Shown here: in pieces, positions 1 through 64,000 of the stretch
Numbering within the stretch: the stretch's first letter is position 1
How the letters are laid out: every line of letters begins with the position of its first letter
Virus record (IMG/VR): IMGVR_UViG_2974715202_000001
Source: a virus
Direction: 5' to 3' (one strand)
Length of the DNA stretch: 64,000 bases
Position numbers and translations under genes: made by a program
The notes under the pieces: model-generated
Seen by the model: the letters and a program-made list of their open reading frames with translations, nothing else
Told to the model about the DNA's origin: nothing
Database searches by the model: none

Positions 1-2
1 AC

Positions 3-1019
3 TATTTGACCCAGGAGCAATGGGAAGTCATCGAGCCGACCATCCGGAAAGAGAACTCAGAAATCTGGATCATCTTCAACCCGAACGAAGTGACCGACTT
101 CGTGTATCAGAACTTCGTGGTCAAGCCCCCGAAAGATTCCTGCGTCAAGATGATCAACTGGAACGAAAATCCGTTCCTCAGTGAGACGATGCTTAAAGTC
201 ATTCACGAAGCCTATGAGCGCGACCGGGAGCAGGCCGAGCACATTTATGGCGGGATTCCGAAGACTGGTGGCGACAAATCCGTCATCAACCTCAAGTTCA
301 TCCTCGCGGCCATCGACGCCCACAAGAAACTCGGCTGGGAGCCAGCCGGGTCGAAGCGCATCGGCTTCGACGTTGCGGACGACGGCGAGGATGCGAACGC
401 CACGACTCTCATGCACGGCAACGTCATCATGGAAGTGGACGAATGGGACGGCCTGGAAGATGAACTGCTCAAGTCGTCCAGTCGCGTATACAATCTGGCG
501 AAGGTGAAAGGCGCCTCGGTCACTTATGACTCCATCGGCGTCGGTGCTCACGTCGGTTCGAAGTTCGCCGAGTTGAACGATGCCAGCCCCGACTTCAAAC
601 TTATCTATGATCCATTCAACGCGGGCGGCGCTGTCGATAAGCCTGATGATGTCTACATGAAGCTGCCGCACACGACGATCAAGAACAAAGACCACTTCAG
701 CAACATCAAGGCGCAGAAGTGGGAAGAAGTCGCGACCCGATTCAGGAAGACTTATGAAGCGGTTGAACATGGAAAGGTTTATCCATTCGACGAATTGATT
801 TCGATCAACTCTGAAACGATTCCCCCGGACAAACTAAATCAATTGTGTATTGAACTTTCGTCGCCGCGCAAAGACCTGGACATGAACGGCCGATTCAAAG
901 TCGAGTCCAAGAAGGACATGCGCGAGAAACGCAAGATCAAGTCGCCGAACATCGCTGACTCGGTGATTATGTCGGCCATTCTGCCGATCCGGAAGCCCAA
1001 AGGCTTCTTCGATTTCTAA
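3..1019 (+). CDS. terL: Terminase large subunit, 5' end truncated by the window
   Basis: Frame is open from the window start. RNase H-like nuclease motif IGFDVADDGED and C-terminal SPNIADSVIM are typical of TerL. Confidence 0.9.
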   Translation, partial: YLTQEQWEVIEPTIRKENSEIWIIFNPNEVTDFVYQNFVVKPPKDSCVKMINWNENPFLSETMLKVIHEAYERDREQAEHIYGGIPKTGGDKSVINLKFILAAIDAHKKLGWEPAGSKRIGFDVADDGEDANATTLMHGNVIMEVDEWDGLEDELLKSSSRVYNLAKVKGASVTYDSIGVGAHVGSKFAELNDASPDFKLIYDPFNAGGAVDKPDDVYMKLPHTTIKNKDHFSNIKAQKWEEVATRFRKTYEAVEHGKVYPFDELISINSETIPPDKLNQLCIELSSPRKDLDMNGRFKVESKKDMREKRKIKSPNIADSVIMSAILPIRKPKGFFDF

Positions 1020-1027
1020 ACACAGAA

Positions 1028-1049
1028 AAGCCCGGATCGCTCCGGGCTT
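1028..1049 (-). terminator. Intrinsic terminator between convergent genes
   Basis: Stem AAGCCCGGA/TCCGGGCTT, loop TCGC, U-tract on the minus strand. Confidence 0.75.
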
Positions 1050-1055
1050 CGGGTC

Positions 1056-1439
1056 TTACTCGGTATGGTTCCTGGCGCTGAGTGTCGATGCAACGGCCTC
1101 GCCGACTCCCAGGGCTTCCTGGCCGGCCGCGAGCGCTTCGGCTTCCGACTCGACGATGAAGTCATCACCTTGGCTGTCGCCGGGCGGAACCTCGACCAGC
1201 ACGGCTTCTTCGCCCTCGAAACGCAGATCATAGGTCTTTTCGACGGACAGACCGTAACGGGCGTTGAGCGCATCCCAGAGCTGGGCCTCATAGGTCCGAA
1301 GGTCTTGCAGAGATTTCTGGTGGCTGAGCATCGCCATGTCGACGGCCCGTTGCAGGGTTTCGTCCAGGACGTTGAGTCGCATGCGAAGAGAACGAATCCG
1401 CTCGACCACTTCCGCATCCACTACATGTCTTTCGATCAT
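1056..1439 (-). CDS. Hypothetical protein, 127 aa, acidic C-terminus
   Basis: ORF with ATGA overlap to the upstream gene; lies in the minus-strand operon. Confidence 0.75.
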   Translation of the reverse strand: MIERHVVDAEVVERIRSLRMRLNVLDETLQRAVDMAMLSHQKSLQDLRTYEAQLWDALNARYGLSVEKTYDLRFEGEEAVLVEVPPGDSQGDDFIVESEAEALAAGQEALGVGEAVASTLSARNHTE

Positions 1440-1654
1440 CGCTTTTCACCTTTGCTGAATGTTACGTTGTAGCCGTTGTCGGCCAAATAGGTAAGAGCAC
1501 CTTCAAAGGAAGTTCCGACGAGGTGCCTTAGCTGCATTTCGCGCTGCGCAGCGATCCAAAATGCAGTTCCGGAGAACTCTGCGCGGCCTTCCGACAGAAC
1601 CTTTCCGTCAGGCCCGTCGATTCGAACGTGAACGGAAGATAGCTTCAGAGCCAT
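1436..1654 (-). CDS. Hypothetical protein, 72 aa (MALKLSSV...)
   Basis: Start reassigned to ATG 1654, which overlaps the upstream TAA (TAATG coupling). Confidence 0.7.
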   Translation of the reverse strand: MALKLSSVHVRIDGPDGKVLSEGRAEFSGTAFWIAAQREMQLRHLVGTSFEGALTYLADNGYNVTFSKGEKR

Positions 1655-2004
1655 TAGTGAATCCCTCCACTGGCTTGCGACGGCATTCTTTCTGCGCGAG
1701 CAGATGCGCAGTCCGGGCACGGGCAGGCTTGGCGGACGCGTTCCAACTCGTCGGCGTCCATGACATAGAGCTTCCCATCGGAAGTGTCGTGCGCCATGGC
1801 GATGTTCGGGAAGTCGGTGGCGCTCAGGCCGGCGACAGCGCGGATTTCGCCCCAGAGCGCTTCATTCTCGGCATTCAGGCGAGCGGCGAGCGCTTCGTGC
1901 TCTTTCGCTACACGCGCCATGAACTCGTCCATCCGGAATGCGAATTCCGCATCGATGGCGCGGGCCGAGGCCATAGAGCTGAGGTGAATCGGTTCTTTCT
2001 TCAT
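1654..2004 (-). CDS. Hypothetical protein, 116 aa, C-terminal CPCPDC
   Basis: ORF with GGAG-like RBS; coupled to the next gene. Confidence 0.75.
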   Translation of the reverse strand: MKKEPIHLSSMASARAIDAEFAFRMDEFMARVAKEHEALAARLNAENEALWGEIRAVAGLSATDFPNIAMAHDTSDGKLYVMDADELERVRQACPCPDCASARAERMPSQASGGIH

Positions 2005-2048
2005 GGTGATTCTCTTTTGGCTGGGGTTTGTGGTCTACCCAGGCCTAT

Positions 2049-2450
2049 TCAAAGCCTGGGTAGCATGGTGCTGAAAATGAACAAGAATGCTACAAACGCC
2101 AACAGCGTCCCTGCGAGCATTCTTTCTTGACTCTGCAGCTCAGCATATTCCTTGGTGGACATTCCTTGCTGCGCCGCCTCGGCCGCGAAGCGGGCTTTCG
2201 CCTCGATAACTTCCGGGCGCAGCGAAAGGACATATTCTAAGGCCTCTTCCCGCGCTTTTTCGGCCTCTACCAACCTAGGGTCGCGGGCCGAGACTTCGCT
2301 GTGCCCTGGCCGCGCGGGATGGGCCTGCAGCGATGGAGGAAGTTCGGCGGCCACGACTCCATAGTCGGAGCAGGCCCAAGCGATCCCGATGAGGATCGCG
2401 AGGATGGACTGGACGATTCGCAGCATCACTTTGTCGCTAGGAAGACCCAT
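2049..2450 (-). CDS. Membrane protein with N-terminal signal/TM segment and C-terminal TM segment
   Basis: Hydrophobic stretches IVQSILAILIGIAWAC and MLAGTLLAFVAFLFIF. Confidence 0.7.
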   Translation of the reverse strand: MGLPSDKVMLRIVQSILAILIGIAWACSDYGVVAAELPPSLQAHPARPGHSEVSARDPRLVEAEKAREEALEYVLSLRPEVIEAKARFAAEAAQQGMSTKEYAELQSQERMLAGTLLAFVAFLFIFSTMLPRL

Positions 2451-2452
2451 GG

Positions 2453-3232
2453 CTAATCCTCCACCGACCGAACGATTTCCATATTGCGACCGGCATTGGT
2501 TCCGGCAGCGTAGGCGCGCCGACCGTCACTGTCTTCCAGACGCGTGAGTTTGGTAACATTCGACTTCTTGTAACCCGGATCGCCGAAATGTTCGTGGACC
2601 GCAGCCTCTTTCACCACAACCAGAGACGTTCCGGCCGAGGAAACCAGTTCCATACGTTTCCTGGTGATGGATTGGAGGCGATAGCTGATTTCCTGGGTCG
2701 CGGCGAGCTTAAATTGCGCAGCAACCTTGACGTTAAACCGCTCGAACCCTTGAGCCTTCTGATATTCCCGGCACAGACGGTCTACTGCCTCGACCAGGGA
2801 GTTGAACATGTTCACCGCAAGCTCAACGTCCGACTTGTAGCCTTTAAATCGAACGGCATGACCCCAGCGCTTGGTGGTGCTTCCGTCGCGAGCGCTCCTG
2901 GACGCCTTAGCCGATGCTCGGTGATTGTTGATGCCACCGGCGAAATCCGTGATGCAATCATTATACGTCGCCACTGCCACCGAGAAGAACTTCATCCAGT
3001 TCGGGATTGCGGAATAGTAGCGAGTCGCAATTTGCTCGTCGAATTCTTCGCGAATCTCACCGGTTGCTTCGAAGTCGTGAAGGTCATATTTATCCTTCAG
3101 CTTCTTCACGCGTTCTGCCGCGATGGCAGCTTCGTGCGGACTGGAAGAGTCGGCCGCCATTGCAGTCAGCTTGCGAATGCGATCTTTCGCCTTCTCGATG
3201 GCTTCAGGAGTGAATTCGTTCTGGTCGGTCAT
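2453..3232 (-). CDS. DUF2786-like protein
   Basis: Start reassigned to ATG 3232 (RBS AAAGGA). The segment RIRKLTAMAADSSSPHEAAIAAERVKKL resembles DUF2786. Confidence 0.7.
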   Translation of the reverse strand: MTDQNEFTPEAIEKAKDRIRKLTAMAADSSSPHEAAIAAERVKKLKDKYDLHDFEATGEIREEFDEQIATRYYSAIPNWMKFFSVAVATYNDCITDFAGGINNHRASAKASRSARDGSTTKRWGHAVRFKGYKSDVELAVNMFNSLVEAVDRLCREYQKAQGFERFNVKVAAQFKLAATQEISYRLQSITRKRMELVSSAGTSLVVVKEAAVHEHFGDPGYKKSNVTKLTRLEDSDGRRAYAAGTNAGRNMEIVRSVED

Positions 3233-3254
3233 GGTCGGTTCCTTTTGTCTGAAG

Positions 3255-3325
3255 GTTTCGCGTTTCGATGGAGCTATTCTGCCTTCATCCAGAGTGGAAG
3301 TAAAGCATTTTCTTTCATTATTTCG
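3255..3325 (-). promoter_or_regulatory. Sigma70-like early promoter
   Basis: TTTACT (3299-3304), 17 nt, CAGAAT (3276-3281). Upstream AAATAAT and downstream ATCGAAACGCGAAAC are shared with other copies. Confidence 0.7.
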
Positions 3326-3755
3326 GAAGAGCCTGGAAATAGTTCCAGATCCAATCGCCTGCGGCCAGGACAACGACGAGAACTGCGAAGAACACGACTG
3401 CAGAGACCAATTGTGCGCCAGGCTTCAGCTTGGGGTGGCTGAGTTTTGGCTCTACCGGATTCTCCGGAGTGCTGGCGCTTGGCCCGGCGTCTTCTGGACC
3501 AAAGCCGGCGCCGCGCTCGCGTGCCTGGATAGATGCTATGGATTTCAAATACTCGGTCTGCTTTTGCGACTCTTCGTAGATGCCGGCGACGGCGAACCAG
3601 AGTGCGAACACTACGGCCGTGCAGATGACCCAGGCTCCGGTCAGAAGGATGGCCAGCGGACCGATGATTAAGACGGAAGCCGCCAGGACGATGGCGCCGC
3701 CCCAGATGATGAAGCCGGCCAGACCATTGGTGATGTCGATGCAGAATTTCTTCAT
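3318..3755 (-). CDS. Membrane protein, about 3 TM segments, 145 aa
   Basis: Start MKKFCID with RBS AAGGA; two N-terminal and one C-terminal hydrophobic helices. Confidence 0.75.
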   Translation of the reverse strand: MKKFCIDITNGLAGFIIWGGAIVLAASVLIIGPLAILLTGAWVICTAVVFALWFAVAGIYEESQKQTEYLKSIASIQARERGAGFGPEDAGPSASTPENPVEPKLSHPKLKPGAQLVSAVVFFAVLVVVLAAGDWIWNYFQALPK

Positions 3756-3771
3756 TTTTTGGTTCCTTCGG

Positions 3772-4359
3772 TCAAGGGATGGATGGGATTTGGAACTCGG
3801 CGCCGCCGAGGACATCAATGACGACCTCCCAGAGCGTCGGAACCGACCACTGATAACGGTCGAAGTCGGTTTCAGGATCGACTCCCAGGGTTACATAGGA
3901 AGTGGCCGGCCATTTGTGAACGGCGCCTTTTCGCATGAGAGTGGCCACGCGACCGTCACCGAGCGGATTCGTCCTGTGAGGAACATAAGCCGACATCGAG
4001 TATTGCTGTCCAGCGCCAATGATAAATTCTTGCCTCTGGCGCAGACATACAGAGCCTACAGGCTCCCAACCGCGACCGCCGCAGGCCTGGCGAGCCGAAG
4101 AGTGCTCATACCCTTCATGAGTCAATTCGCCGAGGCGCGCCGAACGGTCCACGTAATAATTTGTATTCTCCATAGACCCAACCAGAACCAAGGACTCGAA
4201 ATCGAATCGGTGATCGTGGATGGAAGAGTGATGGAAACAAAGCCGGCGCGGCAGCTACGGATGCCACACATGGAGGCGTCCGGCCGGGAGCTGGACCTGG
4301 ATGAAGCCCAGGCCGTGCAGCGTTATTTTGTCCTTCATCGGATCAGGGACGGTATCCAT
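3772..4359 (-). pseudogene. Cupin-like protein (195 codons) interrupted by an in-frame TAG at codon 35
   Basis: RBS GAGGA then ATG 4359. Reads MDTVPDPMKDKITLHGLGFIQVQLPAGRLHVWHP*LPRRLCFHHSSIHDHRFDFESLVLVG, in frame with ORF 3772..4191. TAG at 4255-4257. Confidence 0.75.
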
Positions 4360-4368
4360 GGATAATCC

Positions 4369-4464
4369 TCAGTAGCAGAAGTGGATGATAAAGGTTACGA
4401 TGGCCAAGCCGGTCGCCCATAGGAGGGCGAACCAGGCCATGGCTTTGATTGTAAGGTGGATCAT
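4369..4464 (-). CDS. Small hydrophobic peptide, 31 aa (MIHLTIKAMAWFALLWATGLAIVTFIIHFCY)
   Basis: Translated by hand. ATGA overlap with the upstream stop; fills the gap in the operon. Confidence 0.55.
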   Translation of the reverse strand: MIHLTIKAMAWFALLWATGLAIVTFIIHFCY

Positions 4465-5393
4465 CCGAAGAACTTTCCGGCGCAGATGGGGCCGATGCCC
4501 ATTTCGATGGATGCGTGATTGGTCAACTCGCGACCGCAGCAGGAGCATTGACCCGTCTTCCGACCGTAGGCGACTGCCGATTCCATTGGCTTTTCGAACA
4601 TCTCCAGGATATCGCCATACTCTGTGTCGGTGCAGTCGCGGCTCTTGATGAACTTGCCGCCAGTGATCCGGCCGAGGTAGATGTCGCCCAGGACATACAG
4701 ACTCCCGGCGTTCCGGCTGTTAGCGCTAGCCTCTTTCACCACGACGATGAGCGGTTCCTCACCTTCGCCAGCCAGACGCATTTTCGGGCGCTTAATGCCA
4801 GAGTCTTTCGCCTTCTCAAACGCTTTCTCGATTCCTGAAATGTCCAGAGTCGGCGCAGCAGCCTCCTGCGCGGCCACTTTCTCGCGATGTTTGGCGAGGT
4901 TTTCGATGGCTCGTTTCGCAGCAGCGATCTGATTCTCGGTCAACGAACCATATCTGTAAAGAGAATCCTTAAGGCTCTGGGCAAAGCTGAAAGAGTTGTC
5001 AGTCCACCACTCGATGATGTCCGGGTGAGCGGCTTCGAAAGCCTGAATTTTAAGGCCGCGATATTGCTCAGCCTTCTGGATTTTCTCGATGCGCTTTTCT
5101 GCCGCCTTAGCACGACTCTTGGCGCGTTGCTCCGGGCTGCTCTTGTACTCTTTATATCCAACGCCGCCGCAGGCAAAGCAGGCGCGACCATAAGACGAAG
5201 GGCCACGGTACAGGCCGGTGCCTGCGCATTTGGGGCACTTTTCGCGATACAGCTTCGGTTCCTTCCAGGAGTTCGGGCGGGCACCCATGGACACCTCTTC
5301 CAGGGTCTTCGGCGCTTCGTTGTTGACCTCTACGGTGGCGAAGTCATCGCCCAGGTCTTCGAAGCCGGTGAACAGATTCTCTGCTGCGTTCAT
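4461..5393 (-). CDS. Zinc-binding protein with DnaJ-like CxxCxGxG pair and C-terminal DUF6011-like domain
   Basis: CPKCAGTG, CFACGGVG and CSCCGRELTNHASIEMGIGPIC motifs; RBS CAGGAG before ATG 5393. Confidence 0.75.
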   Translation of the reverse strand: MNAAENLFTGFEDLGDDFATVEVNNEAPKTLEEVSMGARPNSWKEPKLYREKCPKCAGTGLYRGPSSYGRACFACGGVGYKEYKSSPEQRAKSRAKAAEKRIEKIQKAEQYRGLKIQAFEAAHPDIIEWWTDNSFSFAQSLKDSLYRYGSLTENQIAAAKRAIENLAKHREKVAAQEAAAPTLDISGIEKAFEKAKDSGIKRPKMRLAGEGEEPLIVVVKEASANSRNAGSLYVLGDIYLGRITGGKFIKSRDCTDTEYGDILEMFEKPMESAVAYGRKTGQCSCCGRELTNHASIEMGIGPICAGKFFG

Positions 5394-5414
5394 ATCGATT
5401 CTCCTGTTTGGAAA

Positions 5415-5470
5415 GTTCGTTTCGATGGGTTGACTATACTCCATAAATGGAAACGCGGTAGCACTTTCGC
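5415..5470 (-). promoter_or_regulatory. Early promoter of the same family, variant -35
   Basis: AAGTG-CTACCG, 17 nt, TATAGT (5433-5438); downstream ATCGAAACG. Confidence 0.55.
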
Positions 5471-5496
5471 ACTACCGTTCGTCGGGTTGCTGACGA

Positions 5497-5844
5497 TCAA
5501 TAAATGTCGCTGCTGATCTTGAACCCATGCTCAGCGCCGTCGTTGTAGTCATACTCAGCATAGCTGTCGCAGTAGTCATTCAGACGTTGGATGATTCCAA
5601 GAACGTCGTTAGCGACCTTGTGACGCTTCGTCGCGATGGTCTTGGCAATGCTGTCGCCGACTTCCAGGGTTTCGGCGGTCCGGCGATGGATCAACAAACG
5701 GCTCCAAAGATAGAGTCGGACCCGGCGAATCATGTCACGATGGCGCCTCAGTCGGCTCTGCAGCTCTTCAATTTCGAATTCGCGAGACTTTATTACTCGT
5801 CGAAGCTGCTGAACTTCCAATTCCAAATCGGCCTTAGTAGCCAT
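5497..5844 (-). CDS. Coiled-coil hypothetical protein, 115 aa
   Basis: Start MATKADLELE with RBS GAGGTG. Confidence 0.75.
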   Translation of the reverse strand: MATKADLELEVQQLRRVIKSREFEIEELQSRLRRHRDMIRRVRLYLWSRLLIHRRTAETLEVGDSIAKTIATKRHKVANDVLGIIQRLNDYCDSYAEYDYNDGAEHGFKISSDIY

Positions 5845-5851
5845 ATTCACC

Positions 5852-6109
5852 TCAGAAAGGAAAATCGTCTGAGGCTCCAGGAAGCTCGACGATTGTTGTT
5901 GAGCCTGAGCGGTCGAGTATGCACCCGGCCGATCCTGCCCTATGGGGATAATGCCTGCACGAACCGTAACAAGTGACTTCTTTGACGATTCGCCATGTCG
6001 ATCCTCCACACCACCTACATGCTGGTGGGCGCTTCGACTTCAGTTTTCGTTCGTCCAGGACGGCGCGTCTGTCGCAGGAAAGGCAGCGAGCCTTAACCGA
6101 CGTAACCAT
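5852..6109 (-). CDS. Cys-rich putative zinc-finger protein
   Basis: CLSC, CRWC and CYGSCRHYPH motifs. Start is uncertain. Confidence 0.6.
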   Translation of the reverse strand: MVTSVKARCLSCDRRAVLDERKLKSKRPPACRWCGGSTWRIVKEVTCYGSCRHYPHRAGSAGCILDRSGSTTIVELPGASDDFPF

Positions 6110-6404
6110 GAGTGTAGTCGATCATGCGAATGAGTTTGTCATCCACCGATTCTCTCGACTTCAAACCGTTCAACGAATCCGACTGGCCGTTGCAATTTCC
6201 ATTAATATCCATGGAAGACAGAAAGCCTGCCGACACTACTGTGATGTCAACTTTGTCTCCAGATTTCTTGAAGCCTTCGCATTCAGCGTCGAGGGCCACC
6301 AACGCACTCGCGGCCATGTTGACGTGACTGATTAAGTCGGGGAAGATTACGGGAACTTCACGAGACATTCCACGAACAGTCATCTTCAGCACTACATACT
6401 TCAT
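6093..6404 (-). CDS. Phage hypothetical protein, 103 aa
   Basis: Start MKYVVLK with RBS AAAGGA. The PVIFP...VSAGF...C.G.SDSL pattern is familiar from small phage proteins. Confidence 0.75.
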   Translation of the reverse strand: MKYVVLKMTVRGMSREVPVIFPDLISHVNMAASALVALDAECEGFKKSGDKVDITVVSAGFLSSMDINGNCNGQSDSLNGLKSRESVDDKLIRMIDYTHGYVG

Positions 6405-6409
6405 ACTCG

Positions 6410-6613
6410 CTATCCTTTTTGTATGTGAGGAAAGAACTTGCTGTTTTCCGGATGGTGGAAACGTTCGGCCGCAGGCGGTCTTTCTTCCGGACACTGAATC
6501 GTCGAAGGCGGGAAAACCGCGCTGGAGATTATCGCCGCTAGCAGCGCAGCGGATGTCGACATCCACAGGGCAGTTTCCAGGCTGACCCGCACTTCAGGTC
6601 GGCGCGGCTTCAT
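6410..6613 (-). CDS. Small membrane protein
   Basis: ATGA overlap with the upstream stop; one hydrophobic helix. Confidence 0.55.
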   Translation of the reverse strand: MKPRRPEVRVSLETALWMSTSAALLAAIISSAVFPPSTIQCPEERPPAAERFHHPENSKFFPHIQKG

Positions 6614-6933
6614 TCGCTCCAACCCCTTCCCGGCTCATAAGACGGGATGCTGCCGCCGCGAATCCAATTGTCCCACATATGGTTCAGACCAGTGGGCGGC
6701 TGGGGCGGCGGACTGTAAAAGCCGGGAACTTCTGTGCTGCTGAGGAAATAAGGCGTGCAAACGGCCCGAACAACCAGCTGATGTCGCTCCCACATCTTAT
6801 CAATCGCTCTTAGCATGACGTCTTCGCACTGAGCCTTACTGTCGAACCGTCTGCTAGTATGGTCCGGCATCTGGACGCAGCCGTCTCCAGTGCAAAGGAA
6901 AGCAGTAGCAATCCATACGGTGATACTCGCCAT
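6610..6933 (-). CDS. Putative exported Cys-containing protein, 107 aa
   Basis: RBS GAGGGTG before MASITVWIATAFLC. Confidence 0.65.
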   Translation of the reverse strand: MASITVWIATAFLCTGDGCVQMPDHTSRRFDSKAQCEDVMLRAIDKMWERHQLVVRAVCTPYFLSSTEVPGFYSPPPQPPTGLNHMWDNWIRGGSIPSYEPGRGWSE

Positions 6934-6964
6934 TTCGTCACCCTCTTTAGTTGATGAGCAGAGT

Positions 6965-7366
6965 CTATTCCATCTGCTCGCCAGGAGTAAAGCGCTTTTC
7001 GTCGGGATAAATGCCGATGATGTCTGCGTCGAGCATCCAAATCTCCACGGACGGATCGTCGCTGCTGATTTGATATAGGTTGTACAGCTCCCGTCCGCCG
7101 ACAGCACGCTCGCCTCGTGGCTCAACCGCCAGAACCTTGCCGTGTCCTTCTCCGTGCTCGTCCAGGTATATGACGTGATCACCGACTTCATAGCTTTCTT
7201 TCGTGACGAGGCGTGAACGCGAGCTGTTCTGCGATTCCACCATCCAGGAATCCAGCACGCCGCCTTTCATGTCGCGAAACAATCTTGCCGATTTGTCGCA
7301 ATCGAATACGCCCAGAACTTCGCCGTCTTTCAACACGATATGTACGATTGGCAAAAGAGTATTCAT
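6965..7366 (-). CDS. Hypothetical protein, 133 aa; C-terminal half looks SH3-like
   Basis: RBS GGAG; YEVGDHVIY...GKVLAV pattern. Confidence 0.7.
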   Translation of the reverse strand: MNTLLPIVHIVLKDGEVLGVFDCDKSARLFRDMKGGVLDSWMVESQNSSRSRLVTKESYEVGDHVIYLDEHGEGHGKVLAVEPRGERAVGGRELYNLYQISSDDPSVEIWMLDADIIGIYPDEKRFTPGEQME

Positions 7367-7393
7367 GTTTAATCTCCATTGGTTGATAATTAG

Positions 7394-7432
7394 AGTCTAA
7401 TCTGCCGAAAAGTTCCCGTAAAGAATTATTTT
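7394..7432 (-). promoter_or_regulatory. Sigma70-like promoter of the leftward early block
   Basis: TTTACG (7417-7422), 17 nt, TAGACT (7394-7399); upstream AAAATAAT. Confidence 0.6.
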
Positions 7433-7483
7433 CTCATAACTGATTAGTTGCAACTGTTAATCTGATGTATATGTTTGAATCTC

Positions 7484-7512
7484 TTTTGAACGTTTGATGT
7501 TTCCCCTATAAT
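7484..7512 (+). promoter_or_regulatory. Promoter of the portal operon
   Basis: Perfect TATAAT at 7507-7512; weak -35 (TTTTGA/TTTGAA). Confidence 0.5.
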
Positions 7513-7546
7513 AAGCGCACACAGCCAACAACCACGTGGAACTACA

Positions 7547-9844
7547 ATGTTTAAACTTTCCTGGATATTCGGGCGCAAAAAGGATAATGCTGCCTGTTCT
7601 GAATCGGCGCCGGAGAAAGTCGCACAAATCCCTCAACACGATCCGCTCGACCCCATGATCAAGCTGGGAAGGATTCGCGGCTGGAACGTCGAGCCGGAGA
7701 AAGCCCCGGTCATTCGTAGTGTGAAAGATTTCCTGGAACCGGGCCTATCTGTCGCAATGGATAGTGCGTATGGTGATGGACCAACCCCGGCCGCGAAGGC
7801 TGCTGCGGGCGGCCAGAATCCCTATGTCGTCCCGACTATGTTGCAGGACTGGTACAATTCCCAAGGGTTCATCGGATACCAAGCTTGCGCAATCATTTCC
7901 CAACACTGGTTGGTGGACAAAGCTTGTTCCATGTCTGGGGAAGACGCAGCACGGAACGGATGGGAACTCAAATCGGACGGCAGGAAGCTATCCGATGAAC
8001 AAAGCGCGCTGATCGCCCGGCGCGACATGGAGTTTCGCGTCAAAGACAACCTCGTCGAACTCAACAGATTCAAGAACGTTTTCGGCGTTCGCATCGCGCT
8101 GTTCGTTGTGGAGTCTGACGATCCGGACTACTACGAAAAACCGTTCAATCCGGATGGAATCACGCCCGGCTCCTACAAGGGAATCTCCCAGATCGATCCA
8201 TACTGGGCGATGCCGCAGCTCACTGCCGGCTCGACGGCCGATCCGTCTTCCGAACATTTCTATGAGCCGGATTTCTGGATTATCAGCGGGAAGAAATATC
8301 ATCGCAGCCATCTAGTAGTCGTTCGCGGACCGCAGCCGCCAGACATCCTGAAGCCTACATACATCTTCGGCGGTATCCCGCTCACCCAGAGAATCTATGA
8401 GCGCGTGTATGCGGCGGAACGGACGGCGAACGAAGCCCCGCTGCTTGCCATGTCGAAGCGAACCAGCACCATTCACGTTGACGTGGAAAAGGCCATCGCG
8501 AATGAAGACGCTTTCAACGCTCGCCTGGCGTTCTGGATTGCCAATCGCGATAACCACGGCGTGAAAGTCTTGGGTACTGATGAAAGCATGGAGCAGTTCG
8601 ACACGAACCTTGCCGACTTCGACAGCATCATCATGAACCAATATCAGCTGGTCGCTGCCATCGCCAAGACTCCAGCTACGAAGCTCCTCGGCACTTCTCC
8701 AAAAGGATTCAATGCCACTGGTGAGCACGAAACGATTTCTTATCACGAAGAACTGGAGTCCATTCAAGAGCACATATTCGACCCACTTCTTGAACGCCAC
8801 TATTTGCTTCTGGCGAAGTCGGAAGAAATCGATGTGCAGCTGGAAATCGTCTGGAACCCTGTGGACTCCACGTCCAGCCAGCAACAAGCCGAATTGAACA
8901 ATAAGAAAGCCGCGACCGATGAAATCTACATCAACTCTGGCGTTGTGTCGCCGGATGAAGTTCGCGAGCGTCTGCGCGACGATCCGCGTTCCGGCTACAA
9001 CCGACTCACCGACGATCAGGCAGAAACCGAACCGGGCATGTCTCCGGAAAACCTGGCCGAATTCGAGAAGGCCGGTGCACAGTCGGCCAAGGCGAAAGGC
9101 GAAGCCGAGCGAGCCGAAGCCCAGGCGGGCGCCGTAGAGGGCGCAGGCGCCCCGGTTCCCGCCGCTCCACGCGGGACTAAGCCTCTCGCGAAAGCGGCCG
9201 AGGAAGGGGCCAGCGAGGCCGCTGAACCGCCGTCGCGGCCGGACCCCAAGGCCGAGCTGCGGAACTTGTTGGTCGATCTTTTATCGAAGCTCCAAGACCT
9301 GGACGACATTAAGGCGCCGGACGGCGTAGACATAGAGTACAATGATGCGCCTGGCTTAAAGCGCACGTCCAAACCTGGCGTGTCTGGCATGGAGCCTTCG
9401 GTGTTTTCGTCCAACCGCATCGTCGGGCCTCGTGATCATTCGGAACTCCAGAGAATCAAGGTGAATGGAATAACCACCTTGATCGAAAATCCGCGCGGAA
9501 GCATTCGGCAAGGAAAGGATGGGAGTTGGCGAGTTCAGATGAAACACCACTACGGGTTCATCAAGGGAACGAAAGGCGCTGATGGGGATGAAGTCGATTG
9601 CTTCGTCGGTCCGAATCTGGGATCCAAACGGGTCTTCGTCGTCAACCAGGTGAACAAGGAAGGTCAGTTTGACGAGCACAAGTGCATGCTCGGCTTCAAC
9701 AACATCAACGATGCGAAGTCTGGATATCTGTCCTGCTTCCGCCCAGGTTGGGATGGTCTCGGCTCCATACATGAAGTTGACCTACCCGCGTTCCGTCGCT
9801 GGCTGGCGAACGGCGACACAACCAAACCGTTCGGGGGCGAGTGA
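7547..9844 (+). CDS. Portal protein (DUF1073-like) with acidic/Pro linker and C-terminal InPase-like domain
   Basis: First gene of the head operon. Portal motifs LAAIAKTPATKLLGTSPKGFNATGE; C-terminal ENPRGSIR..HYGFIKGT.GADGDEVDCF. Confidence 0.85.
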   Translation: MFKLSWIFGRKKDNAACSESAPEKVAQIPQHDPLDPMIKLGRIRGWNVEPEKAPVIRSVKDFLEPGLSVAMDSAYGDGPTPAAKAAAGGQNPYVVPTMLQDWYNSQGFIGYQACAIISQHWLVDKACSMSGEDAARNGWELKSDGRKLSDEQSALIARRDMEFRVKDNLVELNRFKNVFGVRIALFVVESDDPDYYEKPFNPDGITPGSYKGISQIDPYWAMPQLTAGSTADPSSEHFYEPDFWIISGKKYHRSHLVVVRGPQPPDILKPTYIFGGIPLTQRIYERVYAAERTANEAPLLAMSKRTSTIHVDVEKAIANEDAFNARLAFWIANRDNHGVKVLGTDESMEQFDTNLADFDSIIMNQYQLVAAIAKTPATKLLGTSPKGFNATGEHETISYHEELESIQEHIFDPLLERHYLLLAKSEEIDVQLEIVWNPVDSTSSQQQAELNNKKAATDEIYINSGVVSPDEVRERLRDDPRSGYNRLTDDQAETEPGMSPENLAEFEKAGAQSAKAKGEAERAEAQAGAVEGAGAPVPAAPRGTKPLAKAAEEGASEAAEPPSRPDPKAELRNLLVDLLSKLQDLDDIKAPDGVDIEYNDAPGLKRTSKPGVSGMEPSVFSSNRIVGPRDHSELQRIKVNGITTLIENPRGSIRQGKDGSWRVQMKHHYGFIKGTKGADGDEVDCFVGPNLGSKRVFVVNQVNKEGQFDEHKCMLGFNNINDAKSGYLSCFRPGWDGLGSIHEVDLPAFRRWLANGDTTKPFGGE

Positions 9845-10680
9845 TGGCATTCAAGGCCTCCAAAAAGCGCGAACGCCGGGCACCTCTTCCAGTCGGAAGA
9901 GGGAAGCCCATAATTCCATCGGCAGGAATCGAGGCCTGGTATCGAAAGCAGATGAAGGATATGTCCAAGCTCATGATCGCCGACTATCGAAGCGAGATTG
10001 AGAATGCACTGTCCCAGCCTGCGGCCGAACGGTTCTTCGCCAGCGACGAATCCGTGAACGTCCTGTTCCAGATGACCCTTCGAAGCCTACAGCAGCGATG
10101 GAGCCGCATTTTTGAAGGCTTCGCGGCCAAGATCGCCCCGGAGTTCGTCAACCGGACCGAAGAAGCCGCCACCGCCGCGACCCTTCACAGCTTGTCGGTG
10201 GCCGGCGTCGATCAGCCACGAGCTGCGTATAATGAGAGCGTCAGGAACACCCTGGAGGCCGCAACCACTTACAATCATACTCTCATCACCAAGATCCAAG
10301 AGGAAGTCCACGAGAAGATTTACACATCAGTAATGCTGTCTCTGACTTCCCCGAATCCGGAAGAGCAAGGAGCTTCCGGCATAACTAACGCACTTCGCAA
10401 AGTCGGGAAGTTTTCTGAAGATCGAATCGAACTCATCGCAAGAGATCAAACCAGCAAGCTTTACAGTTCTCTGAGCGATGAGAGAATGGCGGAAAATGGC
10501 GTCGAGGAGTTCGAGTGGCTACACTCTTCTGCCGGCAAGACTCCTCGCCACACCCACCTGGAGAAAGATGGGAAGAGGTTCAAGCTGAATGACCCCAGAC
10601 TTTGGGAGGGTCCGAAAGCAGACCAGGGGCCGCCAGGATGGGCGATTAACTGTAGATGCAGAAAGATACCAGTCATTTGA
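9844..10680 (+). CDS. Minor head morphogenesis protein (Mu gpF / SPP1 gp7-like)
   Basis: IARDQTSKL, R..H...DGK and PG..INCRC motifs; follows the portal gene. Confidence 0.85.
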   Translation: MAFKASKKRERRAPLPVGRGKPIIPSAGIEAWYRKQMKDMSKLMIADYRSEIENALSQPAAERFFASDESVNVLFQMTLRSLQQRWSRIFEGFAAKIAPEFVNRTEEAATAATLHSLSVAGVDQPRAAYNESVRNTLEAATTYNHTLITKIQEEVHEKIYTSVMLSLTSPNPEEQGASGITNALRKVGKFSEDRIELIARDQTSKLYSSLSDERMAENGVEEFEWLHSSAGKTPRHTHLEKDGKRFKLNDPRLWEGPKADQGPPGWAINCRCRKIPVI

Positions 10681-10698
10681 CATCGATAGGAGCGCTAT

Positions 10699-10905
10699 AT
10701 GCCGTTAGTTCATGGCACTTCCAATGAGGCTCGTTCTGAAAACATCAAGCGGGAAATCGAAGCCGGTAAAGACCCAAAGCAGGCTGCGGCCATCGCTTAT
10801 TCCATCCAGCGCAGTGAGAAAGGGAAGACGGCGAAAGATTGTTCGCCTAAGCTCGTCGCCGATCTTCGCGCCCTGGTGGACGCTCTGTCGAGGCTCGTGA
10901 AATGA
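10699..10905 (+). CDS. Small head-module protein, 68 aa
   Basis: [30 protein letters not shown] pattern is common next to head genes. Confidence 0.75.
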
Positions 10906-11042
10906 ACCGCAAGACGTGCCGGCGCCGACTCGTGGTCGATGTAATCAGGGCCAATATTCACGGCGGATTCTTCAGCCTGAAGTTTGCCGCCATCGATTTG
11001 GCAATCATCGGCTTCGCCATCTTGATGGCTTTTGGCCGATAA
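10902..11042 (+). CDS. Small membrane peptide, 46 aa
   Basis: Translated by hand: [50 protein letters not shown] overlap. Confidence 0.55.
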
Positions 11043-11089
11043 TGCTGAGAAAATCTGGATTCTGACTAAAAATTCTAGTCCGGATAGCC

Positions 11090-11430
11090 GCAAATTACCG
11101 TTTACGGAAAATAGCAGTAATTTGGAAATCCTACTGCCGCGAGGCTTTAACAGAGCCAGTTCCTAATTTCCGATTTAGCCGCATGCTTCAAAAGTATATA
11201 GCCTGGGAAATTAGAAGTAACGTTCCAATAGAATTCATCTATAAGTAACGCTATAATATAACGTCAATCTATATACTCTAGACGTATTGAAATTCAATTT
11301 TTAATCGGTAAATTGGTAATTTGAATTAGTTTAGGAGTTGAAAGCCTCGCGGCAGTAGGCTTAGACAAATCCCGTCAAGTTTCCGAGACCAAATTACCGG
11401 ATTTTCGCGGCTGAGGAAACTGGTAATTAG
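11090..11430. repeat. AT-rich non-coding element A (origin-like), homologous to 57150-57480
   Basis: 19-bp perfect inverted repeat (11130-11148 / 11341-11359), several GGTAATT and TCGCGGC repeats, and 44/49 nt identity of 11338-11386 to 57368-57416. Confidence 0.8.
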
Positions 11431-11493
11431 ATCACAATACAAATTATAATGTAAGTTAACAGTCGCGGCTACATCTAATTATTGTTCCGCTTA

Positions 11494-11522
11494 TTTACCC
11501 TTAGATGTACTGCGTATATAAT
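11494..11522 (+). promoter_or_regulatory. Promoter of the capsid operon
   Basis: TTTACC, 17 nt, TATAAT; overlapped by a 9-bp inverted repeat (11470-11478 / 11501-11509). Confidence 0.7.
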
Positions 11523-11554
11523 ACAGCCATAGTCCACGACTCTTCGAATTAACG

Positions 11555-12988
11555 ATGGCAAAGTCGAAAAGAAAAATTGACGAAAATGGATATATGACCA
11601 TAGAGGGCTGCCCGATCAGCTCTTATGGCGTTTTCCAATATTCTGCTGGTCAACTCGGTCTTCCGGGCGATCCGACGCGGATTGTCAACGTATATCGCCC
11701 GGAGTCTGCCGTCAGCGATCCGGAGTACATCGAATCTCTGAAGAATCTCCCGTTGATCGACGAGCATGAGATGCTGTCGGGATTCGACGATGATGACGAT
11801 AGCGTGGCCCCCGAAGACAAAGGGGTGGAGGGCATCATCACATCCAACGCTTACTACGAAGCCCCATGGGCACGCGGCGATATCCGCATCTATTCCCGCA
11901 ACATGCAGAATCAGCTGGAAAGGGGCAAAGAAGACCTGTCCCTAGGCTATAGTTGCCGCTACACTGAGCAACCCGGCATCTGGAACGGAACGCCTTATGA
12001 AGTCGTCCAGGACAAGATGCGCGGCAACCACATTGCCCTGGTAAAAGAGGGTCGTGTGCCGGGGGCCAGAGTATTGGATGGTCTGTGTTTTGACCATCTC
12101 AGTTTTGATTTCAGACCATCCGATGAGGGTAATGAAATGAGTCTCAAGAAAGCCAAGCGGAAGCCCCCTGTCCAGCGCGTAGGGCAAGCTGCTGACTCGG
12201 CGGTCGAAGAGTTGCGCGCCCTGTGGCCGAAGCTATCTGCGTCTGTCCAGAAGTTCCTGGGCGAAGAAGAGCAGGAGCCGGAGCATCAGGAAGGCGCAAC
12301 TCCGGCCGAACCGACCGACAGCGAGCACCTGACCGAGCATCCGACTCTGGAAGGTGCTCAGAAGGATGACGAAGAGCAGGAAGAGGAGCCTTCCGTTGTC
12401 GATCCGGCCGTGGCCGCCGTCGAGCCGGAGCATCAAGAAAGCGCCGCATCCGAAATGTCCGGTGAAGGCGAAGTCGCCGAACTGATCTCTCAGGTCAAAG
12501 CCATTCTGGCTCGACTGGAGGGCACGGTAGCCGAAGGGGCAGACGAAGAGCATGGCGAAGGTCAAGATGTCGTCGAGGGCTTGGAGGAGCAGAGCAGCCT
12601 CAGCGGCTCGCAAACCGCCAGCGACGATGGTGGTGAGAGCAAGGATAACAGCGAGGAACTTCCTGAAATGGCACAGAAGAACGCGCAAGATGCTGCAATT
12701 CGCGGTCTCTATCGCGACATTGCTGCTAAAGATCGCCTCTACAAGCGTCTTAGCTCCGTGGTTGGTGCGTTCGATCACCGAGCTATGGACTCGGCTGAAG
12801 TCGCTGTTTACGGCGTGAAAAAGCTGAACATCAGCTGTGCGAAGGGCCAGGAAGCTCTGGCGCTCGACATGTACCTGAAAGGCGTCGAAGCCTCGCGCGG
12901 CGCGGCCAGCCGTCAATCGAAAGCCCAGGATTCGGCCGGTTCTGCTCCGCAGTGTGCCGAGCTGGACAGCTACCTGAAGGGGGAGTAA
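11555..12988 (+). CDS. Head maturation protease/scaffold (DUF2213-like)
   Basis: N-terminal G++.Y..G.LG, V.V.RP, LSLGY.C and GNHIALV..GR motifs; long acidic scaffold region. Confidence 0.85.
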   Translation: MAKSKRKIDENGYMTIEGCPISSYGVFQYSAGQLGLPGDPTRIVNVYRPESAVSDPEYIESLKNLPLIDEHEMLSGFDDDDDSVAPEDKGVEGIITSNAYYEAPWARGDIRIYSRNMQNQLERGKEDLSLGYSCRYTEQPGIWNGTPYEVVQDKMRGNHIALVKEGRVPGARVLDGLCFDHLSFDFRPSDEGNEMSLKKAKRKPPVQRVGQAADSAVEELRALWPKLSASVQKFLGEEEQEPEHQEGATPAEPTDSEHLTEHPTLEGAQKDDEEQEEEPSVVDPAVAAVEPEHQESAASEMSGEGEVAELISQVKAILARLEGTVAEGADEEHGEGQDVVEGLEEQSSLSGSQTASDDGGESKDNSEELPEMAQKNAQDAAIRGLYRDIAAKDRLYKRLSSVVGAFDHRAMDSAEVAVYGVKKLNISCAKGQEALALDMYLKGVEASRGAASRQSKAQDSAGSAPQCAELDSYLKGE

Positions 12989-12991
12989 CTC

Positions 12992-13627
12992 ATGTTCCAG
13001 AAACAAGTTTACCGCCAGTACACTCCTGGTTTTCCGGGCGATCTGATCGAGGACGGCCCGAAGCGGGCGCGGCCGGGTCGAATCATGGCTCTGTCGGCCG
13101 TAACTCCGGCTGCCACCGCCACCGGCCCCAACCGCATCAGTCGCGCTTTCGGTTATGCCGGTGACGTCAGCGCCCTCGGCGAAGGTCAGCCGAAGACCAT
13201 CGCGGCTCGTGCTTCTGAAGTCGTGATCGGCGGCGCCAACTTCTTTGGTGTCCTCGGTCATCCGAAGCACTATGCTCTGTTCGGTTCGGCCGGAGACTCC
13301 CTGGCTCCCAGCTATGATCTGCCCGATGGCGCCGAAGGCGAGTTCTTCGATATGGCCACCGGCCTGGTCGTCGAAATTTTCAACGGCGCCGCAACCGCCC
13401 TGGACCTGGACTATGGTGACCTGGTCGCCTATGTCCCCAACAACCTGGCTACCGCCGACAACGCGCTTGGCCTGCCGGCCGGCGCCCTGGTTGGCTTCAA
13501 GGCTGGCTCCATGCCGACCGGCTTGGTCCAGATTCCCAACGCACGCATCGTTAACGCCATCAGTCTGCCGGCCCAGTCGGCGGGGAATCTGGTTGCTGGC
13601 GTTACCATCGTCCAGCTCACGCAGTAA
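12992..13627 (+). CDS. Capsid decoration/cement protein
   Basis: Lies between protease and capsid genes; N-terminal FQKQV.......G..G typical of cement proteins. Confidence 0.7.
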   Translation: MFQKQVYRQYTPGFPGDLIEDGPKRARPGRIMALSAVTPAATATGPNRISRAFGYAGDVSALGEGQPKTIAARASEVVIGGANFFGVLGHPKHYALFGSAGDSLAPSYDLPDGAEGEFFDMATGLVVEIFNGAATALDLDYGDLVAYVPNNLATADNALGLPAGALVGFKAGSMPTGLVQIPNARIVNAISLPAQSAGNLVAGVTIVQLTQ

Positions 13628-13636
13628 GGAGGCGTC

Positions 13637-14785
13637 ATGAGCCAGATCAGCAAGACCCATTCGCGCCTCGCAGGCCGCAATGCGAAACCTTTCGACCTGA
13701 AAAACATCACCAATGACGCCGTGGCGTCTCTGCGCCGCATCGGCCTGGTATTCGATCACGCCGTCGTCCAGGACCAGATCAAGGCCTTGGCGAAGGCCGG
13801 CGCGTTCCGCTCCGGCTCGGCCATGGACAGCAACTTCACCGCCCCGGTGACCACGCCGTCCATCCCGACTCCCATCCAGTTCCTGCAGACCTGGTTGCCA
13901 GGCTTCGTGAAGGTCATGACCGCTGCACGGAAGATCGACGAAATCATCGGCATCGATACCGTTGGCTCCTGGGAAGATCAAGAAATCGTCCAGGGCATCG
14001 TGGAGCCGGCCGGCACTGCGGTGGAATACGGCGACCATACCAACATCCCGCTGACCAGCTGGAACGCCAACTTCGAACGCCGCACCATCGTTCGTGGCGA
14101 GCTGGGTATGATGGTGGGTACCCTGGAAGAGGGTCGCGCCTCGGCCATCCGTCTGAACAGCGCCGAAACCAAGCGCCAACAGGCGGCCATCGGTCTGGAA
14201 ATCTTCCGCAACGCCATCGGTTTCTACGGCTGGCAGAGCGGCCTGGGCAACCGCACCTATGGTTTCCTGAACGATCCCAACCTGCCGGCATTCCAGACCC
14301 CGCCGAGCCAGGGCTGGTCCACTGCCGACTGGGCAGGCATCATCGGCGACATCCGCGAGGCCGTTCGCCAGCTGCGTATTCAGAGCCAAGATCAGATCGA
14401 TCCGAAGGCGGAAAAGATCACCCTGGCCCTGGCCACCAGCAAGGTGGACTACCTGTCGGTAACCACGCCTTACGGCATTTCGGTTTCGGACTGGATCGAA
14501 CAGACCTATCCGAAAATGCGGATCGTGTCGGCTCCGGAATTGTCCGGCGTCCAGATGAAAAACCAAGAGCCGGAAGATGCTCTGGTGCTCTTCGTCGAAG
14601 ACGTGAACGCGGCCGTCGATGGCAGCACCGATGGCGGCAGCGTGTTCAGCCAGCTGGTACAGAGCAAGTTCATCACCCTGGGTGTCGAAAAGCGGGCGAA
14701 GTCGTACGTGGAAGACTTCTCCAACGGCACCGCCGGTGCGCTGTGCAAGCGTCCGTGGGCTGTGGTGCGCTACCTCGGCATCTAA
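13637..14785 (+). CDS. Major capsid protein (DUF2184-like, HK97 fold)
   Basis: 382 aa, strong RBS, highly biased codons, G.G...YGFLNDPN motif, followed by a terminator. Confidence 0.9.
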
Positions 14786-14800
14786 CAGATGCCTATTCAC

Positions 14801-14828
14801 CAAAGGCCGGGCTTCCGGCCTTTGTTCA
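14801..14828 (+). terminator. Intrinsic terminator after the capsid gene
   Basis: CAAAGGCCGG-GCTT-CCGGCCTTTG followed by TT. Confidence 0.75.
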
Positions 14829-14886
14829 CTCTGACTCTAACTCGGTTGTAGGGGCCGGTTAGGGCATAATTACTAGGACTACGCCA

Positions 14887-15324
14887 ATGACTGTTTATAT
14901 CGTTTCCTCCATGACTCAATCGGTGTCTTACAATGCGTATGACACCTCTGATCCGTCCAATCCTCGCCTCCAGCGAAAGATTCTGATTCGCGGCCGCGCA
15001 GGCATCGCATCCGAAACTTCCGGCTTCGGCGACATGATTTCCGACGAGGCCGGACGTCCGATCTGGACCCCACAGGGCGATTGTACTGCCGTGAGCGATT
15101 CGGATTTCGAGCTGCTTCAGGCCAATAAGATTTTCATGCGTCACATGGAGAAGGGTTATCTGCGAGTCGTGAAGACCGACATCACCAGTGACCACCAGCG
15201 GATTTCCAAAGAGACTCGCACCATGGAGCGCGATGGATTCCAGCCTCTGGATGCTACTCGCCTGCAGCAGAAAATCAAGGTGACCACAGCCAGCGCTTCC
15301 CAGGAACAAGAGTTCCGGATTTAA
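14887..15324 (+). CDS. Virion-module protein, 145 aa
   Basis: ORF with RBS in the structural operon. Confidence 0.7.
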   Translation: MTVYIVSSMTQSVSYNAYDTSDPSNPRLQRKILIRGRAGIASETSGFGDMISDEAGRPIWTPQGDCTAVSDSDFELLQANKIFMRHMEKGYLRVVKTDITSDHQRISKETRTMERDGFQPLDATRLQQKIKVTTASASQEQEFRI

Positions 15325-15338
15325 CCGAGGGTTTCGGT

Positions 15339-15806
15339 ATGGTGATTTTCGACGAACATAAGTTTCGCACGCTGTTTCCGGAGTTTGCTGATCCAGCCGC
15401 TTATCCGGACGTGCGCCTGCAGATGTACTTCGACATTGCGTGCGAATTCATTTCTGATCGCGATTCGCCATACCGGATTCTCAATGGTAAAGCCCTGGAA
15501 GCCTGTCTGTATCTTCTGACCGCCCACCTCCTGTCGCTGTCCACGATGCAAGTTCAGGGCGCGGCTGGAGGTGGCGTCACTGCCGGTGGGACCCAGGGCG
15601 GTTTCATCACCAGCGCTACTGTCGGCGAGGTCAGCGTGGCCAAGCTCGCGCCCCCGGCCAAGAATGGTTGGCAGTGGTGGCTTTCCGGGACGCCTTATGG
15701 TCAAGAGTTGTGGGCGCTCCTCAGCGTCAAAGCGGTGGGCGGATTCTACATCGGCGGTCTTCCAGAGCGCCGAGGCTTCCGGAAGGTTGGAGGGACGTTC
15801 TGGTGA
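15339..15806 (+). CDS. Head-tail adaptor (DUF4054-like)
   Basis: F...FPEF, YL.TAH.L, VGEVSV and TPYGQ..W motifs. Confidence 0.8.
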   Translation: MVIFDEHKFRTLFPEFADPAAYPDVRLQMYFDIACEFISDRDSPYRILNGKALEACLYLLTAHLLSLSTMQVQGAAGGGVTAGGTQGGFITSATVGEVSVAKLAPPAKNGWQWWLSGTPYGQELWALLSVKAVGGFYIGGLPERRGFRKVGGTFW

Positions 15807-16201
15807 TCCCTGGTGCGAATCTTCTGCGAATGGCCTTCGGGGTCATCGGTACTCAAATTGTGAAATATCGCAAGTTTGAGCAGCGAGTGAAGAATGATCA
15901 AGCTCAGTACGTTTCCATGTTCGAGGAGCCTTTCGACCTGGCAGCGTCTGTTCAGCGAGTCCGACGCGATCAGTATGTCCAGTTTAATCTGGAGTTCCAA
16001 CGGAATTACGTTATGATCTTCGCCAACTTTGAGATGGTTGACTTGGATCGCGATGTGGCCGGTGACCAGTTCCTCTGGACCGGAAGAGTCTTTCAGCTGG
16101 AGTCTCAAGGCTCCTGGTTTTATCAGGACGGCTGGGGAGTTTGCCTGGCCGTGGATATCGGTGCGGCCAAGCTCACTGATGACGGGAAACCGACTTTCTA
16201 G
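15803..16201 (+). CDS. Head closure/neck protein, 132 aa
   Basis: GTG start overlapping the upstream TGA; MIPGANLL N-terminus; position. Confidence 0.7.
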   Translation: MIPGANLLRMAFGVIGTQIVKYRKFEQRVKNDQAQYVSMFEEPFDLAASVQRVRRDQYVQFNLEFQRNYVMIFANFEMVDLDRDVAGDQFLWTGRVFQLESQGSWFYQDGWGVCLAVDIGAAKLTDDGKPTF

Positions 16202-16208
16202 GTGATGT

Positions 16209-16760
16209 ATGTTTGACGGCGAACTGATAGCGAAACTGGTTGTCGAGTTGAATGCGGCGATGACATCTGCTCAAGAGGCTTTGCAGTTCCCGGATTTTGA
16301 AGTCGTCCAGAAAGCTCAGCCGACCCAACAGGGAACGTCAACCAGGCCGACCATCTTTTTCCAGAAACTGTTTGACATTCCTCGCGGCTGGCCTGCCACC
16401 GATTGGCACCTGGACAACACGGCCCGCAAATATGTAGAAATAACTCGACAGCATGTAGAGACGACTTTCCAGATCAGTTCCCTTCATTGGCAGAATCCTG
16501 AAATAACTCACGTGGTTACGGCTTCTGATATCGCCAACTATGTGAGGGCTTATTTCCAAGCTCGATCCACGATTGAGCGCGTAAAGGAACTGGACTTCCT
16601 CATTCTTCGCGTGTCTCAAATTTCCAACGAAGCATTCGAAAACGACAATCATCAATTCGAATTCCACCCAAGTTTTGACATGGTTGTAACTTACAATCAG
16701 TATATTCGTCTGCACGAAAACGCAGCATATTCGGCCGATGGGGTGTTGATAGGCATATGA
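16209..16760 (+). CDS. Neck/tail terminator protein
   Basis: Position between head closure and sheath genes; RBS AGGTG. Confidence 0.6.
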   Translation: MFDGELIAKLVVELNAAMTSAQEALQFPDFEVVQKAQPTQQGTSTRPTIFFQKLFDIPRGWPATDWHLDNTARKYVEITRQHVETTFQISSLHWQNPEITHVVTASDIANYVRAYFQARSTIERVKELDFLILRVSQISNEAFENDNHQFEFHPSFDMVVTYNQYIRLHENAAYSADGVLIGI

Positions 16761-17338
16761 GCCTGAGACGCGATTCAGAACTGATCGCCGCGCACTTGCA
16801 GATGTTAAGAGCAATGCGCGGCAGGTCCGTTTCGGCCGGATGGTATTCCACCGCTCGATATCCTGATAAGGCGGGCGGATCGGTCGGAATACAAGTCGCG
16901 AGAATCGCGCGCCTCAATGAGTACGGCGGAACTATCGACCATCCGGGCGGGACCAGGTATATTAGGGACGCCATTGTTCGGGGTCGGTTTGTTGGCGTTC
17001 GGTTCGTCAGAAACGATTTTCCGGGAGAAACCGAGGTGACAAAACCTCACCGGATCACAATCCCGGCTCGACCGTTTATGCGATATGCTTGGAACTTGTT
17101 TTCAGCAGATCGCGCCGCGATCCAAAATCGAATAGCCATGAGGCTGGCCAGAGGACAAATAACGCCGGATCAAGCTCTTGCCCAGATTGGCCTGGCGTTG
17201 GAAGGATACATAGCCAGAAGCATAAGGACCGGGCCATGGGTTGCTAACTCAGCATCTACGGTCAGGAGAAAGGGTTTTAACAGACCGCTGGTCGATACGG
17301 CTCACATGCTCCAGTCGATTAGCAGCAGAGTAACATAA
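16757..17338 (+). CDS. Neck/tail completion protein
   Basis: A.LNEYG, IPARPFMR and N...T..RKG.NRPLVDT motifs. Confidence 0.7.
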   Translation: MSLRRDSELIAAHLQMLRAMRGRSVSAGWYSTARYPDKAGGSVGIQVARIARLNEYGGTIDHPGGTRYIRDAIVRGRFVGVRFVRNDFPGETEVTKPHRITIPARPFMRYAWNLFSADRAAIQNRIAMRLARGQITPDQALAQIGLALEGYIARSIRTGPWVANSASTVRRKGFNRPLVDTAHMLQSISSRVT

Positions 17339-17354
17339 ACCAGGAGATCATCCA

Positions 17355-18869
17355 GTGATCAGTCAGAGCCGTTATATCCGGATCATTTCCGGCGTAGGCG
17401 CAGGCGCTCCGGTCGCAGGCCGAAAGCTGATTCTGCGCGTCATGACCACCAACAACGTCATTCCGCCTGGAATCGTCATCGAGTTCGACAATGCCAACGC
17501 GGTGCTGTCTTACTTCGGCGCCCAGTCTGAAGAATACCAGCGTGCTGCGGCCTACTTCAAGTTCATCAGCAAGAGCGTCAATTCCCCATCCAGCATCAGC
17601 TTCGCTCGCTGGGTCAACACCGCCATCGCGCCGATGGTAGTTGGTGACAACCTGCCGAAAACCATCGCCGACTTCGCCGGCTTTTCCGCAGGCGTTCTGA
17701 CCATCATGGTCGGCGCGGCTGAGCAGAACATCACAGCCATCGATACGTCCGCCGCGACTTCCATGGACAACGTGGCGTCGATCATTCAGACCGAAATCCG
17801 CAAGAACACCGATCCGCAGTTGGCCCAAGCCACCGTCACCTGGAACCCGAACACCAACCAGTTCACCTTGGTCGGCGCTACCATCGGCACCGGCGTTCTG
17901 GCCGTGGCGAAATCGGCCGATCCGCAGGACATGTCTACCGCCCTCGGCTGGTCCACCTCCAACGTCGTGAACGTCGCCGGCCAGGCGGCCGATCTTCCCG
18001 ACGCGGCTGTGGCCAAGAGCACCAATGTCAGCAACAACTTCGGCTCGTTCCTGTTCGCCGGGGCGACCCTCGACAACGATCAGATCAAGGCCGTGTCGAC
18101 CTGGAACGCGGCTCAGAATAACCAGTTCATCTATACGGTTGCGACCTCTCTGGCGAATCTCGGCGCTCTTTTCGACTTGGTGAAGGGTAACTCCGGAACC
18201 GCGTTGAACGTTCTGTCTGCTACTGCCTCCAACGACTTCGTTGAGCAGTGCCCCAGCGAAATCCTGGCCGCTACCAACTATGACGAGCCGGGTGCTTCGC
18301 AGAACTACATGTACTATCAGTTCCCTGGCCGCAACATAACCGTGTCCGACGATACCGTTGCGAACACCGTCGACAAGAGCCGTGGCAACTACATCGGCGT
18401 CACCCAGGCCAACGGCCAACAGCTCGCGTTCTACCAGCGCGGCATTCTGTGTGGCGGTCCGACCGATGCGGTGGACATGAACGTCTACGCCAACGAAATC
18501 TGGCTGAAGTCCGCCATCGCCCAGGCTCTTCTGGATCTTTTCCTGAATGTGAACGCCGTTCCGGCCAGCATGGTAGGCGAAGCGATGGCTCTGGCCGTCC
18601 TCCAGCCGGTTCTGGACAAGGCGACTTCCAACGGCACTTTCACCTATGGCAAGGACATCAGCGCCGTTCAACAGCAGTACATCACCCAAATCACCGGTGA
18701 TCGTCGCGCCTGGCGTCAAGTCCAAACCTTGGGTTATTGGATCAACATCACCTTCTCCAGCTATACCAACAGCAACACCGGCTTGACCGAGTGGAAGGCC
18801 AACTACACCCTGATCTATTCGAAGGGCGATGCAATCCGCTTCGTCGAAGGATCGGATGTAATGATCTAA
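17355..18869 (+). CDS. Contractile tail sheath protein (DUF3383-like)
   Basis: 504 aa, GTG start with RBS AGGAG; YFG..SEEY..A..YF motif. Confidence 0.85.
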   Translation: MISQSRYIRIISGVGAGAPVAGRKLILRVMTTNNVIPPGIVIEFDNANAVLSYFGAQSEEYQRAAAYFKFISKSVNSPSSISFARWVNTAIAPMVVGDNLPKTIADFAGFSAGVLTIMVGAAEQNITAIDTSAATSMDNVASIIQTEIRKNTDPQLAQATVTWNPNTNQFTLVGATIGTGVLAVAKSADPQDMSTALGWSTSNVVNVAGQAADLPDAAVAKSTNVSNNFGSFLFAGATLDNDQIKAVSTWNAAQNNQFIYTVATSLANLGALFDLVKGNSGTALNVLSATASNDFVEQCPSEILAATNYDEPGASQNYMYYQFPGRNITVSDDTVANTVDKSRGNYIGVTQANGQQLAFYQRGILCGGPTDAVDMNVYANEIWLKSAIAQALLDLFLNVNAVPASMVGEAMALAVLQPVLDKATSNGTFTYGKDISAVQQQYITQITGDRRAWRQVQTLGYWINITFSSYTNSNTGLTEWKANYTLIYSKGDAIRFVEGSDVMI

Positions 18870-18873
18870 CGGT

Positions 18874-18897
18874 TTGCGGCGGACTCGACCGCCGCAA
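18874..18897 (+). other. GC-rich hairpin between sheath and tube genes, no U-tract
   Basis: TTGCGGCGG-ACTCGA-CCGCCGCAA. Confidence 0.5.
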
Positions 18898-18926
18898 CCT
18901 TCCATGAATGGAGTGAGGAATAAGCA

Positions 18927-19379
18927 ATGATCAACATTTCTGCGTTCGGCTCGATTGCCCAATTCACGGCAAGCAGAACCTTCCCGAACGGATTCACCGT
19001 GACCGAGTTCGCTGATGATGCGGACCCCATCGACAGCCCGCCGTTCACTGCGGCCGATACCGGCGTCGGCCTGAATGGCGATATGGTGGTTTGGAACCGG
19101 GCCAACATCCTGGAAGTCGTCGTCAACGTCATCCCGAACACCGAGGGCGAGCGCAACTTGGCCGTCCTGCTGGATGCCAACCGCACCGGAAAAGACAAGT
19201 CGGGTGCTCGTGATGTCATCGGCCTGGTCGTGGCGATGCCGGACGGTAGCAAAATCACCTGTACCAACGGCACTCCAATCGACGGCGTTCTGATCAATGC
19301 GGTGGCGAGCGTCGGTCGCCTGAAGACAAAGCCGTATCGATTCCGTTTCGAGAAAGTGGTCAAAGCCGGTACTAGCTGA
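18927..19379 (+). CDS. Tail tube protein
   Basis: Follows the sheath gene; TEFADDADP and GLNGD motifs. Confidence 0.8.
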   Translation: MINISAFGSIAQFTASRTFPNGFTVTEFADDADPIDSPPFTAADTGVGLNGDMVVWNRANILEVVVNVIPNTEGERNLAVLLDANRTGKDKSGARDVIGLVVAMPDGSKITCTNGTPIDGVLINAVASVGRLKTKPYRFRFEKVVKAGTS

Positions 19380-19702
19380 TGAAGAAGATTCCGCTGACAG
19401 CAGTCCCGAATCAGGCGATCTCATTTAACGCCGGCAGCAGCTATTGGAAGATTCGTCTGTACCAGAATCTGGATATGATGAATGCCGATATCAGCCGCGA
19501 CGGCGTGATCGTTTGCCATGGGGTTCGCTGCTTCGGCGGAATTCCGCTTCTCCAGTATAGTCACCAGTACCGACCCGACTATGGCAATTTCGTTTTCGAC
19601 CGTGACGCCGATTGGACGTTGTTCGGCGACGGCATAAACCTGTTCTATCTGGACGGTGTCGAGTTCGCAGAATATCAGGCGCTGGCCACGAGGAAAGAAT
19701 GA
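19379..19702 (+). CDS. Baseplate protein, 107 aa
   Basis: IPL..VPNQ...F pattern typical of small myophage baseplate proteins. Confidence 0.65.
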   Translation: MKKIPLTAVPNQAISFNAGSSYWKIRLYQNLDMMNADISRDGVIVCHGVRCFGGIPLLQYSHQYRPDYGNFVFDRDADWTLFGDGINLFYLDGVEFAEYQALATRKE

Positions 19703-20049
19703 GCACATCAACGATCAGAACCGGGGCGAACAATGACATCCTTTTGGACGACAATGGAAACATGGTCATTCTCAGGGATGTAGAAGCGTGTGCCCAGGAC
19801 GTTCGGGCGGCGATGCTCATGCGCACCGGCGAAAACATTTTCGATGTGAACGCCGGCGTGGGATATTTCGAATACATCTTCTCGCCGCAGAAGAGTTATG
19901 ATGACGCTCGAAAATCCATCGCCGATGCGATTTTGTCATCGCCGGACGTGACCGGCATCGAGCAACTTGACATCGACATCACCGGTGAAGTCTTCGGCGT
20001 CGATGCGAAAGTCATCACCATCCACGGACCTGTAACTGCAGGAGTTTGA
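19699..20049 (+). CDS. Baseplate wedge / sheath initiator (gp25-like)
   Basis: ATGA overlap; D+.LD..GN, L....GE..FD...G motifs. Confidence 0.7.
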   Translation: MSTSTIRTGANNDILLDDNGNMVILRDVEACAQDVRAAMLMRTGENIFDVNAGVGYFEYIFSPQKSYDDARKSIADAILSSPDVTGIEQLDIDITGEVFGVDAKVITIHGPVTAGV

Positions 20050-20050
20050 A

Positions 20051-20479
20051 ATGAGTACCATTCGCATCCAATACGCCAACGGCACCCAACTGTTCTTGGA
20101 CGGCAAAAACCCGCCGCTCCTGGACCCGCTTCCTTCTTTCAACCCGTCGGTCGAAGACCTGGAAGGACTGGACCGCGAAAAGAACACTGGAAAGGGCGAC
20201 TCTTCGTCGGCCGGTATTCCCGTTCCCCCGGTAAACGTCGATCCGAATGTCGACAACGGGGCTTCCAACCCCGCTCCTGAATCGACCGGCACCCCTGCGG
20301 CCGGATCGACCCCGGAAAGCGCCCAGGAAGCCCCTGCAGCGGGCCAAGGCGACGAGAAAGGGGCCGAGACGCCCCCGACTACTGCCAAGGAAGAAAAGAC
20401 CGAGGCAGAGGCCTCTACGGCCGCTAAAGAGGCTTCCGCCACTACCAAGCCCACGGTTCGCAAAACCACCAGCAAGTAA
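20051..20479 (+). CDS. Low-complexity Pro/Ala/Glu/Thr protein in the tail module
   Basis: RBS GGAG; short folded N-terminus then a disordered tail. Confidence 0.6.
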   Translation: MSTIRIQYANGTQLFLDGKNPPLLDPLPSFNPSVEDLEGLDREKNTGKGDSSSAGIPVPPVNVDPNVDNGASNPAPESTGTPAAGSTPESAQEAPAAGQGDEKGAETPPTTAKEEKTEAEASTAAKEASATTKPTVRKTTSK

Positions 20480-20488
20480 GGACTCGAC

Positions 20489-20992
20489 ATGATCAACGTC
20501 AGCGGCTTCGGCACTGGAATTGTGATAGTTTCAACCTCGTCGTTCCCGATGGGGTTTTCCTTGTCGAAGTTCGCTGATGATGAGAGTCCGATATCCTCAA
20601 AAGAGCTTGAGCCGTTCGGGTATGAGATGCTTTATGATGGTGGTCTGTTTGCCTTCGATAAGGCGGCCCCTTTGGAAGTGTCCATATCCGTCATCGCAGG
20701 GAGCGAAGATGATATTAATCTTCGCATCCTTCTGAATTCTAAAAAGGGATCATTCCGATTCCTTCCAGGCGTCATTCCGGATATGACGACTCTTGTGGCC
20801 ACTCTTCCCGATGGCGGCCGCACTGTTCTCTCCAACGGAACCATCATTAAAGGTCCGGCCATAGACACCATCCAGAACACCGGACGGCGCAAAGGCAACA
20901 CGTATACTTTTGTTTTCGGCAACTATCTCGGCGCCCAGACTGCGCGCCAAGCTATTTCTAACGTTATTCAATCGGTTCTGGAGGTAATCTGA
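20489..20992 (+). CDS. Tail tube paralog (baseplate-proximal tube)
   Basis: N-terminus aligns with 18927..19379 (MINVSGFG..FP.GF....FADD). Confidence 0.75.
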   Translation: MINVSGFGTGIVIVSTSSFPMGFSLSKFADDESPISSKELEPFGYEMLYDGGLFAFDKAAPLEVSISVIAGSEDDINLRILLNSKKGSFRFLPGVIPDMTTLVATLPDGGRTVLSNGTIIKGPAIDTIQNTGRRKGNTYTFVFGNYLGAQTARQAISNVIQSVLEVI

Positions 20993-21531
20993 TGTTAGGG
21001 ATTTTCACCAGCCTCCTAAGCTCGCGGTCTTTTTCGATTGTCGATCAGAATACAAACCAGCTAGTTGCTGCGGATTTGAGGATAAGCCGGGTTAACACCC
21101 GGTTTTCTTCTGTAGGGCAGCGCCACATGCTGGAAGACGGTACGACAAAGATGGACTCCAGAACGGTCCACCCTATGGAGATCATCGTTGAGGTATTCTG
21201 CCCTTCAATTGATGTCGTCGATCAGATTAATCAACTGCTCCTGGATCGCGATACGCTGTACAAAGTCATCACTCGCGGCATGGTATTCGAACGAATGATG
21301 TGTACCAGCGAAGCGCTCAATCAGACTCCAGAAATGATATCGGCAACTCCTGCGCGACTGACATTTTCCCAGGTGCTCGTTCAGAATCCCAAACCCATCA
21401 TGTTCAGGAATGCTGGAGACTCTTCCATAATCGACCGAGGGTTGGCCCTGGCCGAAGACGTTGTGGGCTCGGCCAGTGATCTGTTCGACTACGCAGTGAA
21501 CGGCGTCCAGAACGCCGCAGACTTGTTCTGA
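20992..21531 (+). CDS. Baseplate/tube initiator-like protein
   Basis: Coupled ORF; position before the tape measure gene. Confidence 0.6.
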   Translation: MLGIFTSLLSSRSFSIVDQNTNQLVAADLRISRVNTRFSSVGQRHMLEDGTTKMDSRTVHPMEIIVEVFCPSIDVVDQINQLLLDRDTLYKVITRGMVFERMMCTSEALNQTPEMISATPARLTFSQVLVQNPKPIMFRNAGDSSIIDRGLALAEDVVGSASDLFDYAVNGVQNAADLF

Positions 21532-21539
21532 GGTGCCAA

Positions 21540-22133
21540 TTGAACTCTTTCCTCAAGGCCATTCTCAACACGCCTACTCTCACTATTCGTGATGATGTAA
21601 CCAAACTTCCCGTTTGGAAGAGTCTCCAAGTCAAGAAAGTGGAAATTTATTCACCGGCTTCCGTGGTGTCGAAGCCTTTGGCCACGAAAGACCAGACGGA
21701 AGCTCAGGTGTATACCGAAGCGCTGGACATTGATGTGAAGAACGGGAAGATCATTCAGCCAGTGCGGCTTCGCATCAACGCTATTTGCCCAGACCTGTCC
21801 ACGGTTGAAAGTATCATGAATGCTTTCAATGATAATACCTCGACTTTCGCCATCACTTCAAAGTCGATATTGGCTGATAAAATGGCCATCATGACTCTCG
21901 ATGTAGATCAATCTCCGGACATGCTAAATGCGGCTGAGATCAACATGGAGTTTGAACAGGTTGAGCCTCCAGTATTGAATGAATTTGATCCGGCTTTCTC
22001 TCAAGATCGCCCAACTTATGGCGTGCAGATTCAGTCCCTTTCCGATGCAAATTTGCTAGACTTGGGAGCCACCGGCGATTCGATATCTTCGGCCGCAAAA
22101 TCGCTATATAATCGCGTGACCAGTTATTTCTGA
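21540..22133 (+). CDS. Baseplate/tube initiator-like protein, probable paralog of 20992..21531
   Basis: TTG start with RBS GAGGTG; similar motif order (P.....G....D....QP..+.+..+CP). Confidence 0.6.
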   Translation: MNSFLKAILNTPTLTIRDDVTKLPVWKSLQVKKVEIYSPASVVSKPLATKDQTEAQVYTEALDIDVKNGKIIQPVRLRINAICPDLSTVESIMNAFNDNTSTFAITSKSILADKMAIMTLDVDQSPDMLNAAEINMEFEQVEPPVLNEFDPAFSQDRPTYGVQIQSLSDANLLDLGATGDSISSAAKSLYNRVTSYF

Positions 22134-22142
22134 GGATGTATC

Positions 22143-22571
22143 ATGCTTGAAATCAACCTTCCCGATGGCCGCCAAACTCGCGTACAAATCGAGGCGTGGT
22201 CGGCATTGGATGGCTGGGAACTCCAGCGCCGTTTCGTCGAGTTCGCAGTCAGCAAGGATGCCGACTTCCGCCGCGCTTTCACCATGGAAATCCTGAGCTA
22301 TGCCAAAGTCATCCTCGGTAACGATGACTCCGAAATTCCGTTGACTACTGCTGCGGTCATCAACAACCACCTCGGCAACTGGAAGAACGTTGAATTCGTC
22401 TTCGATTCCGTCCTCAAGCACAACGGCATCGATCCGACAACGCACGCCGACCGCCCGGACTATTGGGAACAAGCCGGTTCGCAGATGGCAATCGCATTTC
22501 TGGCCGAGGCGTCCAAGCTCATTGGGCCAGCTATGAAAATCGCCGAAGGACTCGCCAGCAAGCCGGAGTAA
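22143..22571 (+). CDS. Tail assembly chaperone
   Basis: Directly upstream of the tape measure gene; W/FSA.DG motif. Confidence 0.6.
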   Translation: MLEINLPDGRQTRVQIEAWSALDGWELQRRFVEFAVSKDADFRRAFTMEILSYAKVILGNDDSEIPLTTAAVINNHLGNWKNVEFVFDSVLKHNGIDPTTHADRPDYWEQAGSQMAIAFLAEASKLIGPAMKIAEGLASKPE

Positions 22572-22574
22572 TTC

Positions 22575-25157
22575 ATGTCTAGTGATTTGGATGAATTCAT
22601 ACTTCGGTATGAGGCCGACACGGCCAGAGCCGAACGAAACCTAGAACGTCTCCAGAATCAGATCAGGCGCGTAAATAGCGCATCGACTAGTGGCCTTCAA
22701 GATCTGCGCCACTTCGCAGACGGCGCTGCAACCGAACTCGGCCGCGTGGTTCCGCAGGTGGACGCCGTAACGAGCGCGATTCGCGGGATGAACGCCCAGC
22801 TCGCGATAGGCGCTACTGGCGTGGCCCTGGTCGCGGCCGGCGTCAAGGCGTTCATGGACACCAGGGACCAGTACAACCAGCAGCGCATCCAGGCGATGGA
22901 TATCGGTATCGCCCCGGCGCGACTGGAAGAGTACCAGCGGAAACTGGCCCGCCAGTCTGGAGGAACGATCAGCCGCGAGCAGGGCGCGGAAATGACCAAA
23001 AATCTGGCAGATACTTTCCGGCGAGCTTATCGCGATATCGGACGGGTCGGCCCAGAGGCGCGGATTCTGCGCATGGCCGGCGTAGATGTCGGAAGTTTCC
23101 AGAAAGGCATGAGGCCGCTCAACGACATCATCACTGAGCTGGCTACGAAGATGGCCAAGCTGAAACCGGACGAGATTTCGGCCTATGCTGATGCCCTCGG
23201 CGTCTCGCGAGACTATCTGAGCACCCTGGCGAAGATCGGCCCGGCAATGGGCAAAGTCACTGAAATGACGTCAGAAGAGCTTCAGGCTAGGGTCAGGGGC
23301 GAGTCAAACATCCAGAAGTTCAACGACGCTTTGGCAAACCTCAACCAAACGTTCACGACTCTGGAAAACCGTGTTGGCGAAAAGCTCGCGCCTGCATTCA
23401 CCAAGCTGATCGAAATCATCGACAAAATTGTCCAGGCCATTCCCAACGAAGTGGAAGAATTCGCCAAGGACACGAAAGCTCGCTGGGACGATGGAATCAC
23501 CGGAAAGGCTACGGTGGGCGGCGATATTCTGTCCCTTCTCAGCCCTGGTGCTCTGCTAGGTCGCCTGGCTTCCTGGGGTACTCGGCGCGGCATGGAAGAG
23601 GCCGGATTAATCGACAAGTCGAAGGTCCCAGGCTCCCAAGGTCAAACCAGCGAAGACCTGGCCAAGAAACAGGAAGACCAGGACAAAGCTACGAAGTCGA
23701 TGAAAGAGCTGGAGAAATTGGCCGACCAGACTACGAAGTCAACGAATGATTTTGCGGTGGCGATCAACATGTTCAGCGGAGCCGTATCATCGTTCGCCAA
23801 TGCCGTTGATGAGCGTCAAGCATGGGCGGCATGGGCGGGGGAAATCGGGCGCGCAGTTGGCATGGGAAGCACCGCGCCGACTTCGCGAGCCACAGGGGTT
23901 TATCCGCACGCGATCTACGACCAGTCGAAGAGTGGCGCGGCCGGTCAAGTATTCGGCGAGCCTATCGGCGCCCAGTCTCTGCGTAATCGCATGTTCTCGC
24001 AGCAGCGCAAGGCCGAGCCGATAAATGTTCCATCGTACATCAATGATATCATCAAAGATGCGTCTAAGATGTACAACATTCCTGAGCTGGACATCAAGAA
24101 GCTCATATACACAGAAAGCCGATTCAATGCCAGAGCGACCAGCGAAGCCGGAGCCAAAGGCCTCATGCAGCTGATGCCGGAAATCGCCAAGGCGTATGGA
24201 ATCACCGATGTGTATGACCCACGCCAGAACATCCTCGGTGGAACGCGCCTACTGCGGGAAAACCTGGATCGGGCCAAAGGCGACATGCGATTGGCACTGA
24301 CCTACTACCATGGCGGCCTCGACCCGAAGAACTGGGGACCAAGAACTCGCGCATATCCTGGTTTGGTGATGAGCGCACCAATTGAACTGATGGAGGAAGC
24401 GCAGCGCAAGCAGAAGGCTGCGGCCATGACTGTCGCCAACGAGACGTTCGCACCAGAAGGTGGCGACATGGACATTCGCCCCTATGACGGCGGAAGGCTG
24501 GAGTCTCCGGATCAAGGCAAGAAGGAAGATGAGCGCCGCGAAGCTCGTAGATATGACGACCGAGTGGTCCGGCCGGAGATTCGCATCATCGACCGCATGC
24601 CAGACCGCAGTGACGGCGAGATTCTCAAAATGTCTCAGCGCCAAGACGCTGACCGGGCGGACTCTGGATTCCGGAAATTCCCGAACCAGGTCCGTGGTGA
24701 GACCAAGCAGAACATCCAGACCCAACTCACTGCCGGAGCCATTGCCCAAGTCATCGGTGTTAATCCTAACCAAATTATGCGCCGCGAAATCAGCCGTTCT
24801 GACTTGCTGTTCGGATACAACCAGGCCATCTTGGGTAAACAGCAGGAAATCAAAGCGGCTGCGACAGAGGCCAACAATGTATTCCTTTCTCCAGCCAAAC
24901 TCGCCGAAGCTACTGCCAAGGTGAACGCAGCATCGCGAGAAATGGATATTCTCAGGACGTATGGGGAGAAGCTTCTGAAGAGTGCTCCGGAGCGCGGCCA
25001 GGAACTGACAATCGGTCGAATTGATATGCTGGTCAACGTCACCGGCGCGAATTCTCCAGAAGAGGCTCGCGAAATCTTCAGCAGGCAGACCGCAGAACAG
25101 CTGACTACCGCCATCCAGGACTCCCAAAACGATTCCGCAACTAAGATACTCTACTGA
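22575..25157 (+). CDS. Tape measure protein with lytic transglycosylase (SLT) domain
   Basis: 860 aa, helical and Ala-rich. SLT motifs ESRFN, GAKGLMQLMP, DPRQNI.GG and AL.YYHGG at about 24050-24317. Confidence 0.85.
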   Translation: MSSDLDEFILRYEADTARAERNLERLQNQIRRVNSASTSGLQDLRHFADGAATELGRVVPQVDAVTSAIRGMNAQLAIGATGVALVAAGVKAFMDTRDQYNQQRIQAMDIGIAPARLEEYQRKLARQSGGTISREQGAEMTKNLADTFRRAYRDIGRVGPEARILRMAGVDVGSFQKGMRPLNDIITELATKMAKLKPDEISAYADALGVSRDYLSTLAKIGPAMGKVTEMTSEELQARVRGESNIQKFNDALANLNQTFTTLENRVGEKLAPAFTKLIEIIDKIVQAIPNEVEEFAKDTKARWDDGITGKATVGGDILSLLSPGALLGRLASWGTRRGMEEAGLIDKSKVPGSQGQTSEDLAKKQEDQDKATKSMKELEKLADQTTKSTNDFAVAINMFSGAVSSFANAVDERQAWAAWAGEIGRAVGMGSTAPTSRATGVYPHAIYDQSKSGAAGQVFGEPIGAQSLRNRMFSQQRKAEPINVPSYINDIIKDASKMYNIPELDIKKLIYTESRFNARATSEAGAKGLMQLMPEIAKAYGITDVYDPRQNILGGTRLLRENLDRAKGDMRLALTYYHGGLDPKNWGPRTRAYPGLVMSAPIELMEEAQRKQKAAAMTVANETFAPEGGDMDIRPYDGGRLESPDQGKKEDERREARRYDDRVVRPEIRIIDRMPDRSDGEILKMSQRQDADRADSGFRKFPNQVRGETKQNIQTQLTAGAIAQVIGVNPNQIMRREISRSDLLFGYNQAILGKQQEIKAAATEANNVFLSPAKLAEATAKVNAASREMDILRTYGEKLLKSAPERGQELTIGRIDMLVNVTGANSPEEAREIFSRQTAEQLTTAIQDSQNDSATKILY

Positions 25158-26020
25158 TGAAAAAGAGAATTCTGCGAGTCACGTTCAATATGCCCTATGG
25201 ACCCGAAATCATCCGTGAAGACCTGGATGTTCGGGTTCGGATTATGAAGGCTGCATTGCGGATTCAAAACCGAGCTACCCTGGAAATCTTTGGCCTCACG
25301 ACGCAATTGCGCGAGTCTCTTCTGTCGCAGTTCACAGCGTGGAAGCACCGGCAGCGCCAAGTCGGAATGGAAGACGAGCTGATGATCAGAGTATCGGTTG
25401 AGGCCGGCTATTCCGATCAGGGCCGCGAACAAGTTTCCAGAGTATTTGTCGGCGAAGTGGCAATTGTCGATGTCATTTCGCCGCCACCGGATATTGGAAT
25501 TCGCATCCAGTGCTACACAAGGCAAATCGATAGGACGAAGACCATTCGAAATATGCCGCCAGCCAACACGACGTTTGTTAAGTTTGTCGAATGGGGCGCA
25601 AATGAGATGGGGTTGAACTTCATCTGCGATACCAGCTACAATGATCAAGTTTTGAAGAATCCGGGCCGGTCGATCACTGTCGCGTCGGCAATCCTGGCAT
25701 CGATTCAGGATATGTACATGCCGGATGTGGCCGCGTTCGTCGATGATGACATTCTGGTCGTGAAGGACCGGGATAAGGTCATTCGTCCTGATGAAGTTGC
25801 CAACATCAACTCATTCGTCGGCATCCCTTCATGGTCGGAATGGGGCGTGGAATTTCAGTGCCTGTTTGAACCGTCGATTCGCGTGGCTGGCGGTGTCGCG
25901 GTCGAATCTCTCATGAATCCAAGCGTCAACGGCAACTATGTGATCACCGCTCTAGAGTATGATTTGGCCAGCCGGGATCGGCCGTTCTATATCAAAGTCA
26001 TGGGGAGCCCAGCAGCGTAA
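25157..26020 (+). CDS. Baseplate hub protein
   Basis: Follows the tape measure gene; 287 aa beta-rich. Confidence 0.7.
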   Translation: MKKRILRVTFNMPYGPEIIREDLDVRVRIMKAALRIQNRATLEIFGLTTQLRESLLSQFTAWKHRQRQVGMEDELMIRVSVEAGYSDQGREQVSRVFVGEVAIVDVISPPPDIGIRIQCYTRQIDRTKTIRNMPPANTTFVKFVEWGANEMGLNFICDTSYNDQVLKNPGRSITVASAILASIQDMYMPDVAAFVDDDILVVKDRDKVIRPDEVANINSFVGIPSWSEWGVEFQCLFEPSIRVAGGVAVESLMNPSVNGNYVITALEYDLASRDRPFYIKVMGSPAA

Positions 26021-26553
26021 TGGCCAGGGAAATCAAATCATTCAATATGTTCGGCGTGCACTACAACTCGCGGCAATTCTCTGCGGTCGATGGACTCAGG
26101 ATGATGTCGGGAATCCATGATGTTCCTCCGGAAGAATTGCTCAAAGGGACCGACGTGTTGGCCCATACGGAGGAACAACCGGAAGGCGTTTGGCTTCCCT
26201 TGACCGCTGCGAACATAAATCTTTATGTAATTGACCGGGCGAACGTAATAGCTCCCGTACAAGTGCTTGCGCTTTTGTCTGAACTGGTCATAGATTGGAA
26301 CTTTGGCTTCCTCAAAGATTGGACAGGGGTCAAAATTCCATCAAGATTTGTAGAAGATATTAAAAGCGTGAAGACGGCCCATTCGCCTTCCGTGGTCGCA
26401 AGTTTGGTGGCGAATGGGTCAGCTTCTATGCGCGAGCTGGAAGAGTATTATTCGACTCAAGATGCCTTTAAGATGATTGACATCATGACTGCGAAGAGCG
26501 TGAATGAGGCTCTAGCGTCCGAAGCATCACAGAACAGAATCAAAAAGGGATAA
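26020..26553 (+). CDS. Tail chaperone-like protein
   Basis: QFSAVDG resembles the motif in 22143..22571; C-terminal ELEEYYSTQDAFKM typical of tail chaperones. Confidence 0.5.
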   Translation: MAREIKSFNMFGVHYNSRQFSAVDGLRMMSGIHDVPPEELLKGTDVLAHTEEQPEGVWLPLTAANINLYVIDRANVIAPVQVLALLSELVIDWNFGFLKDWTGVKIPSRFVEDIKSVKTAHSPSVVASLVANGSASMRELEEYYSTQDAFKMIDIMTAKSVNEALASEASQNRIKKG

Positions 26554-26584
26554 TTCCTAAGCGAGCCTGGGAAGGCTATACTAG

Positions 26585-27274
<690 letters not shown>

Positions 27275-27284
27275 GGAGAATTTC

Positions 27285-27338
27285 ATGGCTAGTTTTGATT
27301 TTTCTGATTTAACAGCGGGGGGGGGTTGTAATGGCTAA
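27285..27338 (+). CDS. 17-aa leader ORF (MASFDFSDLTAGGGCNG) containing a G9 tract
   Basis: Strong RBS AAGGAG before ATG 27285; overlaps the start of the baseplate J gene. Confidence 0.5.
   Translation: MASFDFSDLTAGGGCNG
27317..27325 (+). repeat. G9 homopolymer
   Basis: Counted directly in the sequence. Confidence 0.95.
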
Positions 27339-28584
27339 TTATGACTACATAGTAGATACTGGAGTCATAGTCGCCGATACTGCTGATATTCTGAAGGACG
27401 TTGAAGCGGAATTCAGGGCAGCCCTCGGCGCCAATATCAACCTGGCGGCCTCAACGCCCCAGGGAACTCTGGTCGCGGCTGAAACCATTGCGCGTTCTAG
27501 CGTGATGAGGAATGAAGCTCGCATCGCCAATACCATCAACCCAAACGTGTCTTTCGGAACGTTCCTGGACGCCATCTGTGCGCTGATGGGAATCGAGCGC
27601 GGCTCTGATCTTTCGACGTTCGGCTATGGCGTCCAGGTGACCGGCCGCAGCCAGACCCGAATTTCCACCGGGTCGCGTGTGCAGACTCCGGCCGGAGCGA
27701 TTTTCACGGTCATGAGTGACGTTCTGATTCCGGCAACCGGAGTCGCCACCATCGACGTAAAATCGCAGGACTATGGAAACATCCCTCTTCCCGTAGGAAA
27801 TCTTATCATCATCGATGGAACCATCGGTTGGGCCGGGGCGAAAGTCATCGCTTCAACTCGCGTCGATCCTGGCAGCCGCCAAATGACCGATGCAGAATTG
27901 AAGAATGCTCGCGTCAATCGTCTGGCGATCCAAGGCCGCAACTCGACTTTGGCCATTAAAGCGTATGTCAGCGCCGTGCCCAACGTTACCTCGGTCAACG
28001 TCATCGAAAACAACACCGGCACTGTTCAAGTTGTCAACGGCGTATCATTCACCCTTCCGTATGCGGTCTGGGTCTGCGTCGCCGGAAATCCGGATAAGCA
28101 GGCTGTCGCAGATGCTCTGTGGGCGGCCCACAACGGCGGGACTCCCTGGGACTATGGCGCGGCCGACAACGGCGTCCCTGTGGATGGGCCTACTGGCGTT
28201 CCTGTTCGCGATCCGGCATCTGGTCGGAAGTATGTGGTGAAGTGGACTACTCCGATCATGTATGACGGATATGTAAACGTCACCGTTCAGCAAGGCTCTT
28301 CCTCGGTTGCTCCGGAAGCAATCCAAAACGCAGTTGTAAATTACGCCCAGGGGAAAGTGGAGGGCGAAGAGGGATTGGTCGTCGGCGCGAGTCTGTCTGC
28401 CTTTGAAGTGGCCGGGGCCATCGCTCGCGAGATTCCCGGAATCTACATTAAACTATGCCAGGTGGCTTGCGTCCCGGCTGGATCGCCGGCCCCGGCCCCC
28501 GGCGACTTCTCGCCTGAGTACGTCATGAGCGCATTCGGTCAGGCTACCATTTCGGTTGGCAACGTTAGGGTGACTTTCGTATGA
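27331..28584 (+). CDS. Baseplate wedge protein J-like
   Basis: STPQG.L+, A.G.FLD.+C.L.GI.R, D.EL+..R and VIEN motifs. Confidence 0.85.
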   Translation: MANYDYIVDTGVIVADTADILKDVEAEFRAALGANINLAASTPQGTLVAAETIARSSVMRNEARIANTINPNVSFGTFLDAICALMGIERGSDLSTFGYGVQVTGRSQTRISTGSRVQTPAGAIFTVMSDVLIPATGVATIDVKSQDYGNIPLPVGNLIIIDGTIGWAGAKVIASTRVDPGSRQMTDAELKNARVNRLAIQGRNSTLAIKAYVSAVPNVTSVNVIENNTGTVQVVNGVSFTLPYAVWVCVAGNPDKQAVADALWAAHNGGTPWDYGAADNGVPVDGPTGVPVRDPASGRKYVVKWTTPIMYDGYVNVTVQQGSSSVAPEAIQNAVVNYAQGKVEGEEGLVVGASLSAFEVAGAIAREIPGIYIKLCQVACVPAGSPAPAPGDFSPEYVMSAFGQATISVGNVRVTFV

Positions 28585-30095
28585 CTCTGCCCGCGTACAA
28601 TTCTGATATTCAACAGGCGCTGAAGTGGCTCCATAACCAGGCCCCTGGGATCACCGGCTTGGTTCAGCGAAAAGCTCAATGGTATGATCGTTTCAGCCGT
28701 CAATTTTGGGTGAACTGGGAGCGCGACGTTTTCAATTTGAAGACTGCCAACCCGTTCGGCCTTATGGTGTGGTGCATCATCCTCGGCACGCCTTCGAAAG
28801 GCTTCGGCCTGTATCCAAAAAACAGCTCTTGGGCGTTCGGTCGGCTGCGCCAGAACTTCGTTTATAGCGGGAATCAGGTTCCGCCGCCTGCAGACGCATC
28901 GCCGGGCGGCAACTTCTACGGTGGCGGCAATGCCGAAATCCTCAACTTGGACGAAATCAGGAAAGTGCTTCAGCTAAGATATGTAGCGCTGATTTCGAAC
29001 GGCTCGATTGCATATATCAATCGCATGCTTCGCTACATATTCAACGATGATGAGCCGTGGGACGAGGCGACCGGGTTGTACTTCTATCTCATGGACTCAA
29101 CCGGCGAGAATGGACCTGTGGAGAACTTGGCCATATATCGGAAAGATTGGGAAGGAATGGTGTTATTGTCCAGTTCGCCCAGAACGAACCACGTACTGAC
29201 ATCGACCCCTGCCAGCGACGCCGATTGGCCGGGTGTCGATCCGGCCGCGAGCGGCCGTCCGGTAACGGTCGAAACGGCGTCCGCTACGGCCCCGGACGGC
29301 TCCGCTACGGTGTGCAAGCTTACTAAGCCGGCCGGGAGTACCGCCTACGTCTCCGCGCCGATAGATGGGCCGCTGGGGTCCGGTAGCACTGTAACGTTTT
29401 CGTTCTTCGCGAAAGCCGGATCCACCCGTTTCATTGCAATTCAGTCGGCTGCCGATTTCCCCAGTCGAGCCGATGCCGTTTTCGACCTGGATTCCGGGAA
29501 CGTGATCAGCGATCAGATGTTGGACAGCAGCGTGGTAAGTGCCCGAATGATTCGTCTGGAAAATGGCTGGTGGCGTTGCGTTCTCACGACCAAGACCGTC
29601 AGCTCTTCGTTCCGCGCTGCTTACGTCGCTCCGGCAGAAACCAACTTCAGCTGGATCGATTCGAATTCCAGCGCGGCGATTGACGTGCTTATCTGGGGCG
29701 CTCAGATCGAACTGGGTGATACTCCAACTGGATACTTGGAGACTACCGGGGCGCCCGTGACCATCACCGATTATGCTTTGCAGAACGCCCAGACCGGAAC
29801 AGTCAAGTTCACGCAGCCCCTTCCGACAGGAGTAGAAGCGTATTGGACTGGAGACTGGAAAGGCGGGTCTGCGACCGAGCCGGCCAGATTCGCAGTAGGG
29901 GATGGGACTCAAGATACATTCAATCTGTCCAGCCCTGCATACATCGGCCTACCCACTAGTGGGGCGTTCAAGCTAGAATACAGAGTTGGTCCGGCGCTTA
30001 ATTTGTCGCCGCAATTGATCAACCTCATGAATGACCGGGCGGTCGGTATCATGCCGACTTGCGCCGGTTGCGATGTAAAAGTCATTCAGGAGTAA
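28581..30095 (+). CDS. Baseplate wedge protein (DUF2612-like) with an inserted CBM-like beta-sandwich
   Basis: N-terminal wedge domain; central FSFFAKAG...LENGWWRC...IWGAQIE.G..PTGY. Confidence 0.75.
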   Translation: MTLPAYNSDIQQALKWLHNQAPGITGLVQRKAQWYDRFSRQFWVNWERDVFNLKTANPFGLMVWCIILGTPSKGFGLYPKNSSWAFGRLRQNFVYSGNQVPPPADASPGGNFYGGGNAEILNLDEIRKVLQLRYVALISNGSIAYINRMLRYIFNDDEPWDEATGLYFYLMDSTGENGPVENLAIYRKDWEGMVLLSSSPRTNHVLTSTPASDADWPGVDPAASGRPVTVETASATAPDGSATVCKLTKPAGSTAYVSAPIDGPLGSGSTVTFSFFAKAGSTRFIAIQSAADFPSRADAVFDLDSGNVISDQMLDSSVVSARMIRLENGWWRCVLTTKTVSSSFRAAYVAPAETNFSWIDSNSSAAIDVLIWGAQIELGDTPTGYLETTGAPVTITDYALQNAQTGTVKFTQPLPTGVEAYWTGDWKGGSATEPARFAVGDGTQDTFNLSSPAYIGLPTSGAFKLEYRVGPALNLSPQLINLMNDRAVGIMPTCAGCDVKVIQE

Positions 30096-30099
30096 TGAC

Positions 30100-32994
30100 G
30101 TGATCACACCCGAACTGATACCCAGTCCGTTTGCTGCGCAGGGCGACAAAGACCCGATCCCGCAGACCTCTTCCACTGGTTTTGCCAACCTTCGCGATGG
30201 CTACACGCCGGACTACGAAATCAGTCTGGCGTCGAACAACCCGCAGGCCAAAGCGGTCGAGCGGAAAATTCAAAACCAACTCTTCTTCATCGCGACCCAG
30301 AACGCACAGGCGTGGCAGCGACAAATGGCGCCGCCGTGGTTTCAGGGCATGCCTGGCGGCTATGAACAGAATGCAGAAGTCGTGCGCGTCGGAAATGACG
30401 GCATAATGCGGCGTTATCGCTCCATGGTGAATGCCAATGCGAGCGACCCTCTCAGCAGCACGACTTGGGAAGAACAACCCGCATGGTCGGTGATGCGCTC
30501 CAACATCCCGATGCCGGCCGGAGGCCCAGGCCTATCTTCTGGCGGAGAAGTCATCACGACCGGCCGCAACTTCAACGACCTGTTAAATGGGACGTGGGAG
30601 TTCTTCTCTGATTCAGTGGTTATCGCTTCTCAGAATGCCCCCGTATATCCGGCTTCCGCTGGTGCCGCTGCTGGCATGTTGGAGGCGAAATCTTGGGTGT
30701 CCGGAGCCAATACGTTCTGCGTCCAACGCTACACTGATCGCGTCGGGAACGTCGCTGTGCGCGGGCTTAATGCCGGAGCGTGGACCAACTGGATGTATGC
30801 GGTAAACGTCATGGCCCTTCAACAAGGTCGGGTCACCTATGGAGTCGCGGCCGGATCGGCGAACGCTTACACGTTGACGCTAGTTCCGCAGCTCCAAGGC
30901 GGCCTGGTGGATGGCATGATTCTTCGGGTCAAGTTCAACACCATGAACACCGGCGCCTCCACCATCAACGTCTCCGGACTCGGCGCCAAAGCCATCGTCG
31001 GCGCGGCCAACTTCCCTCTCACCGGCGGCGAACTTGGCCAAGGACTCATCGCTGAGCTTGTATTCGACGCAGCAGGCGACCGCTGGAGAATCCTCGCAGG
31101 CGCGCCACGCATCCAAGTTGGCAACGCCGATCAAGATTACCAGGCCCCCAGCTGGAAACAGGTGAAGGATTACGTCGCGTCCCAAAAGCTGACTGAAGTG
31201 GACTGGGCTGACGTCGTCAACAAGCCGAACGTCGCTATCCAAGACACTACGCCGTGGTTCGCCAATCTGGAGTTGTCTGACGCTCGGCCTTTCATCGATT
31301 TCCACTTCAACAACAACCGCGCCAAAGACTTCGACTATCGCTTTATCTCTGAAGCTGATGGGTCGATGGCGTTCTACTCTCGCCAGGGGTCAGCTGGTCC
31401 TACCCAGGATATCCTGTTCAGCAGGTCGAATGTTACATTCCTCCAGCCGCGACTGGATGTTGCGAAAAACCTCGCGTACATCGCGAACTCTGGCCCCCTT
31501 TGGCAGAACACCACTGCCGATCAGCCTGGTTGGAAATTCACCTTCGCACAAGGTGTGGACGCCAACAACAACGCGGTTATCGCAGTCAATACCACCAATC
31601 CGGACGGCTCCTATCGCTCACAGATCATGCGATGGGACTGGGCGTCCACGAACGTCATATTCAACAATCGTCCGCTCTTTGCCGGTCAATACACTCCTTG
31701 GGATTCTGGAAACTTTGATCCCTCCACCAAGTTGACTGTGAATGCCACGAACCAAATCGCCGGCCCGACCGGGATTCGGAATACAAACGGCAACACCGGC
31801 AACATGAACACATGGGGCTCCAGTTCCACGACGGCTTCATACGGAAACGCTGCTCTTCAAATCTTCGGGAAAGGTGGTGGCGAGCCTGCCGCGCTTTATT
31901 TCGACAACTCCCAGACAGGATGGTATCTGGGGATGGACAAGGATGGACAGCTCAAGCGGGCCGGCTGGTCGCTCGGCAATAACGCCTACGTGATTACCGA
32001 CGAATCCAACATTCGTTTCCACGTGAATTCCATGGCTGGCACTCCTGTTTGGGGCGGAAACGAATTCTGGGGGCCGTGGAACTTTAATCCGAACACCAAG
32101 CTGACCATCAAAGCCGGCACCCAGGAAACTAGCAGCACTGCGATATTCAGCGGAACTATGCCATTCGCTCCAATCGCATCGCTGTCCGATTATTCTCAGG
32201 CCCCTTTGACGGTTTACAACGCGCCAACCGGTCCGTCTGCAAAACCGGCCGTCATCGCGTTCATTCGTCCTGGCAACTGGGGCGCGTTCTTCGGCATCGA
32301 TACCGACAACAAGCTGAAATGGGGCGGCGGATCGCTCGGCAACAGTTCCAGGGAAATCGCCGATTCCAGCAACATCATGAATCTTTGGGCGGCCAACCCG
32401 ACCGCGCCGTCCTGGAACGGCCAAACCGTTTGGCGATCCGGAAACTTTGATCCGGCGACGAAAGTGGATTTGAACGCCGCGAACGCCACCAACGGCAACA
32501 TGGTCTTCAACCGCATCGCCGGAACTGGCAGCGGGATCGCCTCTTCCGGCCGCATCGGCGCAATCAGCCTCCAGAACGGCGCAACGGCAGGCGCGGCCGC
32601 AGCAGTAACATTCGAGCGGGGCGGTGGTTTCTTCGTCAACTTCGGCTTGGACACCGACAACGTTCTCAAAGTAGGTGGCGGAAACCTGGGGGCAAACGCC
32701 TATCCGGTCATCCACGCCGGGAACTACAATAACTACATCAACCAGGCGCTGGTTCAGGTAGGTCTTGGCGGAGTCGGTTCCTATGGCATTTTCGCGGTTC
32801 TGGACAATGCCGCTCCAATCGCGACCGTTCAACCAGGAGTGGTTGTGGACGGCTCCATTCTCATCTACTCGTCTTGCTCCGCAAACTACAATAGCGGTCA
32901 AAGACCTGCCGGAACTTGGCGCTGCATGGGCTATGTAGTCAACCGGGACGCCAACACCCCTGACTCCGCGACCCTTTTCCAGCGAGTGACGTAA
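30100..32994 (+). CDS. Tail fibre protein, 964 aa
   Basis: N-terminal P.PFA..GDK.PIP anchor; three repeated C-terminal knob modules. Confidence 0.9.
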   Translation: MITPELIPSPFAAQGDKDPIPQTSSTGFANLRDGYTPDYEISLASNNPQAKAVERKIQNQLFFIATQNAQAWQRQMAPPWFQGMPGGYEQNAEVVRVGNDGIMRRYRSMVNANASDPLSSTTWEEQPAWSVMRSNIPMPAGGPGLSSGGEVITTGRNFNDLLNGTWEFFSDSVVIASQNAPVYPASAGAAAGMLEAKSWVSGANTFCVQRYTDRVGNVAVRGLNAGAWTNWMYAVNVMALQQGRVTYGVAAGSANAYTLTLVPQLQGGLVDGMILRVKFNTMNTGASTINVSGLGAKAIVGAANFPLTGGELGQGLIAELVFDAAGDRWRILAGAPRIQVGNADQDYQAPSWKQVKDYVASQKLTEVDWADVVNKPNVAIQDTTPWFANLELSDARPFIDFHFNNNRAKDFDYRFISEADGSMAFYSRQGSAGPTQDILFSRSNVTFLQPRLDVAKNLAYIANSGPLWQNTTADQPGWKFTFAQGVDANNNAVIAVNTTNPDGSYRSQIMRWDWASTNVIFNNRPLFAGQYTPWDSGNFDPSTKLTVNATNQIAGPTGIRNTNGNTGNMNTWGSSSTTASYGNAALQIFGKGGGEPAALYFDNSQTGWYLGMDKDGQLKRAGWSLGNNAYVITDESNIRFHVNSMAGTPVWGGNEFWGPWNFNPNTKLTIKAGTQETSSTAIFSGTMPFAPIASLSDYSQAPLTVYNAPTGPSAKPAVIAFIRPGNWGAFFGIDTDNKLKWGGGSLGNSSREIADSSNIMNLWAANPTAPSWNGQTVWRSGNFDPATKVDLNAANATNGNMVFNRIAGTGSGIASSGRIGAISLQNGATAGAAAAVTFERGGGFFVNFGLDTDNVLKVGGGNLGANAYPVIHAGNYNNYINQALVQVGLGGVGSYGIFAVLDNAAPIATVQPGVVVDGSILIYSSCSANYNSGQRPAGTWRCMGYVVNRDANTPDSATLFQRVT

Positions 32995-32995
32995 A

Positions 32996-33424
32996 ATGAA
33001 ATGGACGCGGATCAGAAACCCACGTTGGCTGGACGCAGTAAACATCCACGCCATGGTGACTTTCGAGGGAATCGGTGAAGTGCCGTTCACCGCCAATCCG
33101 CAAGACGTTGAGGCCCACGGAAGGGCCATCTACGCTGCGATTCTATCTGGGGAGCACGGGCCTATCGCCCCGGTCGATTCGAAGCGGGAGAAGGCCTTGC
33201 AGGACGCTATACGAGCCAGGGAAAAGCGGGCTATCCTTCGGGATACCCGCTGGCCCATAGATCGCCACGACGAGCAGAGACGGCTGGGTATCGAAACCAC
33301 GGACGGCCCTGGGCTGATCGCAGCCCTTGTTCACTGGAGGCAGCAGATTCGCGACTGGAACAGCGGGGATCGGCCGCGACTTCCCATGGCTCTGAAAACA
33401 ATGTTCAAAAATCAGGAGTACTGA
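32996..33424 (+). CDS. Tail fibre assembly chaperone
   Basis: NPRW, PFTA.P.D.E.HGR.IY motifs; follows the fibre gene. Confidence 0.8.
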   Translation: MKWTRIRNPRWLDAVNIHAMVTFEGIGEVPFTANPQDVEAHGRAIYAAILSGEHGPIAPVDSKREKALQDAIRAREKRAILRDTRWPIDRHDEQRRLGIETTDGPGLIAALVHWRQQIRDWNSGDRPRLPMALKTMFKNQEY

Positions 33425-34086
33425 TGAAAATAACGAAGGATATTTTGATCACCGGAACCGGGTGTACCATGGATCGGGCGATCAAGTGGCTGGATGACAT
33501 CCAGGCGGCCATGGATAAGTTCCACATCGAGTCGCCGCGAGCCATTGCGGCCTACCTCGCCAACATCGGCGTCGAGTCCGGTGGATTGGTGAGTCTGGTG
33601 GAGAATCTCAACTACAGCGCCCAAGGACTGGCCAACACTTGGCCGCGCCGGTACGCAGTGGACCCGCGCGTCCGTCCGTATGTGCCGAACGCTCTGGCGA
33701 ACCGCCTAGCCCGCAATCCGGTCGCCATCGCCAACAACGTGTACGCGGATCGCATGGGTAATGGCTGCGAGCAGGATGGGGACGGCTGGAAGTATCGCGG
33801 TCGCGGCCTGATCCAGCTGACCGGGAAATCGAACTATGCCCTGTTCGCCGAAGACTCCGGTCTGGACGTTCTGGAGAAACCGGAACTGCTGGAAACTCCT
33901 GCCGGCGCGTCGATGTCTTCGGCATGGTTCTTCTGGCGCAATCGCTGCATCCCCATGGCGGAATCCAACAACTTCTCCATGGTCGTGAAGACCATCAACG
34001 GCGCCGCGCCGAACGATGCGAACCACGGTCAGCTCCGGATAAACCGCTATGTGAAGACCGTCGCCGCGATCAATCAAGGCTCCTGA
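33424..34086 (+). CDS. Endolysin, glycoside hydrolase family 19
   Basis: ESGG, ENLNYSA, YRGRGLIQLTGKSNY and INGA motifs. Confidence 0.9.
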   Translation: MKITKDILITGTGCTMDRAIKWLDDIQAAMDKFHIESPRAIAAYLANIGVESGGLVSLVENLNYSAQGLANTWPRRYAVDPRVRPYVPNALANRLARNPVAIANNVYADRMGNGCEQDGDGWKYRGRGLIQLTGKSNYALFAEDSGLDVLEKPELLETPAGASMSSAWFFWRNRCIPMAESNNFSMVVKTINGAAPNDANHGQLRINRYVKTVAAINQGS

Positions 34087-34099
34087 TCTTCTCCGAAAG

Positions 34100-34126
34100 A
34101 AAAGGCCGCTTATTCAGCGGCCTTTT
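34100..34126. terminator. Bidirectional terminator
   Basis: AAAAGGCCGCT-TATTC-AGCGGCCTTTT between convergent genes. Confidence 0.85.
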
Positions 34127-34361
34127 TGCTTTCCGGCTTTGCCTCTTCAATCTTCCTGACTTCAATAGGCGCGACAGACTCTTCCTGGGTGACCGAGTCC
34201 ACATAGTTCCCTAGCGAACTCAGAACGCCGATTAACAGCGCTCTTACCACCTTATCCTTGACTGTCTCGCCTATGATCTTTGTCAGAACGGATATCAACT
34301 CTTCCCGGAGTCTTGGGCTTATTCTTGGCCGAAAACGCTTGCGATGCTCTTTGCGTTTCAT
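34110..34361 (-). CDS. Hypothetical basic protein, 83 aa
   Basis: RBS GAGGA before ATG. Confidence 0.65.
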   Translation of the reverse strand: MKRKEHRKRFRPRISPRLREELISVLTKIIGETVKDKVVRALLIGVLSSLGNYVDSVTQEESVAPIEVRKIEEAKPESKKAAE

Positions 34362-34579
34362 GTTTAGTCCTCTGTTTGCGGTCTTCTCCTCACCCCGATA
34401 ATAGCTTGGGGATGCGCTGTGTTAATCGGAAGGGTCGGGCGTTATTATAACTCGACGAAAATGCTCGCGCTTAACTGTTTAACGATACGCACCGCGATAT
34501 TAAATCGCCTTCTTTCTGGCCAAGGAACTCTGGCGCCCGAGTCCGGTCTAAGGCTTAATTTGTCGACATTAAAACGAGA

Positions 34580-34616
34580 AAACCCGGATCGCCTTTAGGA
34601 TAAGGCGTCCGGGTTT
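34580..34616. terminator. Terminator downstream of the ligase gene
   Basis: AAACCCGGA/TCCGGGTTT outer stem with inner CGCCTT/AAGGCG. Confidence 0.75.
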
Positions 34617-34640
34617 ATTTCGATCTAGTGTCCGCTAGAA

Positions 34641-35552
34641 TCAGTGGCTCGCGCCCCATCCGTCCAACCAGCAGTCGAAGACGGAATGGCGCGGCTTATC
34701 CTTCGCACCATGCGGGAAATGCGTGAATCGGATGACCTGACCATTGAGGGATTCTCTGTCCTTCCAGAGACGCTGCTTTTCATCGTGAGTGATGCTGGAT
34801 GCCGAAACCCTGAATGTCTGCCCAGGCCAAACTTTTTCGTTGCGGCAGACGAACGAACCGACCATGCCGGACGGAACAAGGTTTTCTGCGTGGCTGGAAC
34901 GGGCAGTGTAGCCAAGCTCATCGATGAAGGCTTCGTTTTCGTTGATCATCAACTCTTCGACGCCGATAATTTCGGCCTCTTCGGAATCGTACCGCTTGAA
35001 CTTCACACAATGGCCTTCTTTCGCGGTCGAGCGACCGAACTTGTAAATTCCATTCTTCTTCTTGCCAATGGAACCTTCGAAGCCCAGGCCGACGTGCCGC
35101 AGCTCCGTCTCGGTCATCTGTTCAACGGACGTAACCAGCTCCTGCTCGACCAGGTGGATGCGGGTCATTTCGAAGCGTTCCCGGAGTTCCTTGACCCGGT
35201 GCTCGGCCGCGTCGAGGCGTTCGTCAGTCGGCATTCTGGGATCGGTGAAATCGTCGAACACGTGGAACGACCAGTCCGGTTCGCCATCGCGGCGGCGAAG
35301 ATCGCCGGACGATTTCTGAAAGACTTTCGGGTCGGTGATGTCGCCGCAGACCAACTCGCCGTCCAGGCCGTTGAAAATCGGGTTGCTGAGGTATTGATTG
35401 ATAGCCGCGTTCGCCTGCGGCTTGAATGATCGGGTCAGAGCGTGGCCATCGTGGATGAAGGCGCGAAAGCCATCGATCTTCGGCGACATGAAGATTGGCA
35501 GTTGGCCTTCCAGCAGACCGGGATCGGCCATCGATGCGAACATCGGTTTCAT
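34641..35552 (-). CDS. lig: ATP-dependent DNA ligase
   Basis: KIDG motif I, FHVFD, EG...K and KFK motifs; C-terminal OB fold. Confidence 0.9.
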   Translation of the reverse strand: MKPMFASMADPGLLEGQLPIFMSPKIDGFRAFIHDGHALTRSFKPQANAAINQYLSNPIFNGLDGELVCGDITDPKVFQKSSGDLRRRDGEPDWSFHVFDDFTDPRMPTDERLDAAEHRVKELRERFEMTRIHLVEQELVTSVEQMTETELRHVGLGFEGSIGKKKNGIYKFGRSTAKEGHCVKFKRYDSEEAEIIGVEELMINENEAFIDELGYTARSSHAENLVPSGMVGSFVCRNEKVWPGQTFRVSASSITHDEKQRLWKDRESLNGQVIRFTHFPHGAKDKPRHSVFDCWLDGWGASH

Positions 35553-35605
35553 AGAATTCTCCAGAAAGAAGCCCGGCGAACCGGGCTGAATGGCGGTAAG
35601 CCGGA

Positions 35606-36160
35606 TCAGATGGTTTCGTTGGCGTGATTCAGCTCGGCCATGATCGACGCATAGCGCTCATCCGACTCCTTGATGAACACGCCGTTGTACATCACGCCTT
35701 TGCGATCCTTGATGGTGTCGTAGGCCGCCTGGTAGCATTCGAGCATGCTGGTGTCATGCTCTTCTGCCGCGTCGAACAGGGATGCGACTGCCATGACCAA
35801 ACTCTTGATGGCAAGCCACCGATTTCCGCGAGCCAGCGAGCCGGCCAGGTCGCCGAGTAATTTCAGATCTTCGCCGTAGGACGGGCGGCGCTCGACCGCC
35901 AAGACGAAGGCCGACATATGGTCGAACAGATTTTCGCCGAGCTGCGCGGCCATGATGGTGGCCACGACCATGACATCGCCGATGCCGTCTTTCACTTCGG
36001 CGGTGTTATTCTGGATGTAGGCTTCGCAAACTTCTGCGAATTCTTCTACCAGCTTGAGGAACTGATCTTTGGCCGAAGAGCCTTTGATCAGGTTACGGTC
36101 TGAACCCCATTTTACCACCAGGTCATGGAGTTCGCTATTCATGATTCGTTCGATGATCAT
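35606..36160 (-). CDS. MazG-like nucleotide pyrophosphohydrolase
   Basis: KLVEEFAEV, KDGIGDVMV and AYDTIKDRKG..NGVFIKE motifs. Confidence 0.8.
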   Translation of the reverse strand: MIIERIMNSELHDLVVKWGSDRNLIKGSSAKDQFLKLVEEFAEVCEAYIQNNTAEVKDGIGDVMVVATIMAAQLGENLFDHMSAFVLAVERRPSYGEDLKLLGDLAGSLARGNRWLAIKSLVMAVASLFDAAEEHDTSMLECYQAAYDTIKDRKGVMYNGVFIKESDERYASIMAELNHANETI

Positions 36161-36762
36161 TCTTTCGATTCCTTCTGTATTTGGGATTTGACTGCGTTGA
36201 TGATGGACGCCGTGCTCTGGCGCGATCCGTCCTTAGTGGTGCCGAAGTAAAAGGCCATAACAGACTTCAGTTCGGCAAACCAATAGCCGATGATGGTGCC
36301 GATGGCGACGGAAGAAGTCGGGTCCATCAGCGCCTCGCGGCCGAATGTGAAAATTGCGATGATGATGAGAATGGAACCGGTCAGAAGAGCAAAAGTTATC
36401 GCCGGGCGAACGAAGTCATTTTGTTGCGCAGCAAGCCTTCTCGCCGAATCCCTGTCTGCCGCCTCGGCGGCGAACTGGCTGAGTTCGGCTTGGAGCTGGT
36501 TTTGCTCAGACTGAAGACGGTTTTGTTCGGCCTGGATGGCCAGCTCCTGGAGGCGAACGCGCTCGGCGCTCTGGAGTTCTGCGAGGCGCGCTAGAGCCTC
36601 CGGATTCGCGTCTAGAGCGCTCGCGACCGAGGCTGGGTCGGCCTTCGACCCTAGCGCCGTCGCGACGATAGCGCCAACGGCGGCGCCTGCAGGACCACCC
36701 AGGAGCGACCCCAGGGCCGGAGCGGCCGCGCCGATCTTACTACCTATGTCCTTCCAGTCCAT
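36157..36762 (-). CDS. Putative holin (GTA 3TM-like family)
   Basis: N-terminal AP.LG..LGGPAG, coiled coil with D..SAR, RP...., two TM helices and FYFG motif; RBS GAGGA before ATG 36762. Confidence 0.65.
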   Translation of the reverse strand: MDWKDIGSKIGAAAPALGSLLGGPAGAAVGAIVATALGSKADPASVASALDANPEALARLAELQSAERVRLQELAIQAEQNRLQSEQNQLQAELSQFAAEAADRDSARRLAAQQNDFVRPAITFALLTGSILIIIAIFTFGREALMDPTSSVAIGTIIGYWFAELKSVMAFYFGTTKDGSRQSTASIINAVKSQIQKESKE

Positions 36763-36778
36763 ATTTCGATTCCTCAAA

Positions 36779-36805
36779 AGAAAGGCGCCATTACAGCGCC
36801 TTTCT
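36779..36805 (-). terminator. Intrinsic terminator between SSB-like and holin genes
   Basis: AGAAAGGCGC-7 nt-GCGCCTTTCT with U-tract on the minus strand. Confidence 0.7.
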
Positions 36806-36818
36806 CTGGCCGTTGACG

Positions 36819-37715
36819 TTAGAACTCTTCGGCTTCGGTAGCGCCGCCAACGCCGCCGGTGTCGCCGCGAGGCTGTTCCTGCTTGCTGTAGTCCACCTTC
36901 ACTTCGCCGCCGACGAACGACTTGTACAGATCGGCCGCAGCCTTGAAGTGATCCGGGTTTTTCACCAGGCCTTCCAGTTCGAACTGGACGCCGGACCAGC
37001 TGCCCTTGTCGTTCGACAGACCGACGGTGGTCATGCGGACCAGGTTGGCGAAAGTCGGCGGGGTGCGCAGGCCCTGCGGAGTCTGGACTTTCTTCTGGGA
37101 CAGAGCGGTCATGAGCTTCTTCGAGGCCTTGATCTGCGAAGACGACAGGGAGATCAGGGCCTGGCCGAAATCGCCGGTTTCCGGATCGATGACGATGACG
37201 TAATGGCCACGGGTGTCGGCGAAGTAATCAGATTTCTTGTCGCTTACCGAACCGTCTTCGTTCGGCGCGTACAGTCGCCCTTCTACTTCCTTCACCTTGG
37301 TCGGGTCTTTCATCATTTCCTTGAAGTCTTCGACGCTGATGGACCCTTTGAAACCGCCTTCGGCATCGCGGCCGGCCCAGCGAATGAACTCGCGACGATA
37401 CGCGGCCGGGATGATCAGCAGACCGGTTTTGCCGTCGTAAATCTTGCCGGTGACGGTATTCAGGAACATGCCGGCCTTCGCGCCCTCGATGTATTTCGGG
37501 TCGTCTTCATCGACCTGCGGCGACATCTTTTGTAGCACTTGGATGAAGGGAATGGCATAGGAATCTGCGTCAGCCCCTTCGAAACCAGCGCCGTCATACG
37601 CGCCCAGGTCCATGAAGTCGGGAACGTCAGTAGTCGCGACGGCGCCGCCGTTGGCCACTGCAACGGCCTTGGTTTCTTCGGTTGCTTCGGAAGTCTCGGT
37701 TTTCTTGCCAGCCAT
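36819..37715 (-). CDS. Putative single-stranded DNA-binding protein
   Basis: IPFIQVLQKMSPQV...GAKAG.F.NTVTG family; acidic aromatic C-terminus (AEEF); own promoter. Confidence 0.6.
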   Translation of the reverse strand: MAGKKTETSEATEETKAVAVANGGAVATTDVPDFMDLGAYDGAGFEGADADSYAIPFIQVLQKMSPQVDEDDPKYIEGAKAGMFLNTVTGKIYDGKTGLLIIPAAYRREFIRWAGRDAEGGFKGSISVEDFKEMMKDPTKVKEVEGRLYAPNEDGSVSDKKSDYFADTRGHYVIVIDPETGDFGQALISLSSSQIKASKKLMTALSQKKVQTPQGLRTPPTFANLVRMTTVGLSNDKGSWSGVQFELEGLVKNPDHFKAAADLYKSFVGGEVKVDYSKQEQPRGDTGGVGGATEAEEF

Positions 37716-37763
37716 GTTAGGCTCCTTGTTTGTCGAATTTCAGTTATCGCTAACTGTGGGTTT

Positions 37764-37794
37764 ATAATAACGGAAGTTGCAGCGAAGTAAAGCA
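37764..37794 (-). promoter_or_regulatory. Promoter of the SSB-like gene
   Basis: GCTTTACT (TTTACT at 37786-37791), 16 nt, TATTAT. Confidence 0.6.
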
Positions 37795-37803
37795 AATTAC
37801 ATG

Positions 37804-38424
37804 TTAAGATTTGCTCTTTTTCACCTTCGGCTTCGTGATCTTGGCCTCTTTATATTCGTGGACGCCGATGAAATCTGGCAACTCTTCGCCCTTCTCCAGG
37901 TACTCGCGACCGAACGCCTGGAGGGTCTGGTAGTGAACATCGCGGTTGATGGTGGCGTCATAGCCGGCTTCGATGATCGCTTCGGCCGCCTTCTTCGCAT
38001 CTTCCATTTCTCCGCGACCGAATTCTGCCAGAACTTTGGTCTTGATGATGCCGTCGTTGTCTGTGTCTTCCAGCCACTTCCAGAACTTCGACTTGTTCTC
38101 TTCCTTGACGGAAATGATGGCTTTCGGCTCGACTTTTACCGTGCGGCCATCAGCCAGAGTCGTGGTCTTCTGGCCGAGTTCCTCCAGAAGTTCAGGAATG
38201 GTATTGCGCTTGAGGGTCTTCAGCTCTTCTTCTTTTTCGGCCAGCGCCTTTTGCAATTCGAGGATTTCGCCGTCCAGCTGCGAAGCCTTGTCCACCAAGT
38301 TCAGCAGTCGATGGCCGATGTCGGTAGCTTCGACTGCCATTTCATCCATGACGCCGAAATAGTCAATTTCGCCCGGCGCATTGTCCTTCAGATACTCCGG
38401 AACTTCCAATTCTTGCTCGCTCAT
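37804..38424 (-). CDS. Replication-module protein with coiled coil
   Basis: RBS GGAGG; IPELL.E.G....L.DG and VH.QTL.AF pattern typical of genes beside this SSB family. Confidence 0.7.
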   Translation of the reverse strand: MSEQELEVPEYLKDNAPGEIDYFGVMDEMAVEATDIGHRLLNLVDKASQLDGEILELQKALAEKEEELKTLKRNTIPELLEELGQKTTTLADGRTVKVEPKAIISVKEENKSKFWKWLEDTDNDGIIKTKVLAEFGRGEMEDAKKAAEAIIEAGYDATINRDVHYQTLQAFGREYLEKGEELPDFIGVHEYKEAKITKPKVKKSKS

Positions 38425-38477
38425 GTCAGCCTCCAACTTAGTGATGTTCCCTTACTTGAACTAAGTATTGAGTAGAT

Positions 38478-38506
38478 ATTATGCCGCATCTTCCTTGATA
38501 CGGCTA
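38478..38506 (-). promoter_or_regulatory. Sigma70-like promoter
   Basis: TAGCCG, 17 nt, CATAAT. Confidence 0.5.
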
Positions 38507-38518
38507 CTGATTTACATA

Positions 38519-40078
38519 TTAAATTTCGTCGCGAGTGCTAACGTCAGCCTCGAACACTCCATCGACGACATAACTCGCAAGATTGCGCTTCCACTCCAAG
38601 CTAACCTGGATTTTCTCGTCGATGGAGTCCAGACAGATGAGGTCGAAGTACAGGACAGAGTTGATGGTCCCGATGCGATGGTTTCTGTCTTCGGACTGCA
38701 TCCGCAACTCGTTGTCTTCGTCGGTCGTGTAGTAAATTGCCACGTCTGCGGCGGTGAGCGTGATTCCGATCCCAGCTGCGGCCGGGTTGCCCAGGAAGAC
38801 TTGGACGCGCTTGGCCTGAAAATCATCGATCAGTTTTTCTCGTTCTGCCTCTTTGGTCTCGCCATAATAGGCTCCAAACGAAATTCCTTGGGCCTCAAGA
38901 TACGCAGCGATCTGGCCGATTTCGTGAATCCGCATGGCCCAGATGATGATAGACCGTTCCGGGTCTTCCTCCAACAGACCCTCCAGAAGGTCGGTGAATA
39001 CCGCGAATCGCGGGTTGTCTTCGGGCGGCAGGATCACCGGTTCCCCATAGACGTTGATATAGCCAGATGCCACTTGCTTGAGTTTCGAACGAGCCGCAGC
39101 GGCGTCGAACGATACATCCAACATGAAATCTTCGTTCTTGAGCACGAAGTGGTAGTCTTCTTCCACTCGCTGATAAACCTTCCTTTGCTCAGGCGACATT
39201 TCGAAATATATGCGCTTGTAAACCTTTTCTGGCAGGAATGGTAATGCCTCTTTCTTCGTGACCCGGAAGCTGTGCGGCTCGATCAGGGACCGCAGTTTGT
39301 CGAGATTTCGGAATACTGGCCGCCCCAGATCGTCTTTCTCGACGAGCTGAGGGGGAACGGTCCTCTTTCCATCCAATTTGCGCATGATGGCTATCATTCG
39401 TGGATCGTCACTGGGAACAAGAACAGAAAATTCGGCCACGAACGCCCGATAGGATTTCGTCCCAAGAATGCCATCGCGCAAAAATTGAAACTGCATGAAC
39501 AAATCCGTAGGCGCTCGCGTCAGAGGCGTGCCAGAAAGTATGCGACGCGCCACGGCCTTCTCGCCCAGTTCTACAATTTTCTTTGCGCGTTTCGCCTGTG
39601 GGTTTTTGATCCTCGTTGATTCGTCCACAATCGCGCATACTCTGAACGTCTTGAGGAACCGCTTGACTTCGTCATAGCCAGCCTGATGGTTGATGGCATC
39701 GACGTTGATGGCAAATACCCGAAGCACTTTTTCGTCGGAGAACGTCTCGGCATACAGGCGATCCAAACGCGCCCTAGCCTTTTTGGAAGTCGGTCTGCCG
39801 CGCCAATCCACGCACAGGGTCTTGACTGCGACGTGAGTAGGAATTTCGCGCAGAATCCAGTTGGTATGTACGCCTTTGGGGGCGACGATAAGCAGCGCGT
39901 CAACCCTTCCTTGCAGGAAGAGCCTAACTGAGTCTGCCAAAGTAGTCCAGGTCTTCCCGGTGCCCTGCTCCATCAGGTATGCGAAATTCCTTTTGTTAAG
40001 GGAAGCTTCCAGGGCATTGAACTGGTGTTGCATCGCCTCGGTCTTCATACCCTTGACTGGAAAGGTTTTGGCTTTCAT
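38519..40078 (-). CDS. SNF2-family (SF2) helicase
   Basis: MEQGTGKT, IVDEST, SGTP, GIGITL and QSEDRNHRIG motifs. Confidence 0.9.
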   Translation of the reverse strand: MKAKTFPVKGMKTEAMQHQFNALEASLNKRNFAYLMEQGTGKTWTTLADSVRLFLQGRVDALLIVAPKGVHTNWILREIPTHVAVKTLCVDWRGRPTSKKARARLDRLYAETFSDEKVLRVFAINVDAINHQAGYDEVKRFLKTFRVCAIVDESTRIKNPQAKRAKKIVELGEKAVARRILSGTPLTRAPTDLFMQFQFLRDGILGTKSYRAFVAEFSVLVPSDDPRMIAIMRKLDGKRTVPPQLVEKDDLGRPVFRNLDKLRSLIEPHSFRVTKKEALPFLPEKVYKRIYFEMSPEQRKVYQRVEEDYHFVLKNEDFMLDVSFDAAAARSKLKQVASGYINVYGEPVILPPEDNPRFAVFTDLLEGLLEEDPERSIIIWAMRIHEIGQIAAYLEAQGISFGAYYGETKEAEREKLIDDFQAKRVQVFLGNPAAAGIGITLTAADVAIYYTTDEDNELRMQSEDRNHRIGTINSVLYFDLICLDSIDEKIQVSLEWKRNLASYVVDGVFEADVSTRDEI

Positions 40079-40485
40079 TTGTTCTCCAGATCGGCGAGAA
40101 ATTGAATGATGTTGTCCAGTCCTTCTGCATGACTCGCGACTTCCACCAGGTCGCGGCTGTTAAGATCGAACAGATCGAGCATGGGATTCAGAAGCAGCCA
40201 ATCGGTTCCTATTTTCACCAGAACGAAGCCGCGACCGCCCCAGCCGATCCGCTCCCGAAGGAAAGGTATTTGCCCAGGCTCGAAACAGCGCGCCATTGGG
40301 CAGGTCGAGGTGCGCTTTGGCCAAGCTTCCAGAGCCTTGAACTCGACCCAAAACTGGACACCGTGACGATTCAGACAGATCGAATCGGACATGCCAGACC
40401 GGCGCGTCTCCAGGAAATCGACCAGGATTCTGCCTAGCGAGCGTTGCTTAAACACATTCGCGGCTTTCGTTTCGCGATCATTCAT
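40075..40485 (-). CDS. VRR-NUC-like / resolvase-type nuclease
   Basis: G.SD, WVEFK and Q..FL motifs (PD-(D/E)XK). Confidence 0.7.
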   Translation of the reverse strand: MNDRETKAANVFKQRSLGRILVDFLETRRSGMSDSICLNRHGVQFWVEFKALEAWPKRTSTCPMARCFEPGQIPFLRERIGWGGRGFVLVKIGTDWLLLNPMLDLFDLNSRDLVEVASHAEGLDNIIQFLADLENK

Positions 40486-43400
40486 CGCCATTCCCCTCTT
40501 CGGAATCTTTCTCGGCTTGCGCTGCCAACTTTGCTTTCTCGCGTTCGGTCAATATCCGCTTGACGGCCTTCACGATGAACATATCGATTCCGCTGAGCTT
40601 CCATCCTTTGATGAGGAACCAAGAGCCGGTCGGCGTTCCTTCGGCAATATTCTTCCCGTACTGAATATATTTTTCAGGGCGAATCCTGAAACGAATCGGT
40701 TGGTCAACCGAGTCATCCACGCACATCAAATCGAGGAACTGCGACTGGCCTTTGTACACCGGATTCTTTCCTTGGTCAGCCCTCTTCTTCTGGCGGATCG
40801 GTTCATTCTCATCCGACAGAACTTTCTTTACCATCTTGACGATAACTAGGCCATCGTCGCCATCGCGGATATCCCGAATGTTCTGAATGGGATTTCCGGA
40901 AGTCACCCCAACCAACTCAGGATTGTCATAGGCATGACCCCAGAGCGTATGAGACTCGTTCAAATCCGCGAATTGAACCTCAGAATTGGACAAACTCGCG
41001 GCAACTTTCTCCCAATCCTGAAGCGTTTTAAGATGGGGGCCGGCCAGCTCTTTATATTGCGCCTTCAACTCCTTCAGTTCAGCTTTCAACTCCTTGAGAT
41101 CAGCTTTGAGCAGCTTCTCCAGTTCTTTGTCTTTGCTGACTTTCGCCGAAAGAATCTGGGCTTCCAGCGCGGCAACGTCATCAGACTTATCCTCTACATC
41201 CTGCGCCGAAATCGGGCAATTGGCCAGGGCGATCCTCGCGGCCTTGACTTCCTCGCGAAGACGCAAGAACCGCTCGGCCTTAGCCGGGCCGAAGCCTTTG
41301 GCGTTCATGATGCCGCCGATCAGGCGTCCGTCCGCTACCACCCAGTTGAGTTCGGAATGCTCCGGGTCCAGGGCCGTATATTCTACGCCTTCTTTGGCCA
41401 ATTCGCGAAGGATAGACACAGTTTGCTGGTCGTCCTTCGCCGCCCGGAGGCACGCGGCCGCGTATTCCAGGCGATGATACCGCTTCATGTAGCAGGTCCA
41501 GTACGTCACCACGGCATAGCTTACCGAGTGGGAGCGGTTGAATCCCCAGGCTCCGAACGTCACCATTTCCTGCCAAACTCGGTGAGCGTCTTCCGGGGCG
41601 ACGCCTATGGTCTTGGCGCCTTCGATGAACAGTTCTCGGCGCTTGTTGAAGAACTCTTCACCCTTTCGCGCCGACATCGCTTTCCGGATTGCCGACGTTT
41701 GTTCCCAGTCGAACTGACCAATGTCCTTCACAATTGACATGATCTGTTCTTGGTACAGGAACACGCCATACGTACCAGACAGATACTGCTCGACCTGCGG
41801 AATGGTATAGGTCACAGGCTCGCGACCGGCCACGCGCTCGATGTATTTAGTGGCCATTCCCGAAGACAACGGACCCGGACGAGCGAGCGCCGTAATGTGG
41901 TCGATGTTTTCGAACGCGGTGATGTTGATAGCATTGGCGACCGAGCGGACGGCCTGGCCTTCGAACTGGAAGATGCCTGACATCTTGTCTTCGTTGAGAA
42001 CATCCAAAACCGCCTTGTCGTTCAACGGTAAGTCGTACAACTCTTGTGCGGTCACGCAATTCGCATCTTGGATGACGCCAAGCGTTCGAAGGCCGAGCGC
42101 ATCAATCTTGAGAAGATTCAAATATTCCGAATCAGGCTTGTCGAGCTGCGCGATACCTTCAGAAGTCACCGTACAGAAATCGATTACTTCATCGTTGCAG
42201 ACCAGGATGCCTGCCGCGTGGACGCCGGAGTGGGATGGGTGAATTTCGAGGTCTCCCATGCAGGCGGACGCAATCTCATACTTTTCGCGGAAGTCGCGGC
42301 CGGGTTGAGTTTTTTCGAACGTGTCCTCCAATCCTTTTCCATATCGTTCGTCCGCCGAAGTATATTCGATGATCGAGTTTTTGATGTTGTCGGTATCATG
42401 GAATGGAATGCCGAAGCGCTTCCCGACGTGAGCGATAACCGACGCGGCCTTCAGCGTATTGATGTTACCGAGCTTCACCACGTTCCAAGTGCCGTATTTC
42501 TGCTGGAGATATTCGAACACTAGATAGCGATGGGTATCGGCGAAGTCGATATCTATATCGGGAAGATCGGAACGGGAAATGTCGATAAAGCGCTGGAAGA
42601 GAAGGCGATGCGGGAGCGGATCAACCTCGGTAATACCCAGCAGGTAGCAGACCAAAGAGCCGGCCGAAGAGCCGCGAGCCGGGCCGACCAGCATGTGCTT
42701 CTTGGCGAACGCAACTAGATCGGCTACCACCAGGAAGTAGCTGTCGAAGTCTTTCAGCTGAATTTGCTTGATTTCTTCCTGGAACCGATCTTCGTAAGCT
42801 TGGGTCCATTCCTTGATGTGGCCGCGACTGAGACGGTAGGCTTGGCCCTCGCGAGCCAGGGCGACGATATCACCATCTAGGTGGATCATTGGCGCTTTTG
42901 CCAGTTTTACATCGACCAGCTGCTCGACCACCGCATGCGTATTGGCCACGGCCTCGTCGAACTCTTCGCGGGTCATGATATGGCGAAGACGGGTCCACAA
43001 CTCTTCCTCAGTCGCGATGTGGCGAAGTCCGACCGATTCCCGAACCTTCCAGGCCGAAGCAAAATCTACATGGCCGATGGACGGCATGTCGTTGTAGGAG
43101 GTAATCACCACAGGCTTGCCGAACGCCCTGGCCGTCTCCATGGCGCCGTGCGCGGCGACCATCGACGCAGGATTGATGTCAATGTAGTCGATTCCGGCCA
43201 AGTCCAAGTGGGCATAAGCCTCGCCGGCAAACTTGATGATGCCGTCAGCATCCTGGAATTCTTTGGGCGACAAGCCTTGATTCTGGACAGTCTTCGAAGT
43301 AAGGCGATAGAATTTTCTGGTATCTTTGGCTAGCGCCCAGGCCTTCAGCTTCAGCTCTTTTTCGCCATCATCGGCGCATTTGATCGGGATTTCCATGCCG

Positions 43401-43585
43401 AATCCGCGAGGCAATTCTGCTTTGGTAGCTGCCTGCTCCCAGCGGACGTGACCCCAGGTCCCATCATCGACGATGGCAACAAAAGGTGATTCGATTTCTT
43501 TGGCGCGCTCGATGATTTCCGGAAACCTGCCATATGCGGCGCCGTATGAGTAGCCGGAGCGAACGCGGAGTTGAGGGAAAGACAT
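40478..43585 (-). CDS. dnaE: DNA polymerase III alpha subunit (family C)
   Basis: GPARGSSAGSLV, PDIDIDF, KIDALGL, YQEQIM and FNRSH motifs; N-terminal degenerate PHP domain. Confidence 0.95.
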   Translation of the reverse strand: MSFPQLRVRSGYSYGAAYGRFPEIIERAKEIESPFVAIVDDGTWGHVRWEQAATKAELPRGFGMEIPIKCADDGEKELKLKAWALAKDTRKFYRLTSKTVQNQGLSPKEFQDADGIIKFAGEAYAHLDLAGIDYIDINPASMVAAHGAMETARAFGKPVVITSYNDMPSIGHVDFASAWKVRESVGLRHIATEEELWTRLRHIMTREEFDEAVANTHAVVEQLVDVKLAKAPMIHLDGDIVALAREGQAYRLSRGHIKEWTQAYEDRFQEEIKQIQLKDFDSYFLVVADLVAFAKKHMLVGPARGSSAGSLVCYLLGITEVDPLPHRLLFQRFIDISRSDLPDIDIDFADTHRYLVFEYLQQKYGTWNVVKLGNINTLKAASVIAHVGKRFGIPFHDTDNIKNSIIEYTSADERYGKGLEDTFEKTQPGRDFREKYEIASACMGDLEIHPSHSGVHAAGILVCNDEVIDFCTVTSEGIAQLDKPDSEYLNLLKIDALGLRTLGVIQDANCVTAQELYDLPLNDKAVLDVLNEDKMSGIFQFEGQAVRSVANAINITAFENIDHITALARPGPLSSGMATKYIERVAGREPVTYTIPQVEQYLSGTYGVFLYQEQIMSIVKDIGQFDWEQTSAIRKAMSARKGEEFFNKRRELFIEGAKTIGVAPEDAHRVWQEMVTFGAWGFNRSHSVSYAVVTYWTCYMKRYHRLEYAAACLRAAKDDQQTVSILRELAKEGVEYTALDPEHSELNWVVADGRLIGGIMNAKGFGPAKAERFLRLREEVKAARIALANCPISAQDVEDKSDDVAALEAQILSAKVSKDKELEKLLKADLKELKAELKELKAQYKELAGPHLKTLQDWEKVAASLSNSEVQFADLNESHTLWGHAYDNPELVGVTSGNPIQNIRDIRDGDDGLVIVKMVKKVLSDENEPIRQKKRADQGKNPVYKGQSQFLDLMCVDDSVDQPIRFRIRPEKYIQYGKNIAEGTPTGSWFLIKGWKLSGIDMFIVKAVKRILTEREKAKLAAQAEKDSEEGNGDE

Positions 43586-44139
43586 TATGCGGCCTCCATT
43601 GCTTGATACGCCCGATATACTCCCATGCGCTTGCAGACTTCGTGGAGCAGCCGCACGTCGTCCAATGCCCGGTGCTTCTGAACATAAGGGCCGCAGTAGT
43701 GCTCATACAGATGCTGCAGCCGCATGCGGTGGCCGAACAATGGCGCCGACTCTTCTACAGTACAGATATCGAGCGATGGGAAGTTGACTTCTTCCAAACC
43801 GAGCTTTCCGCGAGCCAAATCGCAGGTAAGCATGAATTTATCGAATGGAAGGTTGTGGGCAATATTTGCGTCGGCCTTCGAAAAGAAATCGCGAACTTTC
43901 TGGCGTTGATCGAGGAACGATGGGTGTTTGATTAAGTCTTCATTCTTCAGGCCTGTGATCTTTGTAATGATTTCTTCGATCACAATCCCAGGGTTGCAGA
44001 TGAACTCGACTTCATCCAAAATCGTCTCGCCATCGGTGATCACTCCGGCGAATTCAATGATCCTCGGTTGCTTTCTCAGACTTACCCTTTGGTGGAACGG
44101 GAGTCCTGTGGTCTCAGTATCCCATACGGCGAATCTCAT
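43585..44139 (-). CDS. DEDDh 3'-5' exonuclease (epsilon-like)
   Basis: DTETTG, AHNLPFD and HRALDD motifs; coupled to dnaE. Confidence 0.9.
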   Translation of the reverse strand: MRFAVWDTETTGLPFHQRVSLRKQPRIIEFAGVITDGETILDEVEFICNPGIVIEEIITKITGLKNEDLIKHPSFLDQRQKVRDFFSKADANIAHNLPFDKFMLTCDLARGKLGLEEVNFPSLDICTVEESAPLFGHRMRLQHLYEHYCGPYVQKHRALDDVRLLHEVCKRMGVYRAYQAMEAA

Positions 44140-44161
44140 GTCTGTTCCCTCTTATGTCGAA

Positions 44162-44187
44162 AGGCCGGCTGCTTTCGCGACCGGCCT
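44162..44187 (-). terminator. Probable terminator
   Basis: AGGCCGG/CCGGCCT stem with a short U-tract on the minus strand. Confidence 0.45.
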
Positions 44188-44214
44188 GAAGAGTATACCG
44201 CAACGGCGCAGGGT

Positions 44215-45243
44215 TTATGCCTTCTGTCCGTCTTTCGGCGTGATGCGGCCGGAGTGCATGGTGGCGTGGACAAACGCTGAATAGTTGATCAAGTCAAATA
44301 CCGAATCGTCATCCTCAAACCCACTATTCGCCAGGCGAGTGAGTTTTCCAACTGTATGCATCACGAACAGGGCGAGCCGATGGTCATCTGCGGTCTTCGC
44401 CACCATGCCATTCGGGAAGAGGATTTCCATGATCTTGCCATACATCAGATCATTTCGACCATAAGCGCTCTGGCGGTCACGGAAAATTTCTGCGGCTGAG
44501 GACAGGTTGTTGAGAACATCCTCCACGAAATCATCGGGATCGGCATCACCGTCACCAGGCCAGGCGGATTCCATGGCGAACGGCGCTGCTGAGTCTTCGG
44601 TCGGCTCTTCGGTCGGCTCTTCGGCCGGTGCTTCGTAGAGCGGAGACGGGGACTGCGCAAACGCCTCGTCGAGGGTAGGGGCGGAGTAGGAGGCTGCGGC
44701 GATCGTCTCGCCTGCCATGTCGTTGGGAGCGCTACCGGGGTCGCTATCGGTTGCGACGGCGAAGAACGGCGCGTCGCAGCCTTCCAGGTCCAGGATGTAG
44801 GCGTCGATGCCCAGGCCCTTGTAGGCGTCGATGATATCCTGGCGGTCATCGAATGCCGCGACGATCCTGGTCAGGCCGTCGATCTTCTTCAGAATATCTA
44901 GCGCGACTGAGCGCTTGAACTCCGGCGCCGGCTGGGTGTTTCCATACTCCCGCATGATGAGCTCATATTCGCGATGTTCGGCGATACCCAGGTCGCGATG
45001 GATTTTCGCCCTGGTCTGGAAATAGTTGTTGTCGGTTCGGCCGGTGATGAAGAAAATCATCAGGTCGGCGTCGATGGCGTTACGGATTCGTGCGACTGCA
45101 TGCGGATTGAGCTTGTCCTTGTCGAGACGGGAATGGTACTCGTCCCATTGCTTTTCCAGGGCGAAGCTTTTACGGTGGCTATCGTCGAAGACGCATCCGT
45201 CCAGATCGAAGATCATGATGCCATTCTTGGGTTTTCGTGCCAT
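44215..45243 (-). CDS. HAD phosphatase (PNK-phosphatase-like) fused through an acidic linker to a DUF1599/DUF6378-like helical domain
   Basis: DLDGC, ITGR and FDDR HAD motifs; C-terminal RQSAYG...KLTR...DSVFDLINYS. Confidence 0.75.
   Translation of the reverse strand: MARKPKNGIMIFDLDGCVFDDSHRKSFALEKQWDEYHSRLDKDKLNPHAVARIRNAIDADLMIFFITGRTDNNYFQTRAKIHRDLGIAEHREYELIMREYGNTQPAPEFKRSVALDILKKIDGLTRIVAAFDDRQDIIDAYKGLGIDAYILDLEGCDAPFFAVATDSDPGSAPNDMAGETIAAASYSAPTLDEAFAQSPSPLYEAPAEEPTEEPTEDSAAPFAMESAWPGDGDADPDDFVEDVLNNLSSAAEIFRDRQSAYGRNDLMYGKIMEILFPNGMVAKTADDHRLALFVMHTVGKLTRLANSGFEDDDSVFDLINYSAFVHATMHSGRITPKDGQKA
44594..44628. repeat. 12-bp tandem repeat (about 3 copies) encoding EEPT
   Basis: TCTTCGGTCGGC twice plus TCTTCGGCCGG. 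Confidence 0.8.
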
Positions 45244-45245
45244 AT

Positions 45246-45437
45246 TCAGATTCCCTCGCTTTCTGCTTTCTGGGTGATGGTTTTCTCGATGAAAGTGCCA
45301 TCGGAAGTTAGACGGAACAGTTCACCGTTCTGAACCAAATCGAACGATTTCACGTTCATGGTGACGCGAATTGATTCGCTGCCGTTGGTCACTTCTACTT
45401 GTGCGACATCACCAACCTTCTCGATGATGATCTTCAT
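45246..45437 (-). CDS. Hypothetical protein, 63 aa
   Basis: ATG 45437 just after the ThyX-like stop. Confidence 0.6.
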   Translation of the reverse strand: MKIIIEKVGDVAQVEVTNGSESIRVTMNVKSFDLVQNGELFRLTSDGTFIEKTITQKAESEGI

Positions 45438-45438
45438 G

Positions 45439-46356
45439 CTACATTGACTTCCCATTGACCGCTACAGGATTGGCCTCTTGTTTCTCCGATCCCCAGAACT
45501 CGCGGCGCAGCTCTTCCTGCTCGGCCGAGCGATCCATCCATGGACGATAGAACTTGCACTGATAGATCGGTTTCACCGGCAACTCAACCACAGGAATCTG
45601 GCCGGGCTTCGTCTCCAGAGCGGACATGAAGCGGTCATAGGATTGCTCATGGATCTCATCTTCATTCAGAACCTTCGATCCATAGCGCGGGAAGGCACAG
45701 GAGCCAGTGGCGACGCAGTGCGGCTGGAGCAGACTATCGAACATAGGATAGACTTCCAGAACCAGTCGGCGCATTTCGCGGAAGGCTTCCTGATACTCCC
45801 CTTGCGTACGAACACACAGGCGAACTTTCGCCATGTCGCTGAGAGTCCGCAGATTGAACTTGGCCGCGATCTTCGTTTCCATGTTGGAAGGGATGATCGC
45901 GCGGGCATCCTGGAGCGATGCGCCGGCATCCAAGAGCTTCTGGTAACTGGTCTGCGCGTCGGCGATGGCATCGTGCCACAGGCGGTTCAGCTCTTCGCGG
46001 GCGTGATAGGTCGGGTCCGGCTCGCCATTGGCCGTAGCCTGCTCATCGAAATCCCAGCGGAATGCTTCCGGCTGAACAACGGCGCTAACCTCCAGGGCGC
46101 GACTGGTTTCCTGCTGGTAAGCGCCGGTCCGCGTCCGAACGAGTTGATGGGTGAAATTCTTGCTCACACCCTCGATCTGGAAAATGAAGTCCACGAATTC
46201 GAACGGCGAGCGAATGGTGTCAAGCATGTACTTCCAGTGGTCGAGCTTTTCGGCTTCGGTCATGGTCGTCGGGTCTTGGCCGCGCATGCGAGTGGATTTC
46301 GTCCCCAGGAGAAGTTCCCAGGCGTTCTGGGTGTAACTTATCAGAGAAATTTTCAT
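45439..46356 (-). CDS. thyX: Divergent ThyX-like flavin-dependent enzyme
   Basis: SPFEF, THQLVRTR...QQETSR, QDAR.IIP and NLRTL motifs. Confidence 0.8.
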   Translation of the reverse strand: MKISLISYTQNAWELLLGTKSTRMRGQDPTTMTEAEKLDHWKYMLDTIRSPFEFVDFIFQIEGVSKNFTHQLVRTRTGAYQQETSRALEVSAVVQPEAFRWDFDEQATANGEPDPTYHAREELNRLWHDAIADAQTSYQKLLDAGASLQDARAIIPSNMETKIAAKFNLRTLSDMAKVRLCVRTQGEYQEAFREMRRLVLEVYPMFDSLLQPHCVATGSCAFPRYGSKVLNEDEIHEQSYDRFMSALETKPGQIPVVELPVKPIYQCKFYRPWMDRSAEQEELRREFWGSEKQEANPVAVNGKSM

Positions 46357-46562
46357 CAGGAATCTTCCGGAATTGGCGTGAAAGTGAATTTCTCCACCAG
46401 TGCCATGGCCAACGCTTGTGCGTCTTCCTTATGAAGACCGTATCTGTCGATTTCTTCGGCCAGCAATCTGCAAGCCTCCAGACGGTCTTCATACTCTTCG
46501 GCGTGGCACATGGACGAAAAGATAGTGCCGTCAGAGGTCCGGTACACCAGTTCAATGGACAT
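46356..46562 (-). CDS. Hypothetical protein, 68 aa
   Basis: RBS GAGGA; Y.TSDG.IF motif. Confidence 0.7.
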   Translation of the reverse strand: MSIELVYRTSDGTIFSSMCHAEEYEDRLEACRLLAEEIDRYGLHKEDAQALAMALVEKFTFTPIPEDS

Positions 46563-46573
46563 TACTGCGATCC

Positions 46574-46840
46574 TCAGTAGCAGCGGATGATTTCGGCGCG
46601 AATATCGCGACGGTCCAGGTAATGCTCAATAATCTTGTCGCGGGCGCGCTCGGCCTCTTCGCGACTGCCGAACGACAGGTTGAACGAAGTGAAAGGCTTA
46701 TCGTCCAGGCGTCCATCGCCGATCAGGTACAGGATGCCTACCAGCACGAAAGACGGCGCTGTCTGTCGCGTTTGCGGCGGGTCGATTTGCATTTCGAGGA
46801 AAGACATGGGAACCTCTTCAGGATGGTCTGGTGAGTACAT
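46574..46840 (-). CDS. Hypothetical protein, 88 aa (MYSPDHPEEV...)
   Basis: Own RBS CAGGAG and TAATG junction at 46838-46842. Confidence 0.65.
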   Translation of the reverse strand: MYSPDHPEEVPMSFLEMQIDPPQTRQTAPSFVLVGILYLIGDGRLDDKPFTSFNLSFGSREEAERARDKIIEHYLDRRDIRAEIIRCY

Positions 46841-47059
46841 TAATAGCGCTCCTGCTGAGAGGCCACTGTTTCCGGTTCGTAGATGAGCATGTCCACGATT
46901 TCCGGGCACTGGCTTTTCACCCAGTCGATTGCCGCCCGCCATCGTGGTGTCGGCGCCGAAGGTGAAAGTTCGATAAGACTCATGGATGTACGGCGAACCC
47001 ATGAAGTCGCGCTCGGTCGTGCGAGAAATGACTACTTTGATATTAACAATCCGGCCCAT
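46840..47059 (-). pseudogene. 72-aa gene with a +1 frameshift that fuses it to the downstream gene
   Basis: 220 nt from ATG to the coupled TAA. Removing one C at 46935-46937 restores ...MAAAIDWVKSQCPEIVDMLIYEPETVASQQERY*. Confidence 0.65.
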
Positions 47060-47261
47060 CTTCGGCCTCCACTTTAGCGATGATATCGGACAGGCTCAGC
47101 TTCTCGCCGTTCAGAAAATAACTGGCGCGAAACTTCCTGTCGCCTTCTGGCCCGACGATTCGGGCTGTTATTGTGAGACTCCCGCCGCCAAGGGCATCCG
47201 TGTCCCTGAAGAAAGCCAGCAGCGCCCGCTTGAGCGCTGCCTCGCGAGGATCGACTGCCAT
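47043..47261 (-). CDS. Hypothetical protein, 72 aa
   Basis: TAATG coupling at 47261. Confidence 0.65.
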   Translation of the reverse strand: MAVDPREAALKRALLAFFRDTDALGGGSLTITARIVGPEGDRKFRASYFLNGEKLSLSDIIAKVEAEDGPDC

Positions 47262-47491
47262 TAACCTACCACATTCCAGCCGTGCTGGGCGCACCATACC
47301 GCGCCAGTTCCCGCAGGAAGACTGTTAAGAAGGAATACAGGGGTCAGGCGGCCATCCTCGGTCATGTGGATGAAGTAGCGTGCACTTTCACCGAGCCATT
47401 CGGCCTTGGCGATGGCGCGTTCGAGGTTGATCTTGGTGGCGTAGGTCTTGGTGGTGTTTTTGTCGGTGGAGAAGGTTACTTCGCGGGCCAT
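47261..47491 (-). CDS. Hypothetical early protein, 76 aa
   Basis: RBS AAAGGA directly behind a conserved promoter. Confidence 0.75.
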   Translation of the reverse strand: MAREVTFSTDKNTTKTYATKINLERAIAKAEWLGESARYFIHMTEDGRLTPVFLLNSLPAGTGAVWCAQHGWNVVG

Positions 47492-47516
47492 TTTGTCGAT
47501 TCCTTTTGGTTGAAGG

Positions 47517-47588
47517 GTTTCGCGTTTCGATGAGGGAATACTACTCTCACCTGGCTCAGAAGTAAAGCACTTTGTGTAAATTATTTCA
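47517..47588 (-). promoter_or_regulatory. Sigma70-like early promoter
   Basis: TTTACT (47561-47566), 17 nt, TAGTAT (47538-47543); AAATAAT upstream and ATCGAAACGCGAAAC downstream. Confidence 0.75.
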
Positions 47589-48582
47589 CGAACATCTTCT
47601 TGGCCTTCTGATAAGACGAAGAAGTCATCAGGCGCTCGATGACGTCCATGTCCGAAACCAAATCGTCCAGAAGGACGTTTCGCCAGGTCGCGAACCGACC
47701 GAGCGAGAAGATGCCGGCTTCATGGGTGAGATTCCAGATCATGGATTCGCGCTCGTCGCGACCGAGCGGAATGATTTTACCCTTGGTCTGGACGGTCGGC
47801 TCGCCGTCCGGAATGAGATTCTTCTTCCTGATGCCGAAGGCCGAACAAACTTCATCCAGGTCCCAGTTGCTGTCCCATTCGATGGTTTCGATTTCACCAG
47901 CCGCAGTCTCCACGATGCCCTTAGTAACGGATTCGACGATAAGGGTGTCGCCGGTGATGGACGCTCGAAACGTTCCCACTTCGGGACCAGGGAAATACAC
48001 CGTCTGGAAGACATCACAAGGAATGGAAAGCTTGTACCGACTCACGACGATGGAGGTTCCTTCGCCGAATGACGGGTCGATCCCCAGGTCCAGTCCTGCC
48101 GCAGCCAGATTGGCGCGGAATGGTGCTGTGCTGATGATATTAACGTGATCATCTTGCCGGCGAAGGAACTGGAAGAAAGAGGCGTCGAAAGGCCTGCCCC
48201 AGCTGATGCGATTCGCTAGCTTAGCGACCAGCTGCTCATAGTAGTCGGCCGGCGCGATCCAGCGCTTTTCGGTCGCCATGTTCCAGATGGACCGATCCGA
48301 CAGGCCGCCCGTTACTTTCCTGGAGTACATGTTGCAGTAGTCGATGCGCGGCTGGGAAACGAACTCGCCGTCAATGTAGATGGCCTTGTGTACGGTGACT
48401 TCGCGGAATGGGATGCCGGTGAGTTGGCCGATGACTGGTGAGCGGAACCGCAAGAGCGCGTTGTGGCGTTCCTTGCTCGTCGGCGTCGCCGCGTCGATGA
48501 TTTGGGCTTGAGGGAAACGATGCGCGGCGATCAGGCCGGCGAGTCCGGCTCCCACGATGATAACTTTGTGATCAGGAATCAT
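47581..48582 (-). CDS. FAD-dependent oxidoreductase (UDP-galactopyranose mutase-like architecture)
   Basis: IIVGAGLAGL Rossmann motif; C-terminal IFSLGRFATW. Confidence 0.75.
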   Translation of the reverse strand: MIPDHKVIIVGAGLAGLIAAHRFPQAQIIDAATPTSKERHNALLRFRSPVIGQLTGIPFREVTVHKAIYIDGEFVSQPRIDYCNMYSRKVTGGLSDRSIWNMATEKRWIAPADYYEQLVAKLANRISWGRPFDASFFQFLRRQDDHVNIISTAPFRANLAAAGLDLGIDPSFGEGTSIVVSRYKLSIPCDVFQTVYFPGPEVGTFRASITGDTLIVESVTKGIVETAAGEIETIEWDSNWDLDEVCSAFGIRKKNLIPDGEPTVQTKGKIIPLGRDERESMIWNLTHEAGIFSLGRFATWRNVLLDDLVSDMDVIERLMTSSSYQKAKKMFVK

Positions 48583-48623
48583 GAGATGTTCCTTATGAGT
48601 GTACAGAACTTGGGAGGATAAAA

Positions 48624-48649
48624 AAGGGACCCATTTTCATGAGTCCCTT
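48624..48649 (-). terminator. Intrinsic terminator
   Basis: AAGGGAC/GTCCCTT stem with U-tract on the minus strand. Confidence 0.55.
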
Positions 48650-48689
48650 GAAGAGCTAGACGATTCGGTCTCAGAAGAGCGGCGGCGGC

Positions 48690-49580
48690 TTACTCTTCTT
48701 CACCATCGGAACCGTCGGCGCCCTGACCTTCACCGTCGTGCTCCTGGCCTTCATCGGCCTTCTCGTCATCGCCCTGGCCAGCTTCGTCTTCCTTCGAAGC
48801 GATGGCAACCAGATCGACCCAGCCCATGATTTCCAGCTTGCTCAGATAGCTGCGAACCGAGGTGCCGTACAGCAGGTGGGCCACCTTCTCGCCGAAGGAT
48901 TCGATTTCGACCGGCTCACCAACGGTGCAGTGCTCGTTGATGTAAGCAAACACCTTGCCGCGAGTCGAGAAGGCCTGCGGGGTTCCATGGCCGTCGCCGG
49001 TCGGGATGAAGTGGGTGGCGCGCGGACGGCGCGAACCATTGGACTTCAGGTCTTCGCGGCGGGCTTCGGCCTTCTTGCGGCGCTCTTCCTGCTCTTCCTT
49101 GCGACGCTTCTTCTCGGCTTCGCGCTCAGCCTTCTTCTGCTCGGCCAGGCGCTTGCGCTCTTCTTCGCGAGCGACTTTCTGAGCTTCCTGGGCGGCCTTC
49201 TTCTCTTCGGCCTTTTTGGCTCGCTCGGCTTCCTTCTCGGCCTTCTTCTGCTCGCGCTCGGCTTCCTTGGCCTTCGCCTTCTCAGCCTGCTCGGCTTCCT
49301 TCGCCTTGGCCTTTTCAGCACGCTCGGCTTCCTTGGCGGCGGCCTTTTCCTTCGCCTTCTCGGCGCGCTCGGCTTCCTTCTTCTCACGCTCGGCCTTGCG
49401 CTTCTCTTCGCGCTCGGCTTTCTTCTGTTCGGCTTCCTTGGCCTTGGCCTCGGCCTTCTCGGCGCGCTCGCGCTCTTTACGTTGACGCTCAGCGGCCTTC
49501 TCGGCCTTGCGCAGGGCGGCTGCTTGTTCCTTGGTCAGCTCTTCGCCTTGGGTCTGTTCGTTCTGGTCTTTCTGTTCCAT
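48690..49580 (-). CDS. Glu/Lys/Ala/Arg-rich helical protein with C-terminal winged-helix-like domain
   Basis: About 170 aa of EKAE/AERA repeats, then a globular domain (STRGKVFAYI...YLSKLEIMGWV); RBS GGAG. Confidence 0.75.
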   Translation of the reverse strand: MEQKDQNEQTQGEELTKEQAAALRKAEKAAERQRKERERAEKAEAKAKEAEQKKAEREEKRKAEREKKEAERAEKAKEKAAAKEAERAEKAKAKEAEQAEKAKAKEAEREQKKAEKEAERAKKAEEKKAAQEAQKVAREEERKRLAEQKKAEREAEKKRRKEEQEERRKKAEARREDLKSNGSRRPRATHFIPTGDGHGTPQAFSTRGKVFAYINEHCTVGEPVEIESFGEKVAHLLYGTSVRSYLSKLEIMGWVDLVAIASKEDEAGQGDDEKADEGQEHDGEGQGADGSDGEEE

Positions 49581-49738
49581 GTTCTTACTCCGGGAATGTT
49601 TTAAAGGGATGGCTTATTGGCCTGTGAGTGGATTATCTCTAAACTAACTGAAGAAGGGAATACCCTTAGCCTGAACTTTCCTAAATATTTTCTTTCGGGA
49701 AAGTCCAAACTCTAGGGAACTTATTTATGTTCGAGAAG

Positions 49739-50929
49739 TTACTGGCTTTTACGCAAGAACAGCAAGTATTCGATAGCGCGAGTTATCCCAGTATACATCA
49801 ATTGACTATAAGGGATGGACGGTAAGTTTTCTTCCAACATTGCGACCCGTTTCCATTCTGACCCCTGCGACTTGTGGAACGTCATCGCCCAGCCGAAGTC
49901 GAATCCGCCAATGGCCTTCTGCGCCTCCAGCCGCACGTCTTCCTCGGCCGAAAAGCTCAGAGGGTTGAACTTTACCCAGCGTTCATAGTTCGTACCGATA
50001 ATGCGAACTTTGGCGAACAACATCTCATCAGGCTCGTCGTCATCCTCTTGCCCTTCAGGAACCGGCTTGAAGTCCAGCAGAATGGCTTGTTCGCCGTTCA
50101 TGATTCCATATTCGTGCTGGTTCCCAGTACACACCAGCTTCTCGCCGATTCCCGGCTGCGCACCTTTGTAGCCGAGGATTCGGCGAGCGCGTGCGTTCAA
50201 GCGACGGCGAGTATTGTTGTAAGCGCAAAGAATCACACCATCGTTGTCCAGGAACGTCCGCATTTCATCATCCGACATATCGAAGCCGGCCCGGACCACT
50301 ATGTCATCATACTCGCGGCATGGCAAGCGCTTGCCCTGGCGAACAAACATCGACGCCCGAACGATATTGCCGGCGTTGCGCTCGATTTCGGTCATGATGG
50401 TATCACAACTGTTCTCGTGGAAGATCTGGACGCCGCGCACAGGAGGAACTTGGCCAAAGTCACCAATCTCCAGAACCGGAATTCGATGCGACAACAGGCG
50501 CTCTTCATCCCACTCGCCGATCATAGACGACTCGTCGAGCACTACCAACTTCGGTTTCTCGTCGAGCGAGTCTTTGTTGGCAAACATGATTTCGCCGTCT
50601 TCATCTTCACCAATCGGTCGATAGATAAAGCTGTGAAGAGTCCGGGCATTGACGCAACCTTTCTCACGAAGCCGCGCGGCAGCCTTTCCGGTCGGCGCGA
50701 TGAAGACTGTCCAGTCCATCGAGCAGCAAAGTTCGGCGATGATCTTCGCAATAGAAGTCTTACCAGTTCCTGCAAAACCGGCGAGTCGATAGACCTGACG
50801 GCGGTGCGCTCGATCACACCAACCGCGATACCAGTTAACGACGGAATTAATCGCGTCGATCTGCTGGCTATTAGGTCGGAAGCCGAATCGCTCTTCGATC
50901 TGATCGACGGTGAAGTTAGATGCTGACAT
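49739..50929 (-). CDS. RecD/Dda-like SF1B helicase
   Basis: GFAGTGKT, LDESSM, GDFGQVPPV and TFHKSQGSEW motifs. Confidence 0.9.
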   Translation of the reverse strand: MSASNFTVDQIEERFGFRPNSQQIDAINSVVNWYRGWCDRAHRRQVYRLAGFAGTGKTSIAKIIAELCCSMDWTVFIAPTGKAAARLREKGCVNARTLHSFIYRPIGEDEDGEIMFANKDSLDEKPKLVVLDESSMIGEWDEERLLSHRIPVLEIGDFGQVPPVRGVQIFHENSCDTIMTEIERNAGNIVRASMFVRQGKRLPCREYDDIVVRAGFDMSDDEMRTFLDNDGVILCAYNNTRRRLNARARRILGYKGAQPGIGEKLVCTGNQHEYGIMNGEQAILLDFKPVPEGQEDDDEPDEMLFAKVRIIGTNYERWVKFNPLSFSAEEDVRLEAQKAIGGFDFGWAMTFHKSQGSEWKRVAMLEENLPSIPYSQLMYTGITRAIEYLLFLRKSQ

Positions 50930-51338
50930 ATTTGCGTTCTCCAACGCTAGGTTTAATTGAATTGAGACTCAGTTTAAGCAGACCGTCCACAGACCACCCA
51001 GTATCACGACGATATTTGCGGCCGTGCGGATCGACATAGAAGTTTTTCGTGCGCCGCAACAGGACATAGTGCCAAGCAGCGCCGAGTGCATGAACCCTTC
51101 CTTTATAAGGGAAGGCCTTAAGTTGCTCTGCGGCCTTCTTCGCCCCAGGGAGCCAGCGGACGGTCGAAAGGACCAAGACCGCACCCTTGACAGCCTGGGA
51201 AGCGGCGCGGCCGTCCTGTGGGCTATAGCGATGTCTATCGGGGTCTACCCAGTGGTGGTTGCCACGCCGGAGCTTCACCGTCCGGGACCGGCCCTCAAAC
51301 ACCACAGTACCTTCGTGAGTAAAAATGTGTTCCGCCAT
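50916..51338 (-). CDS. Basic protein with two internal repeats
   Basis: RBS AAGGA; LRR....VDP...Y motif occurs twice. Confidence 0.7.
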   Translation of the reverse strand: MAEHIFTHEGTVVFEGRSRTVKLRRGNHHWVDPDRHRYSPQDGRAASQAVKGAVLVLSTVRWLPGAKKAAEQLKAFPYKGRVHALGAAWHYVLLRRTKNFYVDPHGRKYRRDTGWSVDGLLKLSLNSIKPSVGERKYVSI

Positions 51339-51367
51339 GGAATGTTCCTTATAACGTACAGTTCTGC

Positions 51368-51396
51368 TTTACCTCTGCGCAAGAAGAGTATACTAT
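51368..51396 (+). promoter_or_regulatory. Promoter of the rightward primase operon
   Basis: TTTACC, 17 nt, TACTAT. Confidence 0.6.
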
Positions 51397-51505
51397 CAGC
51401 TGACTCGTCAAAGCGAGCGAATTTAATCCAACTTTACTTCGGCAGGAAAGTGGCCGATACTAGCGCCGCCGCCTGTACTGCCCTCCAAAACAGAGGATAC
51501 ATTAA

Positions 51506-52291
51506 ATGCAAGAATGCAAGATTTCCCGCGACCAACTCCCGGTCGGCAATCCGAATCCCAATGTCGATAAGACTCGCGACCCGAACCTAAAGCCCGGCTA
51601 CCTGCGTCGCAGTCGCGAGCTGGACCCGGCTCTGGCCGTTCGCATCCGTCGCGAGCTGATCCATGCGGAAGCCTCCGACTTGGCCATGGCCGGGTGGGTC
51701 AATTCCCAGTCCAGCCTCTATGGATCGAAAGCGTTCCCGCGCCATTCCGTCGTTCGCGTGACTGGGATGGCGGAATCTGAAACGAACGTCGGAATGCTCA
51801 TCGGATTCATCGAGCACCGCAAGCACGGTGAATGGGCAGTTCTGGAAACTGGGACGAAAGAAGGCGGCGCGATCACCATCCCAGTCGAGAGCATCATGCG
51901 TGCGTCATTCGCAGAGGCCGAAGAATTCGCCGAGAAATGGAAGCGTAACCTGGGGTGGCGCCTCCTGCGTCAGCTTCGTGAATGCGGCGCCCTGGCCGGG
52001 ACTGAAGACGAATTCCTGCGGCGGATAATCAATCGATATGTTCGCGATCTCACGATACTCGCCCACCACAAAGCCGGCGCAGACAAAAGCTATACCAATG
52101 CAGTGCTCAAAAGTATCGGCGAAGCATGGCCGCAGATTCCTGCAGGAACATTCGTCGGCCACCGGGTCGCGCAACTTCTGATCAATCACAAACTAGGACG
52201 AGCTGGCACCATCTTGAATGACCTGGTGGACTTCCTGGAGAAGTTCGCGGCCGGGCGCGATAAAGTTCTCAACATCGCCATCTGTAATTGA
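51506..52291 (+). CDS. Hypothetical protein, 261 aa
   Basis: RBS GAGGA; first gene of the operon. Confidence 0.8.
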   Translation: MQECKISRDQLPVGNPNPNVDKTRDPNLKPGYLRRSRELDPALAVRIRRELIHAEASDLAMAGWVNSQSSLYGSKAFPRHSVVRVTGMAESETNVGMLIGFIEHRKHGEWAVLETGTKEGGAITIPVESIMRASFAEAEEFAEKWKRNLGWRLLRQLRECGALAGTEDEFLRRIINRYVRDLTILAHHKAGADKSYTNAVLKSIGEAWPQIPAGTFVGHRVAQLLINHKLGRAGTILNDLVDFLEKFAAGRDKVLNIAICN

Positions 52292-52300
52292 GGTGAAGGG

Positions 52301-53272
52301 ATGAACAATAAACCGACGCTGAATCACCACCATCAAACTGCATTGTTGTATCTGTATAACAATCCAAATCAGCCGGCCTTCACAGGTCCCAACAATCAGG
52401 CGCTCAATGAACTTCGGCAGATGGGGTATGTAAAGGCGAAAGAATTCGAAAACTGGGCAGGTACCGGCCATCTTAGGATGGAATGGACGCTCACCAAAGC
52501 CGGGATTGAGCGCGTCGAAGTCGGGCTTCTGGGGAAGCGCGACGCTTGCAAGGGAATCGGTCAGACTTTGCTTCGGGGGAAGTGTACTGTTTGCAATGGC
52601 CGCGGCCAGGGGTGGATCAGCGAATGGTCGCAGAAGCCAATTGAAGATAATCCTCAAATTGTCCCTAAGTTCGAAAAGACCGATGCGAATAGGCTTGCAG
52701 ACGCCATTGAAGAAATCGGCCGGCTGGAAAAGGCACTGGCCGAATCCGAAAAGCGCGGGAGCGAGCTGGCCGCGAGCTATTGTGACGGCGTAGTCGGCGA
52801 TGAATACGGCCATCCTTATTGTCGTTATAAAGTGGAACGCGACGCCGCCTTGGCCGAAGTCGAGCGCCTGCGAGAATCAAAAGGCGATCCCTCTGGCAGC
52901 TTCGACCGTTGTATGAAGATGATGTACGAGCGCGACGAGAATGCAAAACGACTCGACGCCGCCTTGGCCAGGGTCGCGGAGCTTGAAGGGAAGTTAACGG
53001 ACTGGGTGCGCGAAGGGTTCCGGCTCAACGAGGCGCTAGCGGTCGCCAAGGCTCAACCCAGCGTGCCGGAGGGGTGGAAGCTCGTACCGATGGACCCGAC
53101 ATCGCAGATGACCTCTGTCGGTCAGTCCCTGCGTTATGACGCGGTAAACAGCATCGGCGAGATTTACCGGCAAATGCTCGCCGTAGCTCCCTCACCCATC
53201 GATCCGGCCGCGCATCCTCAGCCGTGCCAGCAACCACAGGCCCATCCTGCCCGCTGCGGATGCGAGCGGTAA
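52301..53272 (+). CDS. Mosaic accessory protein, 323 aa
   Basis: N-terminal wHTH-like segment, degenerate Zn finger, (E/L)RDAALA.V..L repeats and VPEGWKLVP module. Confidence 0.7.
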   Translation: MNNKPTLNHHHQTALLYLYNNPNQPAFTGPNNQALNELRQMGYVKAKEFENWAGTGHLRMEWTLTKAGIERVEVGLLGKRDACKGIGQTLLRGKCTVCNGRGQGWISEWSQKPIEDNPQIVPKFEKTDANRLADAIEEIGRLEKALAESEKRGSELAASYCDGVVGDEYGHPYCRYKVERDAALAEVERLRESKGDPSGSFDRCMKMMYERDENAKRLDAALARVAELEGKLTDWVREGFRLNEALAVAKAQPSVPEGWKLVPMDPTSQMTSVGQSLRYDAVNSIGEIYRQMLAVAPSPIDPAAHPQPCQQPQAHPARCGCER

Positions 53273-53295
53273 GTGCCAAGTAAGGAGTTTATGTA

Positions 53296-53754
53296 ATGGA
53301 ACAGCAGAAACCTTCGGAAGTAGATGGAGTCATCGTCATGACCGATCTCGATATTCGCATTCTTCGAAAGGCGAAGCCAGAAGCGCAGGACGAGTGCGCC
53401 GTGTCCATGTTCGCAACGGCGATCCGCCAGAAGTTGCAGCGCTCCCGCGACAAGGGCCGAGGCGGATGGATCGATTGCGACGAAAATGTTCTGCTGGATG
53501 GATTCGCCGAACATGCGCTGAAAGGCAATGAGAACAACCTCCTGGACCTGGCGACGTTCCTGATGTTCATGTGGGTGCGCGGCATCGATGATGCGAAGAT
53601 TCCCCCGGCGCTCGAAAAGGCGCGACAGCACAAGATCATGGAAGCCTGGAGTCGAATCCATGAAGATGGCCTAAACTCCGCCAGAAAGGCGAGTGCTGCG
53701 CGACAATTCGTGGAAGTGCCTCGACGCAAGGGGCGCCCGGAGCGACTTGCATGA
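53296..53754 (+). CDS. Helical protein, possibly MazG-like fold
   Basis: F.TAI.QKL...R.KGRGGW...LLDLATF.M pattern. Confidence 0.6.
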   Translation: MEQQKPSEVDGVIVMTDLDIRILRKAKPEAQDECAVSMFATAIRQKLQRSRDKGRGGWIDCDENVLLDGFAEHALKGNENNLLDLATFLMFMWVRGIDDAKIPPALEKARQHKIMEAWSRIHEDGLNSARKASAARQFVEVPRRKGRPERLA

Positions 53755-54827
53755 AGCCTCACGAAATAAGACTGGCTCAGGCCGAAGAATTCCTGCGAGA
53801 ACTCGGCAGAGGGATTCCGGACGACGAACGGGTGATGGTCGGCTACGCTGAAGAGGCCACAGTCCAGACCGACGAAAACGGCCGCAAGCTCAACGCAGGC
53901 TGGTGGCCCGTGCCCTGGAAGGAAGGCAAGTACATCAATTCCAGGTCAAACGCCTACGCCTGTATCTCGTCTTCCATCAAGACGCCCAACCCGAAGACCG
54001 GCCAGATGCGATATTGGCGCGGCGAGGCCTCTTTCGGCCACGGCCTGGCGTTAATGGTCGATGACATCGGCTCCGGCAAAGGGTCCAAAGGCGACTTCGA
54101 CCGCGATGAGTTCCGCGAGCGCCTGGAGCCGACCGCGATTGTGGAGACTTCGCCGAACAACTACCAGTTCTGGTATTTCTTCAAAGAGCCAATGTCCCAC
54201 ATGCTTCAGTTCAAGGCGCTGCTCTATTCGTTCGTGGACCAAGTGCTAAAGAAAGGCGGTGACAACACCGTCAAAGATGTCAGCCGTTATGGTCGCATGC
54301 CATTCGGCTTCAACAACAAGCGCGGGAAAGACGGCAACTTCAAATATGCCGACGAAAACGGCAAGCCCGAACTCGTGCGCCTGTATCACGCAGACTATTC
54401 CAAGCGCTATTCGCCAGAGGAAATCGCCCAGGCCTTCGGCGTCCGCATCATCATGCCACAGATGAAGAAGGTGGAGATAAACCGCGACGACTGGGTTTAT
54501 GACCAAGTATGGCTGAAGTATGCCGAGCACATCTGCACGAAGTACAAGATGGGCGAGGCAGCGGGCGGCCAAGTCCAACAGAATATGTCCGGCAAATATC
54601 GCATCCGCTGCCCATGGGGAGACGAGCATACAAACGGCGATCCATTCGGCGCCTACTTTCGCGGGCCGATCCCTGGAGCTGAGCACGAATATGTGTTCGG
54701 TTGCGGGCACGATACTTGCCGCAAAGAGCATCGCCGGACTTGGGCGGCCTTCACGGATGAAGTCGTGCTACCCTATATCGTCGAACAATTGGAAAGAATC
54801 AACCGCCGTCATATCGGTGAGGAGTAG
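53751..54827 (+). CDS. DNA primase (RepB-like AEP) with C-terminal Cys/His domain
   Basis: MVDDIG, EPTAIVETSPNNYQFW and RYGRMP motifs; CPWGDEH...CGHDTC. Confidence 0.8.
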   Translation: MKPHEIRLAQAEEFLRELGRGIPDDERVMVGYAEEATVQTDENGRKLNAGWWPVPWKEGKYINSRSNAYACISSSIKTPNPKTGQMRYWRGEASFGHGLALMVDDIGSGKGSKGDFDRDEFRERLEPTAIVETSPNNYQFWYFFKEPMSHMLQFKALLYSFVDQVLKKGGDNTVKDVSRYGRMPFGFNNKRGKDGNFKYADENGKPELVRLYHADYSKRYSPEEIAQAFGVRIIMPQMKKVEINRDDWVYDQVWLKYAEHICTKYKMGEAAGGQVQQNMSGKYRIRCPWGDEHTNGDPFGAYFRGPIPGAEHEYVFGCGHDTCRKEHRRTWAAFTDEVVLPYIVEQLERINRRHIGEE

Positions 54828-54832
54828 ACAAT

Positions 54833-55018
54833 ATGCAAAACGATCCTGGAATCCTGATTACCGCCATCGGCTTGCTGTTCCTCGGCCTTATCATCTTCTT
54901 CGAAGGCCTAAAGGGATGGAAAATACAAGTCGCAAACTTCCTCGCGTCGCTTCTGTGCTTCTTCTTCGGCCTTTCTGCTTTGACGTTCTGGTTCGTCGTT
55001 GCGTTTGACGTATTTTAA
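54833..55018 (+). CDS. Small two-TM membrane protein, 61 aa
   Basis: RBS GAGGAG; strongly hydrophobic. Confidence 0.6.
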   Translation: MQNDPGILITAIGLLFLGLIIFFEGLKGWKIQVANFLASLLCFFFGLSALTFWFVVAFDVF

Positions 55019-55165
55019 TCGACGAACGGTACAGAAATTTTCGGATGGGGACGGAACTTATTAGCTATGCCGGTTTAGGTAGGAGATAATAGCCGTCCCT
55101 TTCGCCTCAATGTGTAGAGGCAATGTTGAATCCGATCATGTAAAGCAGAAGGCGGCAAACCTAAC

Positions 55166-56905
55166 ATGATTATCGACGAAGATAATATTTTTGATGATGG
55201 CGAATCAGGGTCCAGTGAGTTTGATCTCACGCAGATAGAAGATGCTGGAATGGACCCTTTGATGACCGCCGCGAGCAAGGCGGCCGATGATGCGATTGCG
55301 AGGAACGAAACGCATCGCGCGCAAAAGGCGGCAAGATACGCCGAGGCGTATGCTGAACCAGACTTGAGGAAGCGAGCGCGGTTGTTGATGCTCGACCAGG
55401 CGTTCGATCTTCCGGTCAGCCGGGTGGTGAAAGGGCCGTTTGATGATTTCATCACTAAGTACAGCTCGACTTCCGACAGCAACTACCTCGCGGTCTACGA
55501 CACGTTGTTCTGTAAGGGCGACGGGACCGTCCCGCACCCGCACTTCGACGAGTTTCGCGGCCGGCTGGTGGACCATCGCGGCGTGGCGTTCAACAACAAG
55601 ACCCTCGACCCCATTGACCTGATGGGTGCCCTCGCAGCTGCGGCCTTGGACGATCCCTCGATTAAGAAGACGATTGAGACTTGCTGCGTTTGGGCGCGTC
55701 GATATCGCCGCAACTCTCTGATCGAGACGTTTGAGAAGAAGATACCAGAGTGGGACGGCGAAGAGCGAATTGGCACGCTGCTGATCGATCTTTTCAAGCC
55801 GTTCGACACCGAATTGAACAGGATGGTGAGCAAGTATTTCTGGCTGAGCCTGTACTGTCGCATCAATTATCCGGGAATTTCGGCGCCGATTTCTCTGGCG
55901 TTGATTGGTGGGCAAGATGCGGGTAAATCCTATTTCGGCCTGCTGATCTGCAAGGAGCTGTCGGGCGGTCGCGATCTGGCTCCAGTCCAACTCGACCTGA
56001 GCCGACACGACCAGACGCCGTTCCTGCGCAACATCACCGGCAACTCGGTTATTGCGAACGTCGGCGAAATGTCCGGCTTCAAAAAGGGCGACATGGAACG
56101 CATCAAAGAATTCCTGGTGCGATCTTCGGATACATTCGATCAGAAGTTTGAGCCTGGCGAAACGATCAAGCGACAATGGATCACCATCATGGACGGCAAC
56201 GGATACGATGGACTCCAGCGGGACGACTCCGGCAACCGTCGATTCTATCCGATGTTCGTGGCACAACTTCCCGACGAAGATGGAAAGCCGAACTGGGTTA
56301 AGCCGGGCGATGGTAATGAACCGTTCAAGGTGGACTTCACCGACTTCGGCCGCAAATTCTGGCAAGCGATGGCCGAGTGCCGCGCCTGGATCGAAGAGCA
56401 TGGCGTCGATGGCTACCTGAATATGGTGTCGGAAGCAAACCGCGAAGTCCAGAACTTCTCTATTTCGGAAATGGAGAATGCGCGTGGCGTGGTTCGCGAC
56501 GATACGATTGATATGTATCTGATCAATGTCCTGATCAGTTGCGAGTTTGAAGAGATTAAGCCTGGTGGGAATGCCAAGAATCCTGGATGGAGGGCTGACA
56601 CCGTCGCCATTCTGAAATGGTTCGATATTCTCGCCAGGAAGAAGCCGATTTCTCGTCACCTTACTCCGCACCTGAAATCGCTTGGATTCATTCCGAATAA
56701 GAACGGCCTGGCTGGTTGGTGCTTACCTGTCGATAAGGTTGCGCCTGGATGGACGAATGGCATGCACACGACGTTGCCGCCGTTCAATGATGCGCTTGTG
56801 TACTTGCTGAGAAAGGGCGACCCGGATATCACTGATGAGGCTGCCATGGCAAAAATTCGGGCAGTCCGGGCCGAGCGAGCCAAGATTTTGGGCGAGGATT
56901 TCTGA
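55166..56905 (+). CDS. VapE-like P-loop helicase/ATPase (primase partner)
   Basis: PEWDGEER, GGQDAGKS Walker A and RDDSGNRRFYP motifs. Confidence 0.8.
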   Translation: MIIDEDNIFDDGESGSSEFDLTQIEDAGMDPLMTAASKAADDAIARNETHRAQKAARYAEAYAEPDLRKRARLLMLDQAFDLPVSRVVKGPFDDFITKYSSTSDSNYLAVYDTLFCKGDGTVPHPHFDEFRGRLVDHRGVAFNNKTLDPIDLMGALAAAALDDPSIKKTIETCCVWARRYRRNSLIETFEKKIPEWDGEERIGTLLIDLFKPFDTELNRMVSKYFWLSLYCRINYPGISAPISLALIGGQDAGKSYFGLLICKELSGGRDLAPVQLDLSRHDQTPFLRNITGNSVIANVGEMSGFKKGDMERIKEFLVRSSDTFDQKFEPGETIKRQWITIMDGNGYDGLQRDDSGNRRFYPMFVAQLPDEDGKPNWVKPGDGNEPFKVDFTDFGRKFWQAMAECRAWIEEHGVDGYLNMVSEANREVQNFSISEMENARGVVRDDTIDMYLINVLISCEFEEIKPGGNAKNPGWRADTVAILKWFDILARKKPISRHLTPHLKSLGFIPNKNGLAGWCLPVDKVAPGWTNGMHTTLPPFNDALVYLLRKGDPDITDEAAMAKIRAVRAERAKILGEDF

Positions 56906-56930
56906 TGTAGTGGTGGAGTGTACTTGGACT

Positions 56931-56957
56931 AGGCCGCCTTCGGGCGGTCTTTTCTTT
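56931..56957 (+). terminator. Intrinsic terminator
   Basis: AGGCCGCC-TTCG-GGCGGTCT followed by TTTCTTT. Confidence 0.85.
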
Positions 56958-56999
56958 GGTGCGGCGTACATTCGATTCCGGTGGTGGCCGAGTGAGATT

Positions 57000-57500
57000 C
57001 GAAAGCTATCCGGTAATTAGGGTGGGGTGGCGACGGTGTATTGTGGAAAGTTCGTGGACGTTGGATCGAGGATTTTGTGTGGTGAGTGGATGAATTGTGG
57101 AAAATCGACGATTCTGACTGGATTTTTGGGGTCGGCCGCGTCGAGCTTACCGGTAATTTACGAAACCGGTAATTAGGGCCTAGCCTTAGTGCCGCGTGGG
57201 CTTGAAGCGCTTATTCGGATACTTTCCGGTTTCGGACGCAGCCGCAAAAGTATACTACAGCGAAAATCGATTGCACAATCCTAATAGAAAAAATCTATCA
57301 CGGACGTTACCTATCTTTAAAATTAATTAAATTAATAGTAATTTGGTAATTTGGTAAACTTTAGTATTTGAAAGCCTCGCGGCACTAAGCTTGTACATAT
57401 CCCGTCAAGTTTCCGATTCCAGCCAGCTCGCGGCAGGGTCGCCGGAAACTTCCGGACTTCCAATCCATGGGTCGCGGCAAAACCACGGCGGACTAAGCGG
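57000..57500. repeat. AT-rich non-coding element B (origin-like), homologous to element A
   Basis: CCGGTAATT copies at 57010, 57150 and 57166; TCGCGGCA at 57377, 57428 and 57472; 44/49 nt identity to 11338-11386. Confidence 0.8.
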
Positions 57501-57867
57501 CAGGCTCCAAAACTCGACGAACGGAGCCGGAAATTTGGGAGCACGACAGAATCGCTCAGCTGGACATATTTCGAACATTCGATTTAACACTCCCCGCAAA
57601 CACTCACCACCATCGTCTCCCGCCAACCGCCGACTCGACCATCACCCACCAGCGGATCGCCCGTATAACATCCTATAACACCACCTAACACTCATTCATC
57701 ATCAAACCCACCCAGACCTACAGCCCACCCACAAGCAGCCCATAGACGCGATCCCTGGCCCCATAGTACAATCGCGCCATACTCAGTGTCGCGGCAGAGC
57801 ACCAGGCCCATCCACCACCAACTCCACCGCGACGACTCCAGAATCGAACTCAGGGACGCAGCACCAA

Positions 57868-58437
57868 ATGACCAAACACTACAGCCCCGACGATCTAGTC
57901 ACGCCACAGGAATTCGCAGACCCGCATTTCGCGGCGATCAACCAAAAGCGATTCGACCTGTACATCGACCTGCGCGTCCAAGGCTACAGCTCCTGGCGGG
58001 TCTTCCGGGCCATCTGGGGCGAGGAGCATATGGACGGTCCCGCGCAGGCCCGCATCTTCGCGATGGAGTCCAACCCGTACTATCGCAAGCAGTTCAAGGC
58101 CAAGTTGAACGCGACCAAAACGTCCGATTTGTGGAATCCAAAGACGGCGCTCCACGAACTCCTCCAAATGGTTCGTGACCCCACCGTCAAGGACTCCAGC
58201 CGTCTGTCGGCCATCAAGGAATTGAACGTTCTGGCTGAAATCACGTTCGTGGACGAGTCGGGCAAGACCAGGATCGGTCGCGGTTTGGCCGACTTCTACG
58301 CATCAGAAGCCGAGGCTCAGACCGCCACCGTCGCTGCTGCGGCCGAAGCCAATGGCTATGTGCCGGAAGGCGAAGAGGGAGATTTCCCGTCTCCGACGCC
58401 GGAACCGACCGAGGAAGACCGCGCCAACCCCATTTAG
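57868..58437 (+). CDS. terS: Terminase small subunit
   Basis: N-terminal HTH-like segment and ALHELLQM...DSSRLSAIKEL oligomerisation pattern; 189 aa; monocistronic. Confidence 0.7.
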   Translation: MTKHYSPDDLVTPQEFADPHFAAINQKRFDLYIDLRVQGYSSWRVFRAIWGEEHMDGPAQARIFAMESNPYYRKQFKAKLNATKTSDLWNPKTALHELLQMVRDPTVKDSSRLSAIKELNVLAEITFVDESGKTRIGRGLADFYASEAEAQTATVAAAAEANGYVPEGEEGDFPSPTPEPTEEDRANPI

Positions 58438-58557
58438 ACATAAAATAACATCGTTCTAGGCCCGAATCGGACCGAACTAAGGCGACGGTAGCGGGAAGGG
58501 ACGAAAAACGATTCTAGGGCGGTTCTAGGAAGTCGTAGCCTAACCCTCAGAAACGAC

Positions 58558-58597
58558 AAAGCCCCGGACTCTAGTTCAGAATCCGGGGCTTTCTTTT
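58558..58597. terminator. Bidirectional terminator
   Basis: AAAGCCCCGGA/TCCGGGGCTTT stem followed by CTTTT. Confidence 0.8.
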
Positions 58598-58604
58598 GGG
58601 CGCC

Positions 58605-59219
58605 TTATTCGCCAGCTTCGATGATTTCGAAGTTGTATTTGACGCCTTCGTGCTCGAAAGTCATTTTGCCAGCCGCCTTCAGCTGCATGCGGAAGCGGAT
58701 GTGTTTCGAAGAAGGCAGGCCGAACTCGATGAATGCTGCGTTGGTGGACCGGAACTCGCCGCGCTTGCCTTTGACAGTCACAGCCACGCCATGGCGCTGA
58801 GTGCGTTTCTTGGAAACTTCCGGGTCTTTCCAGGAGTTGGCGATGGCTGCCGACAGGTCTTTGGACTCTTTGGCTTTCTCCGGAGCGTTCTTGGCCTCTT
58901 CGCGCATCTTCCGGATTTCTTCCAGCGCTTCCTCTTCGGTGATCTCTTCTTCAGGCTTCAGATTCTCTTCCTCGGCCTTCTCTTCTTCCTTCTTCTTGGA
59001 AGTGCGGGTTTTGTAGACTTTGGCCGGGGCTTCCTCTTCCTGAAAGGCTTCTTCCTCGGCCGGCAGAGCATTCAGGATGGCGAGGCAGCGACGCTCAGCA
59101 GTCTTGCGGTCAGAGAAACGCTTGACAGTCGCATCGGCGTTGTGGGCGTTGTAGAAGGCGACCAGTTCTTTCATTTCTGCGTTCTGGATGTCGCCGAAGG
59201 TTTTGATGGAGTTGGTCAT
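58605..59219 (-). CDS. Two-domain protein with Glu/Lys-rich linker, putative DNA-binding
   Basis: N-terminal KRFSDRKTAERR, acidic linker and basic C-terminal domain; own promoter and terminator. Confidence 0.75.
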   Translation of the reverse strand: MTNSIKTFGDIQNAEMKELVAFYNAHNADATVKRFSDRKTAERRCLAILNALPAEEEAFQEEEAPAKVYKTRTSKKKEEEKAEEENLKPEEEITEEEALEEIRKMREEAKNAPEKAKESKDLSAAIANSWKDPEVSKKRTQRHGVAVTVKGKRGEFRSTNAAFIEFGLPSSKHIRFRMQLKAAGKMTFEHEGVKYNFEIIEAGE

Positions 59220-59281
59220 TTTGCGATCCTCTGTTTTGGAAGATTTCGTTCGGGCTTCGGTTTGTCGCCCCGTTGAAAGAG

Positions 59282-59320
59282 ATTATGCCTAGGTCGATTC
59301 TGCGTGTCTACATTTATTTC
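59282..59320 (-). promoter_or_regulatory. Sigma70-like promoter
   Basis: TAGACA (59305-59310), 17 nt, CATAAT (59282-59287); upstream GAAATAAA. Confidence 0.7.
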
Positions 59321-59407
59321 ATCAGATTGATCGCAAAGCCGACGAACGGTTGTCGGATGTGAAAACACCGCAGAGCAGGCTGCGGTGTTTGTTGGCGAGG
59401 GCGATGG

Positions 59408-60118
59408 TCAAGCGAACGGATCGCCCAGCATATCTTCAGACGGGGCACGTTGCATATCGCCCAGCTTGTCTTCGTCAGTTGCCGGACTGGACGGGATCGC
59501 GCCGGACCGAAGCGACAGAGATTCCGACTGCCTGCTCACCTGCGGAGCCGGAGGAGCCGGAGGAGCCGGAGGAGCTTTTGGCGCAGTAGGAGCAGGCGGG
59601 ACCGGCAGGCCTGGAGGAGCCATCGGCGCCATGGGCGGTTCTGGAAGATCGGGAAGACTCGGCGCTATGCCGCCAAAGGACCGCTGCGACTGTTGCGCCG
59701 GATTGTCGTCGAACATTTCGGCGGATCGGTTGTCCTTGATGACTTGACCTATGGCCGTCTTGTCGCCGCCCGGCTCTGCCGGATCGAAGCCCGTGAATGG
59801 AGTGGTAACGCAGCGCATGTTCGGATGGGTAGGTAGATTTTTCAGTACTATGGAATCTGCCCAGACATACGGATTCTTGTGGTTGCCGGGTCCGTGGCTG
59901 ATGATCTCGGCAGGAATATGGCCGTTCATGGTGAGCCATTCCGCCATCCCTTGCCGAGTCAGCGGGCTTACCACGATCTGACCAGTGGACTCTTTGGCGA
60001 TGGCGAACAGATCACCGAATTCGAATCCGATGATTGTGTAGTTGGACCTGGACTCGCCGACGAAAGCCAGAGTTTCGATGTTGTGGTGGATATCTTGGTC
60101 TTCCCAGATGTACAGCAT
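59408..60118 (-). CDS. Protein with Pro-rich disordered C-terminus
   Basis: RBS GAGGAG; PPAPPAPPAP tract. Confidence 0.7.
   Translation of the reverse strand: MLYIWEDQDIHHNIETLAFVGESRSNYTIIGFEFGDLFAIAKESTGQIVVSPLTRQGMAEWLTMNGHIPAEIISHGPGNHKNPYVWADSIVLKNLPTHPNMRCVTTPFTGFDPAEPGGDKTAIGQVIKDNRSAEMFDDNPAQQSQRSFGGIAPSLPDLPEPPMAPMAPPGLPVPPAPTAPKAPPAPPAPPAPQVSRQSESLSLRSGAIPSSPATDEDKLGDMQRAPSEDMLGDPFA
59544..59575. repeat. 9-bp tandem repeat GGAGCCGGA, about 3.5 copies
   Basis: Read directly in the sequence. Confidence 0.9.
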
Positions 60119-60128
60119 GGTTCGCTCC

Positions 60129-60440
60129 TCAATAAGGTTGCTTTTGGTGTTCGACCAGAGACATACCGGCCGGAACTTTGAAGCGGACGTATTCGATCAT
60201 CATCGCCGTTCGACGCCGATTCGTGCCAGACTCGTCGTTGACGAATAGTTCGCACTGGTGCGGAATGACTCGCGTCACCAGGCCTTCGCCTTTCGAGCCG
60301 TAGAACTTGATGTAGGCCGCGACGCCTCGCGTCATGTTCAGATGGATCGTTTCGCAGAGTCGCTGCGCGGCCGACGCGCTGGACAGATCTGTCGGACTGA
60401 CCGTCACCCAGTAATGTGCGTTTTGTTCTTTGTCGGACAT
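60129..60440 (-). CDS. Hypothetical protein, 103 aa
   Basis: RBS GGAGG. Confidence 0.7.
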   Translation of the reverse strand: MSDKEQNAHYWVTVSPTDLSSASAAQRLCETIHLNMTRGVAAYIKFYGSKGEGLVTRVIPHQCELFVNDESGTNRRRTAMMIEYVRFKVPAGMSLVEHQKQPY

Positions 60441-60460
60441 AAGCTGCCCTCCAATGAGAA

Positions 60461-60484
60461 AGCCTCTGCGGATCGGCAGAGGCT
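60461..60484 (-). terminator. Terminator-like hairpin
   Basis: AGCCTCTGC/GCAGAGGCT stem, TTTCTC downstream on the minus strand. Confidence 0.5.
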
Positions 60485-60492
60485 GGTTGTTG

Positions 60493-60714
60493 TTAGTCGC
60501 GCTTCAACAGCACGACTTTGTCATATGCGCGATATTTACCGCGCCAGTCTTCCCAGTATTCGCCGGCCGGGCAGACAAGCTCCAGAGTGATTTCGTCGCG
60601 CCAGCATTCGACAGAAAGAACAATTGCCTTGTTCCTGGCTGCGGAATCTGCTCTGAGCTTAATCAGAATTTCATCGCCCGTTTTAAGCTCATCAACTCTT
60701 ACAACTTTTGCCAT
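60493..60714 (-). CDS. Small SH3-like protein, paralog 1
   Basis: RBS AGGAG; EL..GDEIL...AIVL motif. Confidence 0.7.
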   Translation of the reverse strand: MAKVVRVDELKTGDEILIKLRADSAARNKAIVLSVECWRDEITLELVCPAGEYWEDWRGKYRAYDKVVLLKRD

Positions 60715-60723
60715 GGTGTTCTC

Positions 60724-60981
60724 CTATTGGGCAGCGCCGCGAGGGCGGATCGGGTCGATGTCATGTAAGCAGATGGTAGGATAGTCCCTGGCCAACTTGA
60801 GCTTGAAGTCCACCCAGTCAGCGCCGATGAGTGCCGAGACTTCGATGCTTACTTTGCTGTGCGGCGCAGCTCCAGATCGCAGGACTATGGCCCGACGCCG
60901 AACGGGATCGTTGACGTCAACATGAGTGAGTATTTCGTCGCCGACGAGCAACTCACAGGCCATCAATATTTTGGCCATCAT
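60724..60981 (-). CDS. Small SH3-like protein, paralog 2
   Basis: RBS AGGAG; ELLVGDEIL...RAIVL motif. Confidence 0.7.
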   Translation of the reverse strand: MMAKILMACELLVGDEILTHVDVNDPVRRRAIVLRSGAAPHSKVSIEVSALIGADWVDFKLKLARDYPTICLHDIDPIRPRGAAQ

Positions 60982-61031
60982 ACACTCCTATGAGAAGGCG
61001 CGGCCAGGACGATCCCAGCCGCGCCGATGGA

Positions 61032-61256
61032 TTAACGTTTGTGAAGGATGGACACCGCGTCCACGTCGAGGATGCTGATGGTACGGCGACGGCGCGGATT
61101 GCTGCGTTCATGGATGCGAATCAGGTCAGCGGATGGAGCTTCGTGCACCACCCATACATCTTCCGGCTTCTGCGTCCGGAGCAGGACCGTCACTTCTGTG
61201 TTCTGGGCGAGGCCGTTGCAGATGAACGTGAACTTGGACGAGGGAGTTCTGTACAT
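61032..61256 (-). CDS. Hypothetical protein, 74 aa
   Basis: RBS AAAGGA behind a conserved promoter. Confidence 0.7.
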   Translation of the reverse strand: MYRTPSSKFTFICNGLAQNTEVTVLLRTQKPEDVWVVHEAPSADLIRIHERSNPRRRRTISILDVDAVSILHKR

Positions 61257-61306
61257 TTCGAGATTCCTTTTTGGACTTCGGGTCCGACTTCTCAGCCGGT
61301 GAAGAG

Positions 61307-61342
61307 ATTATGCCTGATCATCGCAGTCGAGTAAAGCACTTG
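61307..61342 (-). promoter_or_regulatory. Sigma70-like early promoter
   Basis: AAGTGCTTTACT (TTTACT at 61330-61335), 17 nt, CATAAT (61307-61312). Confidence 0.75.
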
Positions 61343-61647
61343 TGTACCAATTCTCCAGTTAAATGGAACCAAAGCGCGGTATCGCTGATTGCTACGCTCC
61401 CACGCCATGGTCCTTCTTGCTCGCAGACTGCGAACCACAAGCTGATTTCCATCCTTGCCAGGACTCGGCCGAAGGATTCGAGCCGGCGCCGACTGGCAAG
61501 GATGTCGACATTCACGCGTCGATTGATTTCGCACCGGCGACCGTTTATGACGAAGACCAGGCGCAGGGTCTGCCCGTCAAGACATTCCCAATACTTGGTC
61601 TCGTACCGAAGCCAGTAGCGTCTGCTTGGTGGCCCAACCATCGTCAT
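61318..61647 (-). CDS. Hypothetical protein, 109 aa
   Basis: ATGA overlap with the upstream stop at 61644. Confidence 0.55.
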   Translation of the reverse strand: MTMVGPPSRRYWLRYETKYWECLDGQTLRLVFVINGRRCEINRRVNVDILASRRRLESFGRVLARMEISLWFAVCEQEGPWRGSVAISDTALWFHLTGELVHKCFTRLR

Positions 61648-62291
61648 CCTTCTATACTCCTGGCAGCGCCACGGGGACCGGGCGGTGGAGTCGGATCGAA
61701 CCGCCCCAGGATGTAGTCGGGCCGGCGCGCTTCCTGAGGGCACACGGCGAGAAGGCGCCATCCTGCGTCCAGGGCATACTGGAGTTCGTCCGTGCAGCAG
61801 TCTTCCTTGAGCAGCAGACGGTTGACGCTCTGGAGATTCGGACCAGGGATGGCAGAGCTGGTGTGCGAGTTCCAGCCTTCGATGCCGTGCACCATCTGCG
61901 GTTGGTTGATGTAGCCTTCGGACCTGCCAGCCAACCGGCTCGCGGCCAGCTCCAGGCGTTCCAACATGGGTCGCAGAGCAGCTTCCGGGTCAACGTCGTC
62001 CCAGAGAAGGGCCAGGCTGATGATGGTGTACGGATAGTCCTTGTCCAGATCCCAGGCCGAAGCGGTCAGACGGCCCAGGCCGATTTCATTACACATCACG
62101 GGAACGTCGTTGCTCCATGTGGACGGCTCCCAGTTCCGCTCACCAGGATTCCCGATTGTTACGCCTTCCAGGTTCCCCAGGAGAACGTGGAGTTTGCTGA
62201 CGTATTCCGCCTCCAGCGCTTTCCGCTCTTCGTCGGTCTGGTTGTGGCGATAGAAGGATGGAGGGCTGACTTTTGCATGGTAGAGTTTCGT
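61644..62291 (-). CDS. Hypothetical protein, 215 aa, with ACG at the expected start position
   Basis: RBS GAGGA, 6 nt, then ACG (62289-62291). C-terminal EDCCTDELQ..L..GWRLLAVCPQ..RRPDYILGR. Confidence 0.6.
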   Translation of the reverse strand, partial: TKLYHAKVSPPSFYRHNQTDEERKALEAEYVSKLHVLLGNLEGVTIGNPGERNWEPSTWSNDVPVMCNEIGLGRLTASAWDLDKDYPYTIISLALLWDDVDPEAALRPMLERLELAASRLAGRSEGYINQPQMVHGIEGWNSHTSSAIPGPNLQSVNRLLLKEDCCTDELQYALDAGWRLLAVCPQEARRPDYILGRFDPTPPPGPRGAARSIEG

Positions 62292-62322
62292 GGCGGTTCC
62301 TCGGTTTTTGAAGGCTTGAACG

Positions 62323-62535
62323 TTAGAGAATGGTGTCGCAGTATTTCTCGAAAGGACTCTGGCGCTTCTTCTCGCAGATCGCGCAGGTGATTTCCAGGTC
62401 GGGCAGCTCGCTGTAAGTCTTGCCGAGATACAGCCAGCGCTTGCACAGACTGCGGCCGTCCGACGTGAAGAAGTGGACTTTGCGAGCATTGCCGGGTTGC
62501 GCCCAGCCACCTTGATCGTTTTTGCGCTTGCTCAT
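62323..62535 (-). CDS. Putative zinc-binding protein, 70 aa
   Basis: KVHFF...SLCKRW...CAIC (H/C/C/C); RBS AAGGA. Confidence 0.7.
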   Translation of the reverse strand: MSKRKNDQGGWAQPGNARKVHFFTSDGRSLCKRWLYLGKTYSELPDLEITCAICEKKRQSPFEKYCDTIL

Positions 62536-62720
62536 GGCGATATTTCCTTTGGATCGTGGATCCATGGTGTACGTTCAGTCACCCAAACTCCATCTACATA
62601 GATCAGGACTGACAGAGCAGTCGCGCCAAACCCGAAGCCTACATAGAATGAACCGGGATCGATTTCCATGGCGGCGCTATTGCAATCGACATCAAAGTCG
62701 AATAGCGAATGGCCACTCAT
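62532..62720 (-). CDS. Hypothetical protein, 62 aa
   Basis: ATGA overlaps at both ends. Confidence 0.55.
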   Translation of the reverse strand: MSGHSLFDFDVDCNSAAMEIDPGSFYVGFGFGATALSVLIYVDGVWVTERTPWIHDPKEISP

Positions 62721-62932
62721 ACCATCACCATGTCGATTTCATTGACGAAGAAATGGACATCGACACCATCGGCGCGGCCGGTGTAACGCAGCCGAGTCGT
62801 CCCATCAATGTGGGCTTCCTCGACGCCGATGACTTCCAGGATGGTGTCGTTGCAGTACAGCTTGACGAACATCTTGATGCCGGAGCCAATCGCCGCGAAG
62901 GCGATCTGCTTGTACAGGTCTTGCTTGATCAT
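62717..62932 (-). CDS. Hypothetical protein, 71 aa
   Basis: RBS AGGAG; ATGA overlaps. Confidence 0.7.
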   Translation of the reverse strand: MIKQDLYKQIAFAAIGSGIKMFVKLYCNDTILEVIGVEEAHIDGTTRLRYTGRADGVDVHFFVNEIDMVMV

Positions 62933-63129
62933 GCTTTACGCTCCTGTTTGCGGATGTATTCTGCCCTGGCCTCTGCTTCGAACTTCGCCCAGAGCGCGTT
63001 GTCGACTGGACCCCAGGGCCCGGTCTGAGTTCCGTCCACCGGCGCGAACTTGCCACCGGCGCGACGATACTTGGACAGCGTTCTCAGGCTGATGATTTTC
63101 TCTTCTTGGGAATCGAATTGGACGATCAC
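62929..63129 (-). CDS. Hypothetical protein, 66 aa, GTG start
   Basis: GTGA overlap with the upstream stop; RBS GGGGAG. Confidence 0.6.
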   Translation of the reverse strand: MIVQFDSQEEKIISLRTLSKYRRAGGKFAPVDGTQTGPWGPVDNALWAKFEAEARAEYIRKQERKA

Positions 63130-63377
63130 CGTACATACTCCCCAAAGTAGCAGGTGTGGAGGATTTCCAGGCCCTTGGAGATAGCCTTCAGCTTGATGCC
63201 AAAGTTCTTGATTGCCCAGTCCAGATCGTGGTGATAGAACTCGATGATGTTGACGATTTGACCGGCGCTGTAGTGGATGACGCGAACCTTGCCATTCCAG
63301 CGGAAATCTTCGCGGCTGTTTACGGCCTCGACTTCGATGGTGTCGTTTCTGCCGATGGTCCATTTGGAGTTGGTCAT
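63126..63377 (-). CDS. Hypothetical early protein, 83 aa
   Basis: RBS GAGGA behind a promoter. Confidence 0.75.
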   Translation of the reverse strand: MTNSKWTIGRNDTIEVEAVNSREDFRWNGKVRVIHYSAGQIVNIIEFYHHDLDWAIKNFGIKLKAISKGLEILHTCYFGEYVR

Positions 63378-63399
63378 GTCGCAATCCTCTTTTTGGAGT

Positions 63400-63471
63400 G
63401 TTTCGCGTTTCGATGAGGTAACTATACCTAAGTCACCTCATCGAGTAAAGCACTTTTGAACAGATTATTTG
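63400..63471 (-). promoter_or_regulatory. Early promoter embedded in a 13-bp inverted repeat
   Basis: TTTACT (63444-63449), 17 nt, TATAGT (63421-63426); IR 63411-63423 / 63431-63443 with one mismatch. Confidence 0.8.
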
Positions 63472-63505
63472 AATTTCTGGAAGACAGATCCATCGGCTGA
63501 TTTAG

Positions 63506-63691
63506 TCAATCAGTGGAACCAAGACTCCATCCGTTGCGGGCGAAGGCCGAGCGACCAGACAGCTTGCGGCACTGGATGGAGCTGCCATCGTCGAAGGTGT
63601 AGGACACGGCCCAGTCCAGGCGCTCGCGACGCACTGCCGCGGCAGCGATATCTTCCAGACGGGCTTTGAGAAGTTGTTCTGCTTTGGTCAT
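63506..63691 (-). CDS. Hypothetical early protein, 61 aa
   Basis: RBS GAGGA behind a promoter. Confidence 0.7.
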   Translation of the reverse strand: MTKAEQLLKARLEDIAAAAVRRERLDWAVSYTFDDGSSIQCRKLSGRSAFARNGWSLGSTD

Positions 63692-63718
63692 TTCAAGTTC
63701 CTCTTTGGAGCGCTTCTG

Positions 63719-63782
63719 GTTTCGATGAGATGACTATACCTCAGTCATCTCATCGAGTAAAGCACTTCTGAGGAATTATCTG
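63719..63782 (-). promoter_or_regulatory. Early promoter embedded in a perfect 13-bp inverted repeat
   Basis: TTTACT (63756-63761), 17 nt, TATAGT (63733-63738); IR 63723-63735 / 63743-63755. Confidence 0.8.
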
Positions 63783-63964
63783 AAATTTCTGGAAGCCAGG
63801 AATTGTCGCCAGAGCCAGTCAACGTGATCGTTGAGGTAGCGCTCGCCATCGGAAGACAGAGCCAGGCATCCATCCTTTATGCCGAGCTTGGAGCCGGCAA
63901 TCCATTCGAACTCGAACTGGAGCGTTCCTGGGCGAGGGACATGGGACATGATGTACTTTTGCAC
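63776..63964 (-). CDS. Hypothetical protein, 62 aa, GTG start
   Basis: RBS GAGGA upstream. Confidence 0.55.
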   Translation of the reverse strand: MQKYIMSHVPRPGTLQFEFEWIAGSKLGIKDGCLALSSDGERYLNDHVDWLWRQFLASRNFR

Positions 63965-63966
63965 GG

Positions 63967-64000
63967 TCAGTAGTCCTCGAAAGGATTCATGTTGGCGATG
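63967..64000 (-). CDS. 3' end of a gene truncated by the window (…IANMNPFEDY*)
   Basis: Frame is open to the window edge; stop at 63967-63969. Confidence 0.35.
   Translation of the reverse strand, partial: IANMNPFEDY

What the first reader, a model, noticed from the sequence alone, without database searches (positions are those of the whole stretch)
11090..11470. Two homologous AT-rich non-coding elements 46 kb apart
Seen: 11338-11386 and 57368-57416 match at 44 of 49 nt. Further anchors (TTTCCGxTTT, CAAAAGTATA, AATAGAA, ATCTAT) align at a constant 46,056-nt offset over 11167-11242 versus 57223-57298. Both elements have an inverted GCCGCG..GCTT / AAAGCCTCGCGGCA pair around an AT-rich core; in element A this is a perfect 19-bp IR. 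Both carry GGTAATT repeats and three downstream TCGCGGC copies, spaced 58 and 58 nt in A. Inference: twin iteron-type replication origins or packaging/protein-loading sites, one of them inside the head operon.
Basis: partly seen in the sequence, partly recalled or inferred. Interest (0 to 1): 0.75.

Follow-up and report, generated by a model that had tools for sequence, protein, structure and literature searches.

The report
Twin packaging-site-like elements in PB1-like phages
One of two related AT-rich non-coding elements in this PB1-like Pseudomonas phage is the already proposed DNA-packaging start site in front of the small terminase gene, and the other is a conserved copy of it in front of the head-assembly genes, a pairing that recurs in three other phage genera and whose purpose is untested.

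Summary
The window is a Pbunavirus (PB1-like Pseudomonas phage).

**Element B (56906-57867)** lies between the primase-helicase gene and the small terminase gene terS (PDB 7UXE homologue). Two independent published data sets place a preferred virion DNA end at window 57267|57268. That position sits in B's most conserved block. A published transcription start for terS (14-1 P040) maps to 57371, the first bases of the 49-nt A/B match. B is therefore the already proposed pac site plus the terS promoter and leader.

**Element A (11043-11554)** is a roughly 330-nt paralogue of B's core. It sits about 190 nt upstream of the mapped head-protease promoter. No transcription start and no DNA end is reported in its copied part.

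**New here:** the same pairing occurs in Wifcevirus, Kylevirus and Myosmarvirus. In each, a terS-proximal terminus element has a copy upstream of the head protease. Each genus has its own repeated boxes, shared by both of its copies, plus a common TGCCGCR/YGCGGCA core. In WFH (by its record's ends) and MyoSmar (by PhageTerm) the physical genome end also falls in the B-like AT core.

**Best reading (about 50%):** both elements load the same sequence-specific packaging or late protein, most likely TerS. B is cut; A is an auxiliary, uncut or rarely cut site.

Twin origins and a purely transcriptional module remain open. The element is not a known RNA family.

The parts
11043..11554 (.). Element A: a 512-nt non-coding gap between a 46-aa ORF (10902-11042) and the head maturation protease gene (11555-12988)
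   Evidence: ORF list and annotation of relatives. The gap is present in about 270 of 274 Pbunavirus records.
11130..11148 (+). A left arm of the perfect 19-bp inverted repeat (CCTACTGCCGCGAGGCTTT), containing the cross-genus TGCCGCR core
   Evidence: A G-to-A change in this arm is matched by a C-to-T change in the right arm in 5 of 9 phages.
11149..11340 (.). A AT-rich core. It contains the lowest-GC 300-nt stretch of the window (34% GC, starting at 11187). Position 11210|11211 is homologous to B's cut site, with 33 of 54 identities and identical spacing.
   Evidence: The 33-of-54 count is my own hand count from the sequence.
11287..11391 (+). A copy of the 105-nt shared block. It holds TTGGTAATTTG boxes, a degenerate copy of the P040 -10 region (TAGGAG instead of TAGTAT), the right repeat arm (11341-11359) and ATCCCGTCAAGTTTCCGA.
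   Evidence: No transcription start is reported at the homologous position in phage 14-1. One RNA contig does start at 11340, which is only a weak hint.
11392..11470 (.). A right flank: an inverted pair of GGTAATT boxes (11392-11398 on the minus strand, 11422-11428 on the plus strand) around TCGCGGC copy 2 (11405), then TCGCGGC copy 3 (11463)
11494..11529 (+). Sigma-70 promoter TTTACC-17-TATAAT, with its transcription start at 11529, for the protease/scaffold/capsid genes. This is the homologue of 14-1 P014 and is not part of the A/B homology.
   Evidence: Promoter scan and Putzeys Table S3. These 84 nt are almost invariant across phages.
56906..57867 (.). Element B: a 962-nt non-coding gap between the primase-helicase gene (55166-56905) and terS (57868-58437)
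57020..57110 (+). G/T-rich left flank of B. A similar flank is present in the WFH and MyoSmar B-like elements.
57185..57204 (+). B left arm (CTTAGTGCCGCGTGGGCTTG). GGTAATT boxes lie upstream at 57012, 57152 and 57168. In roughly 170 of 273 records this left half is replaced by an A-like version.
57254..57325 (.). B-specific block that is almost invariant: 4 variable columns in 72, pi 0.016 against 0.11 in the flanks, with a 47-nt invariant run at 57276-57322. It contains the preferred virion DNA end at 57267|57268, the putative pac cut.
   Evidence: for conservation. For the end: Ab29 record ends, Essoh 2015, and JG024 nanopore read starts at 59,376, which is 601 nt before terS.
57317..57421 (+). 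B copy of the shared block. It holds the terS promoter (14-1 P040; -10-like TAGTAT at 57362-57367), the transcription start at 57371, and the right arm at 57371-57389, which forms the first bases of the terS mRNA.
   Evidence: Putzeys Table S3 and S5. Coordinates were mapped through the alignment.
57422..57560 (+). B right flank: TCGCGGC copies at 57428 and 57472, and a possible stem, 57408-57416 pairing with 57443-57451, around copy 2
57561..57867 (+). C/A-rich terS leader with a second mapped promoter (TAGACG-18-TACAAT at 57743-57772; transcription start at 57779, corresponding to 14-1 P041)
57868..58437 (+). Small terminase gene terS
   Evidence: Matches PDB 7UXE (E217 small terminase) at E = 7e-125 over all 189 residues.

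Best explanation
B is the phage's packaging-initiation (pac) region, fused to the promoter and leader of the small terminase gene. A is a conserved paralogous copy of that region, placed in front of the head protease/scaffold/capsid operon.

The parts the two share are arrays of protein-binding sites:
- inverted TGCCGCR...YGCGGCA boxes;
- tandem GGTAATT(T/A)GG boxes;
- an AT-rich, easily bent or melted core between them.

The same sequence-specific protein most likely recognises both elements, and the decameric small terminase is the prime candidate.

At B, this assembly positions the large terminase to make the first cut of a headful series at 57267|57268. It also sits on the terS transcription start, so it could feed back on terS expression.

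A lacks B's near-invariant cut block and lacks a usable -10 element. There the same protein would bind without (or with only rare) cutting. That binding could link head-gene expression to packaging, or provide a second terminase-loading or synapsis site on the concatemer.

What is shown and what is inferred:
- Shown: the homology; the genus-wide and cross-genus conservation; the position of terS.
- Published for close relatives (Ab29, JG024, 14-1) and mapped here by alignment: the DNA end and the transcription starts.
- Inferred: which protein binds, and what A does.
For: 1. terS lies directly downstream of B.
2. A fixed read end in Ab27-29, with the Ab29 record starting at window 57268.
3. 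Independently, 36 of 161 long nanopore reads of JG024 start 601 nt before terS, and a matching pac restriction fragment was seen. PhageTerm also predicted a pac site in an AT-rich region for SCUT-S1.
4. The cut lies in the most conserved part of B.
5. In Wifcevirus WFH the record's position 1 lies in the AT core of the homologous element, 91 nt before an AAAGACTTGCGGCA box, against 103 nt in the window. In Myosmarvirus MyoSmar the PhageTerm repeat boundary lies in the equivalent AT core.
6. In four genera the best non-self match of the terS-upstream region is the gap upstream of the head protease: E = 7e-20, 3e-19 and 2e-26 and 7e-11. Each genus has its own boxes, shared by both of its copies: GGTAATT; ATACGGATGATACG; ATAACCGTT; TACTTTTCGTTTTTT. 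This is concerted evolution, as expected for sites of one co-evolving protein.
7. GGTAATT occurs only in A and B.
8. A's copy of the transcribed block is conserved although its -10 is degenerate and no start is mapped there. This argues for a role at the DNA level.
9. The E217 small terminase is a decamer whose C-terminal helix may stack rings. T4 offers a precedent for two pac-like sequences recognised by the small terminase.
Against: - No binding data exist. The E217 small terminase showed no appreciable DNA binding in vitro.
- No DNA end has been reported at A, and I could not test this on raw reads.
- B also lies directly after the primase-helicase gene. In Xanthomonas phage Carpasina a B-like region stays next to the primase while terS is 2.7 kb away. 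That fits an origin equally well.
- Three related phages (Carpasina, Pluto, Gekk3-15) show no detectable A/B twin, so A is not universal.
- A's sequence diversity (pi 0.059) is about 3-fold below synonymous sites of most neighbouring genes, but it equals that of the adjacent protease gene (0.062). Selection on A is therefore not proven within the genus.
Confidence: 0.5

Rival explanations
1. Twin replication origins, in the manner of SPP1 oriL/oriR or P4 ori/crr. The repeated boxes would bind the phage initiator (the VirE/primase-helicase encoded just upstream of B), and the AT-rich core would be the unwinding element. The packaging cut in B would be a separate, superimposed function.
For: - Boxes flank an AT-rich core, which includes the lowest-GC stretch of the window.
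- B follows the primase-helicase gene in Pbunavirus, MyoSmar, Gekk3-15 and Carpasina. In Carpasina it stays with the primase although terS is 2.7 kb away.
- The SCUT-S1 authors also suggested that the AT-rich pac region might be an origin.
- B's most conserved cut block is not shared with A, so what the two share could serve something other than cutting.
Against: - The cumulative GC-skew minima are at 51,748 and 41,970, not at A or B (the same in the Banzai paper).
- A and B are not at the points where genes diverge.
- There are no initiation data.
- The direct physical evidence at B concerns terminase action, not replication.
Confidence: 0.2
2. Paralogous transcription-control regions only. 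A duplicated late-operon promoter and operator module would be bound by a phage or host regulator that times terS and head-gene expression. The pac function would reside solely in B's private block.
For: - A mapped sigma-70 transcription start lies exactly at the start of the shared 49-nt block in B.
- Both elements sit upstream of morphogenesis genes that have mapped promoters (P014, P040, P041).
- The boxes overlap the -35/spacer region of P040.
- The LBL3 record's annotation predicted sigma-70 promoters in both elements.
- RNA contigs break or start near 11280-11340.
Against: - A's copy has a degenerate -10 region in all 9 phages, and no transcription start was found there in 14-1.
- Four to eight boxes on both sides of a 100-190-nt AT core is unusual for a simple operator.
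- Only two such regions exist although there are many late promoters.
- The physical end lies between the boxes in three genera.
Confidence: 0.2
3. A structured RNA element: a leader, a small RNA or an RNase site formed by the long-range arms or local hairpins of a plus-strand transcript.
For: - The region is transcribed. The terS leader starts at the right arm, and A is covered by read-through RNA.
- Some arm changes are compensatory or wobble-compatible.
- Stems around TCGCGGC copy 2 can be drawn in both elements, with one G-C to A-U switch in A.
Against: - No Rfam match at E of 1 or less.
- The only ncRNA candidate in 14-1 lies elsewhere.
- There is no common A+B consensus fold (alifold energy -5).
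- The small AAGCCT/AGGCTT hairpin is broken in several phages.
- B's outer arm complementarity is lost in the A-like left-half variants.
- B's left arm is upstream of the transcription start.
- RNA depth over A is about 100-fold below that of the protease gene.
Confidence: 0.05
4. A is a decaying relic of an old duplication or gene conversion (or a MITE-like insertion) with no function of its own.
For: - A's diversity equals that of synonymous sites in the adjacent protease gene.
- Recombination between A and B clearly happens, as the A-like left half of B in many phages shows.
- Three relatives lack a detectable twin.
Against: - The twin is kept at the same syntenic place in four genera whose small terminases are only 39-46% identical, and boxes are renewed in both copies.
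- Perfect inverted repeats are kept in A and in the A-like element of WFH.
- GGTAATT is enriched in A alone at P < 5e-5.
- A has only two copies and no target-site duplication, so it is not a mobile element.
Confidence: 0.05

Closest known systems
pac site of headful phages with flanking small-terminase boxes and an overlapping terS promoter (Bacillus phage SPP1 pacL-pacC-pacR; also P22 and P1 pac). The SPP1 details come from my own knowledge.
   Same: - Located just upstream of terS.
- A cleavage point lies in a core flanked by repeated boxes on both sides.
- It overlaps the promoter of the terminase operon.
- The virion DNA is partially permuted, with one preferred end.
   Different: - The cut is 600 nt from terS.
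- The boxes are unrelated in sequence.
- Binding by the small terminase is not shown, and E217 TerS did not bind DNA in vitro.
- A second full paralogue (A) exists 20/46 kb away, which SPP1 pac is not known to have.
Putative Pbunavirus pac site reported for JG024 (position 59,376; Ipoutcha 2024), Ab27-29 (Essoh 2015) and SCUT-S1 (Guo 2019)
   Same: Element B contains exactly this position (window 57267|57268).
   Different: In the passages I read, those papers report only a coordinate or an 'AT-rich region'. They do not describe the anatomy, the paralogue A or the cross-genus pairing.
Phage T4 pac-like sequences in gene 16 and gene 19, and the 'twin ring pac synapsis' model (Dixit, Ray and Black 2019, as cited in PMC9611059)
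   Same: - Two homologous sequences are involved, one at terS and one among structural genes.
- Both are proposed to be recognised by small-terminase rings.
- The E217 small terminase may also stack rings.
   Different: - The T4 sequences are 24 bp long, lie inside coding genes and are about 3 kb apart.
- Here the elements are 330-nt non-coding regions 20/46 kb apart.
- No synapsis or amplification data exist for this phage group.
Paired phage origins (SPP1 oriL/oriR; P4 ori/crr). These come from my own knowledge.
   Same: - Two homologous cis elements lie far apart, one next to the initiator/primase gene and one among late genes.
- Both have repeated boxes plus an AT-rich region.
   Different: - No initiation or initiator-binding evidence exists here.
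- GC skew points elsewhere.
- A terminase cut lies inside B.
Left end of the long direct terminal repeat in Wifcevirus and Myosmarvirus (WFH by its record's ends; MyoSmar by PhageTerm)
   Same: - The element is homologous in position and architecture to B: terminator, G/T-rich flank, boxes, AT core holding the physical end, YGCGGCA boxes, C/A-rich leader, terS.
- A twin lies upstream of the head protease.
   Different: Those phages have fixed ends with 3.6-3.7-kb repeats, whereas Pbunavirus packages by headful.

Membership tests
pac site (headful packaging initiation site) | Lies in or next to the small terminase gene | tested here: met
   For B: terS (7UXE homologue) starts at 57868, 600 nt after the cut. 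Not met for A, which lies 20 kb downstream or 46 kb upstream of terS.
pac site (headful packaging initiation site) | A preferred physical DNA end in virion DNA at the site, in an otherwise permuted population | tested here: inconclusive
   Met for B on published data only: the Ab29 record start and fixed read end, and JG024 with 36 of 161 long reads plus a pac fragment. I could not re-test it because only assembled contigs were served. No end has been reported at A.
pac site (headful packaging initiation site) | Sequence-specific binding by the small terminase | not testable with these tools
   Only indirect evidence: repeated boxes that co-evolve in both copies across genera. E217 TerS did not bind DNA in vitro.
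iteron-type replication origin | Repeated initiator boxes next to an AT-rich unwinding region | tested here: met
   Four GGTAATT boxes and TGCCGCR/YGCGGCA boxes flank a 34-41% GC core in both elements. This architecture is shared with pac and cos sites, so it does not discriminate.
iteron-type replication origin | Strand-composition (GC skew) switch at the origin | tested here: not met
   The cumulative GC-skew minimum is at 51,748, with a local minimum at 41,970. There is no extremum at 11.2 or 57.3 kb. The skew amplitude is small, so this is weak evidence.
iteron-type replication origin | Replication starts there, or the initiator binds there | not testable with these tools
   No time-course coverage or raw reads were available.
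sigma-70 promoter with 5' leader | Experimentally mapped transcription start preceded by -10 and -35 elements | tested here: met
   For B: 14-1 P040 (start at 59399, which maps to window 57371) and P041 (57779). For A's homologous position (11341): not met. No start is listed, and the -10 copy lacks its final T in all 9 phages. A's separate promoter, P014 (start at 11529), lies outside the homology.
known structured RNA family | Match to a curated covariance model, or a conserved fold with covariation | tested here: not met
   No Rfam hit at E of 1 or less and no common A+B consensus structure.
MITE-like mobile element | Terminal inverted repeats, target-site duplication, and many copies at non-syntenic places | tested here: not met
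   There are only two copies. They sit at fixed syntenic positions in four genera, and the inverted repeat is internal to the homology rather than at its ends.

The most novel reading that the evidence does not exclude
A and B are two loading sites for the small terminase that act together. One possibility is that stacked TerS rings bring the pac region and its twin in front of the head operon into synapsis on the concatemer, as a licence for the first cut, like the T4 'twin ring pac synapsis' model. The other is that TerS bound at A tunes head-protein synthesis to packaging capacity. Either way, this would be a conserved two-site packaging-control architecture in PB1-like phages of at least four genera.
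Probability: 0.2. Interest if true: 0.8.

Novelty: new variant of a known kind. Interest (0 to 1): 0.6.

Why it matters
Pbunaviruses are among the most used Pseudomonas therapy phages, and their genome ends have been disputed for 15 years.

This analysis ties the published pac coordinate to a defined, conserved DNA architecture. It also shows that the homologous element marks the fixed genome end in relatives with long terminal repeats.

The unexpected part is the second copy of the whole architecture in front of the head-assembly operon. It is kept, with renewed boxes, in four genera. If it binds the small terminase, it gives a tractable system for two open questions:
- how ring-shaped small terminases recognise DNA;
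- whether two-site (synapsis) recognition exists outside T4.

It also matters for phage engineering. Both regions should be treated as cis-acting and left intact when genomes are split or refactored.

Tried and rejected
- **15-mer scan of IMG/VR.** About 100 hits, nearly all chance matches in unrelated contigs. Not used.
- **Public runs.** Only assembled contigs were served, so neither transcription starts nor virion DNA ends could be measured. The RNA contigs show only that A is covered at low depth; their breaks are weak hints. Cover or the lack of it there is not used as evidence.
- **Own assembly.** Not held.
- **Papers not accessible.** The Lokareddy 2022 E217 terminase paper is not held. 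Ceyssens 2009 has no PMC copy, so I did not try to fetch it.
- **Outer-arm complementarity as proof of base pairing.** A has CTAC/GTAG and B has TTAG/CTAA, which I first read as evidence for pairing. I rejected this because in the A-like variant of B's left half, seen in 5 of 8 phages, the outer arms no longer match. Recombination between A and B explains the pattern.
- **Small hairpin AAGCCT-N9-AGGCTT.** Not conserved.
- **FBPa35 as a natural deletion of A.** It looked like one, but its record lacks about 2.4 kb including most of the essential protease gene. This is probably an assembly defect and is uninformative.
- **ORFs annotated across B in some records** (datas gp70, SCUT-S1 gp78, EPa61 gp22, BrSP1 ORF-1). 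Their frames are not conserved because of indels that are not multiples of 3, so I treated them as spurious.
- **Within-genus selection test on A.** Inconclusive, because the adjacent protease gene has equally low synonymous diversity.

Full report
**What the window is.** Megablast of either element finds about 273 records. All are Pseudomonas PB1-like phages (genus Pbunavirus), and some match A at 100% identity. With a more sensitive search, nearly every record holds two places matching A, that is both elements. Nothing outside the genus matches at the DNA level.

**Check of the observation.**
- 44 of 49 matches between 11338-11386 and 57368-57416.
- 50 of 90 matches at the constant 46,056 offset.
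- A perfect 19-bp inverted repeat in A (11130-11148 and 11341-11359). It is the only perfect inverted repeat of 16 nt or more within 400 nt in the window.
- Imperfect arms in B.
- TCGCGGC at 11347, 11405 and 11463, and at 57377, 57428 and 57472.

All eight GGTAATT heptamers of the window lie in the two elements. Each element has 4 against 0.11 expected from its own composition. The repeat finder returns a 105-nt block at 76%. In a sensitive blastn of the terS-upstream kilobase against about 23 kb of the genome, the top non-self hit is element A (E = 7e-20); the next hit outside element A has E = 0.07. An alignment of 17 copies (9 A, 8 B) shows colinear homology over about 330 nt. It runs from the left arm to GTTTCCGA.

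**Context.** A fills the 512-nt gap between a 46-aa ORF and the head maturation protease gene. B fills the 962-nt gap between the 579-aa primase-helicase and a 189-aa ORF. That ORF is the small terminase: it matches PDB 7UXE, E217 TerS, at E = 7e-125 over full length.

**What is already known about B.** Three sources point to the same place.
1. Essoh et al. 2015 saw reads with a single fixed end in the PB1-like phages Ab27-29 and set base 1 there. The Ab29 record ends ...GCGAAAAT and starts CGATTGCAC, which is window 57267|57268. BrSP1 starts at the same base.
2. Ipoutcha et al. 2024 found that 36 of 161 nanopore reads over 30 kb of JG024 start at 59,376 +/- 5, and they saw a matching pac restriction fragment. 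JG024 terS starts at 59,977. The site is therefore 601 nt upstream, again window 57267.
3. For SCUT-S1, PhageTerm predicted a pac site in an AT-rich region that "could be a replication origin".

The cut lies in the most conserved part of B. Positions 57254-57325 have 4 variable columns in 72 across 8 divergent phages (pi 0.016), against 0.11 in the flanks and 0.31 in B's left part. A 47-nt run is invariant.

ONT-cappable-seq of phage 14-1 (Putzeys et al., supplementary Table S3) lists a sigma-70 transcription start, P040, at 59399 (+). Its upstream 50-mer ends ...TTTAGTATTTGA. That maps to window 57371, the first bases of the 49-nt A/B match. The transcript covers terS. A second start, P041, maps to 57779.

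In A the only listed start is P014 (window 11529), from TTTACC-17-TATAAT just before the protease gene. No start is listed at A's homologue of P040. No minus-strand start is listed in either element. The only ncRNA candidate in 14-1 lies elsewhere.

So B is the putative pac site plus the terS promoter and leader.

**What A is within the genus.** A copies B's left arm, AT core, box array, right arm and the block ATCCCGTCAAGTTTCCGA.
- Around the position homologous to the cut, A keeps the spacing but only 33 of 54 bases. It does not share B's near-invariant block.
- Its copy of the P040 -10 region (TAGTAT in B) reads TAGGAG, TAGAAG or TAAAGA in the 9 phages. This fits the missing transcription start.
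- The arms of A change together across phages: G:C to A:T in the core and A:T to G:C at the outer end, with intermediates.
- This is not proof of pairing. B exists with two kinds of left half. About 100 of 273 records have the window's type. The others carry an A-like left half, 68% identical to A over 306 nt in SCUT-S1, whose outer arm no longer matches B's right arm.
- A and B therefore exchange sequence, and an A-type left arm works in B.
- A's diversity (pi 0.059) is about 3-fold below synonymous sites of three neighbouring genes (0.16-0.20). It equals the protease gene's (0.062). Constraint on A cannot be proven inside the genus.

**The cross-genus test.** This is the main new result. TerS homologues at 33-49% identity occur in phages of Escherichia, Serratia, Pantoea, Xanthomonas, Luteibacter, Aeromonas and others.

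*Escherichia phage WFH (Wifcevirus).* Synteny is kept, and a 422-nt gap precedes the protease homologue.
- The gap holds a perfect 22-bp inverted repeat of ATACGGATGATACG-type boxes around a 100-nt AT core, plus TTGCCGCGATACTTTA.
- The same boxes, the same AT-core sequence and an AAAGACTTGCGGCA box occur at the genome's left end upstream of terS, and just before the right copy of the 3.7-kb terminal repeat.
- The record's position 1 falls in the AT core, 91 nt before that box. The corresponding distance in the window is 103 nt.

*Serratia phage MyoSmar.* The PhageTerm repeat boundary lies 387 nt upstream of terS, in an AT core between GCGCCGCGAC and CAGCGGC boxes and after a VirE primase gene. 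The protease-upstream gap shares a 52-nt block (85%, E = 7e-11) and TACTTTTCGTTTTTT boxes with it. A 9-kb control gives nothing better than E = 0.055.

*Pantoea phage PA1 (Kylevirus).* The two regions share 189 nt at 70% (E = 2e-26), with ATAACCGTT-type boxes.

*No detectable twin.* Luteibacter Pluto, Aeromonas Gekk3-15 and Xanthomonas Carpasina show none. Carpasina does have a B-like region directly after its primase gene, with small ORFs between it and terS.

In summary, four genera keep a twin, and each has private boxes shared by both of its copies. A TGCCGCR (left) / YGCGGCA (right, 2-3 copies) core is seen in all four. G/T-rich and C/A-rich flanks of the terS-proximal copy are visible in Pbunavirus, WFH and MyoSmar. 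This concerted evolution is what sites of one co-evolving DNA-binding protein would show. It is hard to reconcile with a functionless relic.

**Mechanism.** The physical end lies between the boxes in three genera, so the boxes most simply belong to terminase recognition. The layout is like SPP1's pacL-pacC-pacR, which also overlaps the terS promoter (my own knowledge). A would then be a second platform for the same protein, without B's cut block.

The candidate protein is the decameric small terminase. Its C-terminal helix has been proposed to stack rings, and T4 gives a precedent for two pac-like sequences read by TerS rings.

Evidence against this reading:
- E217 TerS did not bind DNA in vitro.
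- B is also immediately 3' of the primase-helicase gene, a classic origin position.
- No data exist for A.

GC skew gives no support to origins at A or B: the minima are at 51.7 and 42.0 kb, as in the Banzai paper. A purely transcriptional role fits the mapped start in B, but it fits A's dead -10 poorly. RNA-family and consensus-fold tests are negative.

**Verdict.** B is already in the literature as a putative pac coordinate. The twin architecture and its conservation across genera did not turn up in the literature I could search, and they deserve an experiment.

Noticed in passing
window 57020-57110 and 57561-57860; L116:2640-2840; L122:3720-3880 (minus strand): The terS-proximal element is framed by a G/T-rich stretch on the left and a C/A-rich stretch on the right. 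This frame recurs in WFH and MyoSmar; PA1 and Carpasina show at least the C/A-rich right side. Carpasina has tandem CACCAACCCAG and CAGAACAACCC repeats there, and SCUT-S1 has a 39-nt duplication in its C/A tract.
   Followed up: partly
window 10902-11042: The 46-aa ORF just upstream of A ends in a hydrophobic, membrane-helix-like segment. A small ORF at this place is present in the four genera that have the A-like twin. It is absent in Carpasina and Pluto, which lack the twin.
   Followed up: no
window 11529-11650: In RNA contigs of two studies, depth rises 15- to 20-fold only at about 11615. This is about 85 nt downstream of the mapped start P014 (11529) and inside the annotated protease ORF, whose start codon differs between records (11555 versus about 11595). 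It could reflect RNA processing or be an assembly effect.
   Followed up: no
window 11555-12988: The protease/scaffold gene has unusually low synonymous diversity across the genus (pi 0.062, against 0.16-0.20 in neighbouring genes), decreasing towards its 3' end. Possible causes are a recombination sweep, a nested gene or an RNA-level constraint.
   Followed up: no
window 63389-63487 and 63701-63799; 3224-3270, 47486-47532, 63369-63415: A 99-nt direct repeat at 80% identity lies 312 nt apart. A recurring motif, GGTTTCGCGTTTCGATG, appears at three distant places next to minus-strand gene starts. Shared early promoter or leader modules are likely.
   Followed up: no
ON857938.1 (FBPa35) 45839-46647 = L124:9840-10648: This 62.3-kb record lacks about 2.4 kb covering the 3' part of the MuF gene, the small ORFs, element A and most of the protease gene. 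It is probably a mis-assembly or a defective genome.
   Followed up: partly
Records NC_050143 (gp70), NC_048745 (gp78), NC_048744 (gp22), MH536736, NC_048675 (ORF-1): ORFs of 136-225 aa are annotated across element B, over its pac core and C/A-rich leader. Indels that are not multiples of 3 break these frames between phages, so they look like over-annotation.
   Followed up: partly

What the first reader, a model, noticed from the sequence alone, without database searches (positions are those of the whole stretch)
27274..27340. G9 tract in a leader ORF that can switch how the baseplate J gene is translated
Seen: a strong RBS (AAGGAG) starts MASFDFSDLTAGGGCNG* across a G9 run just before the J gene, whose only SD-like sequence is the G-run itself. 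By hand: G8 fuses the leader in frame, giving MASFDFSDLTAGGVV-MANYDY; G9 stops 8 nt inside J; G10 gives a TAATG stop-start junction. All three lengths keep J translatable but change coupling or add a 15-aa N-terminal extension. Inference: a contingency locus tuning baseplate protein amount or form.
Basis: partly seen in the sequence, partly recalled or inferred. Interest (0 to 1): 0.65.

Follow-up and report, generated by a model that had tools for sequence, protein, structure and literature searches.

The report
Known variable poly-G before phage wedge gene
The run of nine G's in front of the baseplate wedge gene is real and changes length between and within stocks of these Pseudomonas phages. 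It has been annotated in this phage group since 2008-2009, and nobody has tested what the switching does.

Summary
The window is a PB1-like Pseudomonas phage (Pbunavirus).

This is PB1 "ORF42A/42B". GenBank marks the tract as a slippage site in PB1. It records G7-9 and G9-10 subpopulations in stocks of LMA2 and LBL3 (Ceyssens et al. 2009).

Among about 251 phage records I found:
- G9 in about 166 records
- G10 in about 29
- G7 in 5 to 9
- G11 in 7
- G8 in 6

G8 and G11 genomes (JG024, SN) do encode the predicted N-extended protein.

- The leader and tract are specific to the genus. In sister genera the spike stop overlaps or abuts the J start.
- The leader is a degenerate 46-bp tandem copy of J's own RBS and start.
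- The G-run occupies the RBS position and is predicted to bind the anti-SD strongly.
- Cryo-EM of two G9 phages shows the unextended 417-residue protein.

Verdict: the hypermutable tract is real and already known. The three-state reading is correct. An adaptive role is untested. The scan had flagged this locus before in other Pbunavirus genomes.

The parts
26609..27274 (+). Tail-tip / baseplate spike gene (221 aa; PB1 ORF41, E217 gp43 equivalent). Its stop TAA is at 27272-27274.
   Evidence: ORF list. Pfam N-terminal spike domain and Phage_spike. Annotated 'baseplate spike' in PB1 RefSeq.
27273..27278 (+). AAGGAG Shine-Dalgarno of the leader ORF, 6 nt before ATG 27285. It overlaps the spike stop codon.
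   Evidence: Sequence. Predicted anti-SD duplex -9.1 kcal/mol.
27285..27338 (+). 17-codon leader ORF (PB1 'ORF42A'), MASFDFSDLTAGGGCNG*. It ends 8 nt inside the wedge gene.
   Evidence: Annotated as ORF42A 'ribosome slippage may result in longer product' in PB1 and PA8P1.
27317..27325 (+). G9 homopolymer. It is a hypermutable tract and also the SD-like element of the wedge gene, 5 nt before ATG 27331.
   Evidence: Lengths of 7-11 occur in relatives. Within-stock heterogeneity is noted in the LMA2 and LBL3 records. Anti-SD duplex -11.6 kcal/mol.
27331..28584 (+). Baseplate wedge gene (417 aa; PB1 ORF42B, E217 gp44, Pa193 gp45; Baseplate_J family). There are 12 copies per baseplate, in the 'triplex' with the next gene's product.
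   Evidence: Pfam Baseplate_J. About 95% identical over the full length to PDB 8env/8eon and 9b45 chains. Papers PMC10329688 and PMC11456595.
27273..27364 (+). Two adjacent, degenerate 46-nt repeat units (27273-27318 and 27319-27364). Each is an RBS plus ATGGCTA... plus the first codons. AAGGAGA in unit 1 aligns with GGGGGGG in unit 2.
   Evidence: 23 of 46 positions identical without gaps, against a null of 11.4 +/- 3.0 (fraction at least as high 3e-4). The 30-nt core is 18/30 (8e-5). Leader residues 2-6 against J residues 2-6 score 17 by BLOSUM62, reached by 1.2e-4 of six-frame 5-mers.
28581..30095 (+). Second wedge/triplex subunit (504 aa, DUF2612; E217 gp45 equivalent). Given as context only.
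   Evidence: Pfam DUF2612. E217 paper.

Best explanation
This is the known length-variable poly-G tract of PB1-like phages.

Origin (inferred). An ancestral 46-bp tandem duplication copied the wedge gene's own ribosome-binding site, start codon and first codons. The upstream copy survives as a strongly initiated 17-codon leader. In the downstream copy the RBS position is now a run of G's, which still works as a strong SD for the real start.

Mechanism. The run is 9 G long, so the polymerase slips on it during DNA replication. This is shown by the records for relatives and inferred for this phage. Each gain or loss of one G moves the leader into another frame:
- G9: the leader stops 8 nt inside the wedge gene.
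- G7 or G10: the leader stops in a TAATG overlap.
- G8 or G11: the leader fuses in frame and adds 15-16 residues. These residues are a degenerate repeat of the protein's own N-terminus.

The SD-to-ATG distance never changes, so the normal 417-residue protein can be made in every state. The modal state (G9, as here) yields the normal protein found in virions.

Whether the switching is selected as bet-hedging or only tolerated is open. I put an adaptive role at about one in four.
For: - The anatomy is as described.
- The same locus is annotated as a slippage site in PB1 and PA8P1.
- GenBank notes 'subpopulations with number of G's varying from 7 to 9' in LMA2 and 'from 9 to 10' in LBL3.
- Survey of about 251 full-coverage phage records: G9 about 166, G10 29, G8 6, G7 5 (plus variants), G11 7. 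Near-identical isolates from one study differ, for example phiVader and phiMoody G9 against phiHabibi G10.
- Natural G8 and G11 genomes encode the fusion.
- Five sister genera and KLEP17-4 have no leader and no homopolymer. There the spike stop overlaps or abuts the J start.
- The G-run to anti-SD duplex is -11.6 kcal/mol.
- Virion structures of the G9 phages E217 and Pa193 model residues 1-417 and 2-417.
Against: - No read-level data exist for this particular phage.
- Homopolymer lengths in deposited genomes are error-prone. At least 12 records break at the tract, and two carry assembler duplications ending there.
- An SD role explains keeping about 5-6 G's, not 9.
- The whole 50-nt spacer is more conserved than the flanking genes: 1-2 differences against 10-19% divergence. 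Only 1 of the 7 mismatched records I opened (PSA09) has an interrupted run, and about 213 others match an uninterrupted run exactly. This degree of constraint is not explained by the model.
- Translation of the leader has never been shown.
Confidence: 0.75

Rival explanations
1. Adaptive contingency locus. Selection maintains the tract so that every lysate contains a minority of phages with N-extended wedge protein or altered wedge dosage. This would change baseplate triggering, adsorption or host range as a bet-hedge.
For: - About 213 of some 251 records match an uninterrupted run exactly, and only 1 of the 7 mismatched records opened is interrupted, despite up to 19% divergence of the neighbouring genes.
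- It is the only homopolymer of 7 or more in the genome window.
- Both non-J frames close right at the J start, so no state is lethal.
- The extension repeats the protein's conserved N-terminal motif.
- Precedents exist in Fletchervirus and in T2/T4.
Against: - The fusion frame is the rarest, at about 13 of 251 records. G8 (6 records) is much rarer than G10 (29), binomial P about 1e-4, although the records are not independent.
- Virions of G9 phages show only the short form.
- PA5 truncates the leader 8 codons in and is a viable isolate.
- The wedge protein is not the receptor binder; the tail fibre is.
- No phenotype has ever been linked to the tract.
Confidence: 0.25
2. Programmed slippage at the RNA level (the GenBank annotation's wording). 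Ribosomes shift +1 on a G9 message or -1 on a G10 message, or RNA polymerase slips on the run. Every infection would then make a fixed small share of the long protein, whatever the DNA length.
For: - PB1, PA8P1, PA11P1, PaP1_EPu-2019 and fHoPae01 records carry 'potential ribosome slippage site'.
- The run is slippery for tRNA-Gly and is itself an internal SD-like pause site.
- A minor isoform would be invisible in symmetry-averaged cryo-EM maps.
Against: - There is no stimulatory structure. The fold z-score is -0.98 and there is no Rfam match.
- The required direction of shift differs between G9, G10 and G7 genomes, which does not fit one conserved signal.
- DNA-level subpopulations were seen directly.
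- No proteomic evidence for a long form from a G9 phage was found in the papers held.
Confidence: 0.12
3. The variation is mostly technical. Homopolymer miscalls and assembler behaviour, rather than biology, create the different lengths in databases.
For: - At least 12 records start or end at the tract.
- HTN4 and USP_1 carry 127-nt and 94-nt duplications that end exactly at it.
- DL52 has an N beside it.
Against: - Sanger-era genomes already differ: PB1 G9, LBL3 G9, LMA2 G7, SN G11, F8 G11.
- Their authors recorded mixed subpopulations explicitly.
- Lengths of 7-11 recur across many laboratories and sequencing platforms.
Confidence: 0.05

Closest known systems
PB1-like phage ORF42A/ORF42B poly-G tract (GenBank EU716414 PB1, FM201281 LBL3, FM201282 LMA2; Ceyssens et al. 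2009, Environ Microbiol 11:2874, as cited in bioRxiv 10.1101/2025.10.21.683753)
   Same: It is the same locus, the same flanks and the same tract. PB1 is 99.4% identical over 2.2 kb and carries G9.
   Different: Nothing substantive differs. This window is another isolate of the same species group. The Ceyssens paper itself could not be read here.
Hypermutable polyG tracts in receptor-binding protein genes of Campylobacter Fletchervirus phages (described as 7-11 G tracts generating diversity)
   Same: Both are G-runs of 7-11 in a virulent myovirus tail-region gene. In both, the length changes by slippage and populations are mixed.
   Different: There the tracts lie inside receptor-binding genes, switch them on and off, and have a demonstrated host-range phenotype. 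Here the tract lies in a leader before a structural wedge gene, no state switches the gene off, and no phenotype is known.
Contingency loci in coliphages T2 and T4 (bioRxiv 10.1101/2025.10.21.683753)
   Same: Both are homopolymer repeats in a virulent phage giving reversible frameshifts. That preprint names the PB1-like tract as an unstudied precedent.
   Different: Mutation rates and fitness effects were measured there. None have been measured here.
Stop/start translational coupling of the spike and wedge genes in sister genera (Myosmarvirus, Carpasinavirus, Bcepfunavirus, Wifcevirus)
   Same: The gene order is the same. The wedge protein starts with the same conserved motif, M(T)ANY.Y.
   Different: In those genera the spike stop overlaps the wedge start (ATGA or GTGA) or lies 11-13 nt before it, with no leader and no homopolymer. 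Pbunavirus has 56 extra nucleotides.

Membership tests
Pbunavirus ORF42A/42B poly-G locus | A G-run between the spike gene stop and the wedge (Baseplate_J) gene start, inside a short leader ORF driven by AAGGAG | tested here: met
   The spacer is identical to PB1's.
Pbunavirus ORF42A/42B poly-G locus | The genome belongs to the PB1-like group | tested here: met
   99.9% identity to phage misfit and 99.4% to PB1 over 2.2 kb. 272 matching records, nearly all Pseudomonas phages.
Contingency locus (hypermutable simple-sequence repeat) | A simple repeat long enough to slip, with length polymorphism between close relatives | tested here: met
   G7, G8, G9, G10 and G11 occur among about 251 records, including near-identical isolates.
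Contingency locus (hypermutable simple-sequence repeat) | Length heterogeneity within one population | not testable with these tools
   No reads are available for this phage. Depositors' notes record it for LMA2 (G7-9) and LBL3 (G9-10).
Contingency locus (hypermutable simple-sequence repeat) | A length change alters the expression or product of a gene | tested here: met
   This is shown at the level of reading frames. There are three leader fates, and the fusion is seen in JG024 and SN. Protein-level effects were not measured.
Contingency locus (hypermutable simple-sequence repeat) | Reversible switching at a raised rate, with a selectable phenotype | not testable with these tools
   No study was found in the library.
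Programmed ribosomal frameshift site | A slippery site plus a conserved stimulatory element, with one fixed direction of shift | tested here: not met
   The run is slippery, but there is no significant structure and no Rfam hit. The shift needed differs with tract length (+1 for G9, -1 for G10).
Termination-reinitiation coupling | The upstream ORF stops within a few nucleotides of the downstream start, which has an SD | tested here: met
   For G9 the stop is at +6 to +8 of the J start. For G7 and G10 it is TAATG. The SD-like G-run lies 5 nt upstream. Actual reinitiation was not tested.

The most novel reading that the evidence does not exclude
The tract is a true phage contingency locus acting on a structural baseplate protein rather than on a receptor binder. 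Slippage would seed each lysate with phages whose wedge protein carries a second, degenerate copy of its own N-terminal motif. Incorporating it among the 12 wedge copies would change how readily the baseplate fires, how stable the virion is, or how it is seen by a host defence. This would explain why an uninterrupted run and its spacer are conserved across the whole genus.
Probability: 0.2. Interest if true: 0.65.

Novelty: already known. Interest (0 to 1): 0.3.

Why it matters
PB1-like phages are among the most used therapeutic phages against Pseudomonas aeruginosa. Their stocks are therefore genetically mixed at a baseplate gene, and many deposited genomes are mis-assembled or inconsistently annotated at this spot.

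If the switch had a phenotype, it would be the first contingency locus known to act on a core baseplate protein rather than on a receptor binder. It would matter for quality control of phage preparations.

As it stands, it is a well-placed and easily tested example of a mechanism that is already recognised in phages.

Tried and rejected
1. RNA element in the spacer: the fold z-score is -0.98, there is no Rfam match, and no promoter or terminator lies at the locus. Rejected.
2. The leader as a remnant of a gpW/gp25-like gene: it is too short. Sister genera have no gene there, although KLEP17-4 has a 114-aa wedge gene in that position. Rejected in favour of a duplication of the J start.
3. Uncultured variants from metagenomes and IMG/VR: these gave only 1 and 6 loci, all G9 or G7. 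Too few to add anything.
4. Ceyssens et al. 2009 is not held in the library, so its wording is taken from the GenBank notes and from the 2025 preprint.
5. Papers on JG024, KTN6/KT28, Banzai, evolved cocktail phages and the 2026 Pbunavirus preprint say nothing about the tract.
6. I did not fold the extended protein. The fused sequences come only from records that the folding tool does not accept, and a single-chain model could not show whether the baseplate accommodates the extension.

Full report
**What is there**

The window is a PB1-like Pseudomonas aeruginosa phage (genus Pbunavirus). A 2.2-kb stretch around the finding is 99.9% identical to phage misfit and 99.4% to PB1. It matches 272 phage records, almost all Pseudomonas phages.

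- The spike gene (26609-27274) ends in TAA, which overlaps a consensus AAGGAG (27273-27278).
- Six nucleotides later, ATG 27285 opens a 17-codon ORF, MASFDFSDLTAGGGCNG*.
- This ORF runs through nine G's (27317-27325) and stops at 27336-27338, which is 8 nt inside the next gene.
- The next gene (27331-28584, 417 aa) is a Baseplate_J-family wedge protein.
- It is about 95% identical over its full length to E217 gp44 and Pa193 gp45, whose structures in the virion are solved (PDB 8env/8eon and 9b45).

**It is already annotated**

- The PB1 GenBank record calls the leader "ORF42A; ribosome slippage may result in longer product". It marks the nine G's as a "potential ribosome slippage site". PA8P1 and several other records copy this.
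- The LMA2 record says [quoted passage not shown].
- The LBL3 record says "varying from 9 to 10".
[quoted passage not shown] It cites Ceyssens et al. 2009 and says they were not studied further.
- I could not read the 2009 paper itself.
- No paper held in the library tests the tract's function.

**Tract length across relatives**

I queried the phage collection with the 24-nt and 13-nt conserved flanks joined by G7, G8, G9 or G10, and counted exact full-length matches. Of about 251 records that cover the site:

| Tract | Records | Examples |
|---|---|---|
| G9 | about 166 | PB1, E217, Pa193, 14-1 |
| G10 | 29, plus 3 with a flank mismatch | phiHabibi, LS1 |
| G11 | 7 | F8, SN, Cisa, WP1, PSA07_PB1 |
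| G8 | 6 records, 4 phages | JG024, NH-4, PTLAW2, Epa22 |
| G7 | 5, plus several variants | LMA2, willy, HHBS51_1, RyC23 |

These are records, not independent phages. GenBank and RefSeq duplicates are included.

- Near-identical isolates from single studies differ. For example, phiVader and phiMoody carry G9 and phiHabibi G10; V523 carries G9 and V524 G10.
- All three reading-frame classes occur. The G9 class is about 68%, the TAATG class (G7/G10) about 15-17%, and the in-frame fusion class (G8/G11) about 5%.
- G8 is much rarer than G10 (binomial P about 1e-4, ignoring relatedness).
- The natural G8 and G11 genomes are annotated with a single 432- or 433-aa ORF.
- Other variants seen:
  - PSA09 has an interrupted run, GGGGTGGGG.
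  - R12, 1384 and phiFenriz have one T instead of two after the run.
  - PA5 has lost one T from the T5 run in the leader. Its leader stops after 8 codons, 19 nt before the J start. The phage is nevertheless a viable isolate.

**Technical caveat**

- At least 12 records begin or end at the tract.
- HTN4 and USP_1 carry 127-nt and 94-nt tandem duplications that end exactly at a copy of the tract. The 127-nt length fits an untrimmed assembler overlap.
- An earlier follow-up in this scan reached the same conclusion on another genome.
- Part of the database variation may therefore be error.
- However, the Sanger-era genomes already span G7 to G11, and their authors recorded mixed subpopulations.

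**Where it came from**

Relatives at about 45-52% wedge-protein identity in other genera lack both leader and homopolymer. These are Serratia MTx, Xylella MATE2, Burkholderia Maja, Escherichia WFC and Salmonella PCSE1. In them the spike stop overlaps the wedge start (ATGA or GTGA) or lies 11-13 nt before it. Their wedge proteins start M(T)ANY.Y, like this one. The extra 56 nt is therefore a Pbunavirus-specific insertion.

The leader begins MASFDF and the wedge protein begins MANYDY.
- That similarity is reached by 1.2e-4 of all six-frame 5-mers in the window.
- Apart from J itself, no other of the 1893 post-ATG peptides reaches it.
- At the DNA level the two adjacent 46-nt units, 27273-27318 and 27319-27364, match at 23 of 46 positions without gaps. 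The null is 11.4 +/- 3.0 (P about 3e-4). The 30-nt core matches at 18 of 30 (P about 8e-5).
- F8 gives 22 of 42, and the more divergent E217 clade 17-18 of 42.

The leader is therefore a decayed tandem copy of the wedge gene's own RBS and start. AAGGAGA in the first unit aligns with GGGGGGG in the second, differing only by A-to-G changes. First readers of other Pbunavirus windows had noticed the repeated ATGGCTAATT. The statistics above are my own test of that observation.

A 46-nt period is one nucleotide out of frame. A 45-nt period (G8) is the in-frame version of the duplication.

**How it most likely works**

Shown or directly readable:
- The G-run sits 5 nt before ATG 27331. Its predicted duplex with the 16S 3' end is -11.6 kcal/mol. 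That is stronger than the leader's AAGGAG (-9.1) and stronger than its neighbours (-1.3 to -7.8). The anti-SD sequence is taken from general knowledge.
- The 3' edge of the run is fixed, so changes in length do not move the SD relative to the start. The normal protein can be initiated in every state.
- What does change is the fate of ribosomes loaded at the leader. They terminate 8 nt past the J start (G9), terminate in TAATG (G7/G10), or read into J (G8/G11).

Virion evidence:
- E217 and Pa193 both have G9 genomes.
- Their wedge protein is modelled from residue 1 or 2 to residue 417, in both conformers of the triplex, at 12 copies per baseplate.
- The modal state therefore gives the unextended protein.

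Inferred:
- The length changes arise by replication slippage.
- The leader is translated.
- The G8 and G11 states give mostly extended protein.

**What remains unexplained**

- The 50-nt spacer outside the run differs at only 1-2 positions between clades whose flanking genes differ by 10-19% (binomial P 0.003-0.012, comparisons not independent).
- The run is almost never interrupted.
- An SD role accounts for five or six G's, not nine, and not for the rest of the spacer.
- This is the best argument that something more than tolerance is at work. It is why I leave about 20-25% for a truly adaptive switch.

Against an adaptive switch:
- The fusion frame is rare.
- PA5's truncated leader is viable.
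- The wedge protein is not the receptor binder.
- No reported phenotype exists.

RNA-level programmed slippage, which is the wording in GenBank, is not excluded. It lacks a stimulatory structure, and it would need opposite shift directions in G9 and G10 genomes.

**Verdict**

The mechanics are right; adaptive tuning is untested.
- The feature is already known.

Noticed in passing
L013 (vB_PaeM_HTN4) 423-604; L014 (vB_PaeM_USP_1) 423-570: Two deposited genomes carry tandem duplications of 127 nt and 94 nt. Each duplication ends exactly at a copy of the G-run and restarts in the 3' end of the spike gene. These are most likely untrimmed assembler overlaps left inside rotated contigs. In HTN4 this creates a spurious 39-aa 'baseplate protein' CDS.
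   Followed up: partly
Phage records pasz2, Pa-H, Pa-A, Pa-G, Wadjak 10/12, Qaehs, PASA16 and others: At least 12 Pbunavirus GenBank records start or end at, or within a few bases of, the poly-G tract. Assemblies of these circularly permuted genomes break there preferentially. The cause could be read heterogeneity or poly-G handling by sequencers and trimmers.
   Followed up: no
window 1-64000: Homopolymers are strongly depleted in this genome. No run of 7 or 8 of any base occurs where a first-order Markov model expects about 12. No G or C run exceeds 5 apart from the G9.
   Followed up: partly
window 27300-27304 (the T5 run in the leader) and 27326-27327 (the TT after the G-run): Two further small length or boundary polymorphisms occur in relatives. 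PA5 has T4 instead of T5, which truncates the leader. R12, 1384 and phiFenriz have a single T after the run, which changes the frame class or the SD spacing by one.
   Followed up: partly
L022 (PSA09) and L024 (DL52): PSA09 is the only record I saw with an interrupted run (GGGGTGGGG). DL52 has an ambiguous N just after a G8 run, which suggests mixed reads in that assembly.
   Followed up: no
Phage records WP1 (106,862 bp, two matching places) and HHBS51_1 (76,435 bp, wedge gene in three pieces): Both records are much longer than the usual 64-67 kb of this genus and have irregular matches to the wedge region. They may be concatenated or mis-assembled genomes.
   Followed up: no

What the first reader, a model, noticed from the sequence alone, without database searches (positions are those of the whole stretch)
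40478..48582. Candidate phage DNA-modification pathway: divergent ThyX, HAD fusion and FAD oxidoreductase beside the phage's own DnaE
Seen: within 8 kb on one strand lie DnaE, a proofreading exonuclease, a HAD phosphatase fused to a DUF1599/DUF6378-like helical domain, a ThyX with altered catalytic motifs and a mutase-like flavoenzyme; a MazG-like pyrophosphatase lies upstream at 35.6 kb. Established: phages that make non-canonical bases typically combine a repurposed thymidylate-synthase homolog, enzymes that remove the canonical nucleotide (MazG, HAD) and their own polymerase. Inference: these genes make a modified pyrimidine, possibly sugar-decorated, for phage DNA. I recognised no glycosyltransferase or 5hmU kinase, so any such chemistry would be non-standard. 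I recall reports that Pbunavirus DNA is modified but cannot verify this here.
Basis: partly seen in the sequence, partly recalled or inferred. Interest (0 to 1): 0.85.

Follow-up and report, generated by a model that had tools for sequence, protein, structure and literature searches.

The report
Candidate thymine-hypermodification cassette in a Pbunavirus
This PB1-like Pseudomonas phage carries, beside its own DNA polymerase, a conserved trio of unusual enzymes (a remodelled ThyX, a sugar-mutase-like flavoprotein and a phosphatase fusion) that is the best candidate for making the sugar-like modified thymine reported in 2025 in this phage group's DNA, but no experiment yet links these genes to it.

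Summary
The window is a Pbunavirus, 99% identical to phage Epa39. On the minus strand lie DnaE, a DnaQ-type exonuclease, a HAD phosphatase fused to a DUF6378/MazZ-like four-helix domain, a ThyX-like gene, and a 333-aa flavoprotein whose model best matches UDP-galactopyranose mutase. A MazG-like gene lies at 35.6 kb.

Yee et al. 2025 found that about a quarter of thymidines in F8 and 14-1 virion DNA are hypermodified, in TG context, with sugar-like adducts. They assigned no genes.

New evidence here:
- The flavoprotein, ThyX-like and HAD genes keep the same order in about 80 distant phage contigs, in Wifcevirus and in 40-kb podoviruses. Variable tailoring enzymes are inserted among them.
- The whole ThyX lineage has lost the RHR histidine, the folate-stacking histidine and the lid tyrosine, but keeps the dUMP-binding arginines.
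- Cassette-bearing phages avoid 6-bp palindromes except those containing TG/CA. Control phages avoid both kinds.

Gene function is still untested, and a nucleotide-pool enzyme does not explain TG specificity. Ordinary dTMP supply remains a live rival. The scan reached this reading before on other Pbunavirus and Wifcevirus windows, and a later check priced the gene claim at 33/100.

The parts
40478..43585 (-). DnaE-type replicative DNA polymerase (1035 aa)
   Evidence: Pfam DNA_pol3_alpha 1.5e-60 and DNA_pol3_finger 2.3e-39; phrog_405 4e-292. It is one of only four window genes with a BLAST-detectable homologue in podovirus Ss1.
43585..44139 (-). DnaQ/DEDD 3'-5' proofreading exonuclease (184 aa)
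   Evidence: Pfam RNase_T 5.2e-18; phrog_192; NCBIfam epsilon-subunit models. It is adjacent to DnaE in all loci surveyed.
44215..45243 (-). HAD (PNKP-type) phosphatase, acidic repeat linker, and DUF6378/MazZ-like four-helix domain (342 aa)
   Evidence: HAD_PNKP 1.3e-10. DUF6378 matches 19 of 30 homologues. The AF2 model has pLDDT 90, with an AlphaFold DB match to a dATP/dGTP diphosphohydrolase N-terminal domain at TM 0.69. The two domains are fused in 40 of 59 distinct relatives and are separate genes in 19. A 12-bp repeat lies at 44594-44628.
45246..45455 (-). Small ORF (69 aa; F8 ORF058 homologue), function unknown
   Evidence: phrog_5379. It is specific to Pbunavirus and was not found in the distant loci.
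45439..46356 (-). ThyX-like flavoenzyme (305 aa) with RTR motif, no lid Tyr, no folate-stacking His, four invariant Cys and a conserved C-terminal tail
   Evidence: Pfam Thy1 6e-31. NCBIfam thyX scores 86.9 bits against a cut-off of 87.9, whereas canonical phage ThyX score 174-201. Motif and residue evidence comes from alignments A2, A4 and A5, the PDB alignment, and residue roles in PMC6514825.
46356..47491 (-). Four small ORFs between ThyX-like and the flavoprotein (F8 ORF060-064 homologues), function unknown
   Evidence: PHROGs of unknown function. They are Pbunavirus-specific. The ORF at 46574-47059 matches two PHROGs and two separate F8 genes.
47581..48582 (-). Orphan FAD-type flavoprotein (333 aa) of the UGM / PPOX / amine-oxidase fold
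   Evidence: The AF2 model has pLDDT 87. VIA-align gives Z 19.7 to T. cruzi UGM 4dsg_B, 17.8 to PPOX and about 16 to amine oxidases. The family has more than 2000 members, all on phage-like contigs. It lies immediately upstream of a ThyX-like gene in every locus that is long enough.
35606..36160 (-). MazG-like nucleotide pyrophosphohydrolase (184 aa), outside the finding's coordinates
   Evidence: phrog_1992 2e-80; weak Pfam MazG hits of about 1e-3. It is only 81% identical to F8 although its neighbours are 98-100% identical.

Best explanation
The segment is the nucleotide-chemistry half of the Pbunavirus replication module.

I propose that three genes form the conserved core of the pathway that makes the TG-context hypermodified thymidine of this phage group:
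- the ThyX-like enzyme;
- the UGM/PPOX-fold flavoprotein;
- the HAD-DUF6378 fusion.
The MazG-like enzyme would edit the nucleotide pool. The co-inherited DnaE and exonuclease would replicate with, or tolerate, the product.

Proposed mechanism (inferred, not shown): flavin-N5 covalent carbon transfer.
1. The ThyX-like enzyme still binds FAD and dUMP, because the arginines are kept. It has lost the tyrosine lid over uracil C5 and flavin N5, and the histidine that stacks on folate. It could therefore accept a bulkier, sugar-derived aldehyde or anomeric carbon in place of the folate methylene.
2. The UGM-like flavoprotein would capture or prepare that sugar. UGM is the other enzyme class known to form an N5-sugar adduct.
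3. Reductive transfer of a pentose carbon to C5 of dUMP gives 5-(tetrahydroxypentyl)-dUMP. Its nucleoside formula, C14H22N2O9 (362.3 Da), equals the mass reported for F8.
4. The HAD domain would remove a sugar or nucleotide phosphate.
5. In relatives, SDR, aldolase, carbamoyl-, sulfo- and methyl-transferases would tailor the chain.

How the mark is confined to T before G is not explained. Either DnaE and the exonuclease select by context, or the flavoprotein acts on DNA after replication.
For: The modification exists in this genus:
- Nucleosides of 362 and 390 Da replace about a quarter of T, and TG-containing restriction sites are blocked.
- In this window 27.3% of T are followed by G.
- There is a matching Nanopore effect.
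- No known T-hypermodification enzymes are present.

The cassette is conserved:
- The order flavoprotein, ThyX-like, HAD, DUF6378-like, exonuclease, DnaE holds in essentially all of 80 IMG/VR loci.
- The same cassette (flavoprotein, ThyX-like, HAD) occurs in Wifcevirus, podoviruses Ss1 and VA-RY-3 and a Rhizobium jumbo phage.

Tailoring enzymes are inserted in the cassette:
- An SDR in 46 loci and a VOC-like protein in 45.
- Single cases of a carbamoyltransferase, radical-SAM/SPASM with an FkbM methyltransferase, a class II aldolase and a sulfotransferase.

The ThyX lineage is remodelled throughout:
- Every ThyX-like sequence aligned or motif-read reads RTR or RNR instead of RHR, and lid Tyr to Ala/Val/Ile, Ser to Thr and His to Ile in the aligned sample of both subtypes; R74, R76, R86, R152 and R179 are kept (residue roles).
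- The NCBIfam thyX score is below the cut-off.

Chemical precedents:
- ThyX can alkylate dUMP from a free aldehyde through an N5 carbinolamine, and UGM forms an N5-sugar adduct (PMC8316439).
- SP-15 makes 5-(4',5'-dihydroxypentyl)uracil from ribose as a dNTP and encodes Thy1-family genes (PMC5977210).
- The masses fit.

The genome signature tracks the cassette:
- 6-bp palindromes with TG/CA have O/E 1.01 in the window, against 0.74 without.
- In 59 distant cassette loci the figures are 0.94 against 0.70. At equal GC content they are 0.94 against 0.64 (p 1.4e-6), and 57 of 59 loci agree.
- Ss1 gives 0.96 against 0.69.
- Controls avoid TG palindromes too, with O/E 0.61-0.65.
- Ss1 shares only DnaE, the exonuclease, ThyX-like and the flavoprotein with the window by BLAST.
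Against: - No experiment ties any of these genes to the modified base.
- A dUMP-level enzyme cannot by itself give TG specificity. All non-TG thymines appear to be plain T, so a pool route needs an unprecedented context-selective replicase or a further DNA-level step.
- The cassette is co-inherited with the DnaE replication module, so synteny may reflect descent rather than function.
- The ThyX-like protein keeps all its dUMP contacts and sits exactly at the thyX model cut-off, so it may simply make dTMP.
- In the Rhizobium phage the genes sit with dUTPase and ribonucleotide reductase, as ordinary nucleotide genes would. That phage shows no palindrome avoidance at all.
- The flavoprotein resembles UGM only in fold, with PPOX and amine oxidases nearly as close and no sequence-level match. 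Its pI is near neutral.
- F8 and 14-1 carry different adducts, yet their ThyX-like and flavoprotein sequences are 94-97% identical.
- The 4-bp palindromes CATG and TGCA are as depleted as in controls.
- SP-15 gp130 is not a close homologue.
- An earlier check in this scan priced the gene claim at 33/100.
Confidence: 0.5

Rival explanations
1. Ordinary nucleotide supply. The ThyX-like protein is a divergent but genuine flavin-dependent thymidylate synthase that raises dTMP for rapid replication. The flavoprotein is its redox partner or an unrelated accessory protein. The HAD, DUF6378-like and MazG-like proteins are housekeeping pool sanitisers. The TG-specific modification is written by other, still unrecognised Pbunavirus proteins.
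For: - Thy1 domain at 6e-31, with all dUMP-binding arginines kept.
- The thyX equivalog score is within 1 bit of the cut-off, and the Ss1 homologue passes it.
- The genes sit inside the replication and nucleotide module, and next to dUTPase and ribonucleotide reductase in a Rhizobium phage.
- A pool enzyme cannot explain TG specificity.
- F8 and 14-1 differ in adduct but hardly in these proteins.
- Many ORFs of unknown function remain in the genome.
- The earlier scan check favoured this reading.
Against: - The lid Tyr, the RHR His and the folate-stacking His are lost across the whole lineage, while canonical phage ThyX keep them and score 174-201 bits.
- The gene is always paired with an orphan flavoprotein that ThyX phages of actinobacteria and cyanobacteria lack.
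- Sugar-type tailoring enzymes are inserted inside the cassette.
- The TG-exempt palindrome signature follows the cassette into a podovirus that shares only four genes with the window.
Confidence: 0.33
2. The flavoprotein writes the mark on DNA. It acts after replication on T in TG, in the way PPOX and amine oxidases abstract hydride. It oxidises the thymine methyl to an electrophilic exocyclic methylene, which a sugar or sugar-alcohol hydroxyl then traps as an ether. The masses 362 and 390 fit this equally well. ThyX-like only supplies dTMP, and the HAD fusion prepares the sugar donor.
For: - TG specificity and plain T elsewhere call for a DNA-level step.
- An FAD oxidoreductase acting on modified bases in polymeric DNA is known: PaMx11 gp47 (PMC8989533).
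- The flavoprotein has many invariant Arg and Lys residues.
- It is one of the four genes shared with Ss1.
- C14H22N2O9 and C15H22N2O10 also fit ether- or glycoside-linked 5-hmdU.
Against: - No DNA-binding domain was recognised, and the family pI is near neutral.
- Flavin-dependent activation of a thymine methyl group is without precedent.
- The best structural match is UGM, which works on nucleotide sugars rather than polymers.
- This reading does not explain the lineage-wide remodelling of ThyX.
Confidence: 0.12

Closest known systems
Pbunavirus TG-context thymidine hypermodification (phages F8 and 14-1; Yee et al. 2025, bioRxiv 10.1101/2025.03.31.646159)
   Same: Same genus. The window is 98-100% identical to F8 in most module proteins. 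27.3% of T in the window are followed by G, which matches the reported 'about a quarter of T replaced'. TG/CA palindromes are exempt from avoidance.
   Different: The paper reports the chemistry and the END-nuclease defence but assigns no biosynthetic genes. It states that Pbunavirus lacks homologues of the known modification genes. This particular phage's DNA has not been analysed.
Thymidine hypermodification pathways of M6, ViI, SP10, PhiW-14 and PaMx11 (Lee et al. 2018 and 2021; PMC5889632, PMC8989533)
   Same: Thymine is partly replaced in a sequence-dependent way. The pathway combines nucleotide-pool steps with steps on DNA. Variable tailoring enzymes, including a flavin enzyme and radical SAM enzymes, sit next to the core genes.
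   Different: Those pathways use a ThyA-family dUMP hydroxymethylase, a P-loop 5-hmdU DNA kinase and an aGPT-Pplase amino-acid:DNA transferase. None of these was found here. Here the thymidylate-synthase-like enzyme belongs to the unrelated ThyX family, and the appended group is sugar-like rather than an amino acid or polyamine.
Bacillus phage SP-15 5-(4',5'-dihydroxypentyl)uracil (Kropinski et al. 2018, PMC5977210, and the 1970s work cited there)
   Same: A five-carbon polyol chain is carbon-linked to C5 of uracil. It replaces about half of T, is labelled from ribose, and is made as a nucleoside triphosphate. The phage encodes Thy1-family proteins with a reductase gene next to one of them. 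The F8 mass equals that of the DHPU deoxynucleoside plus two oxygens.
   Different: SP-15 gp130 is only 17% identical and lacks the ThyX motif region in the alignment. Its reductase is unrelated to the cassette SDR. A flavoprotein homologue in SP-15 was not looked for. The SP-15 genes are themselves unproven, and no TG context is known for that phage.
Canonical flavin-dependent thymidylate synthase ThyX (T. maritima, M. tuberculosis, H. pylori; TIGR02170)
   Same: Thy1 fold. The FAD and dUMP arginines are retained (R74, R76, R86, R152, R179, and K66 in place of Arg87 of the M. tuberculosis enzyme).
   Different: RHR reads RTR. The lid Tyr is Ala, the motif Ser is Thr, the NE pair reads QQ, and the folate-stacking His is Ile. 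There are four extra invariant Cys and a conserved C-terminal tail. The score is 86.9 bits against 174-201 for canonical phage ThyX.
UDP-galactopyranose mutase (Glf/UGM)
   Same: It is the best structural match (Z 19.7, 304 residues aligned, 17% identity). Like ThyX, it is a flavoenzyme that uses reduced flavin N5 as a covalent carbon carrier.
   Different: No sequence-level family match: the family profile against PDB sequences finds only the GxGxxG segment, in an amine oxidase, and Pfam gave only a sub-threshold FAD_binding_2 hit. At 333 aa it is smaller than UGMs (about 370-510 aa). PPOX and amine oxidases score almost as well. The catalytic residues could not be compared.

Membership tests
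ThyX (flavin-dependent thymidylate synthase) | Thy1 domain / fold | tested here: met
   Pfam PF02511 6e-31, residues 30-204; phmmer hits to seven solved ThyX sequences.
ThyX (flavin-dependent thymidylate synthase) | Passes the curated equivalog model TIGR02170 | tested here: not met
   86.9 bits against a cut-off of 87.9. Thermus phage TMA ThyX scores 200.9, cyanophage S-RIM12 ThyX 173.5, and the Ss1 homologue 88.9. This is borderline, at less than half the canonical score.
ThyX (flavin-dependent thymidylate synthase) | Signature motif RHR-x7-S-x-R-Y, including the FAD-contacting His, the dUMP-contacting Ser and the lid Tyr | tested here: not met
   The motif reads RTRTGAYQQETSRA: His to Thr, Ser to Thr, Tyr to Ala. 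The RTR triplet and the motif Arg are invariant in the aligned type A clade and the other motif positions invariant or nearly so, and the changes are paralleled in type B (RTR or RNR; Tyr to Val or Ile). Residue roles are from PMC6514825.
ThyX (flavin-dependent thymidylate synthase) | Histidine that stacks on the folate pterin (His53 of the T. maritima enzyme; role recalled from memory) | tested here: not met
   Canonical phage ThyX read EHMSPFE and GHWSVFE. This lineage reads TIRSPFE or TIPSSWE.
ThyX (flavin-dependent thymidylate synthase) | Arginines that bind dUMP | tested here: met
   R74, R76, R86, R152 and R179 are invariant. K66 replaces Arg87 of the M. tuberculosis enzyme.
ThyX (flavin-dependent thymidylate synthase) | Converts dUMP and CH2-THF to dTMP; complements a thyA mutant | not testable with these tools
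   This needs an enzyme assay or genetic complementation.
UDP-galactopyranose mutase | Fold of the FAD-binding, helical and beta-sheet domains | tested here: met
   VIA-align Z 19.7, rmsd 3.8 A, 304 residues, to 4dsg_B. PPOX follows closely at Z 17.8.
UDP-galactopyranose mutase | Sequence family membership and catalytic Arg, Tyr and His-loop residues | tested here: inconclusive
   No Pfam family passed its threshold for this protein. The family profile against PDB sequences matches only the GxGxxG segment. A residue-level structural alignment was not available.
HAD phosphatase (PNKP phosphatase type) | DxDG nucleophile motif and HAD core | tested here: met
   The sequence reads IFDLDGCVFDD. 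HAD_PNKP scores 1.3e-10 (1.8e-11 for residues 1-165).
T4-type polynucleotide kinase/phosphatase (the name in database records) | P-loop 5'-kinase domain | tested here: not met
   No kinase or P-loop domain is present. The remainder is an acidic linker and a DUF6378-like helical domain.
DUF6378 / MazZ-like all-alpha nucleotide pyrophosphohydrolase domain | Four-helix domain matching the family profile | tested here: inconclusive
   The window protein scores 17.6 bits, below the cut-off of 27.1, but 19 of 30 homologues match (best 1.3e-5). The AlphaFold DB cluster 'dATP/dGTP diphosphohydrolase N-terminal domain' matches at TM 0.69 and E 1.6e-3, and several DUF6378 entries also appear. The PDB gave nothing.
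Known thymidine hypermodification system (Lee et al.) | ThyA-family dUMP hydroxymethylase, 5-hmdU DNA kinase and aGPT-Pplase transferase | tested here: not met
   None was found in Pfam or PHROG scans of the non-structural ORFs. Yee et al. say the same.
Bacterial-type replicase (DnaE plus DnaQ) | Pol III alpha catalytic and finger domains; DEDD exonuclease | tested here: met

The most novel reading that the evidence does not exclude
The RTR/lid-less ThyX lineage is a new enzyme class: a flavin-dependent dUMP C5-(polyhydroxyalkyl) transferase that takes its carbon from a pentose instead of folate, assisted by a UGM-like flavoprotein. The co-inherited DnaE and DnaQ replicase (or the flavoprotein acting on DNA) confines the product to T before G. 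On this reading a whole supergroup of phages with different virion types (Pbunavirus, Wifcevirus, Ss1-like podoviruses and many uncultured phages) shares a TG-specific sugar-thymine DNA modification that can be recognised from sequence alone.
Probability: 0.17. Interest if true: 0.9.

Novelty: new variant of a known kind. Interest (0 to 1): 0.62.

Why it matters
Pbunaviruses are among the phages most used for Pseudomonas aeruginosa therapy. Their DNA modification decides which restriction systems and END nucleases stop them, and it also disturbs Nanopore sequencing.

The genes behind the modification are unassigned in the literature I could search. This work gives:
- a short, testable candidate list (F8 gp57, gp59, gp65 equivalents);
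- a chemical hypothesis that predicts the observed mass;
- a sequence-only signature (TG/CA palindromes exempt from avoidance) suggesting the same protection exists in E. coli Wifceviruses, Cronobacter and Vibrio podoviruses, and many uncultured phages.

If the ThyX-like enzyme transfers a sugar carbon, that would be a new reaction for a well-studied drug-target family. If it does not, the cassette is ordinary nucleotide supply and the writer must be sought elsewhere.

Tried and rejected
- A T-dioxygenase route. The phage T-dioxygenase preprint does not mention Pbunavirus, and no 2OG-dioxygenase domain was found.
- ORF066 as the enzyme that differs between F8 and 14-1. It is a K/E-rich coiled-coil protein with an acidic tail, not an enzyme.
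- Pam3_Gp34-like and DUF7307 proteins as the DNA-level writer. No function could be found for the Pam3_Gp34-like protein, and the positional counterparts of both in Ss1 show no similarity.
- SP-15 gp130 and gp129 as homologues of the cassette. They are not.
- Solved-structure search for the DUF6378-like domain. Nothing reached E <= 0.001.
- A sequence profile of the flavoprotein against PDB sequences. Only the GxGxxG segment matched.
- Flavoprotein pI as a hint of DNA binding. It is neutral, so uninformative.
- 4-bp palindromes. CATG and TGCA are equally depleted in cassette and control sets, so they are neutral.
- The Rhizobium jumbo phage with the cassette. It shows no palindrome avoidance of any kind, so it is uninformative.
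- Public Nanopore runs, to look for miscalls at TG. None was listed.
- phiKMV RNA polymerase as the seed for a control set. Only 7 near-identical loci came back, so a LUZ24-TerL family set was used instead.
- The window's own assembly is not held.

Full report
IDENTITY AND OBSERVATION

The 8.1-kb segment is 99% identical to Pseudomonas phage Epa39. It matches 276 phage records, nearly all of them PB1-like viruses of P. aeruginosa, so the window is a Pbunavirus.

- DnaE, 40478-43585.
- A DEDD/DnaQ exonuclease, 43585-44139.
- A 342-aa HAD protein, 44215-45243.
- A Thy1-domain protein, 45439-46356.
- Four small ORFs.
- A 333-aa protein with a GAGLAG dinucleotide-binding motif, 47581-48582.
- A MazG-like gene at 35606-36160 (phrog_1992, 2e-80).

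The module also holds a ligase, an SNF2 helicase, a Dda-like helicase and two primases. Pfam and PHROG scans of the non-structural ORFs found no glycosyltransferase, P-loop base kinase, ThyA homologue, aGPT-Pplase or 2OG dioxygenase.

WHAT IS KNOWN ABOUT THE DNA

- Yee et al. [quoted passage not shown] It is cut by EcoRI, HindIII, XbaI, DraI and BsaI, none of which do.
- F8 and 14-1 digests contain new nucleosides of 362 and 390 Da that replace about a quarter of T. [quoted passage not shown]
- They name no genes, and stress that Pbunavirus lacks the known modification genes.
- A second preprint reports low Nanopore quality and failed assemblies for native Pbunavirus DNA, cured by PCR.
- In this window 27.3% of all T are followed by G. 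This is what complete modification of TG would give.
- I found no paper that assigns the genes.

THE THREE UNUSUAL PROTEINS

(a) ThyX-like.
- Against solved ThyX structures, the motif RHRxxSxxExSxRY reads RTRTGAYQQETSRA, and the HxSPFE segment reads IRSPFE.
- According to PMC6514825, the RHR residues hold the FAD phosphates. The Ser and the arginines hold dUMP. The Tyr after the last Arg forms a lid over uracil C5 and flavin N5.
- Here the arginines are kept (R74, R76, R86, R152, R179; K66 for Arg87 of the M. tuberculosis enzyme), but the His and the lid Tyr are gone.
- These changes are not decay: the RTR triplet and the motif Arg are invariant, and the other motif positions invariant or nearly so, in 37 relatives of 56-73% identity. 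Those relatives also share four invariant Cys and a C-terminal tail reading NPVAxNGKSM.
- A second, shorter subtype without the Cys shows the same RTR or RNR, a Val or Ile in place of the lid Tyr, and no His.
- Canonical phage ThyX (Thermus phage TMA, cyanophage S-RIM12) keep RHR...SxRY and the His.
- The curated thyX equivalog model gives 86.9 bits against a cut-off of 87.9. The two canonical phage enzymes give 201 and 174.

(b) Flavoprotein.
- The family has more than 2000 members, all on phage-like contigs and without annotation.
- An AF2 model (pLDDT 87) is closest to UDP-galactopyranose mutase: Z 19.7, 304 residues, 17% identity. Protoporphyrinogen oxidase scores 17.8 and amine oxidases about 16.
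- Sequence profiles match only the GxGxxG segment.
- 'Mutase-like' is therefore a fair description of the fold and nothing more.

(c) HAD fusion.
- The N-terminal domain is a PNKP-type HAD phosphatase. There is no kinase.
- The C-terminal domain matches DUF6378 in 19 of 30 homologues and folds as four helices. Its best match is a 'dATP/dGTP diphosphohydrolase N-terminal domain' (TM 0.69, rmsd 1.7 A).
- In 19 of 59 distinct relatives the two domains are separate adjacent genes, which argues for a functional link.

THE CASSETTE ACROSS PHAGES

A search of IMG/VR with the flavoprotein family gave 247 stretches.
- In essentially every one of the 80 loci kept that extends far enough, the order is flavoprotein, ThyX-like, HAD, DUF6378-like, exonuclease, DnaE.
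- Cassette and DnaE neighbourhood are found in E. coli Wifceviruses and in the 40-kb podoviruses Cronobacter Ss1 and Vibrio VA-RY-3, and the flavoprotein, ThyX-like (RNR) and HAD trio, without an adjacent DnaE, in a 206-kb Rhizobium phage.
- ThyX-carrying phages of actinobacteria and cyanobacteria appear in the ThyX search but not in the flavoprotein search.
- Between the core genes, relatives carry extra enzymes:
  - an SDR in 46 loci and a weakly VOC-like protein in 45;
  - a carbamoyltransferase;
  - a radical-SAM/SPASM enzyme with an FkbM methyltransferase;
  - a class II aldolase;
  - a sulfotransferase;
  - additional HAD genes.
- A conserved core with variable tailoring enzymes for hydroxyl-rich substrates is the pattern of known hypermodification clusters (PMC8989533).
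- It is also true that the cassette travels with the replication module, so shared descent explains part of the synteny.

A SEQUENCE SIGNATURE OF TG PROTECTION

If T in TG is shielded, restriction sites containing TG/CA need not be avoided. I compared observed and expected counts (maximal-order Markov model) of the 64 six-base palindromes.
- Window: with TG/CA 261 observed against 258 expected (O/E 1.01); without, 682 against 921 (0.74). At equal GC content (four G+C) the figures are 1.08 against 0.63. The strongest avoidance is of CGATCG (1 against 37), CCGCGG (2 against 30), CTCGAG and CCCGGG (0 against 10 each).
- F8 and 14-1 behave alike.
- In 59 distant cassette-bearing loci (0.97 Mb) the figures are 0.94 against 0.70. 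At four G+C they are 0.94 against 0.64 (Mann-Whitney p 1.4e-6). 57 of 59 loci agree (sign test 6e-15). All 16 TG/CA palindromes rank 37-62 of 64.
- Of ten dinucleotide classes, only TG/CA gives such an exemption.
- Ss1 (whole genome) gives 0.96 against 0.69. The Wifcevirus region gives 0.90 against 0.74.
- Controls without the cassette avoid TG/CA palindromes as well: 70 loci of LUZ24-terminase relatives 0.64 against 0.79 (four G+C: 0.55 against 0.45), LUZ24 0.62 against 0.71, phiKMV 0.61 against 0.45.
- The only window genes with BLAST-detectable homologues in Ss1 are DnaE, the exonuclease, ThyX-like and the flavoprotein. The positional counterparts of the SNF2, DUF7307 and Pam3_Gp34-like genes show no similarity.

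Caveats:
- The control set is one clade plus two genomes, and its GC content is lower.
- The loci are related by descent.
- 4-bp palindromes show no difference.
- The Rhizobium phage shows no avoidance at all.

MECHANISM

Shown:
- The proteins, their folds, their conservation and their co-occurrence.
- The existence of the modification in close relatives.

Inferred:
- ThyX and UGM are the two classic enzymes in which reduced flavin N5 carries an electrophilic carbon.
- T. maritima ThyX can even take a free aldehyde (formaldehyde) through an N5 carbinolamine and alkylate dUMP without folate (PMC8316439).
- A ThyX that keeps its dUMP and FAD contacts but has lost the lid and the folate-stacking His could accept a sugar carbon.
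- Reductive transfer of a pentose C1 gives 5-(2,3,4,5-tetrahydroxypentyl)-dU, C14H22N2O9, 362.34 Da. This is the F8 mass, and formally it is 'thymidine bearing a tetritol'.
- C15H22N2O10 (390.35 Da) fits a cyclised six-carbon analogue or a pentoside of 5-hmdU.
- The closest chemical precedent is SP-15. Its 5-(4',5'-dihydroxypentyl)uracil is labelled from ribose and made as a triphosphate, and its genome has Thy1-family genes. Those genes are not close homologues, however.
- The same masses also fit ether or glycoside linkage to 5-hmdU, so mass cannot choose between the models.

The unsolved point is TG specificity. It needs either a context-selective replicase and proofreader, or a DNA-level step, for which the flavoprotein is the only shared candidate. 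I therefore rate 'at least one cassette gene is needed for the modification' at about 0.5. I rate the specific sugar-carbon-transfer mechanism at under 0.2, and plain dTMP supply at about one third.

NOVELTY AND STANDING

The modification is published. The gene assignment is not. The enzymology, if true, would be new for ThyX.

Within this scan the same cassette has been flagged repeatedly in other Pbunavirus and Wifcevirus windows. A later check cut the bold claim to 33/100 because of the TG problem, shared descent and a supposed restriction to one family. The present work answers the last point, since the cassette and the TG signature extend to podoviruses and many uncultured phages. It does not resolve the TG problem.

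Noticed in passing
window 3772-4359 (- strand): The homologue of F8 ORF011 (182 aa, intact in F8 and 14-1) has an in-frame TAG at codon 35 of the long reading frame (HVWHP*LPRR). The intact protein has no Pfam match. This may be a recent inactivation, a sequencing error or read-through.
   Followed up: partly
window 44594-44628: A 12-bp tandem repeat (TCTTCGGTCGGC, 2.9 copies) encodes the PTEE-type acidic linker of the HAD fusion. The linker is the main difference between the F8, 14-1 and window versions of the protein (80-87% identity).
   Followed up: partly
window 46574-47059 (- strand): One 161-aa ORF matches two PHROGs (phrog_5103 at residues 1-41, phrog_4948 at residues 85-161) and two separate F8 genes (ORF062 and ORF061). 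It looks like a fusion, or a truncation of ORF062. The database label 'tail assembly chaperone' on ORF062 seems out of place in this module.
   Followed up: no
window 34641-36160 (- strand): The ligase and the MazG-like protein are only 75% and 81% identical to F8, while the flanking genes are 98-100% identical. This suggests a recombinational mosaic patch.
   Followed up: no
window 52301-53272 (+ strand): The ORF070 homologue is hypervariable: 58% identical to F8, with lengths of 323, 398 and 434 aa in the window, F8 and 14-1. It has coiled-coil-like PHROG matches. It is the most divergent sizeable gene between F8 and 14-1, which carry different adducts.
   Followed up: no
whole window: GC-rich palindromes lacking TG/CA are strongly avoided: CGATCG 1 observed against 37 expected, CCGCGG 2 against 30, GTCGAC 8 against 37, GAGCTC 1 against 15, CTCGAG and CCCGGG 0 against 10 each. 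The TA dinucleotide is at 0.54 of expectation.
   Followed up: yes
L092 (Mycobacterium phage Gumball, ThyX gene at 67-1167): The actinophage 'ThyX-like' protein also lacks the motif His (it reads RQR) and has a long Cys-containing C-terminal extension, but no flavoprotein partner was found in those phages. It may be a second divergent ThyX lineage of unknown activity.
   Followed up: no
L091 6369-7124; L053 5179-6859; L082 4486-5196; L006 11561-13285: Single-case inserts in the cassette of relatives: a sulfotransferase (Vibrio VA-RY-3), a radical-SAM/SPASM enzyme with an FkbM methyltransferase, a class II aldolase, and a carbamoyltransferase. These predict chemically different adducts in those phages.
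   Followed up: partly
L095 7377-13075 (Pseudomonas phage LUZ24, used as a control): LUZ24 carries an amidoligase / COOH-NH2 ligase / glutamine amidotransferase / gamma-glutamyl cyclotransferase cluster beside its replication genes. Such a cluster could itself relate to a modification, so LUZ24 is not a guaranteed unmodified control.
   Followed up: no
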